The notes beneath the pieces are model-generated. The model had not been told where the DNA came from. It worked only from the letters and a program-made list of their open reading frames with translations, and did no database searches. The translations under genes were made by a program, and so were the position numbers. Of a stretch of DNA of 64,000 bases, positions 1-64,000 are shown in pieces (the stretch's first letter is position 1; each line of letters opens with the position of its first letter). Source of the stretch: Scyliorhinus canicula (Eukaryota); assembly GCF_902713615.1 (NCBI RefSeq), contig NC_052167.1, positions 16,775,983 through 16,839,982 of the forward strand, given 5' to 3'.

Positions 1-121
1 ACAATATCTACTTATTAAGGTTTTATCTTTTTTAAAGCAAATCTTCTTAACTATATTTCGAGCCTAGAGTCCTTTATAGGAATCAAAAAGAATCCAACTA
101 TACTATGTTCTATTTGCAACA

Positions 122-290
122 GCTGTTTAGCTCACTGGGCTAAATCGCAAGGCAAGCCAGCAGCACGGTTCGATTCCCGTACCAGCCTCCCTGGACAGGC
201 GCCGGAATGTGGCGACGAGGGGCTTTTCACAGTAACTTCATTGAAGCCTACTCGTGACAATAAGCGACTTTCTTTCTTTTCTTTCTTTAT
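122..290 (+). mobile_element. Short tRNA-derived SINE
   Basis: Same family as 36240-36422, 58480-58660 and 13172-13353. Confidence 0.75.
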
Positions 291-457
291 GGAAACTCCT
301 CTTTGGACGAGTTTAAAATTCTTGAACCACATTAATCTTCTCAGAGAAAGCTAAAGCTGTTTCAATTGAATAGTTAGTATCGATAAACATGATGCCTTCA
401 AATCAATCATGTTGTTATTAACTGGCTCATGTATAGCATCCACTGAACGTAATAATC

Positions 458-749
458 TTTATTTATAATCTTTATTGTCACAAGTAGGCTGACATTGCAA
501 TGAAGTTACTGTGAAAATCCCCATGTCACCACATTCCACCGCCTGTTGGGGTACACTGAGGGAGAATTCACAATGCCCAATTCGCCTAACAGCATGTCTT
601 TCGGGACTTGTGGGGGGAAACTGGAGGAAGCCCACACAGGACATGGGGAGAACGTGCAGACTCCGCACAGATAGTGACCCAAGCGGGAATCGAACTTGAG
701 ACCCTGCCGCTGTGAAGCAACAGTGCTAACCACTGCTACTGAGCTGCCC
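458..749 (-). mobile_element. tRNA-derived V-SINE/HE1-like SINE
   Basis: gggcagc..gtggttagcactg..gttcgattccc head, shared core and (TAT)n-like tail. Confidence 0.85.
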
Positions 750-1952
750 TGTTTAAACCACTTTTGACAATAAACCTACCCTAGTGTACTTGGCCAAGTA
801 GAACTACAAACTTTATTCCCCCCAAAGGAAAGAAGTTTTCTAATGTTAGAGCTTGAAGAACTCACCATATTCTTTGCACTGGAATAAAAAAATCTAACAC
901 TTTAACTTGCATTTGATATATGCAGTTGAGGATTAGTATTTTAGGGAAGTCATAAGACAGACTGCCAGCTATAGTGGACAAAAGAACGTTGCACCAATTG
1001 ATCAGTCATAAAGGATTCTACTAGTATCGCAGACTTACACCATAAATATAAAAGCATACATTTTACGAAATTCTTACTGTGCAAACTTGATATTCACTGT
1101 TTGTGCTTCAAAGAGAATGTTATTGGTAGTTAATACATTTTAACACAACTCTTTATCAACACTGATAAAGAAGTTGGGGCATATTGGTCATGCTATTAAG
1201 AACCATCTTTGTACATTGCACACAAGAACTAGGAATTTGACAAATAGTTTTTTCACCTCCCTGAAATAGAAGTCACCCCCATCGAATGAAGAATGACATT
1301 CACCAGGCTGAAAACAGAATATATTCCAAACTTCTGCCACTTGGATGGAATGCCAATTGTTATTGGATTTAAAAATAAACGTTCACTTAAAAAAAAAAGT
1401 TTCCAAATTCGATTACCCCCCATGTGGAATGAAAAGACATGTCAGTGAGTTTTAATCCTGCGCAATAGCTGAACCCATATTTATTTAAAGCATTCTTTCT
1501 GGCCTTGCATATTAAACCACAGAGCAGAAATTTCAACCCTGCATCTTTGATTCTCATGACTCAAACTTGTTTTGTGAGAAGGCTGGTCCAGTGAAATGTT
1601 TCTTGATCCCCCTTAAAAGGCATTTTTGAGACAGTGACTACTAATTTCTGAGTAAACATCCCATCTGTGTTCTTAATAGGCTACATGCATAGATACTAAT
1701 GATACAAGTTGACCTGCACCAGAGAACTATGAAACGCGCAATTAATTCAATTTGTGGGAATAACATAGCATTTTAGAGCTCCCCCATGGGAGTACTGACT
1801 GTGTAATCCACGAGATTGCACAGGCATAGTACAAAGTAGTGCTGTTAAACCAAACTTGGAAATTAAGAGGCACTTTATGACGACTCAAATACTGCAGGCA
1901 TAGAACATAAGAAAACATTTCCTTTTTCAATAAACGACTTGATGCTGTGTAC

Positions 1953-2133
1953 CTGAGACGTGCCAGCAGTTCTTTTTCCTTCATTAAGAAGTCTAATAGA
2001 ACCTTGCTGGCATAGTTGTAAGATTTTTCGATTTGTTCCACATATGCTCTTTCCTTCAGAGTATAGATCACTTCCTTGGCATCGGGACAGGTCACATCAC
2101 GGCCACATTCGCGAACAACATTGAGATATTTTC
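1953..2133 (-). CDS. TUBGCP2: TUBGCP2 coding exon 9 (GKYLNVVRECG...KELLARLR); gene continues beyond the window start
   Basis: Within ORF 1742..2152; 181 nt; CAG|GTACAC donor. No further exon recognised in 1-1952. Confidence 0.95.
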
Positions 2134-3506
2134 CTAGGGGTGAGGGGGACAAAAAAATTAAAGTTATTGACCTTCAGACTGACTGGCCAAGATTAGCTAC
2201 TTCACTTCTGTCTTATCGAAAGTTTTTCAACCTTTTGAGTCCAGGATGGAGGAGAATTCATTATGGAGTAAACGGTTTGCGATCAAACAAAAGAGAAAAA
2301 AATAAAATGGAAAGCTTGGTTTATTCTTTTTTTTAAATAGGATGGAGGGACACAGAGTGGAGATTTTCCACTTTTAAGCTTCTGCAGAACATCAGGAAAT
2401 TGCACAGCGATTTTCTGTCAGCTGATTTTAATGAATCTTTCAGGCTAGGATATGCTACTCTGCATTCATGGTGTGAAATTAAGTCCTCACGTCCTGCACA
2501 ATCAATTTTGGGTGTAGGTTCTATCCCTCTTGCAACCTGCCATGAGCAATAGATAGCGGAACTCAATTTGTAGCGAGTATATTTATTGCTCTAAAATTCT
2601 GAAATCTTGATTTGGCAGATTTGGGGAAACTTGAGCCAATGAAAACCAGTGCAGCTCAACAGAAACTGTGGCCGCTTAATTGCAAAGTAAATGGGTTGAA
2701 TTAATAACGGGACCACAAACAATGCAGGTTACATCCGTGGATTTTGTTGCAGTGTGTTTCCCTAACTAGAATGGCGCATGTTTACTTCAGAGAAGGACAT
2801 TCAAAAATGTTATTTCCTTGGAGATTCTATCATCTTTTTGCAATACAAGGACATTGTAAATCTTCCCTGCTTGTTTTAAAATAGAAATTTAAAAAGTGGA
2901 ATTAGACTCAAAGACAAGGTCTGTTCCTAAGGTCTCATTTTCAATAAGATTTCATTTACTCAGTCCCTGGAGTCAAAACATGCCGCTATTTTGTCTTCCT
3001 AGTCGTCATGCCATTTCTTTCCTGCTAGGCATTATGGACAAAGACAACATTATTGAAGCGTAATACTAAACTTATGTTTTGCAACCCCCAGCTAGATACA
3101 TTGAAGATCGTCGTAGACAAACCTTGAATTTTCAGTTCTCTATTAATGTTTTCAATGGAACTCATCTATGCAGACTGTGTGAAGTATTGTTAGACATAAA
3201 CAGTACTCAGATGATTGAAAGTCTCCACGGGCAAAATCAGCCCGACTATACAGCAATTTAGCAAGACGCTCAGATCATGAACGCGGGAGAGCGCAATAAA
3301 CTTGCTGATGAAATTTACCTACAACTGTATTTTTCATGCCATGCCATTCCTCAGGAGTTACAAAGAAAGCTGGTTTAACTTAACATCTTTTTTAAAGTCA
3401 ATTTGCTTCAATGCTAGAGAACGATATAGATGTATTTGTAATTTAAACATAAATTTGATACAATGGAACATACAGATAATGAAGAGTACACCGAGTATTG
3501 CACTAC

Positions 3507-3652
3507 CTGTACTAAGTATCTTATCAGCCAACCTCTGCAGAAATGAAGGGATTCTGTGCTGGATAATGGTATACCTCTCATCCCAGTACTTGTCATTGTA
3601 ATCCTCCTGAATTTTCTCCTTTTGCAGTTCATGTTCCTCCACCATGAACTCA
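3507..3652 (-). CDS. TUBGCP2: TUBGCP2 coding exon 8 (EFMVEEHELQKEKIQEDYNDKYWDERY...ILST)
   Basis: Within ORF 3358..3663; 146 nt; AG/GT. Confidence 0.95.
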
Positions 3653-4132
3653 CTGTACAACACAAATAAGGATACATTTGTTCAATAAAATTAACTGGTG
3701 AATCTTATGAAGTAAGATGCTCTTTGGCAAAGTAATTAAAAATATTCCAAGCTAGGAAGGTGGGCACATTTTCTTGTACACTGCATTACCTGCCCTATTA
3801 ATGACCCAGGTCGCCTGGAATTCACAAACAACAGAACCCGTTGCCCCTCTGCAGAACAGTTCAACTCAACATTTCCAGATCGCAAGATCCATAAATTCCC
3901 AGTCACGCCATGCAACAACATTTAACTTCTTGGGAGTAACGACAGCATCAGACAGGAGTGGGGAAGAATGACTCCATGAGGTGCAGAGCCCAGGAGGGGA
4001 CAAGGAGGGTAGAATGATGCCAGTGCGGAAGGAGATGGGAGGAGAGCAAGAGAGTATTTTATCTGTTTGGAACCAAGACTAAAATTTAAAACAAAACACA
4101 GGGGGAGTGATATCCAGTGGGTAACCGTATAC

Positions 4133-4322
4133 CTGTAAGGGTCTTGTATGATTCCCCTGTAGATCCACTTCTCTAAAATTTCAAAGTAAGGAACACTGGC
4201 TGCTTTCGTCAGATAGAGACAGAGCTCTTGTGCCTGACTGTCTCCTGTGTAGTTAAAAGTCCGATCATGGAGCACACTTAGTGTTGATCCCCCCATGCAT
4301 TCTCCTTTCTCCACAGAGGTAG
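4133..4322 (-). CDS. TUBGCP2: TUBGCP2 coding exon 7 (TSVEKGECMGGSTLSVLHDRT...IIQDPY)
   Basis: Overlaps ORF 3922..4314; 190 nt; AG/GT. Confidence 0.95.
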
Positions 4323-4547
4323 CTGGTACAAAACAAGAGGAGAAATCATGTCTTCTTGAATCAGTTACTAATTATATATTTTTTTTGCCAGAAAATAATA
4401 ATCCTGGTTAGCTACACATAAATGCAGTTAGCAACAATTAAAATTTATTACATTTCTACCAAGGCTTGTTCACAGTGACAATAAGGATTATTATAAATTA
4501 TAAACATTACTCAAAGATATCTTCCAATTAGAAGTGCATATGAGTGG

Positions 4548-4760
4548 TCGGCAAAGTGGTGCCTTGGTTAGCACAGCTGCCCCACAGCGCCAAGGACCTG
4601 GGTTCGATCCCGGCTCCGTGTCGCTGTATGTGTGAGTTTACACACTGCGTGGGTCTCAGCCCCACAACCCAAAGAAAATGTGCAGGGTAGGTGGATCGGC
4701 CACACTAAATTACCCCTTAATTGGGGAAAAAAATGAATTGGGCAGTTAATTTTTTTTTTA
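4548..4760 (+). mobile_element. tRNA-derived SINE
   Basis: ggttagcac..ggttcgatcccgg head and shared core. Confidence 0.75.
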
Positions 4761-4913
4761 CAAAGTGCGTATGAGGTAACTTTATATTAATATTATTTTT
4801 TTAAAACAGGCAAATTGACATGAGCAAACTTTTCTCTTAATGCTTTCTCAAGATTTTTTAACCTTATTTTTACATTTAAAAGAATGAAGTTCAAAACACA
4901 GACAGACCAATAC

Positions 4914-5113
4914 CTATCGAAGCCAATATCTCCATTGTTCGAATAGTTGGCTGAACATAAAACCAAAGTTTCTGTAACGAGAGCAGCCCTTGTCGCTGCA
5001 AGTGTTCCAGTTGCGTCACGAGGATCATGTACTCCTTCACAAGCGTCCGCATGGCTGCAGCCAAAGCATGGTTTACCTGACCATGCTCAAAGGAGGACTT
5101 ATCTTCAATGAAC
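4914..5113 (-). CDS. TUBGCP2: TUBGCP2 coding exon 6 (FIEDKSSFEHGQVNHALAAAMR...MEILASI)
   Basis: Manual translation; 200 nt; AG/GT; phase-consistent. Confidence 0.95.
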
Positions 5114-5307
5114 CTGAGTAGAGACCCAAAGCAGAATTATCAAAGGTCAAGCCAAATTATTTACAGACACTTATCCAAGATCTAGCATGTCACAGTTCCT
5201 TAGTCAATTTAAAGAGCATGACTGTTGGGAACATCCAGTAAAATGTTTCTAATGCAGAAGCAATCTACATGTAAATTTCAGACCTCCAACCTTTTGAGGT
5301 TGCCCAC

Positions 5308-5515
5308 CTGGTGACAGAGGAGTAGCTCGCTGCTATCGGAAGAATCCTATTTACAAGTTCTTTAACAGACATGTCCAGTGTGGGGTCAACAGCAAAGGAT
5401 CGACTGTGTCTTCCCATCAATGGCTGTGCTGTGATGTACTTTCCATCGACTCCAATCAAAACGTACAGCAAGTCTTCAACTATCATTTGTTCTTGTGCAG
5501 CAAGTGCCACAGTTC
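5308..5515 (-). CDS. TUBGCP2: TUBGCP2 coding exon 5 (GTVALAAQEQMIVEDLLYVLIGVDGKYI...SSVTR)
   Basis: Start of the GRIP1/Spc97-Spc98 domain; 208 nt; phase-consistent. Confidence 0.95.
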
Positions 5516-6652
5516 CTAATGGAGAGGGAGAGAGGTTTGGCAGTGAAACACGTTGCGACCGGATTTGGATCATCCCAACAAGCTTGTTCTGAAAGTTTGG
5601 CCATCGTAATTTTCTACAAGTTGCATCGTATGACAGACAATCTGCACGATTGCACCTCAACAAAATCATGTACAAAATCGTTTGATCTCAGAAGTAAAAG
5701 GAAGCATTCTGAATGAAAGTGAAATTTAGCAACAGATTTACCATATGTGAGAGGCATGATATTGCAAAATGACAATTTAGAAATATGTCAAACTTGGTTG
5801 AGAGATTTCAAACAGAAAGAATAAGTGGGAAATCAGTTCCAGCACATTAGAGCTTGGGTTGAGTATGTTTTAATCTGAAGCTCCTAGGAAATTGGGTAAT
5901 GGAATATGCATGTAAAGTGCATTTTAACATGACTCACAATCTTTTTTTAACTTTAATAGAAAAATAATTTGTTTAAGATCTCTACAAACGACACACGGAA
6001 AAACATCTTTACATACAAAAATACAATATGCCCCAAATCATAAGTAATACTGATTGCAAGGGTGTTCTTAAAGACTTTGGATGACATAAATCACAATGCA
6101 AAATATAAAATGCCTTTTACTATCAGCCCAAAAATGGGTTTACTACCCCCGACATTTCTCCAAAGATATCCAGAGCAATGTGTGCCGTTAATGGTTAACA
6201 GCACAAACTGAAAGATTGATAATTGCATCATGATCTTCGCTACAGGAAAGAAATAAACAAAGGGCTTCTTTTTTGTAACCTGATATTGTCACAGGATTTC
6301 AGTGAAACGCAATGGTGCCGGTACTAAGCTCCCTTGAACGTTGGAGACAACCCAATACTAAATGCGTTTCCACACTGAGTCATGTTTGAAGATAGCATTT
6401 AGAGTTTTACTATTGACGGTTGATGGAACTCAAGGAAAGGAAGTCAGAATAACACGATCTGCTTCAGCTCAGCATTATGGAATGGTAAGAATGATTTTAT
6501 TCTGCAGTGCATTGGTGTCTGTAATTTATATGAACTTTGTAAGTATTAATCCAAGAATACAGACCTTCAGATAAAATAACACTTCTCGTTTCTAATTTTC
6601 AATTCAGCTCTATCACAATAATGAAAGAAACTTCAATGTATACTTGATTTAC

Positions 6653-6812
6653 CTATAGAAACGACTGTCTCAGTGATTGGACTCGAGCTGTTTATAAAGT
6701 CCCCCAGAAGAGCCGGCCTTTCATACACCCATGGTGGAAAATGTGGAATAATCAGCCCTGGATTTCTCTTGTTGTGCTTGTCCCGAAGGAGCTTCCGGAC
6801 TACTTCAAGCGG
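6653..6812 (-). CDS. TUBGCP2: TUBGCP2 coding exon 4 (PLEVVRKLLRDKHNKRNPG...WVYERPALLGDF...VSI)
   Basis: Manual translation; 160 nt ending phase 1; AG/GT boundaries. Confidence 0.93.
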
Positions 6813-6899
6813 CTAGAAATCAAAATGTTAAAATATGAAAGCGGAGACCACAAGTATAACTCCCCGACCTAAGAAATTAAATTCTTACAGGATAGTCAG

Positions 6900-7390
6900 C
6901 ATGACTGTGAAATGTCATTATTGTTTGTTGTGAGGGGGATAGAGTACAAAAGTACGGATGTTATGCTTCAGTTAGAAGGTGTTGATGAGACCACATCTGG
7001 AGTGCTGTGTACAGTATTAATCTTATTTAAAGAAGGATGTAAATTCATTGTAAGCAGTTCAGGGAAAAGGTTTACGGGAATGTATGGGTTGTCTTCCGAG
7101 GAAAGGTTGGACAGAGTTGGTTTGTATTTACTGGAGTGGAGAAGTGTGAAGTTGCAACCTGACTGAAACATTTGAGATCCTGAGGGGCATTGACAGGGTG
7201 GATATGGTAGGATGGTTTCCTCTTGTGGCAGAATCTAGAACTAGGGGTCACTGTTTAAAAACAAGGGGTCGTCCAATTTAGAGAGGGGGAGGATTTTTTC
7301 TCGCAGAGGGTCCAAAGTCTTTGGAGCTCTCTTTCTCTAAAGGCAGTGGCAAAGTCTTTGAATATTTTTAAGGCCTAGCTAGATAAGTTA
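6900..7390 (+). mobile_element. CR1 LINE 3' fragment
   Basis: RGIEYKS..RFTG..GLSSEERLDRVGLYLLE remnant. Confidence 0.75.
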
Positions 7391-7789
7391 GAAGTTGGAA
7401 TTCCTACAGTGCAGGAGGCCGCCATTTGGCCTATCGAGCCTGCACCGTCCCTCGGAAATAGCATCCTATTTAAGACCACTCCACTAACCTATCCCTGTAA
7501 TCCAGTAACCCTATCTAACCTTTTGGACACTAAGTTCTTGATGAGAAAGTGAGTGAAAGTTTATCTGGGGTAGGCGGGAATATGGAGCCATGCTCATGTT
7601 GAATGATGGAGCAGACTCGAGGGGCCGAATGGCCTTCTCCTGCTCCTAATAAATTTGATCGTCGTAAATTAATCAAAACTCCAGAATTTACTACAAATAT
7701 ATTCTTCATAGTGTTACGCAACATTTCCAGTTATCTAATATCGTTCAGATTTTAAAATCAGTTTTCAAATATTTTGTGTTCTGTTTTTG

Positions 7790-8560
7790 AGGACTTCTGT
7801 AATAATAGAACAATATCCAAGCTTGTGCTGACAAGTGGCAAGTTATATTCACACCACACAAGTGCCAGGCAATGACCATCTCCGACAAGAGAGGATCGAA
7901 CCATCGCCCCTTGACATTCAATGGCATGACCATCGCTGAATCCCCGCAATCAACATCCTGGGGATTACCATTGATCAGAAACTGAACTCAACTGGCCATA
8001 TTTATACTGTTGCTACCAGGGCAGGTTAAAGGCTCGGAATCGTACATCGAATAACTCACCTCCTGATCCCCTCAAAGCCTGTCCCCCCAATTACAAATCC
8101 CAAGTCAGGAGTGTGATGGAATACTCTCCACTTGTCTGGATGAGTGCAGTTCCAACAACGCTCAAGAAGCTTCACACCATCCAGGAGAAAGCAGCCCCAC
8201 TTGATTGCTCCCCCTTCGACAAACATTCCATCCCTCCGCCACCCACGATCAGCGGGAGCCATATGTACCATCTACAAGATGAACTGTAGTAACTCGCCAA
8301 GGTTCCTTGGAAAGCACCTTTCAAATTCACGCCCATTACCATCCTGAAGGCCAAGAGCAGCAGATTCGTGGGAACCCCACCACGTGGAGGTTCCCCTCCA
8401 AGTCACTCACCATCCTGACTTGGAAATACATTGCCATTCCTTCGCTGAAGGACTGCAGCGTTTCAAGAAGGCATCTCACCACCACCTTCTGAAGGGCAAC
8501 TAGGGATGGGCAACAAATGCTGGCCTAACCAGCGACACCCACATCCCGTAAATGAATAAG
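7790..8560 (+). mobile_element. LINE 3' fragment (CR1-related family)
   Basis: Homologous to 34885-35340 (SLHHR.T.A.CTIYKM.CS.SPR motif). Confidence 0.7.
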
Positions 8561-9076
8561 AGGGATTTTATTTGCTTCATAATTTAAGAGGTAACAACTT
8601 TCATCTCCACCTAGAATGCTTTAAAATCACCAAAAATACCCCATCTATTAAGGCCCACTCCAGTTTGCAACAGTTTGTGCTGGAAAACACATATGTGTGG
8701 ACATTGGCATGAGGGCAGGATGAGAAGCTTAATTAATGATGCCAACCACAGGAAATAACCTGTCGCCACACCATCCAGGTTCACCAGAAGAACCTGGACA
8801 AAACATCAGACAGACACTGGCCTCCGGGAAACGCAGCAAGGGTCAAGGTTTGGTAAGAGAAGGAAGAAAACAAAAATGGGGAACAATTATTCTACGTGAT
8901 TCAGTCAGCTTTTACATTGGGAAATTTCGAATCATTTGCAAAACTTGAATTCATCAGTATAAATAATCGAAAATGGAAAATTTGTTCTTTAAAACACTGA
9001 ATTCACACCAGTTGATGAAAGACGGCCTAAGTGTACAAGAGTAGCCAAATAAAGATTTGAAGTTCAATCACTTTAC

Positions 9077-9253
9077 CTGCTGTGAACTTGAGGCAGTAGT
9101 GACACTGCCAAGTTGTTTTCGGAGTTCTTCAAGTTCCTGTAGAGAGAGTTTGGAAGTGGTCGTTGGGATGCTGAATGTTGCGCTACTGCTAGCTAAGACA
9201 TTGGATGAATGTTCTGCTCTCTCCTTCGCGTTTTGTTGTAAGTACTGCAGAGT
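9077..9253 (-). CDS. TUBGCP2: TUBGCP2 coding exon 3 (TLQYLQQNAKERAE...SSSQQ)
   Basis: Within ORF 9068..9292; ttgcAG acceptor, CAG|GTAAAG donor; 177 nt. Confidence 0.94.
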
Positions 9254-11109
9254 CTGCAATAAAATGGAAGACAAACCTGCTTTGAAGCTCACTATATTGA
9301 AAATGCTTGCAGCTCACAATTTCCTGGCTGTAATTGTTTTTTTTTTAAAGCAGTCCTGTGTTGTCGCTTAGCCAGGTTGGTACCCTCCTGCACACTTCAA
9401 TGAACCAGGGTTGATCCTTTGGCTTAGTGGCAATGGTAGAGTGGAGGATATGCCAGGCCATGGGGTTCTGCAGCATTATCCATGAAATTGTATTTTGTAC
9501 TTTGCTATGCACTGTGAATTACCGAATGTGAGCTGCATCTATATATCGTAAGCTTGCATTTCCAAATTCTCGGTCTCGTGCTTTAGAACAAGTTTGCCTG
9601 ATGCAGATTCAATCATAGCGGAACCAAAGGCTATTTAGGGTAGTGAAAACACGACTGAGTCAACGTGCTTTGCTATGGAATGGCAAGATATGAATTTGCA
9701 CTGTTGCAACTTCTGGGCAGGTTCTCAACTGGTTAGGTTGTCCCAAGAAAGTCACCAAATGATGGTCCAAGTTACTTTAAGCCGCCCTCATACGCCTTTT
9801 ACTGGCTGCCTTCAGGACAGCATTAGTACAGGCCTGGGAGCAGATCACTTCAACACTCCCTTGGTCAGGGAAAGCAGGCAGCATTAACAGAAGGCCCAAA
9901 GAAAGAATAAATGACTGAAAATTGATAACAAAAAGATTCTTTCCACACCTTGTGTTGCATTGCTGTGACAACTGAAATTAACAACAAAAATATTACCTGC
10001 ATCTAGAAAACACAATTGGAAATATAAAACGTGCTCTACATGATAAAAATGCTAATCTTTTATGGAAACAAATTTAAATAGTGGAAGGGCTCAGCCAGTC
10101 CTGGTGGGGAATGGCCATGTGACCTGCTGACTTCTTCCAGTCTGTCCTGATTTTATTTCTAGTTTACAGCATCTGCAGTATTTGCCTTACCTAAACGGTC
10201 CAGTTGTACAAATTTCTAATTGCATTTTGCCCCGGGAAAGTATTCCCTGTAGATGGAGGTTCAATAAGATTCTACATTCAGCAAATTAGCAACGTCGCAA
10301 CAATCTACCAATGTTTCAAGATAGTATAAAGTTCTCGTTTGTTTACATCACGACACAGAACCTTTAACACAGCAAACGGCCCAAGATCGGAGCGGGTTTA
10401 TAGGATTGGACAGGGATTTAGAAGTGGCCAGAGAATCCAGTCTTCAATGAGGGAAATGGATGAAGCTGGATAGAGTAATGAAATACCATTAGAAGGAATT
10501 GAAGTCGAGACAAGTATGACATTGGAGTGAAGCCATTTTTTTGCAGCAGGATTCAAAGTAATTATGATGCGATTTGCTTTAATTTTACGGCAGCTGTAGT
10601 TTGTTTTAATGAAAAGAGCGGAAAAATTGCATTTTATTTATGAGTGATGTGAAAACATCCATCACTGCTGACGGATGAGTATAGTCAAGGCAAACTAAAG
10701 CAAGTCACCAGGCCATAGTCTGCCAATTGGTGTGGGTAACTTCAGCACTGAAACTGTGAGTTACACAAGCACCATCTGTTTAAAAAAAGAGGTGCGTCAC
10801 AGGGAGCCATATGTCAATGCCACAAACCGCAAGAAATTAAATGCAAATTCTCCTATATTTTTGGCAAATCCACCTACGATTAAATTAATTCAAGATCTCC
10901 ATTGGGCTGTGTCACTGTGACCAGGCTGTTGGAATTTACAGTGTCAAGGAGAGAGATTTGTTCCCTAATTCCTGATTTTCCACATCGCCTTCCAACCAAA
11001 GGACAGTTGCAAAAAAAGAAATACGTCAGAACACCTATCATCAGAATTCATTGTGCCATCAAAACTCATACTAACAAGCATGTTTAGTCAAATTGACAGG
11101 AACATTACA

Positions 11110-11290
11110 TGGTTAGCACTGCTGCCTCACAGCACCAGGGACCCTGGTCCAATTCTGGCCTTGGGTGACTGTCTGTGTGGAGTTTCCACGCTCTCCCAGT
11201 GTCTGCCTGTCTTCCTTTCCGGAACTCCGGTTTCCTCCCACAGTCCAAAGACGTCCAGGTTAGGTTGATGTAGGGAAATAGTTAAATTGT
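11110..11290 (+). mobile_element. tRNA-derived SINE (partial)
   Basis: Shared head and core. Confidence 0.75.
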
Positions 11291-11899
11291 GGGAGCACAT
11301 CAGTTTTATAGAATCCAGACTGGTGTGACAATATAACAAAGGGAGCAGATACCAATATGAGTGACGTTAAAGACCACTATTCAGAAGTCACAATTCACAA
11401 CTTGTAAACCAATAGGGGGCAAAGAGGGGAGCGGTATCAAACCGTACAGGTATAAGGTTACTGCCGCACATGTTGCCCGTCTCTTCTTCTTCGCTTTTGT
11501 TCTCCTTTTATTGTTTTCTTCCTTCTGCCCCGCTGGGCTTTAGTTTATTTTATTCAGCAGATTTTGAAATGCACTAACCTGATTTTTGCAATAAAACTCA
11601 ATCTCGCACTACCACCGGACCCTCCTCTCTTATTTGAAAAATAAGAGATCCGACAGTTGTGTTATGGGGATAGGGTGGGATAGATAGGGTGCTCTTTCAG
11701 AGGGTTGGTGCAGATCCCATGGGCCGAATGGCCTCCTTCTGCACTGCGGGGATTGTATGGTAAAGAAGAGGGTGGTGGTTGGGGCGGGGGGGGGGGGGTG
11801 TGGAGCTGGGTGCACATTATGCCCCAGTGCATTATCAATTTATCTTGGATGCTAGCGGATACGTGAAGCAAAACCTGCTCCTTTCACACTGTGCCCCAT

Positions 11900-12450
11900 T
11901 GCACAGCGAGGAATTAACATTACAGAGTATAATGTGGGAATATGCGAGTTGGCCCACTTTGGCAAGAAGAACAGAAAAGCAGAGTATTATTTAAGAGAGA
12001 GACTGCAGAATTCTGCAGTGCAAAGGGATCTGGGTGACCTTGCCCAAGTATCACAAAACGTTAGCAAGCAGGTGTAGCAAGTCAGTGGGAAAGCAAATGG
12101 AATATTGGTCCTCAGTGCAATGGGATGGAGCACAAAAATAAGGAAGTCTCGTTGCAACCGTAAAGGACATTGGTGAAAGCACACTAAAGTATTATATACA
12201 GTTCTGGACTCCTTACTCAAGGTCGGATTTACGTGCACTGAAAGTAGTCCAGAGGAGGTTCACTGGAGTCATTCCTTATAAGGAAATGTTGAGCAGGTTG
12301 AGCCTATACTTATTGCAATTGAGAAGAATGAGAGGTGATTTTATTGAAACAAAAGATTCCTCGACAGGGTGGATGCTGAGAGAATGTCTCCTTTTGTGGA
12401 GCAATCTAGAGTTTGGAGGCACTGTTCGACAATAAGGAGGCTCCCTGTCT
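11900..12450 (+). mobile_element. CR1 LINE 3' fragment
   Basis: aagggatctgggtg..., aggaggttcactgg..., gagaagaatgagaggtgat CR1 hallmarks. Confidence 0.7.
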
Positions 12451-12869
12451 ATAGGCACTGGAGATCGACATAAGACCAGTCTGGGTAAAAATAAGAAATA
12501 GTACAGGAAAGTCCCTGGTGGGAGTAATCTTTCAATCCCCAAACAGCAGTTGCACAGTGGGGCACTACATAAACCAGGAAAATTTGGAATAAGAAGGGTA
12601 TGACAATAATGATGGGAGATTTTAATACGCATATAGACTGGATTAATGAAATTGGCATGGGTAGCCTTTTAAAGATTAAGAAAGGGAGAATATGGTTCTT
12701 GGAGAATATGTTGAGGAACCAACAAGGGAGCAGGCTATTCTAGATTTGGTATTATACAATGAGGGATTAATTAATGACCATTAGTTAAGGATCCTCTAGG
12801 GAAGAGTGATCATAATATGCTAGAATTTCAAATTCAGTTTGAGGGTGAGAAACTGGAGTCCCACACTTG

Positions 12870-13641
12870 TGTTCTGGGCTAGGGTTTAGAGAACCCCAAA
12901 GTGTATCATGGAGCTCACCTGACCCACAACTTTTAATAGATTGTGGTATGGGGAGCACATGGCCCACTCTACAGGCATGGTACAGCAGAAATGGAAAAGT
13001 ATTTTTAAAAAGCAAAACAATGTTTATTCTATGAACTCAAGTTAACCTTTTTAAAACATAGTGAACATCTTAGCAACCATTAATTCCAATACAACACCCA
13101 AAGAGTACAACACTAAGTAATGCTTACGCTGTCCTTTTAACATCCAAAAGACTTAAAACACATTTTACCAGAAATGAAATGAAAATCACTTATTGTCACA
13201 AGTAGGCTGCAAATGAAGTTACTGTGAAAAGCCCCTAGTCGCCACATTCCGGCGCCTGTTCGGGGAGGCTGGTACGGGAATTGAACTGTGCTGCTGGCCT
13301 GCCTTGGTCTGCTTTAAAAGCCAGCTATTTAGCCCAGTGTGCTAAACCAGTCCCTGCACATCAGGTTAAAGTCTCTACTGAAAACATTTATCATTCTGAA
13401 TTCATCAAATGATCAAGATAGCATTTTCATGGCAGAGAGAACAGCAGTACGCCTGCTCTGTCTGGCTTCAGCTCCAACACTGAAAACGAAACTAAAACAC
13501 ACCACACAGCCTGCTCAAAAACTAAGGTAAAAAGCTGACAGACAGCCCAGCTCCACCCACACTCTGACATCACTGATAATACCCATTTCGTAAAGGTACA
13601 TTTCTTAAACGCCCATTTCTTAAAGGTACTCTCACATGACA
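12870..13641 (-). mobile_element. Probable solo LTR inserted in a CR1 LINE, itself containing a SINE (about 13172-13353)
   Basis: TG...CA termini with 4-bp TSD cttg; CR1 sequence resumes on both sides; minus-strand AATAAA at about 13023. Confidence 0.65.
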
Positions 13642-14963
13642 CTTGTGTTCTGGAGTTAAACAAAAGTATTTACATCGGCACGAGGACAGATTTGGGCCAA
13701 GAGGACTGGGCAGTTGTTGAGCAGTGGCAGTTGTTTAAAGAGATATTCAATTCATCCAAACTAAAATATATTCCAAGGGGAAGAAAGATTATAAGGGGGG
13801 GGAAAACATCCATGGCTGAGCAAGGAAGTCAATGATAATGCAAAGACAAAAACAAAGACATACCATATTGCAAAGTCCAGTGGCAGACTGGAAGATTGGG
13901 AAACTTTTAAAGATCAGCAAAGGATTACTAAAAAAAAGTTATAAAAAGAGCAAAGGTAAATTATGAAAGAAAACTAACGCAAAATATAACAAAGGACAGC
14001 AAAAGCTTCTATAAGTATATAAAAAGGAAGAGAGTAGCTAAAGTGATTGCTGGTCCCTTTGGTGGAAGAGACCAGGGAGTCAATAGTGGGGAAACACAGA
14101 AATGGCAGAGAAGCTAAATCAATATTTTGTCTCGATTTTCACGGTGGAGTAATCTAGTACAATCCCAACAGTAACAGGTAATGCAGAGGCAATAGAAACG
14201 TAGGAACTTAGAACAATCATCAATAGGGAAAAAGTACTAAACACACTGTTGCGATTGAAGATAGACAAGTCCCCATAGCCTCTTGGCCTCGGGTCTTGAA
14301 GGAAGTGACAGCGGAGATAGTGGATCCATTGGTTATAATATTCCAAAATTTGCTAGATGCGGGAAAGGTTTCTGTGCAACGGCCTGATTCAAAAATGGAG
14401 GGAGGCAGAAAGAAGGAAACTATAGATTAGCAACTTTATCATCTGTCGTTGGGAAATGTTCAGAATCCATTATTAAGGAAGTGACAACAGGACGTTTAGA
14501 AAGTCAAAACGCAATCCATCAGAGTCAGCACGGTTTTATGAAGGGTAAATAGTGTTTGACTAATTTGCACGAGTTATTCGAAGCTGTCACAAGCCAAGTG
14601 GATAATGGGCATCCCGTGGATGTCGTATGGCTGGACCTGTAGAAGATATTTGATAAGGTGCTGCACAAAATCACAAGGGATTAGGGGTAATTTATGAGCT
14701 GGGTTGGAAGAGTGGCCAACCAACAGAAGGCAGAGAGTCGGGATAAATGGGTCTTTTTCTGGTTGACAAGATAGAACTAGTTGGGTGCCACAGGATTCGG
14801 TCCTCGGGCCCCAACTATTTGCAATATGCATTATTTACTTGAATGTAGGGATAGAAGGTACAGTCGCCAAATTTGCAGATGACACTATAATAGGTGGGGT
14901 AGTAAATTGCAATGAAGAAATAAGAAATTTACAAATGGATATAGTTGGTTAGGTGAGTGGCCC

Positions 14964-15496
14964 TGTTGTATTTTATATTTTCCCCGCGTCTTGACTGTGA
15001 TAGAGAAATTCAAACAGCATTCATTAGGTAAGCAAAACTGAACTTTATTCACTAATTAGAACTGCTAGCAGAAAATGGCTGATACTTGGAGTCGGAAGGC
15101 AGTCAATTACAAACTGCGGAGTCCGTCCCAAGTCTGCGATAGTACAGAAAAGAAGGCGATTCTTATACATTATAGGATCAAGATAACATGAATACAGCTT
15201 GGTCAGGAATTTGATTGAAAGTAAAACATAAGTAATAATCGTTACAATGGCGTCACCTTCTGACCTTTAGGGGACTGGAGTCTCATATCATTATCTTGTC
15301 TTTGTTTTAAGAAAGGGAAGAAGTTGTTTACATACAGGCAGAGACTGTTTTTCAGCTTGTTATTTATTGAGACTGCTTCTCGGTTGATGACGAACATTTT
15401 GTATTTTGTATCTGTGTCTTAGGTTAAATTCAATTGTACCAAGAAGACTTGACTAGTTTTCCCATCATGCCATTATTTGCTTCACACAATACCGCA
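14964..15496 (-). mobile_element. Probable solo LTR inserted in CR1 RT-coding sequence
   Basis: TG...CA termini, 4-bp TSD gccc at 14960-14963 and 15497-15500. Confidence 0.7.
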
Positions 15497-16639
15497 GCCC
15501 AAAATTTGGAATATGGAGTTTAACGTGGATAAGTGTGAGGTTATACATTTTGGTCGGAAAAATAAATGGAGAGAAACTTCAGAGTGCTTCGGTACAGCGG
15601 GATCTGGGTGTCCTTGTGCATAAATCTCAGAAAACTAGTACACAGGTACTGTAGGCAAATTGAATGTTGGTCTTTATAGTCAAAGAGATAGACTTTAAAA
15701 GTTGTAAAGTGTTGCTGCAACTGTATATGGCATTGGTGAGACTGCACCTGGAGTACTGTGTACAGTTTTGGTCCCTTCATTTGAGGAGGGATGGAGTTGC
15801 ATTTGAGGCAGTTCAGAGTAGGTTCACTAGATTGATCCCAGAGAGAAGACTCTTGTCTTATGAAGAGAGAGTGAGCAGTTTAGGCCTATACTCTCTCGAG
15901 TTCAGAAGATTGAGAGGAGATCTAATTGAGGTATATAAGATGATAAAGGTATTGACAAAGTAGACATACAGCGGATGCTTCCCCTTGTGGTGCAATGTAG
16001 AATGAGAGGTCATGGTTTTAGGATAAGGGGGAGCAGATTTAAAACTGAGATGGGGAGAAATTGCTTCTCTCAAAGGGTCGTGAATCTGAGGAAGTCGCTA
16101 CCCCAGAATGCGGTGGATGCCGGGACGTTGAGCAAATTTGAGGAGATAGACAGATTTTTATTAGTAATGAGTGGAAGGGTTATGGAGAAGGGGCAGGAAA
16201 GTGGGGTTGAGGCCAAGAGATCAGCCATGATCGGATTGAACGGTGGAGCGGGTTTGAGGCACCAAATTGAGCACTCCTGCTCCTAGTTCTTATGAGGAGG
16301 AATTTCTTCTCTCGAGAGGGTTGATCATCTTTGGCATTCTCTAATTCAGAGAGTGTAGTGGGGGCTGGTCACAATATATTCAAGACTGCATTAGATAAAG
16401 TGAGTCAAGAATTTTGGAAATAGGCAGGAAAGTGGATTTAGGTCCACTATCTAATCAGTCATGATCTTATTGAATGATAGAAGCCAGCTCAATGGGCTGA
16501 ATGGCATTTTTCCTGCTCCTGGTTATGAGCTGGATTCCAAACAACTGAGCAATGCCATTGGCATATTTATCAAACAATTCCAATAATCCCCTCAATAAAC
16601 ATACTACTAGGAAGTGGACAGATCAATGATATAAAAATT

Positions 16640-17188
16640 ATAGAATCTCTCCAGTGCAGAAGGCCCATCGAGTCTGCATTGATCCTCTGAAAGAAAGAGG
16701 CTCAATCTCCCGCACTATCCCTGTAACCCCACCTAACCCGTACATCACTGCACACTAAGGGGCAATTTTATTCGGGTCAATCCACCTAACTGTACATCTT
16801 TGGACTGTGGGAGGAAAACGGAGCGCCCGGGGGAAACCCACGCAGATACGGGGAGAAAGTCTTATGAAGAGTGAGCAGTTTAGGCCTATACTCTCTCGAA
16901 TTCAGAAGATTGAGAGGAGAACTAATTGAGGTATATAAGATGATAAAAGGTATTGACAAAGTAGACACAAGAGCAGGTGCTTCCCCATGTGGGACAATCT
17001 AGAACGAGAGATCATAGCTTTAGGATAAGCGGTAGCACATTTAAAACAGAGACGGGGAGAAATTGCTTCTCTCAAAGGGTGGTGAATCTGAGGAATTCAC
17101 TACACACAGACAATCACCCGAGGCCGGAATTGAACCTGGGACCCTGGCGCTGTGAGGCAGCAGTGCTAACCACAGGGCCACCACGCCA
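16640..17188 (-). mobile_element. SINE split by an inserted CR1 segment (16859-17102)
   Basis: SINE core halves at 16640-16858 and 17103-17188. Confidence 0.7.
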
Positions 17189-17251
17189 TCTTTACAGCAG
17201 ATCAGATCAAAATACTCAGAACCGCTGAAAATATATTCAAAAATTAATTAC

Positions 17252-17380
17252 CTCTTTATCTTCGGTAAGTTTTGATAACAGGTAAACCAATGGATCCACA
17301 TTCCGAACATTTATTGATTTCAGCTCATCGTATTTCCTCAGAAATTCCTCCGGGGTTCTTGAAAACTCGGCTATTTTTAC
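17252..17380 (-). CDS. TUBGCP2: TUBGCP2 coding exon 2 (VKIAEFSRTPEEFLRKYDELK...LTEDKE)
   Basis: Manual translation; AG/GT boundaries; 129 nt phase 0. Confidence 0.95.
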
Positions 17381-17929
17381 CTGACGGTCAGCAAAGAAAT
17401 GTTTTAAATGCGTTTACTTTTAAGCAGTGCATACCCAGCAGTGTTCTCTGTTCACCCTGTCCCAATCGAGCCTGGGGCCTTGTCCCTGACCACTACCCTT
17501 CGTCAGCCACACACATGGTGGTCAAAGTCAGGCGGCTGAGACCCATTATACAATTCGCTATCCAAGCATACAAAATCCCAGCCTCTGTTCAGTGACTCTT
17601 TAGACTCCAACTCAGTAGAAGTTCTACCCAGGTGTTCAAATCTCAAATCCAACTTCATCACCCCTCTCAGAGCACAGAAGCAGGCTATTCTGTCAAACAT
17701 GCCTCTCTCCATGGCCCATTTCCCTGCATTTAGTTCTGCAAACAGTCCTGCAAACCTTTACCCTTCAAGCTTACATCCAATTTCCATTTGAAAGCGATCA
17801 TTGAATCTACCTTCACCACCCTGAAGCAACACATTTCACATCGTAACCATCTCAAGTATTTTAAAGACAGCATTTCATGTTGCTAGAAAGAGAAGCAGAT
17901 ACTTTACAGATCCTTGCTAGACATATTAC

Positions 17930-18079
17930 CTTGGCACTATGGGAAGAGACGGTTGTTGTGACATATGGAGTTCTGTTCTTTTGAAGGAGATCAATGTACA
18001 CTTCAGCTCCATCGCCACCACGAACTCGAAGCAGACTGAGCAGTTCATTGACATCATGATGGATTCGGAATTCACTCAT
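17930..18079 (-). CDS. TUBGCP2: Gamma-tubulin complex component 2, first coding exon (MSEFRIHHDVNELLSLL...SHSAK)
   Basis: N-terminus matches vertebrate GCP2. ATG at 18079, acceptor AG 18089-18090 (9 nt of UTR), donor AAG|GTAAT, 150 nt phase 0. Confidence 0.96.
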
Positions 18080-18349
18080 GATTTCTTCCTGTGTTAAAAA
18101 GAAACTAAGCGTGAAAAAGTTGACCGAGAATCTCAAATCATTCCATGCCATCATAACTGCATCCTTAATTATATTTCAGCATAATCATTTTACAGCCCAG
18201 TATCTTAACAAGGCCAGTTTTCATTGCTCCCGGAGACATGTCTAAAACAAGGAGAGAGGTAGTAGATGTGAAAAAATGTGGAAACAAACTATTATGGTCA
18301 AAACTCTGTCTGTGAATGGTGTCATTTTAAATGTAGGCTAGAGTTCTCT

Positions 18350-18580
18350 TTTTAAAAAAATTTAGAGTACCCAATTATTTTTTTGCCCCAATTAAGCGGC
18401 AATTTAGCGCGGCCAATTCACCTATCCTGCATATCTTTTTGGGGTTGTGGAGGTGAAATCCACGCAGACACGGGGAGAATGTGTTAACCCTACACAGACA
18501 GTGACCCAAGGCTGGGATTGAACCCGGGTCCTCGGCACCATGAGGCAGCAGTGCTAACCACTGCGCCACCATACTGCCCT
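18350..18580 (-). mobile_element. tRNA-derived SINE
   Basis: Shared head and core. Confidence 0.85.
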
Positions 18581-19041
18581 AGAGTTTAAATCAATCAATA
18601 AAAACTTCCCAAATTTCTGAAGGTTATGTGAGGATAGACAATATTTGTACCAAAACAAAGGAATTAAAAAGTCAAAAGCAAGAATCAGGGGCGCAAAGTG
18701 AACAGGTTGGGGGGGTAATTTCACAGGTTTACATCTACCGCACGTTACTAAGGTACACCTAATCTCTTGCCTGTAGTTGTGCAATTTGTACGCAAACATT
18801 ACATCGAAGCAGGACGGTTAAAGGGCTATAGGTTGTTTATACATCGCACGGCTAACTTTTCACAAAAGTATTCAACAAAACTAACTGTGCAAATTAAGGG
18901 GAGGGCATTGCTGCTGTACTATTTATCCACTGAGTTGAAATTGTGAATTCTCCAATTCCCACCACATTATTCATTAGGTAAATAGTTAACCACAAATTTA
19001 GCTATGCTCGACTTGCAAACAGCAGCCTAAAATCATTAGCA

Positions 19042-19268
19042 ACCGAAGAGAAAATACTGGAGAATCTCAGCAGGTCTGGCAGCATCTGCAGGGAGAGGAA
19101 AGAGCTAACGTTTCGAGTCCAATGACTCTTTGTCACAGCTTTGACAGAGTCATTGGACTCGAAACGTTAGCTCTTTTCTCTCCCTACAGATGCTGCCAGA
19201 CCTGCTGAGATTCTCCAGCATTTTCTCTTTCGTTTCAGATTCCAGCATCCGCAGTAATTTGCTTTTTA
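19042..19268. mobile_element. Palindromic non-autonomous element (probably Penelope terminal-repeat derived) with 13-bp flanking direct repeat
   Basis: Arms about 19041-19136 and 19141-19235 around central AGCT; aaaatcattagca at 19029-19041 and 19269-19281. Confidence 0.8.
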
Positions 19269-20185
19269 AAAATCATTAGCATATTGTAGGCAAGGAGAGC
19301 TTCAACATTCCGCAATACACTTTTTTATTCTAGAACCATTGAGCCTAGAAAATTACTAATTTGAACACCAGTTTCTACAGTCCATATTTGAATAGAAAGG
19401 ACATCTCAGAACCATGAACTACTGCGTAAATAGCAACGACTGTAATCAGTGATGTTTGAATTTTAGTAAGACACATTCATATCTGTTGAGAAGTGTCTTA
19501 TTTACAATACTATAATCGATTAAACAAACTAAGCGGCGGTGAGATACATTGACCAATTTACAAAAACTTTATAAAATTCTAGCTTGGAAAATAATTTAAA
19601 ATCCACAAATTGCACTACAGCTTATGCAAATAAAATAGGCTTGAAAATGAGGTCTGCAAAAGTTCAGCCGTATTTATTCAGAACTAATGGATCCTTGGGT
19701 GTTACCCTCAGTGAGCCGATGCAATACAGATTGCATCATAAACTAAACTAACTAAAGGGCCCTGGAGACAACGGGGAAAAATTGTTTAATAATAATCTTC
19801 ATCAGTGTCACAAGTAGGCTTACATTAACGCTGCAATGAAGTTACTGTGAAAATCCCCGAGTCGCCACACTCCGGCGCCTGTACGGGTACACAGAGGGAG
19901 AATTCAGAATGTCCACAGCAGTGAGGTTTATTCAAACACTGGGAATATCATTTTGTGTCTACTTTCCTTTCAATATCTAGTTTATTGACTTCTATCTTTG
20001 TTCGCTATGATTTCCATTTCTAATTTCTCTCTCTCACTTTTAGTTTTGTTCTTGTCAATTCCTGCTGTCCCATTTCATTATCCCCTCTCACTCTTTCTGT
20101 TGCTGGAATTTGTCCCATTTATCGCCAACTCAATGTTGCATCAACTGAACCTTTCAGGATATAAACCCTCGTTTAGGGGTACCAA

Positions 20186-22320
20186 TTAGGGGTAGGCCAC
20201 TCGGCCCTTCGAGTCTGCTCCGCAATTTAATAAGATCATGCCTGATCTGATTGTAACCTCAACCCCACATTCCTGCCAACCCCGATAACCTTTCACCCCC
20301 TTGCTAATCAAGAATCGATCGAGCTCTGCCTTAAAAATATTTTTATATTTATAAGATTTTGACTCCCCCAACCTTTGAGGAAGAAAGTTCCAGAGACTCA
20401 CGACTCTCATCGCCACTTTAAATAAGCGACCCCTTATTTTTAAAACAGCGACCCCTAATTCTAGATTCTCCGACAAGAAGAAACGTCCTCTCCACATCCA
20501 CCCTGTCAATCAATACCCTTCAGGATCTTCAAGGTTTCGATCAAGTTGCCTCTTACTCTTCGAAACTCCAGTGAATAAATTCCTAACCTGTCCATACTTT
20601 TCTCGTAAGACATTTTGCATCAATCCGGTGATAAATCCACCAATCAGATAATTATTGTGCCTAGCCCCCCCCCCCCACCCAAAGTTATAATACTTGCGAA
20701 TGCTCATAGACTGGAAAGTTCTCTTTTTACAATGCACCAATATAATTTGTGCAGCACAACCCCGCTGAACATGCACTGCCCACGGCGGGATAGCAATTTG
20801 CCTTTATACACCTTTACCACAGCATTTAATGAGAGTATAGGACTAAGACATAGGAGGAGAATTAGGCTATTCAGCCCATCGAGTCTGCTCCACCATTCAA
20901 TCATGGCTGATATGTTTCTCATCCCCATTCTCGTGCCTCCCCCCCATAACCCCCGATCCCCTTATTAATCAAGAACCTATTTATCTCTGTCTTAAAGACA
21001 CTCAGTGACTTGGCCTCCACAGCCGTCTGCAGGCAAAGAGTTCCACAGATTCACCACCCTCTGGCTGAAGATATTCCTCCTCATCTCAGTTTTAGAGGCT
21101 CGTCCCTTCAGTCTGACGCTGTGCCCTCGGGTTCGAGTGCTATCAATAAATATTTTTGAAACCGAGCCAAAGAACGAGATTTCAGAACAGATGGCTAAAA
21201 GGGAGGTTTGAAGAAGACTATTAGAGAAGTGGAGGGGTTTAAGGAGGGACTCCCAGAAACCAGGACCACGGTAGGTGAAAGTGCAGCCAACGATGGTAAT
21301 TAAAACTGGCCTCCGAAGAGGAGTCACATCCATTTCGAAACGTTAACAGTTTCCCTCTCTCCATAGATATTGCCAGACTAGCTGAGTTTTTCCAGCACGC
21401 TCTGTTTTTATTTCAGATCTCCAGCACCCGCAGCATTCTGCTTTTAATGCAATTAAAACTGGGGGATGCGCGGAATGCCAGAATTGGCGGATAGGGCGAG
21501 AGATCTTGCAGGAGGTTTAGACAGAGGGTGGAGGGTTTCAAAAGTAAGACTTTAAAAAAACAAAACGGGAATCTGGAAGGGGGAGGGCACCTGTTTGCAA
21601 TATTCCAAAAGGTTGCAGCATGGGGATGTCACTGCTGCACAATACAATGCACCAACCATGCAAGGTTTAGCTTCACCTGTGAAAACAGGAGGTAGTGGTA
21701 GCTATGGGGAAGGAACATAAGAACACAGAAATTAGCAGAAGTCAGCAATTCACCCCTTCAAGTCTGCACCATTGGCTGATCGCTTCACGGTCTCAAATCC
21801 ACCTCCCTACTCGTACCATATCCCTTTAACCATTTTTTTAATACCAGAAATACATCTATCACCTTCTTGAAACCATTAAATGCCTCAGATCCCATTGCAC
21901 TATGGGGCAGTGAGTTCCACACATTCACCACCCTCTGCGAGAAGTAATGCCTCCTCATTTCAGTTCTAAATCTACCGCCTCTCAACCTATATCCATGACC
22001 TGTCAATCCAGATTTACCCACAAAGGTAAACATTTGGTCTACATTTACTTGATCAGTCCTTTTACACTATACACCTCGATCAGATCCCCTCTAATCCTTC
22101 TAAACTCCAGCGAGTAGAAACCCGCTCCCGACACTGTCTCCTCCCGCTCTCACTCCTCATCCCCAGAACCAATCTGGTGAACCTCCTCTGGATTGCCTCC
22201 AATTCCACCACATCCTTCCTGAAATAAGCAGACCAAAACTGGGCACAATGCTGTAGATGTGATCTTATCAACTCCCGATATAACTGCAACAAGACTGCTC
22301 TACTTTTATACTCCAGTCAT
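20186..22320 (-). mobile_element. Cluster of CR1 3' fragments (about 20186-20610, 20830-21130, 21715-22320)
   Basis: Minus-strand translations FSQRVVNLWNSLP and LYRELIRSHLQHCAQFWS. Confidence 0.75.
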
Positions 22321-22935
22321 AGAGATTTACAATATGGAAACAGGCCCTTCGGCCCAACTTGTCCATGCCACCCAGTATTTACCATGAAGCTAGTCCCAAT
22401 TGTCTGCATTTGGCCCATATCCCTCTATGCCCATCTTACCTATATAAATGTTTTTAGAAGATAAATTTGTTCCTTCTGCAATAAACGTTAACATTTAATT
22501 TGCCTTTTTAAGGTCTGCTGCACCCCTTCTTCCAGAAACACTTGTCTGCAGGAGCAATGCAGCACATTCCAACAACAGCAGGCCAAGCTGTGAAAGAGCA
22601 GGGAGTGTGTGGAGCTGCTGGAGCCGGGGCCGGGGAGCTATCCTGCCAGCCCCGGGCTGCTGGGCCTCTCCTGCCCTGCGCCTCACCCACAGAGACAAAC
22701 AAACCAGCGGCCGGGAGGGGGAGGCCCGGCCGGTTCCCGGCGCCATCTCCTCCCGCTCCCGGCCCTCACCTCCTGGCTGCTGCACAGCCCCCGGAGCCGC
22801 CTTCCCGCTGCAGGAAGCCGAGGCTCCTGCTGCTCCTTTCCGCCTGGGTTGGAGACACACAACAAGGCGAAGGGAGGGGGATGTGATTCCAGCGGGCGCT
22901 AGGGCCCGGTAAGGGAGAGCGCGGGATTGCGGAGT

Positions 22936-23144
22936 GCACGCGTACTGGAGCTGCCGGCCGGGTGACGGCTACTGCGCACGCGTACTAGAGCTGCCGGCCG
23001 GGTGACGGCTACTGCGCCCGCGTACTGGAGCTGCCGGTCGGGTGACGGCTACTACGCACGCGTGGTAGAGCCCACTGGCCCGGCGGCGGTTGGTACGCCT
23101 GCGTAGAGAGCTATTGACCGCGTGACGGCTATAGCGCACGCGCG
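22936..23144. repeat. 40-bp tandem repeat (about 3.3 good copies plus degenerate copies) in the promoter
   Basis: Unit gcacgcgtactggagctgccggccgggtgacggctactgc starts at 22936, 22976, 23016 and 23056; degenerate copy about 23100-23144. Confidence 0.9.
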
Positions 23145-23171
23145 CTGGCGCCACCGTCCCGGGAGTGACGG

Positions 23172-23363
23172 TTGCTGCCCACCGAGCGGTTCGGTTGGCG
23201 CTCCGGAGGCGGTGGCCAGTTGTCAGGCTCCAGGCCCCCGGGGCTGGCGGTGGCGGGTGCCCAGGGCGGCGGCGGTGGTGATGATGGGGCGGCTGCCGCC
23301 GAGTCGCCTTTCACCTTCAGCTCCAGGAGGATCTTCCTGCACAAGGAGGACGAATTCTTCGAA
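23172..23363 (+). CDS. ZNF511: Zinc finger protein 511 exon 1 (..AAAAESPFTFSSRRIFLHKEDEFFE); start codon uncertain
   Basis: Homologous to human APFRFVARPVRFPREHQFFE; donor GAA|GTAGGT. No in-frame ATG after the in-frame TGA at 23166-23168; start shown at the first near-cognate codon (TTG). Confidence 0.75.
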
Positions 23364-23505
23364 GTAGGTTATGGTTGTTGGAGCGGGTGAGACATTAAAC
23401 CGAGTCAGGTCGCCGGCTCCAGTCGGTGGGTGAGGGTTGTGTCCCGGTCCACGTTCATCCATCAACCAAAAGCACTTAAAACAGTTGATCAGCTCATTCC
23501 GTCAT

Positions 23506-24273
23506 TGCTGCTGCCCGCGGGCTCTTGTTGTGCTGCTGCCCGCGGGCTCTTGCCGTGCAGCTGCCCGCGGGCTCTTGCCGTGCTGCTGCCCGTGGGCTCT
23601 TGCCGTGCTGCTGCCCGCGGGCTCTTGCCGTGCAGCTGCCCGTGGGCTCTTGCTGTGCTGCTGCCCGTGGGCTCTTGCTGTGCTGCTGCCCGTGGGCTCT
23701 TGCCGTGCAGCTGCCCGTGGGCTCTTGCCGTGCTGCTGCCCGTGGGCTCTTGCCGTGCTGCTGCCCGTGGGCTCTTGCCGTGCTGCTGCCCGCGGGCTCT
23801 TGCCGTGCTGCTGCCCGCGGGCTCTTGCCGTGCTGCTGCCCGTGGGCTCTTGCCGTGCTGCTGCCCGTGGGCTCTTGCTGTGCTGCTGCCCGTGGGCTCT
23901 TGCTGTGCTGCTGCCCGTGGGCTCTTGCCGTGCTGCTGCCCGTGGGCTCTTGCCGTGCAGCTGCCCGTGGGCTCTTGCCGTGCTGCTGCCCGTGGGCTCT
24001 TGCCGTGCTGCTGCCCGCGGGCTCTTGCCGTGCTGCTGCCCGCGGGCTCTTGCCGTGCAGCTGCCCGCGGGCTCTTGCCGTGCAGCTGCCCGCGGGCTCT
24101 TGCCGTGCAGCTGCCCGCGGGCTCTTGCCCTGCAGCTGCCTGCGGGCTCTTGCCCTGCAGCTGCCCGCGGGCCCTTGTCGTGCCGCGGGCCCTTGCTGTT
24201 CCGCTGCCCGCGGGCCCTTGCCGTTCCGCTGCCCGCGGGCCCTTGCCGTGCCGCTGGCCGTGGGCTCTTGCTG
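23506..24273. repeat. 25-bp GC-rich minisatellite (about 30 copies) in ZNF511 intron 1
   Basis: Unit gctgctgcccg(c/t)gggctcttgccgt; stop-free, which explains the long repetitive ORFs. Confidence 0.97.
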
Positions 24274-24504
24274 TGGTGAAATTGTACATCACAATATTTC
24301 ACAAGTAACAAGTGCGATGAAAGTTTGTTTTCTTTGGTTGTGTTGATTAAGGGGAGAATGTTGGCCAGGACACCAAGAAAACCTTTGCTACTCTTCAAAC
24401 CGTCGCTTGGGATCTTCAATGATGTAAAATGGCCACTTGGTTTTTGTAACTACATCTATCAAATTAGGTCTCTAAAGATCTGAAAATACTATCCACGAAA
24501 TTAG

Positions 24505-24757
24505 CACGGAGACCTAAGTTCGCCTTGAGAGGGTCACTGTTAGGGTTCGCCCGGAGGTGGCAGCCATTTGTCGACTTCTTTGCGGCAAATTAATCATCAG
24601 CAGGGGTTAGCTTAGTTTAGAGTAGGGGGTTAGTAACGGTGGGACCTGTAAGGGAGGAAGACGGCTTTTGCACTACGTTTATAACTTCATGTACATTGTT
24701 TACTTTGTTGTTGTTGTAAAACCATAAATACGACAATAAAATGTTTATTTTTTTAAA
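24505..24757 (+). mobile_element. Truncated L1/Tx1-like LINE 3' end
   Basis: KFALRGSLLGFARRWQPFVDFF resembles an L1-clade ORF2 C-terminus; followed by a 3'UTR with AATAAA. Confidence 0.5.
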
Positions 24758-24759
24758 AA

Positions 24760-25010
24760 GTCAGCCACATTGCTGTGGGTCTGGAGTCACATGTAGGCCA
24801 GACGGGGTAAGAACGGCAGATTTCCTTCTCTAAAGACATTAGTGAACCAGATGGGTTTTAATCGGCAATTTCGTGGTCATCATTAGACTTTAATTCCAGA
24901 TTTTTTTTATTGAATTCGAAATCTGCCATCTGCCCTGGTGGAATTTGAACCTGGGTCCCCACATATTACTCTGGGTCTCTGGACTAGTGACCGTAGCACT
25001 ATGCCACCTC
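24760..25010 (-). mobile_element. Older SINE family (related copies at about 37300-37495 and 57105-57450)
   Basis: Shared ggtaag.acggcagatttccttc..aaag.cattag core and a minus-strand B-box (ggttcaaat.cc). Confidence 0.6.
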
Positions 25011-25230
25011 CTCATGGCCTCATCCAGTAGTTCCATTGCCTAGGCTTATGGGTACATCACTGTCTTTGCTCTGCTCATGATGTGGGCTAAGTTAGCCAAT
25101 TGGCTGCACCATAAGAAGATTTATACTGAGAAAGGATTTGTGTGTGACTGACCAACTTGTAACAATTAAAAGTAGCAGTTCTCAAACCAGTGACTTATAG
25201 AAAATAATTTCATGTTTTATTTTGGTTCAG

Positions 25231-25301
25231 GACGGTGATATCCATAGACATTTATATCTGCGAGATGCCATAACAAGTGTTGGAGAAGTAGAAAGACCCA
25301 C
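25231..25301 (+). CDS. ZNF511: ZNF511 exon 2 (DGDIHRHLYLRDAITSVGEVERPT)
   Basis: ttcAG acceptor, GTAAGA donor; 71 nt; matches human DGDVQRHLYLQD. Confidence 0.93.
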
Positions 25302-25427
25302 GTAAGAAAAGCTATTTGTTTATAAGGATTGCCCCTTTCCTAATTCTGTTGCATCAAAGCTGTTTGAATTTCACGTATTTTGTTCCTGCAGTGCTAACTT
25401 GTGGATATGCATTCTTTTTTAATGTAG

Positions 25428-25629
25428 GGTTTCTGAATTCTGTTGCCATATAGCAGGTTGCAGTCAACTGTTTGACACCCTAGAAAACTACGAACATCAT
25501 TATAATACATTCCACCGCAATGTCTGTTCCTCCTGCAAACGCTCTTTCCCGTCCAGTCACCTGCTAAATATTCACATCCTGGAATGGCACGACTCACTTT
25601 TCCAAATTCTGACAGCAAAACAGAACATG
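25428..25629 (+). CDS. ZNF511: ZNF511 exon 3, two C2H2 fingers (CHIAGCSQLF..HYNTFH; CSSCKRSF..HILEWH)
   Basis: 202 nt; ATG|GTAAGT donor; phase-consistent. Confidence 0.95.
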
Positions 25630-25635
25630 GTAAGT

Positions 25636-26880
25636 CTCTCAGCTGGGAAGAGAGACATGCTGTCAAAGCTTTTCGTTTTGCACCTATCAGGACGGATTCA
25701 AGAATGCCAAATTTCAAAGGGAATAGCAATTTACATTGCGTGAGAAAACAGGGCGCTGATTGATTGGCACTCTAGCTGATGTGTTGCCATGTAGAACATA
25801 CCAGGGGCCAGTTACCCCTCATCTTTTGTTTATCTTCACTAGTCTGTATACATGTTGGAATTCCTACAGTTCAATAAATTAGAAGACTGGCCTATCAGAA
25901 CCTCATAAATAGGGCCCGTGGGATAATGGCTACCCCGATCAGATATATAATGTAAACTGATTAACGTGCCTAAGGCCATCACGTTCGGCCCTGAAAAGTG
26001 CCGTCTAGCTCTATTCCCTCTGGAGGGTCTCTCAAAGATTTGGAGCAACAGTTAAAACTAGCTGTTCACACTGCTGCTATGCAGTAGCAATGTGAGTGGT
26101 ATTTCCACTAACAGGATGCAGTGATCAAACCAAAAAGACATTCTGCTGATGACACAAATGAGTAATATATATGAATTTCAGCACTAGTGTGACGCCAGGT
26201 ATGTGGGTCGTATGTCCCAACAACTGGTGCATTGAATCAAACAGTACATTTCTTTGGCTGCTCACAGTAAGCAGAGTACTAATTGTGCCCAACCAGCCTG
26301 TGTTTGCAAAACTCATTGTGTCCAACTTTAGATGTGATTCCATTATTGGGCAGCACTTGATGAATAATCCAGAGCGTGCCAACGATTACATTAACAACCA
26401 ATTTAAGGTTATCAGTCGGGGCTTTTCACAGTAACTTCATTGAAGCCTACTTGTGACAATAAGCGATTATTATTATAAAGTGACTCACTTAATGCTTCAG
26501 CTTTGAAAAAGGGTCATCTGGACTCGACACGTTAGCTCTTTTCTCTCCCTACAGATGCTGCTGAGATTTCCCTGCATTTCTTTAGGTTTCACTTAATGCT
26601 ACATATATTACCACTCGGGGAGTGATCCTCTGGAGGGAAAAGGACTTTGTCCAGACATTGTGGTTTTCCAATTTAACAGAAGCTTGCGGGACATTGTTCC
26701 CTGGTACATTCCCCATGGCATGTCTCAACCAGTCAGAGTTGCATTGCCGGCCAGTCGACACCCTGTTTCGCATGCAGTGTAGATTGTTGTTCCCTTTGAA
26801 GTTTGCCGTTCTTGCAACTGTCCTGATGGCGTGCTCGATGAGAGGCTTCAACAGCATGTCTCTTTTTTCAGCAATACTCA
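25636..26880 (+). mobile_element. 5'-truncated Penelope-like element with inverted terminal repeats; degenerate RT thumb and GIY-YIG endonuclease remnants
   Basis: Frameshifted remnants NGYPDQI, ITFGPEKC, IYEF..CDARYVGR.SQ, DSIIGQHLMNNP..FKVISR. 25636-25800 is the reverse complement of about 26710-26875. Interrupted at about 26420-26585 by other repeats. Confidence 0.75.
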
Positions 26881-28107
26881 AATTCAGCCAAGCGACTATG
26901 ACTATAAAACTCTTAAGTCATGAATTGCTCACTGGCCTGTGTTAAATCTATGTATTTATGTACAATTTAGAGAACAAAACTGTCTGAACTCCATACAGAT
27001 CTAAGTACATTGGCAGGATAATCCAGGAATCTCATGTACAGTTTTAAGAGGAACCATTTGGGTGCAGCTAATTCTGGGTGCAGCTAATTCAGGGTGCATT
27101 GTGGCTGTAGAGCTGGAAGGAATGAACGTTGTGTTATAAGATGCATTTGTAATCCAAATTAATGAAGACAAAGCTTTGCCAGTGTTTGAAAACATAATTT
27201 TAATGGAATCAAGCCCTCAAATGAGGTGCAGCATAGAATAAAAAACCTTTCTAATCTTCCCCAATTTCAGAAATTACATTTTTAATCACCTCTAGAACAA
27301 AGGTTGTGGTTTAGGTTGCTAAGCAGCACTGACACATTCTGCTTTCTAATGCATAATTTAAGAAAACCAGGTCATAGCATTACCATCCTTCAGATGAGAG
27401 GTTAAAAGATTAGCAGTGATGGACATTAAAAACTCTGATTGTTTGACAGATTATTGGGAAAGTATGCTACCACAGTGCCAAAGCTGTCAGCCAAGTATGC
27501 TTTGTACAATATTACAATTCTGGTTAGGGACTTGTAACAATTTGTTTAAAGTATTCAAAGTAATTGATGTCCTAATTGGCTGATATTCTCTCAAGGAATC
27601 CCTGGCCCTGATTAGCACCTTGCTCCACTGAAGAGGTTATACAGAATGTTATGAAATCTCTGAGTAGTCAGCATCCAGCTGGAGTTGCAAACCATTTGAT
27701 ACATCTGCTAAACCGGTCGCAAATCCCTAAAGAGCAGCGGGAATGGGGAGCCAGAGTATCCTAAAGTGCGGAGTTACTTCGATACTTTCTATTTCTCTGC
27801 CATGCACAGAGGCAGTCTTAATACTAATTCAATGTTGAAGTCAATTATTGAGTTCAGACCTTGGCCATCTCACCGACAGTGCAACCCCATCATGAACAAT
27901 TGCCAAAAGATGCTGAATTCGGAACATATGCCCGGGCCTATCAAGATGTGTGTAGCAACGTATCTACCTTCCATTTACTGTAGGAGTTGAATTTAATTCA
28001 ATCCCATCTCTTGATTTTTTCAAGGAAAGGATGCCAGCCTCTGTTCCATACTTTCTGCCCAGTTAATCTTGCAGCCTTCTACTATGCAAATGAATGCCTG
28101 TTTCTTA

Positions 28108-28400
28108 GGGGCAGCATGGTAGCATAGTGGTTAGCACTGTGGCTTCACAGCACCAGGGTCCCAGGTTCGATTTCCCGCTGGGCCTCTGTGTGGAATGTGC
28201 ACGTTCTCCCCATGTCTGCGTGGGTTCCCTCTTGGTGCTCCGGTTTCCTCCCACAGTCCAAAGACGTGCAGTTTAGGTGGATGGGCCATGCTAAATTGCC
28301 CTTAGTGTCCAAAATGTTAGGAGGGGTTGGGATTGGGCGGAAGTGAGGGCTTAAGTGGGTTGATGTAGACTCAATGGGCCGAATGGCCTCCTTCTGCACT
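28108..28400 (+). mobile_element. HE1-like SINE
   Basis: Full head, core and CR1-like tail. Confidence 0.85.
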
Positions 28401-29369
28401 ATTAGTTCCACGTTAACTTCAAAAAAGGTTGCAAAAGCAGCTCTAGTGTATTTCGGGAAAGTTAGCAACACCTAACTAAGCTTTCCTGACTGGAAGGAAC
28501 AGTTTACTTCATTGCCACAACTGTCTAATCTCTCACACCTCTAATCTTAAGCGCAGCTTGTTTCTTACCGATTGAGATTGATATTGGGCTGTATACTTTG
28601 CAGAGAGTGTTCCCTAATATGACTAGTTTCTTTGGTGATTTTGATGCCCTTTTTCTTTGGTGCCCTTTTTCTTGCTTTGGTGGCTTGAGTTATGCAAGAA
28701 ACAACTTTCAATTATATAGTGCCATCCACGTCTTCAGGCCATCACAAAGCACTTCACATCCAATGAAAGGCTGTTGAAGCATAGAGGCTTTTCTAATGCA
28801 GGAAAATGCACCAGCTCATTTATACATGGCAGCACCAGCTCATTTATGCATAACCGACAGTGGCATAAATGATTAAATAATTTGTTTCAGTGATTTTGAT
28901 TACATGATAAATGCTGGCCATGACACTGGTACACTTCCAACTCTTCCGAAGACTCTAGTTTCACAAAGCTGCCACTGCCCTTGGCTTTCTCCAAACACCA
29001 GTCTCCCAGCTGCATCAAGATGTATATGGCTGTCAGGACTTCTCTGTACCCTTGGACCCGGCTAACAGCTACCAGTGCCTCTCTGTGAGCTGCAAGTCAC
29101 ACGAGATCCAAACAGCTACTAAACCCTCTTTCCCCACAAGCACACACATAAATTGAAAGCAGAGAACCTTCTTGGGTTCCACCCATCACCATGACAACGC
29201 AACCTTTCTGAGTTCACTGAATGCTATTGATCTAATTTAGCTCTAACTTCTAAAACAGCAAGCAGTGTAGACATCATGTCTCCAACCCTCCAGCTAAGTA
29301 AGCCCACCTGCTGTTTAAGATCTTATTCCCTGTTAACCCCTTAAGGCAACATAGTCCCTCCAACCTTTT

Positions 29370-29594
29370 TTAAAATAAATTTAGAATACCCAATTAATGT
29401 TTTCCAATTAAGGGGCAATTTAGCATGGCCAATCCATCTACCCTGCACATCTTTGTGCTGTGGGGGCGAAACCCACGTAAACACTGGGATAATGTGCGAA
29501 CTCCACACGGATAATGACCCAGAACCGGGATTGAACCTGGGACCTCGGCGCCGTGACGCAGCAGGGCTAACCCACTGCACCACCGTGCTGCCCT
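29370..29594 (-). mobile_element. SINE with 16-bp TSD gtccctccaacctttt
   Basis: Direct repeat starting at 29354 and 29595. Confidence 0.88.
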
Positions 29595-30205
29595 GTCCCT
29601 CCAACCTTTTAAGTATAATAGAGTCCAAGCTGCTTTGACTGCGTTTATCTAATTTTCCCAGAACTAAACATTATCTCAAGATGTTAACATGAACCGTGAG
29701 CTAGATATTCATCATAAGTGTTTTAATTGTGCTTAGCCAATGAACAAGGAAGCAAAACTAAACCACTTAAAGTGAGGATGTGATACAGGTAAAGGATGCA
29801 TTCTGCACAAGTGTCAATTCTGTCCCAAAGTGCAACTGGAAGGGAGTCGCAGCAGAGTTGGGAAGAGTGCTCCACACCAGTGAGCATGTATCAAGTGTCA
29901 CCACACTGCTCCAATGGTCGGAGAGATCTGCCCCTAGGAAGGCATAAGACCATGTACAGAAGGTCATTGGCACCTCTCAGATTAATTACCTTTCGTGTAG
30001 AGCTTTTTGGGGAATTCGCCCTGTGGTAGTCCGGGAATTCCCACAGACGAGCCCCCTTGAAGTAACTCGCTCACTGTGGGATTTATATCCCTCGACCCAC
30101 AGGGCAGTTTGAGGATTGTCTCCAAATTACTGCCAGCCCACCCCATCACGGGGGTTGCCGAGAATTTCCCGATGAATATATTTATAACTTGCTTTTATTT
30201 TCCAG

Positions 30206-30330
30206 TATATATGTTTGGTGGAGAGTTGTACAGAAAAATTCAAGGCTTCCAGTGACCGGAAGAAGCATTTGATCAAAGTTCACGGTTATCCAGCTGACTT
30301 TAGATTTGACAAACCGAAGAAACTGAAACG
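30206..30330 (+). CDS. ZNF511: ZNF511 exon 4, third C2H2 finger (YICLVESCTEKF..HLIKVHGYPADFRFDKPKK)
   Basis: 125 nt; AG/GT; YPADFRFDKPKK hallmark. Confidence 0.95.
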
Positions 30331-30352
30331 GTAAGAAAATTGTCCTCTACGG

Positions 30353-31296
30353 CAGTGTTCTTCAAACTTTTTTCCCCAGGGACCCATTTTTACCAACCGG
30401 CCAACCTGAGCGACCCACGCCGGCCGACCTGAGCGACCCACCATTTTTTCTTACCTTGTTTGCTGCTGATAAAAATGGAGGAAATGGTTTTGGATCCCTT
30501 TGGCCCTCGTACACGCTCCTCCAATGGAACCTGTTGGATGAAGGTGAAGCCTTCTGGTGTCAGAAAGTATGGAGTCTCCATCTATTCAAAGTCTGCACTT
30601 TTTTTTTTCCTGTAAAATTTAATCAAATAAACCCCCCGAACTTACAGAAAAAAATAAAAATTAAATGAATAAAATAAATGAATAAAACCCCCCTGAACTT
30701 GTAAAAAAAAATTGAATAAAATAAATTAAAAAAGTAAAAATTGAATGAATAAAATAAATGAATAAAACCCCCCTGAACTTGCAAAACAAAAAGCTGCGAC
30801 CGTTTAAAAAAAAATAGCGGCAGCACCGCGCATGCGCAAAGTTTTGCGCATGCACGTCAATGATCGTGCATGCATGCGCAATGCGGCTGAATTTTTTTTA
30901 CATGTTTGCGGCCATTTTAAAGGCCGCTTGCAGCCGGCTGCTGCGCGGGGATTTGCGCGATTGGGAGCGCCGCGAAGGACGGCTCAGTGACCCTCCTGAC
31001 ACCCGCCCGCACACCCACGGGTCGCACCCCCAACTTTTTTTAAAATATCAATTTAGAGTACCCAATTATTTTTTCCAATTAAGGGGCTTCCAATTAAGGG
31101 GCAATCCGCCTACCCTGCACATCTTTGGGTTGTAGGGGTGAAACCCACGCAGACACGGGGAGAATGTGGAAACTCCACACGGACAGTGACCCAGGGCCGG
31201 GATTCGAACCCAGGTCCTCAGCGCCGTAGGCAGCAATGCTAACCACTGTGCCACCGTGCTGCCCTAGGGTCGCACCCCCAACTTTGAAGAACATTG
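30353..31296. mobile_element. Non-autonomous hAT-type DNA transposon containing a nested SINE
   Basis: TIR cagtgttcttcaaa / tttgaagaacattg; 8-bp TSD ctctacgg / ctgtacgg (7 of 8 match). Confidence 0.85.
31038..31266 (-). mobile_element. SINE nested in the hAT element, 19-bp TSD
   Basis: gggtcgcacccccaacttt at 31019-31037 and 31267-31285. Confidence 0.88.
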
Positions 31297-31399
31297 CTGT
31301 ACGGGTTTACATCTAACTTAACTTGGGCGAGTTAATAAATTAAACAAAATGGGTTTGCATCTCAAAACAGTAGAGCCATGCTTCCCAAAAGCCTTTCCA

Positions 31400-33480
31400 T
31401 AAGAATATAAGACATCGGAGCAGAATTAGGCCACTCGCCCCATTCTGCCATTCAATCATGACTGATATTTTTCTCATTCCCTTTTCCCCATAACCACTGA
31501 TCCGCTTATTAATCAAGAACCCATCTATCTCTGTCTTAAAGACACTCAGTGATTTGGCCTCCACAGCCTCCTTTGGCAAAGACTTCACCAGGTTCACCAC
31601 CCTCTAGCTGAAGAAGTTCCTCCATATTTCTGTTTTAAAGGATCGTCCCTTCAGTTTGAGGATGTTCCCTCGGGTTCTAGTTTTTCCTACTAGTGGAAAC
31701 ATCCTCACCACGTCCACTCTATCCAGGCCTCTCAGTATCCTATAGGTTTCAATAAGATCCCCCCCCTCATCCTTCTAAACTCCAACGAGCACAGACCCAG
31801 AATCCTCAACCACTCCTCATATGACAAGCTGTTTATTCCAGGGATCATTCTTCTGAATCTCCTCTGGAGCCTTTCCAAGGCCAGCACATCCTTCCTTCGA
31901 TACGGGGCACAAAATTGCTCACGATACTCCAAATGGGGTCTGATCAGAGTCTTATATAGCCTCAGAAGTACATCCCTGGTCTTGTATTTTAGCCCTCTTG
32001 GCATGAATGCTAACATAAGTTCTATCCCAATGTCTTATTATCTTAGATTGCATGCTGCTGGGCAATCAGTTGAAAGTTATTTCTTGATAAGCTTGTAAAG
32101 AAATTTTAGTTATTAATCCTTCATAAATGAGGCTAAAAAAAATCATAAATTGAGAGTGCAGAAGGAAACCATTTGATGCACAGTACCTGTGCTAGTACTT
32201 TGTTAGAACCATCTAATTAATCCCATGATCCTCTTTCCACTAAATCATGTCATTTCTTTCCCTTCCAAGTATTTATCCAATTCTCTTTTGAATTTTGCTA
32301 TTGAATCCACCAGTATTCCAGGCAGTGCATTCCGGATCACAACATCTCGCTCTGTAAGAAACTATTTCCTCACATCACATCCGAGTCTTTTTGCCATTCA
32401 CTGTAAATGTGTTCCCTTGTTACTGACATTTCTTTCACTCTTTCTCTTTATTTGCTCTTATCAAAATCATTCACCACTTTGAACGTCTCCATCAAAGCTC
32501 CCCCATAACCTTCTCTGCTCCCAGGAGTACAATCGCAGCATCTCCAGTCTCATCCCTGGTGCCTATGGGCGGCACAGCACAGTAGTTAGCACTGTTGCTT
32601 CACAGCGCCATGGACCCAGGTTCGATTCCCGGCTTGGGTCACTGTCTGTGCGGAGTCTGCATGTTCTCCACGTGTCTGCGTGGGTTTCTTCCCAGAAGTC
32701 CCAAAAGCAATGCTTGTTAGGTGATTTTGACATTTTGAATTCTCCTTCAGTGTACCCGAACAGGCGCTGGAGTGTGGCGATTAGGGGATTTTCACAGTAA
32801 CTTCATTGGAGTGTTAATGTAAGCCTACTTGTGACACTAATAAAGATTATTATTATTTGTGTCTCCTCCAATCCCTTGGCTTTGCAGTATAGACCCCAGA
32901 ATTGAACCGAATATGCCTATCGTGGTCTAACCAGTGTGATATAAAACTTAATTCCCCTGTTTTTGTACTCTGTTTCTCAAACAGTTCATTAGGAAAGCCA
33001 AGGATCCAATATTTCTTCTTAAACACTCTTCTCCACATGTCCTGTCACCTTCAATGGTTCATGTGCACAGCCCAGGTCTCCATGTTCCTGCACCCCCTTT
33101 AAAATTATCCCATTTGGTTCATACTGCCTCTCCTAATTCTCCCCACCTAAATGCATTGCTTCACTTCATCTGATATGTGTTTGCCTTTCCACCAGTCTAC
33201 ATCCCCCTAAAGCCTGATACTATCACCCTTGCTATTTATTATAGTTCTAAGTTTTGATCTTCAGCAAGCTTTGAAACATTGTCCTATATACACAAGACCA
33301 GGTTGTTTATATCAAAAGATCAATGGTTCTACTACCACCTCTTGGGTAACTTCGCCCGCTCTGAAGAAACATTAACTACCCTCCTCAACCCTCTCCGTAA
33401 CTCCATGAAAGAACACAACCAGTTAGTCAAACATGACTTGTCTGTAACACATGCATATTGACTTCTATTTATAAATTATA
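31400..33480 (-). mobile_element. CR1 fragments (31400-32020 well preserved; 32150-33480 older, interrupted by a SINE)
   Basis: LYKTLIRPHLEY..RRF.RMIPG..SYEE..LEFRRMRG translation. Confidence 0.75.
32567..32855 (+). mobile_element. tRNA-derived SINE
   Basis: Head, core and (ATT)n tail. Confidence 0.85.
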
Positions 33481-34244
33481 TCTTTCTACATTTTGCTTTG
33501 GATTAACCCAATGCCCCCCGTTAGCAAAATTCCCTTTGCACAACTTTTTCTACCTCACAGGGGCAGTTCCAAAAAGATTCAGAACCTAACCATTCATGAT
33601 GGATAAGAGTGTCGATTTTCAGAAAAGAAGTCACGGACAGAAAGATGGATTGTATACACTGAAATTTTATTAGATTGATTGCTATTGGTACTCAGGTTCT
33701 ACGCTACCTGTCAAATCGCAATCATGTGCCTGTGTTGTCATCACTTGTTATGGTGGTTGCTCAAGTGTTCCTTGCACTTGCAAAGAACAAGGCATTCACA
33801 AAAGTCTTCACAAAAAGACTTTAAACAATATTTTACTTCCTTGTCAAATCTACCAAGTTTTCTATGCAGAAATCTTGTTTAATGTGTTTGAATAGAATGG
33901 GGGAAATCGGTACAGACTTGAAATGGTAACACTTGGAGGGTTTTGTAGAGGCAGAGTTAAATCGTACCTTCACTTAATTGGCTCAATTGGAACAGAAAAT
34001 TGAAGCCCTAATCTTTTAGCGACGAGCAATGCATCCCTGTAGCAGTGAGAGAACAAGCAACCCAGGCCGAATGGTTCGGCCGTGTGGGATTAAATGCCAC
34101 GTTTTTGTGTTCATCTCAAATAAATGGGTGCCGGACGTGAACTTCAAATCGGAAACCATTTTGAAAGTTGTCATTTGGTTGTGCTAATCTTCGACGTGAC
34201 AGTACAGTGAAAACAAACGTGCTCTCTTCCTCCCCGCCTTGCAG

Positions 34245-34451
34245 CAATCAAAAGAATAAAGACAGGAGTTCACATGACATGGATGTGGAAACATCCACTT
34301 GTCAAAAAGAAACAAACAGCATTTTCTGTACAACAGCCGCAGAATCGATGGACCATGCACCGGAGGAAACAATGGAAGCTGAGACTCCATCTGTGACGGG
34401 ACAAGCGAAATCCAGCAATACACTGCATCAGCGGTCTTCATACTCCCACAG
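34245..34451 (+). CDS. ZNF511: ZNF511 exon 5, low-complexity linker (NQKNKDRSSHDMDVET...SSYSHR)
   Basis: Polypyrimidine tract plus gcAG; 207 nt keeps phase 2; lies in ORF 34168..34497. Confidence 0.8.
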
Positions 34452-34884
34452 GTTACAGTCCTATTATTATCACTTTTACCTAACTTCAAAGGAATAAGAG
34501 GATAGCTTTATCTCTATTTAAAATGTATATAGTAAAACACTGCTAAATTATCCTGTTATTTCGATGTTAGTTTACAGTCAATTTTGTGGTATGTGCTTTT
34601 TATTTAACTCTACTTTCATAATACAAGATGTAATGGTTGTAATCATGTTCGGAAAACATTGCCAGAAGTTACAGAACTTTGTCGGTACTTTCAGCTATCA
34701 GTTTAACTTCTCCCCTACCCCACCTCGTATTTCTCCCTGTCACTCACGAAGCAGCTGAAGTTCAGCTGCCTGCCTTCCATTATCTTATCCAGGTGACAGT
34801 TCTTCATGTATATGTAGACAGTCAGCAGTTAAAGATATTTTACTGTGGGAGGCATCATAGCTGAGCCAATTATATTCTTGCCTG

Positions 34885-35340
34885 AATGAGTGCAGCTCAT
34901 CAAGAGGCTTGACATCACCCAGGACAAAGCAGCCCGCTTAATTGGCACCTCATTTACCACCTTCAACATTCATTCCCTCCACCAACGATGCACAGTGGCA
35001 GCCGTGTGTACCATCTACAAGATGCACTGCAGCTACTCACCAAGGCTCCTCCGACAGTTCCTTCCAAACCCACAACCTCTACCACCTAGAAAGACAAGGA
35101 CAGCGGATGCCTGGGAACACCACCTCTAAGCCACTCATCATCCTGACTTGGAAATATATCGGCGTTCCTTCATTGTCACTTTCAGAATCCTGGAACACCC
35201 TCCCTAACAGCACTGTGGGTGCACCTACACCTCATGGACTGTAGCAGTTCAAGAAAGCGGCTCACCACCACCTTCTCAAGGGCAGCTGGGGATGGGCAAT
35301 AAATAAATACTGGCCTAACCAGCCTGGCATCCTGTGGAAC
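34885..35340 (+). mobile_element. LINE 3' fragment
   Basis: RLDITQDKAARLI..HSLHQRCTVAAVCTIYKMH translation. Confidence 0.75.
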
Positions 35341-35516
35341 AGTAGGAAATAAACATGTGTACCTTCCAGCACCTGGGCCGACACTTTACTTTGACCACCT
35401 TCCTAGACTTGAGCACTGATCACCATCACCACTGCCTTGGTTTAACAATGACTGATGATGAAAGCCGATCCTTTCTGATCTCCACCGTTCAATTGTCTTT
35501 CTTTTTTTCCTTGTAG

Positions 35517-35583
35517 GGTGCCAGCAACAATTTGTTTTGGCCATGGGTCAGTCCGTGGCTTCAATCCAAGGAAAAAGAAGTGA
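35517..35583 (+). CDS. ZNF511: ZNF511 last coding exon (VPATICFGHGSVRGFNPRKKK*)
   Basis: Matches human IPSTICFGQGAARGF; TGA at 35581-35583. Confidence 0.93.
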
Positions 35584-35810
35584 TCTGTTTTTCCGAATTA
35601 ACTAGTCACTGGTAACCAGAACAATGTCCTGCAAAAGGCATTAGTTCAAAATATGAACTTGGAAGAACACGTTTGGCCTGATCAGTTGGAACAATCTCAG
35701 CCTCCAAGAGGCAATCGGATACAATTATCGGTCAATGTGGTTGCAAATCTTTTTTTTTTAAATAATTGCACGGTTCAGAAAACAAATAAGTATTTATTCA
35801 TTATTCCCAA

Positions 35811-35816
35811 AATAAA
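35811..35816 (+). terminator. Candidate ZNF511 polyadenylation signal AATAAA
   Basis: First AATAAA after the stop codon, followed by T-rich sequence. Confidence 0.5.
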
Positions 35817-36239
35817 TCTGTTGCTTTTCGTCATTTCCATGCACCTTTATTGAACACCCATCATTTCCAAACACATTTCCACTGCTTTCTGGCTAGGATA
35901 TTCCAGTAGAAAATGTTTTAATTAGATTATACCGGGCAAAGCTGTGGATTGCCAATGCTTCTGCACAGAGTGTGAAAAAGATACAGCATGGGGGACATGT
36001 AGTATTTATCCCCAATACTATGTACAATAATCCTGGTGCACCCTTTCAGTCAACATCCCATGACAATGAGGTGGAAAATAATCGCTGGTCCGGGATCTCC
36101 TTCTCCCATTGACTCCCAAATGGAGTGGGCAGTGAAAAAGATGAATCACGAGCCCTTTTACACAAAATTCTGTGGCACTACAATATTGAAGATTACACCA
36201 TCACACCATTACACCATCACAATCTGTCACACATGACAG

Positions 36240-36422
36240 GGGCTGGTTTAGCTCATTGGCTAAATTGCTGGCTTTTAAAGCAGGCCAGCAGCACGGTTCG
36301 ATTCCCGTACCAGCCTCCCCGGACAGGTGCTGGAATGTGGCGACTAGGGGCTTTTCACAGTAACTTCATTGAAGCCTACTCGTGACAATAAGCGATTTTC
36401 ATTTCATTTCATTTTCATTTTT
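36240..36422 (+). mobile_element. Short SINE with 10-bp TSD cacatgacag
   Basis: TSD at 36230-36239 and 36423-36432; (TTTCA)n tail. Confidence 0.85.
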
Positions 36423-38499
36423 CACATGACAGCAACACATAGCATTTATAAGCAGCACGTTAGTATTGACTAGATGTTTTCCACCAGTGTTTTGGACAGT
36501 TTAAGCTTTTAAAGCCCAGTCCAAAGCCTAAGGTATGAGGTTTTTCTTTTGGGTCGAACAGTGTTTTGATTGCAGCCAGGCCCAAAGGTAATGACAGGTC
36601 ATTTGAAGGTGGGCCTTATGCTCCACAGCCAGCCAGGCCTGCACTGTGGGTGGAAAAAGACCAATTTCCCGGCTGCTGTTCATTGTAAGCTTATCGGTGC
36701 AGTGTTGTGCCAGTGATAGTTTCAGCAAGAACTGCCTTTTTGTTTTTGTGGAAGTGAGAGAGATACACAATATTTTAGAATTGTGTAATATGGACCAGTA
36801 CATTTGCTATTTTACAATGATAGGCACACAATGACCAATACCAAATACAACCCATCTCTTAATTAATTTGCAGGAAGTGAACATTGTTGGCCAGACCAGC
36901 ATTTACTGTTCATGGTGGTGGTAAGCAGCCTTACCAAGTAGCTTGAACTTGCAGGTGTATTGTACAGTGGATGTTCTATGCTTGTAATACTGCCTCCTAT
37001 TTATTTATGTGGTAAAGCTTGGCCCAAAGTTTATATATAATTCTATTAGAGTTGCTTACAATCCTGACACCCTCTGATTATTTTTTTAAGTCACTGTTTA
37101 CTTGTGTAGAAATTTACGATTCAACAGAAGGAAATCCCCAGCAGTAATCAGTGTGGTTACGATGGGGGAAACCAGTGAACGAGTGTAAATGGGACGATGG
37201 TGGAGCTTTTCTTTGGGGTGGCGGGTGCGAGAATATGATTCATACCCACACAAATGTTTGCAAAATAAAATATATGGCTGAGAAATCTTAAAAATATCAG
37301 GCAGTCACATAGAGGCGAGGCTGGGTAAGGACGGCAGATTTTCTTCCCGAAAGAGCATTAGAAATCAGATAGGGTTTATTAAAAATAAGAATCCAGTATT
37401 TTTTAGTCACTGAAGCTCAGATTTTAAAAGCTGTGCTGGGATTTGAACCTGGGTCCCTGACACTGAGGCAGAAGTGCTAACCACTGTGCAGCCCTCAAGA
37501 GAACTCCGTAAAATTACTAATAGATTGACGGGTGTGAAACTGCTTGTTGATCTCTAAATAAAATAGGTTCGTCATAGCAGTCTGTAAACAAAATAGTTGG
37601 TCATAGCCGTAGGAATTATTAACTGTTGACAATACTGTGCAGTTTGATAGTGTAGGGAAAATTGAAAAAAGATATACACGGCGCTGCTTAGGAAGCATTG
37701 CATATGTGGAGATCACAGGTGAGAATGGAAAATGCAGTAGACACCCTTGCCCATATGGATATTTAATGAAGCTACTCTGATAGGATTCCTAGGAAAATGG
37801 TGCTCCTGATTTGGGACTAAGCCACCAAGAACAAGAAAGTCAAAAACTGCCTGCACTGAGTCAGCTATTTTCATTCCAGCTACCAAAATAGATCAGCAAT
37901 TCTTGCCAGATAATTTTCAATTCTGAAACAAAACATGAGACCAGCTCCTGTTTGAGAGACAATGGCCTCCTGGAGACTGGGCCCAAATACTGATGGCTAA
38001 AGCGCGATTTGCCGCGATGTCCCAGTAAGCTTTCGGGCACCGGCCCCCTCCGCCTCACATGAAGAACGGTTGGTCCTTTCCCCCAGCAGATCCACATCTC
38101 CGCATCAGTCACTGTCCACATTCGAAAAGAAGAGGACTATTCTCTACAGGGTTCAGAGATGGGAACGTGCTTCACAATGTAGTGTAAAGTAATTTTTATT
38201 TTACAAACAGCATTATAAACAGTCAAAATAAACTGAAGGCCCATAAAATGTACAATTTAAGGTGTCTTGTACAATAATGTACAGTGGGTGTTGTAAGCAT
38301 TTAAATACTGCCTCCTATTTATTTATATGGTAAAGCTCAGCCCAACTTTTATCTATAATTCTATTGGAGCTACTGACAACCTCTGATTATTTTTTAAATC
38401 ACGTTTTACTTTTATGTTGAGCTAAAAATTTACAATGCAACAGAAGGAAATCCCCAGCAGTAATCAGTGTGGTTATGGTGGGGGAAACTAGTGAACGAG

Positions 38500-38848
38500 G
38501 GGCAGCATGGTAGCATTGTGGATAGCACAATTGCTTCACAGCTCCAGGGTCCCAGGTTCGATTCCAGCTTGAGTCATTGTCTGTGCGGAGTCTGCACATC
38601 TTCCCCGTGTGTGCGTGGGTTTCCACTGGGTGCTCTGAATTTCCTCCCACAGTCCAAAGATGTGTAGGTTAGGTAGATTGGCTGTGATAAATTGCCTTTA
38701 GTGTCCAAAATTGCCCTTAGTGTTGGGTGGGGTTACTGGGTTATGGGGATAGGGTGGAGGTGTTGACCTCGGGTAGGGTGCTCTTTCCAAGAGCCGGTGC
38801 AGACTCGATGGGCCAAATGGCCTCCTTCTGCACTGTAAATTCTATGAT
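38500..38848 (+). mobile_element. HE1-like SINE with 6-bp TSD aacgag
   Basis: TSD at 38494-38499 and 38849-38854; empty site visible in the paralogous copy at about 37178. Confidence 0.9.
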
Positions 38849-40481
38849 AACGAGTGTCAATGGGAGTGTGAATGCTTTTATTTGGGGCGGTGGGTGCGAG
38901 AATTCATGCCCATACAAATGTTTGCTAAATAAAATGTACCCCTGGGAAATCTTAACAATAACAGGGAAGTAGGTGCAGAAACTATGCATGCAAAAATAAA
39001 GTGCATTTCTTTTTTCTAATGATGGGATGCCTGTGCTGGCATACACTGACCTGTATTTGGGGGGGGGGGGGGGGGGGAGAACTTGGCTGGGGATTGACAA
39101 AACAACACAGGCGAGCGGGTTATGCGGGAGGTGACCGCTAGATGGGAATATTGCATTGTGTTTGGGACACATCAGCATCGGGTCACACACTGCAGACTAG
39201 TTTGAGCGGAAATGCTTTGCCTATGTCCGCAATAATAACTCAAGGGCCCATTAAACGGACGGAAAGTGGCCCAAATTATGAATATTATTGAATTATAAAA
39301 AAACGATTAGCTCTGTGAAATTACCCCGGACGGTGCAGGGCGCACCTCGCGTAAAGTCAGTCGCCTTTAATGTCTGAATTTAGTTTTCAACTCGGAATTC
39401 ATCATGAAACTGTGACCAGGCACCGCAAGCTCCAAATGGCATCAGGCTGTCGAGAATCTGGCTGGCAGATTCCTCAAACAATCGGATTCAACACCAAAAC
39501 ACTGGGGGTGTGGGGGGGGGGGGGGTTCAAACAGCAAATGTTACGCGAGTGCTGGGCACCAACATTAAAACAAGAGAAAGGTTTGAACATTCAAACGGTA
39601 TAAACTTGGGAGGTGAGGATGGGAATAAACAAATCCTGGGAACAACAATTGTGACAACAACTGTTAAGGGGGGTTGTTGGGTTACGGGTATAGGGTGGAT
39701 ACGTAGGTTTGAGTAGGGTGATCATGGCTCGCCACATTGAGGGCCGAAGGGCCTGTTCTGTGCTGTACTGTTCTATGTTCTATGTTCTAACTCTCGACTT
39801 GACCAGTCCTTGGCTAGGAAAACATTTGAAAATCAAACGCGTCCTTTCGACTAACAACTTAATCGATCGGGATTCTAAACACTTATACTTATTTATAATA
39901 TTAGTGATTTCAAACTCACTAAACAGGTTGGACAATTAATTGCATTCTAATCCATCAGACGGTTATAAATTTGGTTCAAACGGCAGACATTGAACAATTG
40001 ATACAATCTGCCCGGATCCACAGCTCAAAAATCAATCGATTAACAGTCTGCAGGGAGCAGGGAACTCGCAAATAAATGATCTGTTTTAAATTTTGTTTTA
40101 TTTAAGACTGGAGAGGAGGGGTGACGAAAATAAATCAAGCTGAGAGTTTTAAAAAAAACTGACCCAAAAAAAACTGTTGGCTGCGTGAATTCCCCGGGTC
40201 CATTTAGCTTCATTTGATGTTCATTTCGCCTGTCACCTTCGCCCTGACCGTTGACGTTTAATTGGCGGTAACCAGGAATCTAATAAAAGTCCCCATTTCT
40301 CTCTCTGTCTCTCCCTCCAGCATTAGCTCAACATCCATCCCCCCAGTCAGCTATTATGAGATCGACCCGGCCAGCTTCACAAAACATTTTGTTTTCTAAA
40401 GCAATCGCAACGAACTGTCACCAATAAACGAGGGAAATAAAATAAATAAAGTTAGGAGGGGGGAGAAAAACAATTAAAGAG

Positions 40482-40487
40482 TTTATT
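40482..40487 (-). terminator. Candidate Msx3 polyadenylation signal
   Basis: TTTATT on + (AATAAA on -), with TGTA just upstream and U-rich sequence downstream on the minus strand; implies a ~1 kb 3'UTR. Confidence 0.55.
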
Positions 40488-41497
40488 TGACCATCAATGT
40501 ACAAAAAGAAACAAGTGACCCATTTTACCATCTGCAACGCACTGTACACTCGTGTAAGGAAATGTAAACAGCTCTTAAAAAGTATCTTAAATGCACTTAA
40601 TATATATTTAAATATCGGTAAACACTCTTCAGAGTTGCTCCCTCCTGCTACGGCTGGCGGAGGTTGCGTCCAAAAAGCAAAATAAAAACAGAAGATAGAA
40701 AAACCCAGCCCTACTTCTACACGGTTTTTTGTTATATTTACAAGGAGGTCTGGTTGATCGAAAACAAAAAGTCCTTAAGCAAATGATCAGATCACACTTT
40801 CTGAAAACAAACCTCGTTTTAAACCTCCCCTGTCAAAGGGGTTGGGGCTGTTTTATACACAGATGAAGTTATAAAATGACAGTGAAAAGGTGAGACAATT
40901 TAGCAACGCCAAAACAAATAATATATAACTTCAACCCCCTCCCTGGAGCCACGCGTTATCAAGTCCTATGGCATTTGCTCCCCTTCAGCAAGTCTTGCTT
41001 GGTCCGTTCAAAGTGAGCTTCCAACTTTTCCCCCCACCCCAAATTAAAAGTCAGGAATCAACTCAAAAGTTCGTCAGGGAACACTGCAAAGCTCCAGAGT
41101 CCGCGGGACTGATCATCAAAACCCAAAGGCACTTGAAACCAAACGACAGCTATAATTATGTGGAGAGGATTTATCGCTTTCTTTTCTCGTCCCGCCGTGG
41201 AAATTTGGGGGGGGGGGGGCTTTTTTGGGGCGGTAGAGACTTCGATTTCTAGATATCGACTGTTCCGTGTATTGTTGCACTTTGTGAAGAGGGGGGAGGC
41301 TGACCCGCTTAAGTCTGGGGCAGAAAGTGGTGGGGGAAAATCCCAACCACTGCAAACTGTAGCAGATTATTGTGCAAGGATGTTGCCAGCCTCTGGAACA
41401 CTGCACTGCAACCTTGGGGTAGATGAGTTCAATTCTTTCAGGGGGTGCTGAATAAAGGCAGTGGGGGCTGGGGGGGGGGGGGGGGCACGGTTACAAT

Positions 41498-41913
41498 CTA
41501 TGATAAATAATACATTCCATATGTGACCGGGGCTGTGAGAAAGCCCGGCACAGGGAGGCCAGGGCGCTGGAAGGCGTTAGACGGTCCGTACAAGCTGGGG
41601 GAGGTGAGGTGCGAGGCGATGGGAAACGGCAGGCCGAACGACGGCAGCAGAGGCTTGGCCGCCAGTTTGAGCTTCTCCAGTTCGGCTTCCTGTAGCCTCT
41701 TGGCCTTGGCCCGTCGGTTCTGGAACCAGATCTTGACCTGGGTCTCGGTCAGGTTGAGGGAGCTGGAGAACTCGGCCCTCTCGGCGATAGACAGGTACTG
41801 TTTCTGGCGGAACTTGCGCTCCAGGGACAGCAGTTGCGAGGTGGTGAAGGGCGTCCTGGGTTTCCTGTTGTTTTTGTGTTTCCTCAGCGTGCACGGGGGA
41901 GGACTGGGGTGCC
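41498..41913 (-). CDS. MSX3: Msx3 exon 2, homeodomain ([57 protein letters not shown])...YGMYYLS*
   Basis: Canonical Msx homeodomain. C-terminal GMYYLS and adjacency to ZNF511/TUBGCP2 (as in mouse) point to Msx3. 415+416 nt gives 276 aa plus stop. Confidence 0.92.
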
Positions 41914-41967
41914 CTGCAATAAAAACAACCAGTTTTATTTAAAAATAAAGCACTTCAGCTGCTGTGC

Positions 41968-43349
41968 ATGGGGCGGACCATTCAAAACACTCAATTCTAC
42001 TCAACATGGAGCAAACCATTCAAAACACTGAACTCTACTCTACATGGAGAGGACAATTCAAAACTCTGAACTCTACATGGAGCAAACCATTCAAAACACT
42101 GAACTCTACTCGACATGGAGCGGACCATTCAAAACACTGAAATCTACTCTACATTGAGTGGACCATTCAAAACACTGAACTCTACTCTACATGGAGCGGA
42201 CCATTCAAAACACTGAACTCTACTCTACATGGAGCGGACTATTCAAAACACTGAACTCTACTCTACATGGAGCGGACCATTCAAAACACTGAACTCTACT
42301 CTACATGGAGCGGACTATTCAAAACACTGAACTCTACTCTACATGGAGCGGACCATTCAAAACACTGAACTCTACTCTACATGGAGTGGACCATTCAATA
42401 CACTGAACTCTACTCTACATGGAGCGGACCATTCAATACACTGAACTCTACTCTACATGGAGCAAACCATTCAAAACACTGAACTCTACTCGACATGGAG
42501 CAAACCATTCAAAACACTGAACTCTACTCTACATGGAGAGGACAATTCAAAACTCTGAACTCTACATGGAGCAAACCATTCAAAACACTGAACTCTACTC
42601 TACATGGAGCGGACCATTCAAAACACTGAAATCTACTCTACATTGAGTGGACCATTCAAAACACTGAACTCTACTCTACATGGAGCGGACCATTCAAAAC
42701 ACTGAAATCTACTCTACATTGAGTGGACCATTCAAAACACTGAACTCTACTCTACATGGAGCGGACCATTCAAAACACTGAACTCTACTCTACATGGAGC
42801 GGACTATTCAAAACACTGAACTCTACTCTACATGGAGCGGACCATTCAAAACACTGAACTCTACTCTACATGGAGCGGACTATTCAAAACACTGAACTCT
42901 ACTCTACATGGAGCGGACCATTCAAAACACTGAACTCTACTCTACATGGAGCGGACCATTCAAAACACTGAACTCTACTCTACATGGAGCGGACCATTCA
43001 AAACACTGAACTCTACTCTACATGGAGCGGACCATTCAAAACACTGAACTCTACTCTACATGGAGCGGACCATTCAAAACACTGAACTCTACGTGGAGTG
43101 GACCATTCAAAACACTGAACTCTACTCTACATGGAGCGGACCATTCAAAACACTGAACTCTACTCTACATGGAGCGGACCATTCAAAACACTGAACTCTA
43201 CTCTACATGGAGCGGACCATTCAAAACACTGAACTCTACTCTACATGGAGCGGACCATTCAAAACACTGAACTCTACTCTACATGGAGCAGACCATTCAA
43301 AACACTGAACTCTACTCTACATGGAGCAGACCATTCAAAACACTGAACT
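41968..43349. repeat. 38-bp minisatellite (about 36 copies) in the Msx3 intron
   Basis: Unit atggagcggaccattcaaaacactgaactctactctac. Confidence 0.97.
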
Positions 43350-44612
43350 CCACAAGAATGGCATTTTGACTCAATTATACCCATCCCATTATCAACAAAA
43401 TAGCATTGTCCAAAGCTTTTATTTTGAAATCTTTACAAATGCATTTTCCAAAGCTGACTGTATCAACAGCAAGATTTGGGTTTGTTTGTGCAATACAATT
43501 TACCTCACACCGCCTATGGAATGGGGCAAGTGCTAGAAAGAGGGATAAGTGCCGATTTAATGTCATTTTGTGGGTGCAGGCTCGATGGGCCTCCTCCTGT
43601 GCTGGTGTGGCGCCGTGACACAGGAGGCCAACATTGTGGATTTTTACATTTAAACCCCAAACAACATTGCATTCGCTCCCTTTTCTATGTCTAATTTTAG
43701 CTACGTTCATTCTGAAAGATCTCGACTGTCTCAGACAGTCCATTCCCCCCATATTTGATTTAACAATTAATGCACAATGGCCCTGAGGAGCTCCGGGGAC
43801 ACAGTTCCCCAGAATATTTGAATGGAACCCCTGTCGCTCCCGCTCCCCTGCATCAAGTGGGTTAGATCAAGGAGGGAGATCATCAAGGAGGGAGATCACC
43901 AGGGGGGAAATCCCACTGTAAAAACCTATCTCCTTGGAGCATTACAACTATTCCCAATCACCCTGGATGGAGAAGGGATGGGTGGCTGTTGCATCACTTG
44001 TTTGGGACTTCCGCGGTTGTAGAAATTAAACTGGGCGGCTCTCTAATGGCAGCTCGCACAGAACTTTCACTCTGATTGACCCAAAGACAAACGAATAAAC
44101 GAGGTTCCATTCGCACCAAGTTTAGGAAATGCAAACAGCTCCCACACTGGAGCTCCCCAGTGAATAGCATCTCTCTCGCTCTACACATCGTCACTTTCGG
44201 TCACGCTCCCACTTATCCAATATCGAGAGGTTTTCGGGTTTTTTTCTTCGATAGAGGAGATTGCGGATTTCATGTCGCTGCATTTACACCAGTACACATG
44301 ACCAAAAGACAGTGGAGTCCCAGTCAAACCGGGTTGGGGGAAGACCACGATTTAAATTCGGAAGCGGACAGACTTCAATAGATGTTTGGAATTTGCTAAT
44401 CTGGCATCAACCACTTCCCCATACGCCCTTTTTTTTTGTTAGTAACCAAATTCTGACTTGTCGAAGAACAAATATTTATATATCCATGTCCCGCAGTCTC
44501 TAACCTACAGTCACGATGACCCACAGTCTGGTCTCCAACCCACAATCCGGTCCATAACATAAACTGGTCTATATCACACAGTTCAGTCCATAACACAGTG
44601 TCCCGGTCCATA

Positions 44613-44896
44613 GAGGCGCCACGGTAGCACTGCTGTCTCATAGCGCCAGGGGCCGGATTCAGGGACAGTCTTGGGTCACTGCCTGTGGAGTTTGCACTTT
44701 CTCCCGTGTCTGTGGGCGTTTCCTCCGGTTTCCTCCCACAAATGTGCAGGTTAGGTGGACTGGCCATGCTAAAATTTGCCCAAACGTTGGGTGCGGTTAT
44801 GGGGTTGGTTGGGTGGAGGATTGGGCCTAAGTAGGGGGCTCTTTCAAAGGGTCGATGGGCCAAATGGCCTCCTTCTGCACTGCAGGGATTCTATGA
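44613..44896 (+). mobile_element. SINE in Msx3 intron
   Basis: Shared head, core and tail. Confidence 0.8.
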
Positions 44897-45076
44897 TAAC
44901 ATTGTCCGATCTATAACACAGTGTGGTCTATGTCTCACTGTCCCGTCCATGTCCCACAGTTTGGTCCATGTCGCTCTGTCTGATCTATAACATACAGTAC
45001 AGCCTACTGTCCCATTTGTATCCACAGTCCTGTTAAAATCCCACATCCGGTCTACGTCCCACAGTCCTGCCTATGT

Positions 45077-45390
45077 AATAATAATAATAATCTTTGTTAG
45101 TGTCATAAGTAGGCTTATATTAACACTAATGAAGTTACTGTGAAAATCCCCTAGTCGCCACCCTCTGGCGTCTGTTCGGGTACACTGAGGGAGAATTCAG
45201 AATGTCCAATTTACCTTAGAAGCACATATTTTGGGACTTGTGGAAGGAAACCGGAGCACCCGGAGGAAACCCACCCAGACACGAGGAGAACGTGCAGACT
45301 CCCCACAGTTAGTGACCCAGCGGGGAAATCGAACCTGGGACCCTGGAGCTGGGAAGCAACAGTGCTAACCACTGTGCTACCGTGCCGCCC
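45077..45390 (-). mobile_element. SINE in Msx3 intron
   Basis: Shared head and core; (TAA)n tail seen on the + strand. Confidence 0.85.
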
Positions 45391-45391
45391 C

Positions 45392-45712
45392 CATGTCCCA
45401 GAGCCCCGTCTATGTCCCAGAGCCCCGTCTATGTCCCACAGTCCGGTCTATGTCCCACAGCCCGGTCTATGTCCCACAGCCCGGTCTATGTCCCACAGTC
45501 CGGTCTATGTCCCACAGCCCGGTCTATGTCCCACAGTCCGGTCTATGTCCCACAGCCCGGTCTCTGTCCCACAGCCCGGTCTATGTCCCACAGTCCGGTC
45601 TATGTCCCACAGTCCGGTCTATGTCCCACAGCCCGGTCTATGTCCCACAGCCCGGTCTATGTCCCACAGCCCGGTCTATGTCCCACAGTCCGGTCTATGT
45701 CCCACAGCCTGG
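45392..45712. repeat. 19-bp minisatellite (about 17 copies) in the Msx3 intron
   Basis: Unit tatgtcccacag(c/t)ccggtc; degenerate copies also at about 44485-44612 and 44900-45075. Confidence 0.95.
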
Positions 45713-46203
45713 TCCTGTCATAATAATCATGACCCTAATGGATTATCCTAACCTCTGGGTCACTAACGGCCTTTTCCCGGGAGAATTCTCACTGGGCTTT
45801 ATCCGCCCTACATGGGCCAAATGGCCTCCGCCACTCCAGACCCACAGCAATGTGGTTGACTCTTGCCCTCTGAAAGGGGCTAGCAAGGCACGCGGTTCAA
45901 GGGCAATTAGGAATGACCAACAAATGCTGGGCCTTGCGGACGTCGCTCTCACAATCTGAAGAGGGAATTGAAAAAGTGCTCCTTATTCCTGTTTCTGCCT
46001 CACTGTTCACCACCCAGCTGTTGTCACTGTGGGAGGACCAGCTCAAATCCCACCCTCCTGGTCCACTCCTGGTTCAAACCACTGGGAACAGTTACTGTTG
46101 GGAGATTTTTAAAGAAATATTTAACAGACCCCGAATCTCCCCCCCCCCCCCCCCCCGGTGGGAGCTCAGCAGGCAGAGAGCAGAGAGGGAATCAGCCACT
46201 TAC

Positions 46204-46618
46204 TTGGAGGAGGTGAATATGAACCATTTTGAACCCACGCCGGCTGCTCCTTCTCGCTGGGGGGGTCCGATTGGTGCGGGGAGGGAGTCTGGGGAAAGTT
46301 TGCAAAGTCTTTCCCAGGGTGACCCTGAGTCCTGGAGGAACAGGAGGAGGAGGATTGCTCCTTCGCTCCTAAAGAGTTAACCACAGGCAGTGCAGGCTCC
46401 GAGGAAGGCTGCTGTGTCCTGAAGGGGTTGTGGTGGGAGATGAGCGACTCCACGCTGAAAGGCAGGCTGGAAATCTGAATTTTACATCCCTTCGAGCCCA
46501 CGGGCGAAGCTTGGCTGCAGTCTCGCCCCTTCCCCGCGGTCTCCGAGTCCTCCTGCTCTTTAATCCCCTGGATCAGAGACCCCTGCACAGTATTCATCAT
46601 CCGTGAGGAAGGGGCCAT
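46204..46618 (-). CDS. MSX3: Msx homeobox gene (Msx3/MsxC) exon 1
   Basis: MAPSSRMM...; eh1 motif LPFSVESLI; AWVQ..YSPPP end typical of Msx exon 1; donor CCAA|GTAAGT; 415 nt phase 1. Confidence 0.88.
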
Positions 46619-46739
46619 ATACACCTTAAGACCACTTTTTGTTGTTGTTTTACAACGAAAGCCCTCTTGTGCGACCCTCCGTCGAGCCACGGCAAATCAA
46701 TTAACTTCCCCCAATCTGCCAAAAACGCTTTCCTCAATT

Positions 46740-46900
46740 TGGAGCGCCGGGATTTGACTTGCTTTAAAAGTTCTTCCCAGTTTTCTGTTATCTCGCCGCC
46801 CTCCAATGGAATGGTTGGGTTAGGGTGCTGACGACGAAAATGCGGCCCCGATTGGTCCCTGGGTTCTAAAAGGCAACAATCATTTTGAAATAAATGAGTA
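46740..46900 (-). promoter_or_regulatory. Candidate Msx3 proximal promoter
   Basis: CCAAT on the minus strand at 46851-46855 and AT-rich TTTTAAA at about 46763-46769, upstream of the ATG at 46618. Confidence 0.45.
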
Positions 46901-47076
46901 GTTAATCATAGATCCCTTGCTGAGCACGTTTATTGATAGCTCAGGGGCTATAATCTCCTAGGAACACTGATCCACAACAACAATTCCGATGTAATTAAGC
47001 AGTGGGGCTGCCTTTAGCAAGATCTCTTTCTCATTACTGGTGACTTATTGAAACGATGCTTTAGGAGAGAGAGGTG

Positions 47077-47248
47077 NNNNNNNNNNNNNNNNNNNNNNNN
47101 NNNNNNNNNNNNNNNNNNNNNNNNNNNNNNNNNNNNNNNNNNNNNNNNNNNNNNNNNNNNNNNNNNNNNNNNNNNNNNNNNNNNNNNNNNNNNNNNNNNN
47201 NNNNNNNNNNNNNNNNNNNNNNNNNNNNNNNNNNNNNNNNNNNNNNNN
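47077..47248. other. Assembly gap (172 N)
   Basis: Run of n. Confidence 1.
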
Positions 47249-47810
47249 GGGGGAGAGGGAGAGGGGGGGGAGAGGGAGAGGGGGGGGGGGGGGGAGAGGG
47301 AGAGGGGGGGGGGGGGGGAGAGGGAGAGGGGGGGGGGGGGGAGAGGGAGAGGGGGGGGGGGAGGAGGGAGAGGGGGGGGGGGGAGAGGGAGAGGGGGGGG
47401 GGAGAGGGAGAGGGGGGGGGGAGAGGGAGAGGGAGAGAAGGGGGGGGGGGAGAGGGGGGGAGAGGGAGAGGGGGGGGGGGGAGGGGGCGGGGGGAGGAGG
47501 GAGGAGAGGGGGGGGGGGATAAACTAGCACGCCTGGTATTTAATACAAGCTACTCTTCAATATCAGAAGTTCCGAGGTACATTTTCTGCATATTTTCATT
47601 GGACAGATATTCCTGATTGGTAAATCTGTGCTTCCCTCCCCCCCACTACCCCCCCACCCCCCACCCCACACCCCCCCCCCCCCCCCCCCCCCCCACTCCC
47701 CCCCACCCCCCCCCCCCCCCCACTCCCCCCCACACTCTCCCCCCCACCTCTCCCCCCCCCACTCTCCCCTCCCCCCCCCCACTCCTCCCCCACTCTCCCC
47801 CCACTCACAC
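47249..47810. repeat. Polypurine G/GA tract (47249-47519) and C-rich tract (about 47630-47810)
   Basis: Low-complexity G runs, then C runs, seen directly. Confidence 0.95.
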
Positions 47811-49323
47811 AGACCCAAAGCCCCCATACAGCTAATAGCAAAAGCAATTCTTCCAAGATAAATCAAGGCATTTCAGAGGCAGACGAATTTTGTTATGGAA
47901 GGCGCCAGCTCCGGGAACATCAAACAGAGAAGCTACCTCAGGGCGAACAGGGCAACCAAACTGAACCAATTGTCCTCAAACTTTAATGTGTCCTGCATAT
48001 CTCTCTCTCCCACCCCCCCCCCCCCCCCCCCCAATCCCACCCCCTGATCATTCTCACCCTACTCTCCACAACTCCCAATATGATTTCATAAACACACACA
48101 CATTAGACATCCCTGTACGTTATTGCATTTTCTTTCCAGAGGACATGTCTGTTCACTATTTGCCTGGGAGTTTGACCAGGCTGTTTTTGTTTTATTAAAC
48201 TCTCTGCAGAGTTTTTTTTTTGCAAATGGAGAAGGGGGTTAATATCACTCTGTTCAGCTCCCCATCAAAGCGTTGCAGCTTTGTTTTAATTAAAAGTAAA
48301 ACTCCGGACCCACCATAAATTATCACGCTGCTGACATCATTAAAGTCTGCCGACAAATTACTGGGCAACTTAACCCCGGTCAAAGGGCTCGCAGCAAATT
48401 CTGATCACCATTTCTCTGCAAACTGTCCACTGTGGCAAAGAGAAGGAAGCCATTCGTTCTCAAACCTTCCATATTTGTACCTAACGCTGGAGCCGCCTCT
48501 CTCATTTACGGGATGTCTATTAATGATTTAAAAGTTGCTACTTTTCAGGTCGCCTGGAGAATGTCAGAATATGTTTTTTCACTGGCCCGAAGTATTTATT
48601 TAGATATTATTTTGAGTCTGAGAATCCCCACGGAGATCCATTAAATAACCGATTTGCAAACTTTTATAATATCCCACTGCCATTATCAGGTTGATTGTAA
48701 ACGACAATAAACCCCAGAGAGTACGTACGGTTGAAAATGGGTATTATTTAAGTGCAAACTATCATTAAATAGGATGGTTTTACTATGTGCGGTTGATTTC
48801 CTTTCGTTTTGGCCTTGCTGCTATTAGAAAACTTTCATTGAAGTTTCAAGCAGTTGTTTCTATCGCGGTGAGCGAACGTTCTGTCTCATGCCGGTGGGGT
48901 TAGGCAGCCGAGAGAGAGAGGCAGACCCGGAGAGACTGCATGGACACACAATCCGCTGGAGAGAGGTCAGGAGGGACACCGGGTGTGGGAGCTGCCTTGG
49001 ATGGAGAAGGGGAATAAGCACTGACCTGAGCAAAAAAAAATAACACAGCCAGTGTAGTGGGGCCTGACATGAAGGTGGTGGATCTGCCGCTGTGAAGACA
49101 GCCCGGAATGGAATGAGAATGCGGCACTCGCCTTGACAGCAAGGCTCCCCATCGGCTAACTTAAACCCTTCCAAGTGTATCTTAACTCAAACACCACCTT
49201 ACAGCGCGTCCATGAGAACAGATCCCAACTCCTCGATGAACCTAACTGCCAACACTGAGTACATTTTGTACTCAGACTACATTCTAAAAACAAGTAACGA
49301 TGTGATTGTTTGCAGTGTTCGCC

Positions 49324-49362
<39 letters not shown>

Positions 49363-52300
49363 AGTGACAACATTCCCACCGGATTTCAACGTTGAATAAA
49401 CGAAAACCGGTGCTCTTGGTGTCATTTGAAGAGAAATGTTAAGACCCGACGTGCATCCGCGAGAGCCTGCTGCAGCTAACGTTCCCACATTAACACATTA
49501 GTCAAACGGAACCGATTGTCCGTCCATCGAACCGATTGTAAAAAATGAACATTCCTCGGGGTCCCCCCTCCGCTCAAATTAAATGTGTGAAGGATGTGTG
49601 AGACACACACTGCGTTGCGTTAACCCGGCAAAACACAAGGACACATGGAAAGGTTCAGCGAGGACAGCATCAGCCAACTTTGCAGTTCAGAACCTTGTTA
49701 GTAAGTTTGCTAGTTTGGACGTCCTTCTATTTTAGCGTCAAGAAGGTTGATGCAGTTATCCCTCAAAGGAGATTTCCAAAATGTCACAATTATCATTAAA
49801 TTATCACGTAAAGCCAATTAAAAATGAATGCTTCTTTATTTAAAAATAAAATCATCTTCAAACCAGACTACCTTCGTCAGATCGTAGCTTTATTTCATGG
49901 CTGTTTCGAGTGAGGTGACCCCAGACACCCCCCCCCCCCCCCCCCCCCATTACATTCTTGGTGAGAAACGCTTTATACATTTTGGACACGTTTTCTCCTG
50001 ACGCACTATTATACTAACATTGTCCCTTTGCAATTAGAATGAACTTAATGAGTCGCTACCGAGTTTCACTCGCCTGCAAGAGCGAGGGACGTCCTTTAAA
50101 GCTCCCTAAACTAGTTATCTGTTTCAAAGTCACATAGTGTTGCAAAGAGGTCATTTTGAGCAAGTTCCCGTGGAAACATATATAAATAGTCCACGCCCTT
50201 ACAATTCGTTCAAGTAACTGATTGCGGGCTGGATTTCGATTGATCACATGGACCGTTTTGTAGAAATAGTTCTAGGTTGTCTAATTAGATCCTGTCCAGT
50301 ATCTGTGGGGAATATTTGTGTGAAACAATGAACAAAATGAGACACTTCAGGAGCTACACGTGGCTTTATGTCCTGCACTGTTTGCAGAAGTAAAAACAAG
50401 CATTTATTTTCACGTTAATAGGACAGATTTTATGATCAAACTGTTAACACGTGGAATCTGCAACTCACACACAATTCTATGAAGCTGTATGGTTTTTTTT
50501 TCCCCAGGGAGATAGATGGTGCCACTTGGAATGTATTGCATATATGGGATGGATGCTCCATTATTACACATGTTTTCGAAGCAAGTGTGTAGAAATTCGC
50601 ATGGAGTGAATCCCAGGCGAATAACGTTTGTGTTAAACCAGATTAAGTTGTTTCAGAATGTCTGTTTCTCAGGCGATGAATTGCAACCGTTTTATTGCAC
50701 ATTCGGTGAACGTAGGATCTTGCCTTTTGAGATTCTTAAATTCGTTTAGCAACTAATCGAACTAATTAAGTCATCAGACTTCTTTTAAAAAATTGCACAG
50801 GACTGCTGTCCCTTTGCATCGTTCCCTCAGTGACTGGCATTTCAACCGGTTACAGTATCACAGTGTCTGGGGTGCAGGGCAAGTCACGGCACACTGGCTA
50901 CCGAATGTCGAGGCGCTTTAAAGTTTGTGGATATTTCGGCTGCTTTAAATGGATGTGTGTGGGGGTTGATAAAGAAGATGAGTTCAGCAAAAAAACAACA
51001 AATAAATAAAAGCAAGGTAGGGAAAGCTCTGGGACATATCGACAAAAGCCTGGTCGACAAAAAGCACGCTCATGAGAATGATCCCCACGCTTGTAGCGAA
51101 TGAGCAGCTCAAATTACAAAACTATCTCCCAGTGACAGAAAAGATCTGTAAAATTATAAATTTATTTGAAAAAGGCGCACATTTTCGAACCGCAACTTCT
51201 AACCTTTAACGGGCGTTTTCGACCTCAGGGGAAACTCTCAAGTATTATTGTTCTAAAAATGCTTCTGAAGTCCATATCTCCGTCGATATTGTGGTAAGAG
51301 GAATATCGCAAAGTCCAAAGCATTGTTGTGATTGTAAGCGAACATGCTTTGAATTAAAGTGGGATGCTTGTGTTGGGGGATGCCAGTGTTAGTAATCAGT
51401 TTCCCTATAAAACAAAACTGCTCCTTTGTAAATTTGACCCCTGGGACAAAATAGAACCACTGGGGTGTCTCTTTTAAACTGGCTTCTGAGTTTGAGTTTG
51501 AGTTCTGAGTTAAGTGTAACTAACGAAAAACGCTACAAAAACCTACATTATTTCAAAGCTGACAGAGCCACCCCACTCACTTGGCTATTGCATGATTTAT
51601 GTTATTGCCCGAAAAAAATTGTTTAAAAAAAACATACAAGAAGTGTTTTGTTTACAACCAGCTGACTGTCAGTGGGGAGAGAGGGGGTGGAGAATGCATG
51701 CTAGAGGCTCTCTGTAGCCTGACATATGTTGCTTAGTAATTAATTCAGCCCAGCCTAATTTTTAGTCTTTCCCTTACTGTTAATTTTAAGTGGTACCATG
51801 CATTGAGTAATGATATTGTTAACATATGCACGCTGCTGTGAAAAAAATACAAGCGCCACCGTCACTTTCGCGCTCGTTTTCGTTCGAAGAAAAGCTTGTT
51901 GACAGGCATAAGGACTGCAGTTGTAACTGAAGGATTGCTTTGACTTCGTTTCGGCCCGACCCCAGCTCCTTCTCGCCCCCAAACCTTAAATGACACAAAT
52001 AAGACTTCAGGAGAGGGTGGGATGGCGGGGTAGTTCTTGTTACAATGACCGTTGCAGAGAATGTTAAGATGCTGTGTAAAATATCAGACAATCTGTTCCG
52101 GGGGGGGGGGGGGGGGGGTGAACGCAGTTTTTTTGTTGTTGTTGAAGTTATTGTATTCGGAAGTTGCTGGGAGAGTTTAACGTTTGGCTGCACTTGCCGT
52201 TTAACTTGGCAATCTGCTTGGGTCACCCAAAACACTTTAGTGTCAAATATTCCCGCCCGAAAAGGCTTCGTTATTGTTTTCTGTGTCCACTGCAAACTTC

Positions 52301-53772
52301 TTATTCACGCCGATTGCAAGTGCCTTCCGAATGGAAAAGATGGTTTCCAGAATTTGGGGGGGTGGGGGGTTTATGGTTCCCAATCCAGTCCAAGAAATTG
52401 AACTCCAGATGCAATCCTGTAAAAAATCACATCCCTCCCCACTTCCACAAATAAAACGTGGAAGGAACCAAACCGTTTTCTGCTGGACTTTCCAAAGCTC
52501 CACAAGGTGCAGGTGAGGTTATATAGAAACCTGTTGAATGCCCTATATTTGGGGTGGCCTATATTTGGACACACAGACATACACGTACAACCACACATCT
52601 GTATTAGTGAGCCCTCCCGTTCAGTGGAACTGTCCTGGGGCTGGAGAGGCAGGGCGTGCAGAGATTTGTAATCTGTTCAGAGCCCCAACAATTTCATGAT
52701 GGTTAAATAGACGGAAAGTAACTTTCTGCCAATACTTCCGGCAAACTTTCCTCTTTTGCTTTGTTAGCCAGTCTTGCTAGCCCCCTTCCCCTCCACAGGG
52801 ACCAGGTCCATTTAGTGTTGTGGAGGTGGGTGCAGTGATTTGCAGCCTCTCACAGGCTCCTTTTTGACCAGGACAGGGATCCGAAGCAACCTTCCTCTGA
52901 GTTAGCCGCGTTGCAATGAAATGTATTCGTTGCAAACACACGTTTCAACGCTTAAGATGATTCTATAAGATGTAGAAACTTTTCAAAAGATTCCCAGTAC
53001 GTTTAAGCGTACACAAAATCTGAAATAAATATAATTTATAGTTCTGTCATCATGTATGCCCGATTAAAAACGTGGAGCAATCGATTATATTGATTTCAAT
53101 ATATGAAGCCCATATCCCCCTCCTCGGAGTTTGCAAATACTTGCCTGGTCAATTTGACTTTTTATAACCGATTTCCCCTTGTAATAATCATCTTTATTAG
53201 TGTCACAAGTAGGCTTACATTAACCCTGCAATTACTTTGACAAAAAGTCAACCAGACTCGAAACGTTAGCTCCCTTCTCTCTCCACAGATGCTGTCAGAC
53301 CCGCTGAGATTGTCCAGTATTTTCTGTTTTTGCATTGGCATGACCTCAGCTGCTCCAAACTCGGTGATCCATTCCCTCATGGGGAACAATGACATGGAAG
53401 ATTTGCTTGTGCCTGTTAAATAGTGTCTGTCCTGAATTCCCTCCTAGCATCTCTGCAAGAATCATTGGCTGTGGGAGTCAGGTTCCATTCGTGGACATGA
53501 GCACCAAAATACTCACCTCTCAATCAACATCAAAAAGCAGCCTATCCGGTCATTATCTGCTTTGTGGGAGTTTCTGCGTGCAAATTGGCTGCTCTATATG
53601 ACACCAGCGATTCTGCTTGAAAAGTATTTCTTGTGATCGTGAAAGCTGGTATATAAATGGAAGTTTTCTTTTCAAAATATGCGGTGAGGTTAAGATTCAT
53701 TAGGAAGTCCCCAATGTAACACAGCTGAGCAGGAGAGTTTGTGCTGTCATTGCCTGCCTATTCTACACTATC

Positions 53773-54027
53773 TGGGGTGATGTGCATGGTCGACCGCCGA
53801 CCACTAGGTGGCATTGTAAACCCATCATCATGTGATGGGGTGTTGGGAGTTGGTCGTGCTGGGAGATAGACATATTTGCAGTAGTTCCACAAGAGTTGTT
53901 TAGTGTTAGTTGTTTGTTAGTATATTTATCCTAGTTATCTTACCAGGCAGTTTGTTCTTTAATAAATTATTTGAAACTACATGTTCTGTAGTAATCATTC
54001 AATTTGGCCAGTCTATAGAACATGACA
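53773..54027 (+). mobile_element. Possible short solo LTR
   Basis: TG...CA termini, imperfect TSD ctatc/ctatt, internal AATAAA. Confidence 0.45.
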
Positions 54028-54885
54028 CTATTATCAACTGCAAACGGTTTTTACAATCTGTTTTGCTACAGACAGATTGCAGAGACTTGCTTCGGGGAAA
54101 CAATGTTTTACTCTTGTTTTCTGCTACTGCTGGTGATTGTAGTACTACCCCCAGTTGTGGGGCTTTCCGCTATCTGCTGTCTAAATGGAAGTGTAAGATT
54201 GAACAAAGTCAATACATTTTATAAAGAAAAGTTCTGTGCCTTGGTTTTGACTTCACCAACTAGCTGGATCCTATTGACAGGAATGAGTTCCACATTATTC
54301 CCAGGGTGCGGGACTCACTCGTGCCTGACATTATGTCGCCCCTTCTGGGGAACTCCCAGAATCTGGCACACCATAATTGAAGGTTCTGTTGTTTTTCTGC
54401 CTCTGTAGATAGTTCAGGCAGTGCCCTATGGGGACCCCCTTCACCAACACTCCAACTCCTTCCCTCCCCACCACCCTCTTATTCCCTCTCTCCCCAGCCC
54501 CCCTTCCTTTCCCTTCTGTTGGTACAGAGCCGAGGGTATCAGGTCTCTCCAGCGCAAAGTTTAGTGCTTGTACCATTTGTTTTTTGTAGAAACGTGTTGT
54601 GAACAGTTTTAATAATCAGAGTATCTACCCCCTCCCCATACATCGGTACTGAGGGGAGGATATCCTGTTTCTCCAACACAAAATGAGTGTTTGTACCATT
54701 TGGCCTTGTGTATATATATTTTTACTGTTTTAATAAAAAGATATGGATAGAGATACAAGGTTATAGCAACAAACCTGGCTTGCGCATCATGCATCAGTCT
54801 GTCCTGGCCAATAATTTCCTGAAGAACTACCTGGGCATTCACTATTTTGATTGCAATTTCTGCTTTCTTTAAAAGTTCTGGGCAC

Positions 54886-55190
54886 ATAATAACAATCTTT
54901 ACTGTCACAAATGGACTTACATTGACACTGCAGTGAAGTTACTGTGAAGAGCCCCTAATCGCCACATTCCGGCGCCTGTTCGGGTACACAGAGGGAGAAT
55001 TCAGAATGTCCAAATTACCTAACAGCACGTCTTTCGGGATGTGTGGGAGGAAACCGGAGCACCCGGAGGAAACCCACGCAGACATGGGGAGAATGTGCAG
55101 ATTCCACACAGACAGTGAACCAAGCCGGGAATCGAACCTGGGACCCTGGCACAGCGAAACAACAGTGCTTACCACTGTGCTACCGTGCTG
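54886..55190 (-). mobile_element. tRNA-derived SINE
   Basis: Shared head and core. Confidence 0.85.
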
Positions 55191-55899
55191 CTCCAATACA
55201 AGCATACAGCTTTCCCAGATTATTGTCAAGGCAATGGCTTTATCACACAATTGCATGGGTGCCAGGCACAAGGCAACAAAAACAATTGCACATGTGGCTG
55301 AGTGAAATGCCAATTTTCAAGTGGAGGTTTGTTCAATGTCACAGCCTTGTTACTATTTCCCAAGAAAAAGGACAAAGCGTCATAGTTATAGTAATCCATT
55401 GGAAAAGGATGGGTTGAGTTGATTGCCTTGTGTTCTTTCTATTTCCTGTTCTCTGGAATAAATGTCTGTCTGAATGATCGAATAATGATATCAAACATGG
55501 AAACTGACCAGAACTGGTGCAGTAGTTCCAAATATATCGCATTGAATTATGTGAAAATGCTTCTTTGAGAGCTCGTGCCTTGTCCTTCAGTTCAGTTTCC
55601 TGATTCTTCATGCCATTTCTGTCTCATTAGGAATTAGTTATGAATAATTATAATGACCTTTATTTATTATTTCTTTCTCTGTTGGGGTTAGTGGGAGACT
55701 TCAATGGCCCATTGTCTCCATTCAATAAATAACTTAAGTAAAACAAGCAATGGCATCAGTTCACAAGCAGGCAGGCAATAGAAATAACCTTCAGGCTTGT
55801 TCTGATCTGTAATGTACTGACTTAAATGCTGGTGGAAGCAGATTCAATAATAACTTTCCAAAGGGAATTGGACAGAGGAAAAAAAATGCATGTCTGTTA

Positions 55900-56245
55900 G
55901 GAAAGCACGGTAGCATTGTGGATAGCACAATTGCTTCACAGCTCCAGGTTCGATTCCGGCTTGGGTCACTGTCTGTGCGGAGTCTGCACATCCTCCCCAT
56001 GTGTGCGTGGGTTTCCTCCAGGTGTTCCGGTTTCCTCCCACAGTCCAAAGATGTGCAGGTTAGGTGGATTGGCCATGCTAAATTGCCCTTAGTGTCCAAA
56101 ATTGCCCTTAGTGTTGGGTGGGGTTACTGAGTTATGGGGATAGGATGGAGGTGTTGACCTTGGGTAGGATGCTCTTTACAAGAGGTGGTGCAGACTCGAT
56201 GGGCCGAATAGCCTCCTTCTGCACTGTAAATTCTATGTAAAAGTC
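55900..56245 (+). mobile_element. HE1-like SINE
   Basis: Near copy of 38500-38848. Confidence 0.85.
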
Positions 56246-56906
56246 TATGAAAGGGCAGGAGAGTTGGACTAATTCAATAGTCGTTCAAAAGGGCTGATGT
56301 TTGCTTGATGCGCCAAATATGGCCTTCTCTGTCCTATATGATTCCAAGATTAGTCACATTTCTGCAGAGATTTGTGTTGGCTTCATGTCATGTTAATAGG
56401 TGACATTAAAACTGATTTAACACAATGTACGAGATGAAAGTCATACGCACATATTTTGGGACTAGCTCAACAGATGTGAAACGAAACGTTGCATTGCCAA
56501 ATATGGTTCCATGCATCCTGGGGCTCCAGATACACAGGCAGGTGAGTATGGATCATAGTGATCTTTTTCAGTTTGTGTATAGTTTGTGCACACTATATTT
56601 TGCCAAGTAAGTGCTCTTCTGGTCACCACTTACGGCTCTGTACCCTTCACTTTTCTCTTATTAGCCTGTTGTCAGCCATTGAGAGAACGTAGGAATCTAT
56701 TATTACCTAGAAAAATTATGCACCTAGAAAAATAGACAGAGTCAGCATGATTTTGCAGAAGGGAAATCATGCTAGTCAAGTAATTTATTCAAGGAGCTTT
56801 ATAGTTGGGCATATAAAGGGGGGCCAGTAGATGTAATATACTTAGATTTACGAAAATACACGTACTAAAGTGCCACACAATTCTTTCCTTCTTTATTCTT
56901 CTAGGG

Positions 56907-57093
56907 CAGTGATTCTCAAACTATCTGATGTGGCGGACCGGCAGTTTTTTTTTCCAATGTGCCAGGGACCGGCAGTCTCCCGTGGCGTTGAATATCACTA
57001 CTGTCTCTTTCTTTTCTGGAAACACTCCAAGTACCGGCAAACGATGGCTCGCGTACCGGCACCGGTACGCGTACCACACTTTGAGTAGCACTG
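56907..57093. mobile_element. hAT-type MITE (187 bp)
   Basis: TIR cagtgattctcaaa / tttgagtagcactg; perfect 8-bp TSD ttctaggg at 56899-56906 and 57094-57101. Confidence 0.88.
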
Positions 57094-57579
57094 TTCTAGG
57101 GGATGTGGGCTAGCGTTTGTTGCCCATCCCTAATTGCCCCTTGAACTGAGTGACATTCTGGGCCATTTCAGGTGGTAGTTAAGAATCAACCACATTGTTG
57201 TGGGCTTGGATATTGTCCAGATCAGCTGAAGATGACAGATTTCCTTCCCTAAAGGACATTAGACAACCTACAACAATCAATGATAGCCATCGTGGCCATG
57301 AATGCTGAGACTAGTTACATGTTCCAGATTGTATTAATTGAATTTAAACTTCACCAGTTGCCATGGTGGGATTTGAAGCTATGTCCCCCAGGGTGTTAGC
57401 CTGGATTTTGGGATTATTACTGATAATCCCGATACTGATACACAACCATCTTTCACAAGATACGGGTTCATGGAGTTGATGTTGATGGAGGATTGGATTA
57501 GTTAACATATAGGAAGCAGAGAGTAAAGATAAGAGGGGTATTGACAGGTTGGCAGGCTGTAACTAATGGAATGCACAAT

Positions 57580-57933
57580 CATAGATTATCATAGAATTTA
57601 CAGTGCAGAAGGAGGCCATTCGGCCCATTGAGTCTGCACCGGCCGTCGGAAAGAGCACCCTACCCAAGGTCAACACCTCCACCCTATCCCCATAACCAAG
57701 TAACCCCACCCAACACTAAGGGCAATTTTGGACACTAAGGGCAATTTATCATGGCCAATCCACCTAACCTGCACATCTTTGGACTGTGGGAGGAAACCGG
57801 AGCATCCGGAGGAAACCCACGCATATACGGGAAGGATGTGCAGATTCCGCACAGACAGTGACCCAATCCGGAATCGAACCTGGGATCCTGGAGCTGTGAA
57901 GCAATTGTGCTATCCACAATGCTATCGTGCTGC
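57580..57933 (-). mobile_element. HE1-like SINE inserted in a CR1 fragment
   Basis: Flanked by a caatca direct repeat. Confidence 0.85.
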
Positions 57934-58479
57934 CAATCAGTGCTGGAGTCTCCATATGGGCTGGAGATGGAGTTGGGGGGGGGGGGGGGGGGGGGTTTGG
58001 CGCTGGCCTCCTGATGGGCCACTCTCGAGAACAATTCCCCATCACCAACACCTTCTCCACTCCTCAATGAGGCATGACTGATTGACACCATGGACCAACT
58101 TGTGAAGAGGTTGCCATCCATCTTGGACAGCTGCAATCCCTACTATGGCCACTGCTCCTGCTGGCGCTGCTGGCTCTGAAAAGCCGCCACCCGTCTGCTT
58201 GGCTGGCTGCTTTTAGGAACAGGTTTCCATCCATTAAAGGGACAGGAGCCCTGGTGCCAGGCAGTTATTTGCCTCAGCACCAAAAAATGCATCCGGGGAT
58301 CCCCAATTGGCTGAGGTGGGGTTCCCCCAGCATTCTGGCCTGACATCAGGACCCCTATTGCAACATTAAAATTCAGCTCCAGTACCTGAACACAGGATTG
58401 AACCAAGTATATTTCTGGTCCGTAAGGTTCAACTACATACAAGGCAATGCTTAGCACAGAAGGGGCTATTTACATACAA

Positions 58480-58660
58480 GGGGCTGGTTTAGCACAGGGC
58501 TAAATCGCTGGCTTTGAAAGCAGACCAAGGCAGGCCAGCAGCATGGTTCAATTCCCGTAACAGCCTCCCCGAACAGGCGCCGGAATATGGCGACTAGCGG
58601 CTTTTCACAGTAACTTCATTTGAAGCCTACTTGTGACAATAAGTGATTTCCATTTCCATG
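58480..58660 (+). mobile_element. Short tRNA-derived SINE
   Basis: Same family as 36240-36422. Confidence 0.8.
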
Positions 58661-59669
58661 TACTTACTAACTGAGCCAATGGGGAGATGCATCTGTTTGA
58701 GCTGCACCCACTGATCCACATATACTAGTGGGTTGCTGCACATATCACTCTTGTAGACCTACCTGCCAATACTTAACCCAGGAATTTTCCATAGCTTCAG
58801 TTTGTGAGGCAATTGCTTTAGGAGACCTTCCAGAAATGTGACATTTAACAATATTCCATGCTTAAGTTTGGCCCGTTCTGCCATAGAGTCATAGAAGCCG
58901 ACAGCACAGAAAAGGCCCTTCGGCCCATTGCTTCTCTGCCAGTCAAAACAGCCACCTAACTATTCTAATCCCCAATGTCCAGCACTTGGCCTAACCTTGT
59001 ATTCCTTGTCATCACAATACTTCTTAAATGTCTTTTAAGCTAAAGTCTCAAAATCCGTATGTAAATTTGTGGGTCCACACATGTGGTGTTGATCCCAACT
59101 ATTTGGCACACGCATACACATATGGGATTGGTCGTAGACACATGTTATGTACATAAGTTTGGGGAAACAAATTAGCATTGGAATTGAAAGGGAGACGACG
59201 TCCTTCAACATCATGAACAGTGACTTATAAAAAAAAACGCGAGGTTTTTAGTTTCAATCCGAATTCCAGCCACCCGCAACTTTTTCTATGGAATAAATTT
59301 TCCGTGCTGGAACCTCCTTTTCCCAGAAGAGTACGACAATCTGGTCGGCAGACAGCTCCATAACAGTCACCCTACACTGCACTGCGTAATAGGTAATTTT
59401 ATTGGACTGAGTTGATGGAACCATTTTAACTACTTGTGCCCTGACACCTACACCAACCTGCTTTCTCCTTTTTTTTTTAACAGACGTCTTTTTTCTAATG
59501 TGTCCATTCGGGTAAGCTTCATCCTTTTTAAATATTAAAATAAACTGTCTTTCTTCAGCTCCCTGGTTGGAAACTCATGGTCCTTCTCACCACCAACAAG
59601 AACAAGAACCCTGAGCTGCTTTGCAGAAGGTTGGAGGGCACTAAGCATAGAGCTGAGAATATATGATAT

Positions 59670-60000
59670 TGTAGAACTCCTGCAGTGCAGAAGGAGGCCA
59701 TTCAGCCCATCAAGACTTTATCAACCCTCCAAAAGAGCACCCTAACACCCCCCCCCCCCTCACTCTATTCCAGTAGACCCAGAACCCCACCTAACCGTTG
59801 GACACTAAGAGGAAATTTAGTGTGGTCAATCCACCTAACCTGCACATCTTTGAACTGGGAGAAAACCAGAGCACCCGGAGGAAACCCACGCAGGGGGAGA
59901 ACGTGCAAGCTCCACACAGACAGTTACCCAAGGCCAGAATCAAACCTGTGGCCCTGGTGCTGTGAGACAGCAGTGCTAACAACAGTGCCACTGTGCTGCC
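59670..60000 (-). mobile_element. HE1-like SINE
   Basis: Shared head, core and tail. Confidence 0.8.
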
Positions 60001-60129
60001 TATAGGTGATCAAAGACACAATTGAAGAGGTAGTTTTGAGGAGGGTTTTGAAGGTGAGGACAGAGATGTTGACTTGCTTGGAGCACAGGAGGCTGAGGGA
60101 TGCCCTGATTGAGGGGTACAAACTACAAA

Positions 60130-60470
60130 GCACATAGAGTAGATAGGAAGAAACATTTCCCCTTAGTTGAGGCGCATAGAATCAGGGAACATAGATTTAA
60201 GATAATGGGTAGGAGATGTGGAGGGGATTTGAGGAAAAACATTTTCACCCAGAGGGTAGTGGGAATCTGGAACTAACTGCCTGAAAGGGTGGGAGATGTG
60301 GGAACCCTCACATTTAGAAGAATTTAGATCAGCACTTGAAACACCATAGCATACAAGCTATGGACCGTGCTGGAAAATGGGATTAGAATAGATAGGTGCT
60401 TGATGGCCCACCCAGAGACGGTGGGCCAAAGGGCCTTTTTCTCTGCTGGAAATCTCTATGTCTCTATGAC
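60130..60470 (+). mobile_element. CR1 3' end
   Basis: ttttcacccagagggtagtgggaatctggaac plus CR1 tail. Confidence 0.7.
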
Positions 60471-61579
60471 TAAGTCTTGTGTTTACCAGCCCAAGTACCA
60501 TGTTAAGGAAGTGTTAATGTTAATTACTACCAATAAATCTGCCGCTGAAAATGAACTATTGCAAGCAAGGAATCTCATTCTTTCAGGTGTTAATTGTCAA
60601 AATGTCAAATTATTTTTCCCACTCTTTATTTCTCTTTCTGCACCTTATTTGACATTCAATTGACCACCCATTTGCGCTTCTCTCTCAGCTCCTGCCCAGA
60701 GCTGTCATTTTATCTGATTGGTCAAGCAGATACACAGTTTCGTGGCCAGGTTACTCAGATCCCAATGTCCTGTTCCCCTTGCTGCTATTGTAAACTGGCA
60801 CTTCCAGCAACATGCAACCCAAAAATGTTCACAATCAAATGAGCATCAACAAGTCGGACTAATGGCCGATGCTGTTAATTGCCCCGTTAAAGCAAAGTCT
60901 GGGTTCACATGGCAGGAATTCAGAACATTTGTTCAAAAATAATAGGCGCCTTACATTAATATAAAAGCAGATGCTGGGGAGCTGAAATAAAAACAAAAAT
61001 CGCTGGGGAAACTCAGCAAATCTGGCAGCATCCATGGAGAGGGAAATAGAATTACTCTTTCGAGTCCAAAATTACTTTTCTTTGGAATGGAACCTTCCAT
61101 TCTTGGCTCTCATATAGATCAGATATAAAAATAACTCTGGGTTAGCCTGACAAAATACTGGCAGCAAAACATACCAATGGTTTGTTGGGGTGGGTTAGAA
61201 CATATAATTTAAACTAATTGCAATGAAAGATTGTTAAAGAAGCTTGTTTTCTGCTTCATTCACTTATAACATTCAGAAGGCTATTTTCCTTTTGAATTGC
61301 TGTTTAATTGTCATGCATGAAACAAGTTGCTTCCTTTCTCCCCACTCTCCAGTGCCTGTTAGCTGCTACCCTATGTTGTTTTTTTGAGAACTAGCAACCT
61401 TCTCAGTTTTTCAATCCTTGTCCTTTTTTATTTTGCTTGCCAGCTGTATCATGGTCAGCTTCAGTGTTTTCTCTGGCGTTACAGAAATGCAAACCGGTGT
61501 CATTGTTCCTTTCATTGTGATGTCACAACAGTAGCAACTGTTGTCCTCATTTCTTTAAATTTCACATATGAGCGGTGTC

Positions 61580-61653
61580 GGTTCAGTAGCTCGGTGGTTA
61601 AGAGCCCTGGTCTTGTAAACCCAGGGTTGCGAGTTCGATTCTCTCTGGGGCGT
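61580..61653 (+). pseudogene. Degenerate tRNA-Thr(UGU)
   Basis: GGTTCAGTAGCTCGGTGGTTAAGAGCCCTGGTC-TTGTAA-ACCCAGGGTTGCGAGTTCGATTCTCTCTGGGGCGT resembles vertebrate tRNA-Thr-TGT, but has mismatches in the acceptor, anticodon and T stems. Confidence 0.75.
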
Positions 61654-64000
61654 TCAGTTGAAGTCGAGCTCATAATGCCAACATTGGTGGAAAGCAAGTC
61701 ATGGGAGGCCCTAGAGAGGCTGCAAGGAGAACTAGGCTGGGTGAATAGCTCAGTCGGCTGGACGGCTGGTTCGTGTTGCGGAGCGGCATGAACAGCGTGG
61801 GTTCAAGTCCTGGTGCTGGCACGGAGCTTATTCACACCGTCTAAAAAAGATGACCCTCAGGTCAAATCACCACCAGTCAGCCCTCAAAGGGGAGGGCAGC
61901 TTACGTACTCTGGGGCAACAAGATGGCAGACGAGGGAAGTCTGAAGTTCTAAGAATAGGGTGAGGAACCTTTCAAAGGTTACATAAATTCAGATCAGTAT
62001 TAGTGTAGCATAATGGCTATATTATTGGGATCTGGGAAGGAAGGCTGCATTAAGGGAGGCATTGGGTGATTACTTGAGTAGAAACAAAGTACGGGGGAAA
62101 GTCATGATGCTCGTTTGGCGAGGCGGTGCTGACATGATGTGCCAAATGATCTCCTTCTGCACCATGGCAATGGAGGGCTGCTGGATTGGTCCTCCATCAA
62201 GTAGTTCAACTCCTTGCCTTTCACAGTCAATGACATCATCAGATGACCAATAGACTCTGATGGCTTTTAAAGTTCCAAAACACCGAATTAGATCATTTTG
62301 CGGACCTTACTCCCTTGTACCAGGGTATGCAATGCAGAAGATAATGTTTTATATTTGGGGTGAGTGTTTTGGGGCAGGGACTGTTGTTATTTGTATTGTT
62401 CTGTTGCACATAACTGATATGCTGGGGGCTGTTTGTTACCAATACTTGCCAATATTCTGTTCGATTGAATGTAAACCAGGAGGCTTTTATAGCTAATCTC
62501 GAGATTGCAAACTGCATTAGAAATCTTTACTTATTGGAAGGAGAGGACCACAATAATCAGGATTAAGGATTCTTCCCCCAAACCGTGAACTTGTGTTTTG
62601 TTTTGTATGGGAACAATAGGGTGCATTAGCTGAGTTCCTTGGCTGTGAGGACTTTGGAAAATCAAAGGGGCTTCCTTTACTCGCATGGGAGCTCTTAATG
62701 ACTTACTTGGTTATATAAAACCTGGAAATGCAGAGCTCACCTTACAATTAACAAGAACAGTCTGTAAACACAGAAATGGATCTTGTACCCACAACACTTA
62801 TCAATTAGCCCTACAACCGGAGCCAGCGTCACACCAGAACAAGCCATTCGTCAGAACAATGAGCGGGAGCACAGCACAATTTGCTTCCACACTACACCAT
62901 TTGGTTTGTGGGTTCCAGAGGGAGCTCCGTAAATGTTTAGGAACGGGCATTGATTATCCTTGACGTTGGGCTGAATGGGATTTTCTTGAAGGCCTCTGGA
63001 CGCACTGGTATAGAACTCACTCACCCCCCCCCCCCCCCCCCCCCCCCCCCCCACCCGTTAGGGGTAACAGCCAGTGAGTGGCTGTCTTAGAACATAGAAC
63101 ATAGAACTGTGCAGCACAGTACAGGCCCTTCAGCCCACGATGTCGAACTAGTCTGAAACTAAGATCAAATCAATGTCGAGAAGCCTGTCTCTCCCTTAAG
63201 GCTTTTCTCTCAGTTGCTCCCATTCATCTCCCAATTATCCCGCCGAAAAGGAGCTATCCCTATTGGGATAACCAATCCAGCTGCTTAATCCGTCTGGAAG
63301 TTTTAGGAGAGGGCAGAATCTCTGAACAAGCTGAGGTGAACATTAATGGTCAGAATGCTGGACAGCACTTGCTGAAGAAAAATGGTGCCGACGTCACTTC
63401 AAAACAAGCTCTGCTAAAAAAATAAACAGCTGAGAAAATCATCATCAAATTCCAGAACTTTCCCAAAAGCTGAGGTCAGGTGAATGTAATATTTATTGAC
63501 ATCAACGAGATCCAAATTCATTTTGGTGTGTGTGTGAGATTGGGTGGGAATGGGGGGGGGGGGGGGGGGGGGGGGGGGGTGCGGAGTCTTTATCTCGTCA
63601 ACCTTTCCTGGTGGATGTTGATGCTAAACCTTGAGAAGCAGGTTCTACACACGTGCCCCGCAACTTTCAGCCAAGTAACATTGTGGGTTATTGTTTCCAA
63701 TGTTGGCGCTTATTGCCAACCTGCTGTAGCCATTGCTTATTGTGGCTGTGCATGCCAGCTCACAGGAGGTGTGACCATTTTCTTCTTTCACCAGCTGGTG
63801 ACTCCGAGGTGTGATGATTTGTGTTTAAAGCCTTCACGTCACATTCGCAAGCATCCTTGATGTGAAGCTTTGAGCGTTCCCATTGGTGACCTGGCCCCAG
63901 TTACCTCACCATACAGAAGGCTCTTGGGCCTGTGAATGCGGACGTGCCCGATCCATCTCTGTTTGGTTAGTTCCAACACGATTGTGAGCTCTGCCTTAGA

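Follow-up and report, generated by a model that had tools for sequence, protein, structure and literature searches.

A conserved zinc-finger gene without an in-frame AUG ahead of its core: candidate near-cognate initiation of ZNF511 in the catshark Scyliorhinus canicula

How might a conserved reading frame be translated when it contains no AUG with which to open? The question is raised by ZNF511 of the catshark Scyliorhinus canicula, which we analyzed in a stretch of 64,000 nucleotides of contig NC_052167.1 (assembly GCF_902713615.1, positions 16,775,983 to 16,839,982 of the forward strand; called "the window" here and numbered from its first letter). The window carries a six-exon ZNF511 gene on its plus strand, all of whose introns are bounded by GT and AG. 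Its parts are the following:

23169-23363, plus strand: exon 1, an open frame of 65 codons with no ATG, followed by the donor GT at 23364
23304-23363, plus strand: conserved core SPFTFSSRRIFLHKEDEFFE, within exon 1
25231-25301, plus strand: exon 2
25428-25629, plus strand: exon 3, with two C2H2 fingers; the first in-frame ATG (25627-25629) is the codon that ends it
30206-30330, plus strand: exon 4, with the third finger
34245-34451, plus strand: exon 5
35517-35583, plus strand: exon 6, with the stop TGA at 35581-35583

The spliced translation of these exons is identical, residue for residue, to P0267 and to the RefSeq protein XP_038639200.1. The latter is titled "zinc finger protein 511, partial [Scyliorhinus canicula]", and its first residue is the codon right after an in-frame TGA; the absent start has thus already been flagged publicly by RefSeq's "partial". 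No explanation for it was found in the literature or in the annotation, and no paper was found that combines "ZNF511" with "non-AUG". The gene is a ZNF511 orthologue by its best matches (ZNF511 proteins), its exon structure, its C2H2 fingers and its divergently transcribed TUBGCP2 neighbour, and across its 288 codons and six exons there is no stop, frameshift or splice-site defect. Two other features of the window lie downstream of ZNF511: a homeodomain gene on the minus strand (from about 41498 onward, annotated publicly with a 276-aa product, at a local G+C peak of 41001-42000), and an assembly gap of 172 N (47077-47248) that is followed by G/A-rich low-complexity sequence (47250-47800) with many spurious protein matches.

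The frame that runs through exon 1 (frame 0) is closed on its upstream side by a TGA at 23166, and between that stop and the conserved protein core it contains no AUG. The elements of exon 1 that matter to the argument are these:

23166-23168, plus strand: in-frame TGA that closes frame 0 upstream, part of the GTGACGG of the last unit of a tandem array
23172-23177, plus strand: TTG and CTG in weak context (C or T at -3, C at +4)
23235-23243, plus strand: C5G4 run, upstream of which S. torazame follows the +1 frame and downstream of which it follows frame 0
23244-23252, plus strand: the best candidate starts (G at -3 and at +4 in both), CTG 23244-23246 and GTG 23250-23252
23265-23300, plus strand: predicted GC hairpin, 23265-23273 pairing with 23292-23300 (8 G-C pairs and 1 G-U pair, 18-nt loop)
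23281-23286, plus strand: ATG ATG in the +1 frame, within the Asp-Asp-Gly codons GAT GAT GGG

The coordinates given in the original prediction for this frame, its stop, its near-cognate codons and the AUGs are all correct, as is its placing of the first in-frame ATG at 25627-25629, which is codon 156 and follows two of the three fingers. The in-frame near-cognate codons of exon 1 are TTG 23172, CTG 23175, TTG 23220, CTG 23244 and GTG 23250. Judged by composition, the absence of an in-frame ATG from 65 GC-rich codons is unremarkable (P = 0.59), and there is no ATG in any of the frames of 22884-23280, for which dinucleotide shuffles give P(0) = 0.06. The oddity is biological and not compositional: a conserved open reading frame is without a start codon.

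Where does the coding sequence begin? In order-shuffling tests, frame 0 of 23238-23306 (PGLAVAGAQGGGGGDDGAAAAES) matches the proteins of the great white, basking and bamboo sharks and of the cloudy catshark (p <= 0.002), and the other two frames of this interval show no such match to the four sharks; the block is of low complexity and G/A-rich, and these matches do not separate conservation of the DNA from conservation of the protein. Upstream of 23238, local alignment scores for frame 0 are not above those of composition-preserving shuffles. The idea that RLLPTE might be a remnant of an ancestral MLLPPE was dropped, the resemblance being no better than chance in a shuffle test. Within this upstream stretch GTGACGGTTG is conserved, as a non-coding promoter motif that is also found 50 nt upstream of the elephant-fish AUG.

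The sister species S. torazame was compared at the protein level. Its N-terminus upstream of 23238 follows the window's +1 frame (score 59, p < 0.003); a frameshifting indel at the C5G4 run therefore separates the two Scyliorhinus species, which are further distinguished by additional shifts and by extra units of the array. Between SPFTF and the C-terminus the two proteins are 97% identical (7 differences in 244 residues) with no stop or frameshift; the protein of exons 2-4 is identical, and when the changes are judged against outgroups they are about evenly split between the two lineages. The simplest reading of these comparisons is that coding constraint would have been lost upstream of about 23238 and retained downstream of it in the catshark. 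The RefSeq start codon of S. torazame lies within a motif homologous to the module of the array, an ATG there standing against an ACG in the catshark. Attempts to find the homologue of an ancestral ATG gave discordant placements, the whale shark ATG falling on ACG 23138 in a pairwise alignment and near CCCACC 23178-23183 in a three-way one; the placement is ambiguous because the motifs are repeated, and a proposed ACG for ATG replacement in the basking shark was abandoned on account of the same ambiguity.

These upstream changes lie in a promoter that ZNF511 shares with its neighbour, a gene recognized by its Pfam GCP_N/GCP_C matches as TUBGCP2. The two genes are arranged head-to-head, their first exons separated by about 300 bp or less, and the interval holds the following:

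22769-22924, minus strand: non-coding exon 1 of TUBGCP2, seen in contigs of three runs and spliced at 22769
22926-23178, no strand assigned: 40-bp tandem array of about six units, the last ones diverged, that fills the shared promoter and enters the 5' end of the ZNF511 open reading frame

The TUBGCP2 contigs continue past 22769 into 18058-18087 on the minus strand, where they read ATG AGT GAA TTC CGA ATC CAT (MSEFRIH); the TUBGCP2 protein thus begins in exon 2, and intron 1 of that gene is 18088-22768. Every unit of the 40-bp array contains TGACG and GCGCACGCG, which we take to be CRE-like and NRF1-like, respectively. The last, diverged unit contributes both the TGA at 23166 and the first codons of what has been called the ZNF511 open reading frame. 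Whale shark, zebra shark and elephant fish each have one copy of the motif GTGACGG...GCGCACGCGC in the corresponding position; in the elephant fish it is about 50 nt upstream of the AUG, so it is a promoter or leader motif and not coding sequence. A second minisatellite, 25 bp x 31 with 93% matches (TGCTGCTGCCCGCGGGCTCTTGCCG, 23506-24275), occupies intron 1 of ZNF511 from about 140 bp after the exon-1 donor.

If the coding sequence is conserved only from about 23238, two of the near-cognate codons are well placed to open it. CTG 23244 (ccggggCTGg) and GTG 23250 (ctggcgGTGg) both have strong Kozak contexts, lie upstream of the conserved residues and are the sole in-frame near-cognates between the frameshift point and the conserved core. 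TTG 23172 and CTG 23175 could possibly be used as starts only if the mRNA begins further upstream; in a three-way DNA alignment GGTTGCTG falls on the nucleotides that immediately precede the ATG of the whale and zebra sharks. The sequence GGCGGTGGCG in the 23244-23252 region is identical in whale shark and zebra shark. This identity lends some support to the sequence as assembled; we do not count it in favour of a GUG start, since in those two sharks it is ordinary coding sequence downstream of an AUG. The predicted hairpin has its stem starting 12 nt downstream of GUG 23250 (18 nt downstream of CUG 23244), and its loop contains both out-of-frame AUGs. The predicted fold of 23236-23363 has an energy of -66 kcal/mol (z = -2.5 against dinucleotide shuffles), a modest z for a kind of stable folding that is expected of GC-rich leaders anyway. 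Hairpins located 14 nt (Kozak 1990) or 18 nt (PTEN-beta) downstream are reported in a review to strengthen weak and non-AUG starts (PMC5666671).

The AUGs at 23281 and 23284 are, as originally described, in the +1 frame, and after splicing they open a 41-aa reading frame (MMGRLPPS...ICEMP) that ends at TAA 25271-25273. The homologous ATG is also in the +1 frame in whale shark DNA, zebra shark DNA and skate RNA contigs; in four skate RNA contigs the homologue GATGGCGGC is in the +1 frame downstream of the skate's in-frame AUG. The out-of-frame ATGs are a by-product of Asp-Gly codons. They supply the main internal objection to a near-cognate start. Under the usual 50-55-nt rule, nonsense-mediated decay is expected of a six-exon mRNA whose stop lies in exon 2. 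Two well-placed AUGs lying 30-40 nt past the candidate starts would capture most leaky-scanning ribosomes and should make ZNF511 mRNA a target of that decay, which is odd for a housekeeping-type gene; these downstream AUGs argue for low output and an unstable mRNA. A programmed -1 frameshift from the +1 AUGs into frame 0 was considered and rejected, as the slippery heptamer X XXY YYZ is absent from the spliced RNA 23281-25273 in any phase.

Might the start codon be missing from the sequence and not from the gene? An assembly indel was among the readings first proposed for this locus. We take the S. canicula assembly to be a long-read one of the CLR generation, error-prone in GC-rich first exons, and exon 1 is about 75% G+C and adjoins two minisatellites. 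An assembly or haplotype error in exon 1 could be as small as one G: with one more in 23286-23289, after ATG 23284, MMGAAAAESPFTF would be in frame, a tidy start with a short, ray-like N-terminus. There is, however, no ATG upstream of 23281 in any frame, so indel errors there cannot create a start, and a single indel could rescue no AUGs other than those of GATGGGGCGGCTG, a string that the whale and zebra sharks share letter for letter, with all four G, in loci from two independent assemblies. An extra base would moreover break the frame relation between the G/A/D-rich block 23238-23303 and SPFTF, which are in frame with one another in the window and in all eight of the other sharks compared; likewise, GGGDGADAESPFTF stands in one frame in both of the independent assemblies of S. 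torazame, and the RefSeq label of the catshark protein is "partial" only, with no "LOW QUALITY PROTEIN" frameshift correction. The RNA data can be read both ways. One stranded 100-nt raw RNA read lies on 23231-23327 in the antisense-mate orientation that is expected for a plus-strand mRNA; it covers 97 reference positions at 95-99% likeness and so carries some difference. Sampled 31-mers of 23120-23400 are present at 68-82% in 18 runs from seven studies, runs that look like RNA; these shares fit contigs beginning near 23145-23165, and they are the same for a perfect match with a transcription start near 23150 as for a longer transcript with one variant, so that they are also compatible with an error. 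The Logan catshark transcript contigs gave no match to the exon-1 peptide or to ZNF511 residues 156-288. On this balance the indel reading is disfavoured, and we regard an error in exon 1 as very unlikely.

An AUG could also be supplied by an unrecognized exon, either a far-upstream mini-exon spliced into exon 1 (possible acceptors inside it include ...CCGGAG|G 23208 and ...TTGTCAG|G 23226) or an alternative first exon joined to exon 2. Relatives give this idea some substance: in an older S. torazame model an extra exon upstream is spliced on at ...AK|SPGPGL, alternative first exons are joined to exon 2 in Pristiophorus isoform X3 and Narcine isoform X2, and the whale and zebra sharks retain an AUG by means of a mini-intron, so AUG solutions of this general kind do occur in sharks. 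In the last two species ATG CGC AGT G, a 10-nt coding piece, is followed by a mini-intron of 63 nt in the whale shark (L006 2191-2264) and 62 nt in the zebra shark (L007 1501-1573). Its removal restores the frame in both and gives the same MRSEGI... product. Left unspliced, the sequence runs into an in-frame TGA in the whale shark and into a frameshift in the zebra shark, as if a decayed stretch of 5' coding sequence had been turned into an intron. (RefSeq models the whale shark protein differently, at 410 aa and with two odd upstream exons instead.) The window offers no usable form of the S. torazame, the Pristiophorus or the mini-intron solution. Most of the stretch that corresponds to the mini-intron is missing from the catshark, where there is no ATG, and no GT at the position of the whale shark donor. 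What corresponds to the additional S. torazame exon is a relic at 21191-21269 on the plus strand that stops after six codons, and the counterpart of the alternative Pristiophorus X3 exon (23391-23492, plus strand) has TGA for ATG and no GT donor. The relic is 84% identical over 19 residues, lies inside TUBGCP2 intron 1 and reads ATG GCT AAA AGG GAG GTT TGA; the second copy is at the start of intron 1 of ZNF511 and resembles the Pristiophorus japonicus exon (FIPQPTSLKTDEQ against FIHQPKALKTVDQ). The upstream exon suggested in the original prediction, with its donor at 22909, can be rejected, since its ATG 22881 is followed at once by TGA and both lie within the minus-strand exon 1 of TUBGCP2. 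In addition, RefSeq, which draws on RNA-seq, kept the coding sequence 5'-partial and added no exon, and splicing directly to exon 2 would lose the strongly conserved SPFTF...EFFE segment. We therefore judge an unrecognized exon to be unlikely.

Alternatively, the gene may be translationally crippled by a recent loss of its start, making either little or no full-length ZNF511, only the 41-aa +1 peptide, or a 133-aa product from Met156. S. torazame still has an annotated upstream in-frame AUG, the frameshift and array differences upstream of 23238 distinguish the two species, so that such a loss could be young, and the first AUGs reached by a scanning ribosome are out of frame and in good context. 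The slow evolution of shark proteins also makes an intact reading frame weak proof of current function. Against this stand the full set of 288 codons in six exons free of stops, frameshifts and splice-site defects, an exon 2-4 protein equal to that of S. torazame with catshark-specific changes no commoner than torazame-specific ones, and the presence of exon-1 words in the 18 RNA-like runs of seven studies; the Met156 product would be without two of the three fingers. Loss of function of this kind thus seems quite unlikely, if somewhat less so than a sequence error.

The reading that we prefer is near-cognate initiation at CUG 23244 or GUG 23250, to which we would give about an even chance. 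The originally proposed non-AUG start stands as the best explanation of the locus, on the strength of coding similarity from 23238, G at -3 and +4 and a stem 12-18 nt downstream; the sequence features, the intactness of the exons and the species comparisons are established, and the 5' end of the mRNA, the production of protein and the identity of the start codon are inferred from them. The proposed course of events is as follows. Catshark ZNF511 would have no AUG able to open its conserved reading frame, its 5' coding end lying in the GC-rich promoter shared with TUBGCP2, which has apparently been reshaped by the 40-bp minisatellite, by point changes and by frameshifting indels; as a result of this reshaping the open reading frame upstream of about 23238 no longer behaves as coding. 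Scanning 40S subunits would find a leader without an AUG, and a fraction of them would initiate with Met-tRNAi at CUG 23244 or GUG 23250, both codons presumably helped by G at -3 and +4 and by the stable GC hairpin whose stem is 12-18 nt downstream. The product would be a ZNF511 protein with about 18-20 residues before the conserved SPFTF motif. Subunits that scan past this point would start at the +1 AUGs 23281/23284 and make the 41-aa peptide that ends in exon 2.

Three known genes provide points of comparison. EIF4G2 (DAP5/NAT1/p97) is translated solely from a GUG in mouse and human (PMC5666671; PMC13754004), TEAD1 (TEF-1) solely from an upstream AUU (PMC5666671), and PTEN-beta from an AUU that depends on a hairpin 18 nt downstream (PMC5666671). 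Catshark ZNF511 is like EIF4G2 in being a conserved cellular gene whose main open reading frame is without an AUG and has a near-cognate codon with a purine at -3, G at +4 and a GC-rich leader. It differs in that GUG initiation of EIF4G2 has been shown by experiment and is conserved, whereas the catshark case is known from its sequence, and its AUG-less state may be confined to one species or a few sharks. Nor do the catshark codons share the NAT1 motif GCCGCC(A/G)NNXXXG, which has been described as reinforced specifically in mammals (PMC13754004): neither has GCCGCC at -9 to -4. CTG 23244 has CCCCCGG at -9 to -3, with 4 of 7 NAT1 matches and C in place of G at the key -6 position, and GTG 23250 has GGGCTGG there, with 2 of 7; both have the G at +4 and, as C, the non-G at +5 that the motif calls for. 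The combination of a candidate non-AUG start with favourable context and predicted downstream structure recalls TEAD1 and PTEN-beta. Those genes have an in-frame AUG downstream of the non-AUG site, which serves to add an N-terminus or to replace one; in catshark ZNF511 the next in-frame AUG is codon 156, beyond two zinc fingers, and two out-of-frame AUGs lie between the candidate start and the core.

How unusual is the catshark among its relatives? We compared RefSeq ZNF511 models of 20 cartilaginous-fish species, with which the catshark gene shares six exons, the head-to-head TUBGCP2 neighbour, three C2H2 fingers, the SPFTF...EFFEDGD core and a G/A/D-rich block before the core. Skates, rays, elephant fish, smooth-hound, frilled-type and saw sharks all have an in-frame AUG 8-50 codons before SPFTF, at places that are not homologous. 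Rays, skates, elephant fish and smooth-hound have a proximal start, Heptranchias and Pristiophorus a distal and conserved one (MLS.G.LELQREW), and the bullhead, bamboo and great white sharks and the cloudy catshark have starts that differ from both. The basking shark and epaulette shark RefSeq proteins are also 5'-partial, a likeness between protein models that says nothing of its cause in the DNA. Some features of the skate gene may be recorded here: in its RNA contigs (L001-L004) the in-frame AUG lies as little as 14 nt from where the contig ends, and the contigs contain a variable (GAT GTT)n Asp-Val repeat, which is probably behind the "LOW QUALITY PROTEIN" flag on the Leucoraja RefSeq entry.

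This pattern fits repeated turnover of the start codon at the GC-rich, repeat-prone 5' end of ZNF511. More tentatively, and with rather more doubt than confidence, the catshark (perhaps with the basking and epaulette sharks) can be pictured as a living AUG-less state in that turnover, kept going by CUG or GUG, the decayed stretch having become a mini-intron in the whale and zebra sharks. In practical terms the lack of an AUG accounts for the RefSeq "partial", and the annotated N-termini of shark ZNF511 proteins are not mutually comparable. Few genes are known whose product is made solely from a non-AUG codon, and most of them came to light by accident. If it is true, catshark ZNF511 is a natural example of a gene surviving between the loss of one AUG and the gain of another. 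With a clear new case in a vertebrate that evolves slowly, the loss and replacement of start codons could be followed in a natural series in which relatives have found other solutions (an AUG newly gained upstream, a mini-intron, or an AUG in a proximal place), and that series would show what level of near-cognate initiation is enough for a housekeeping-type gene.
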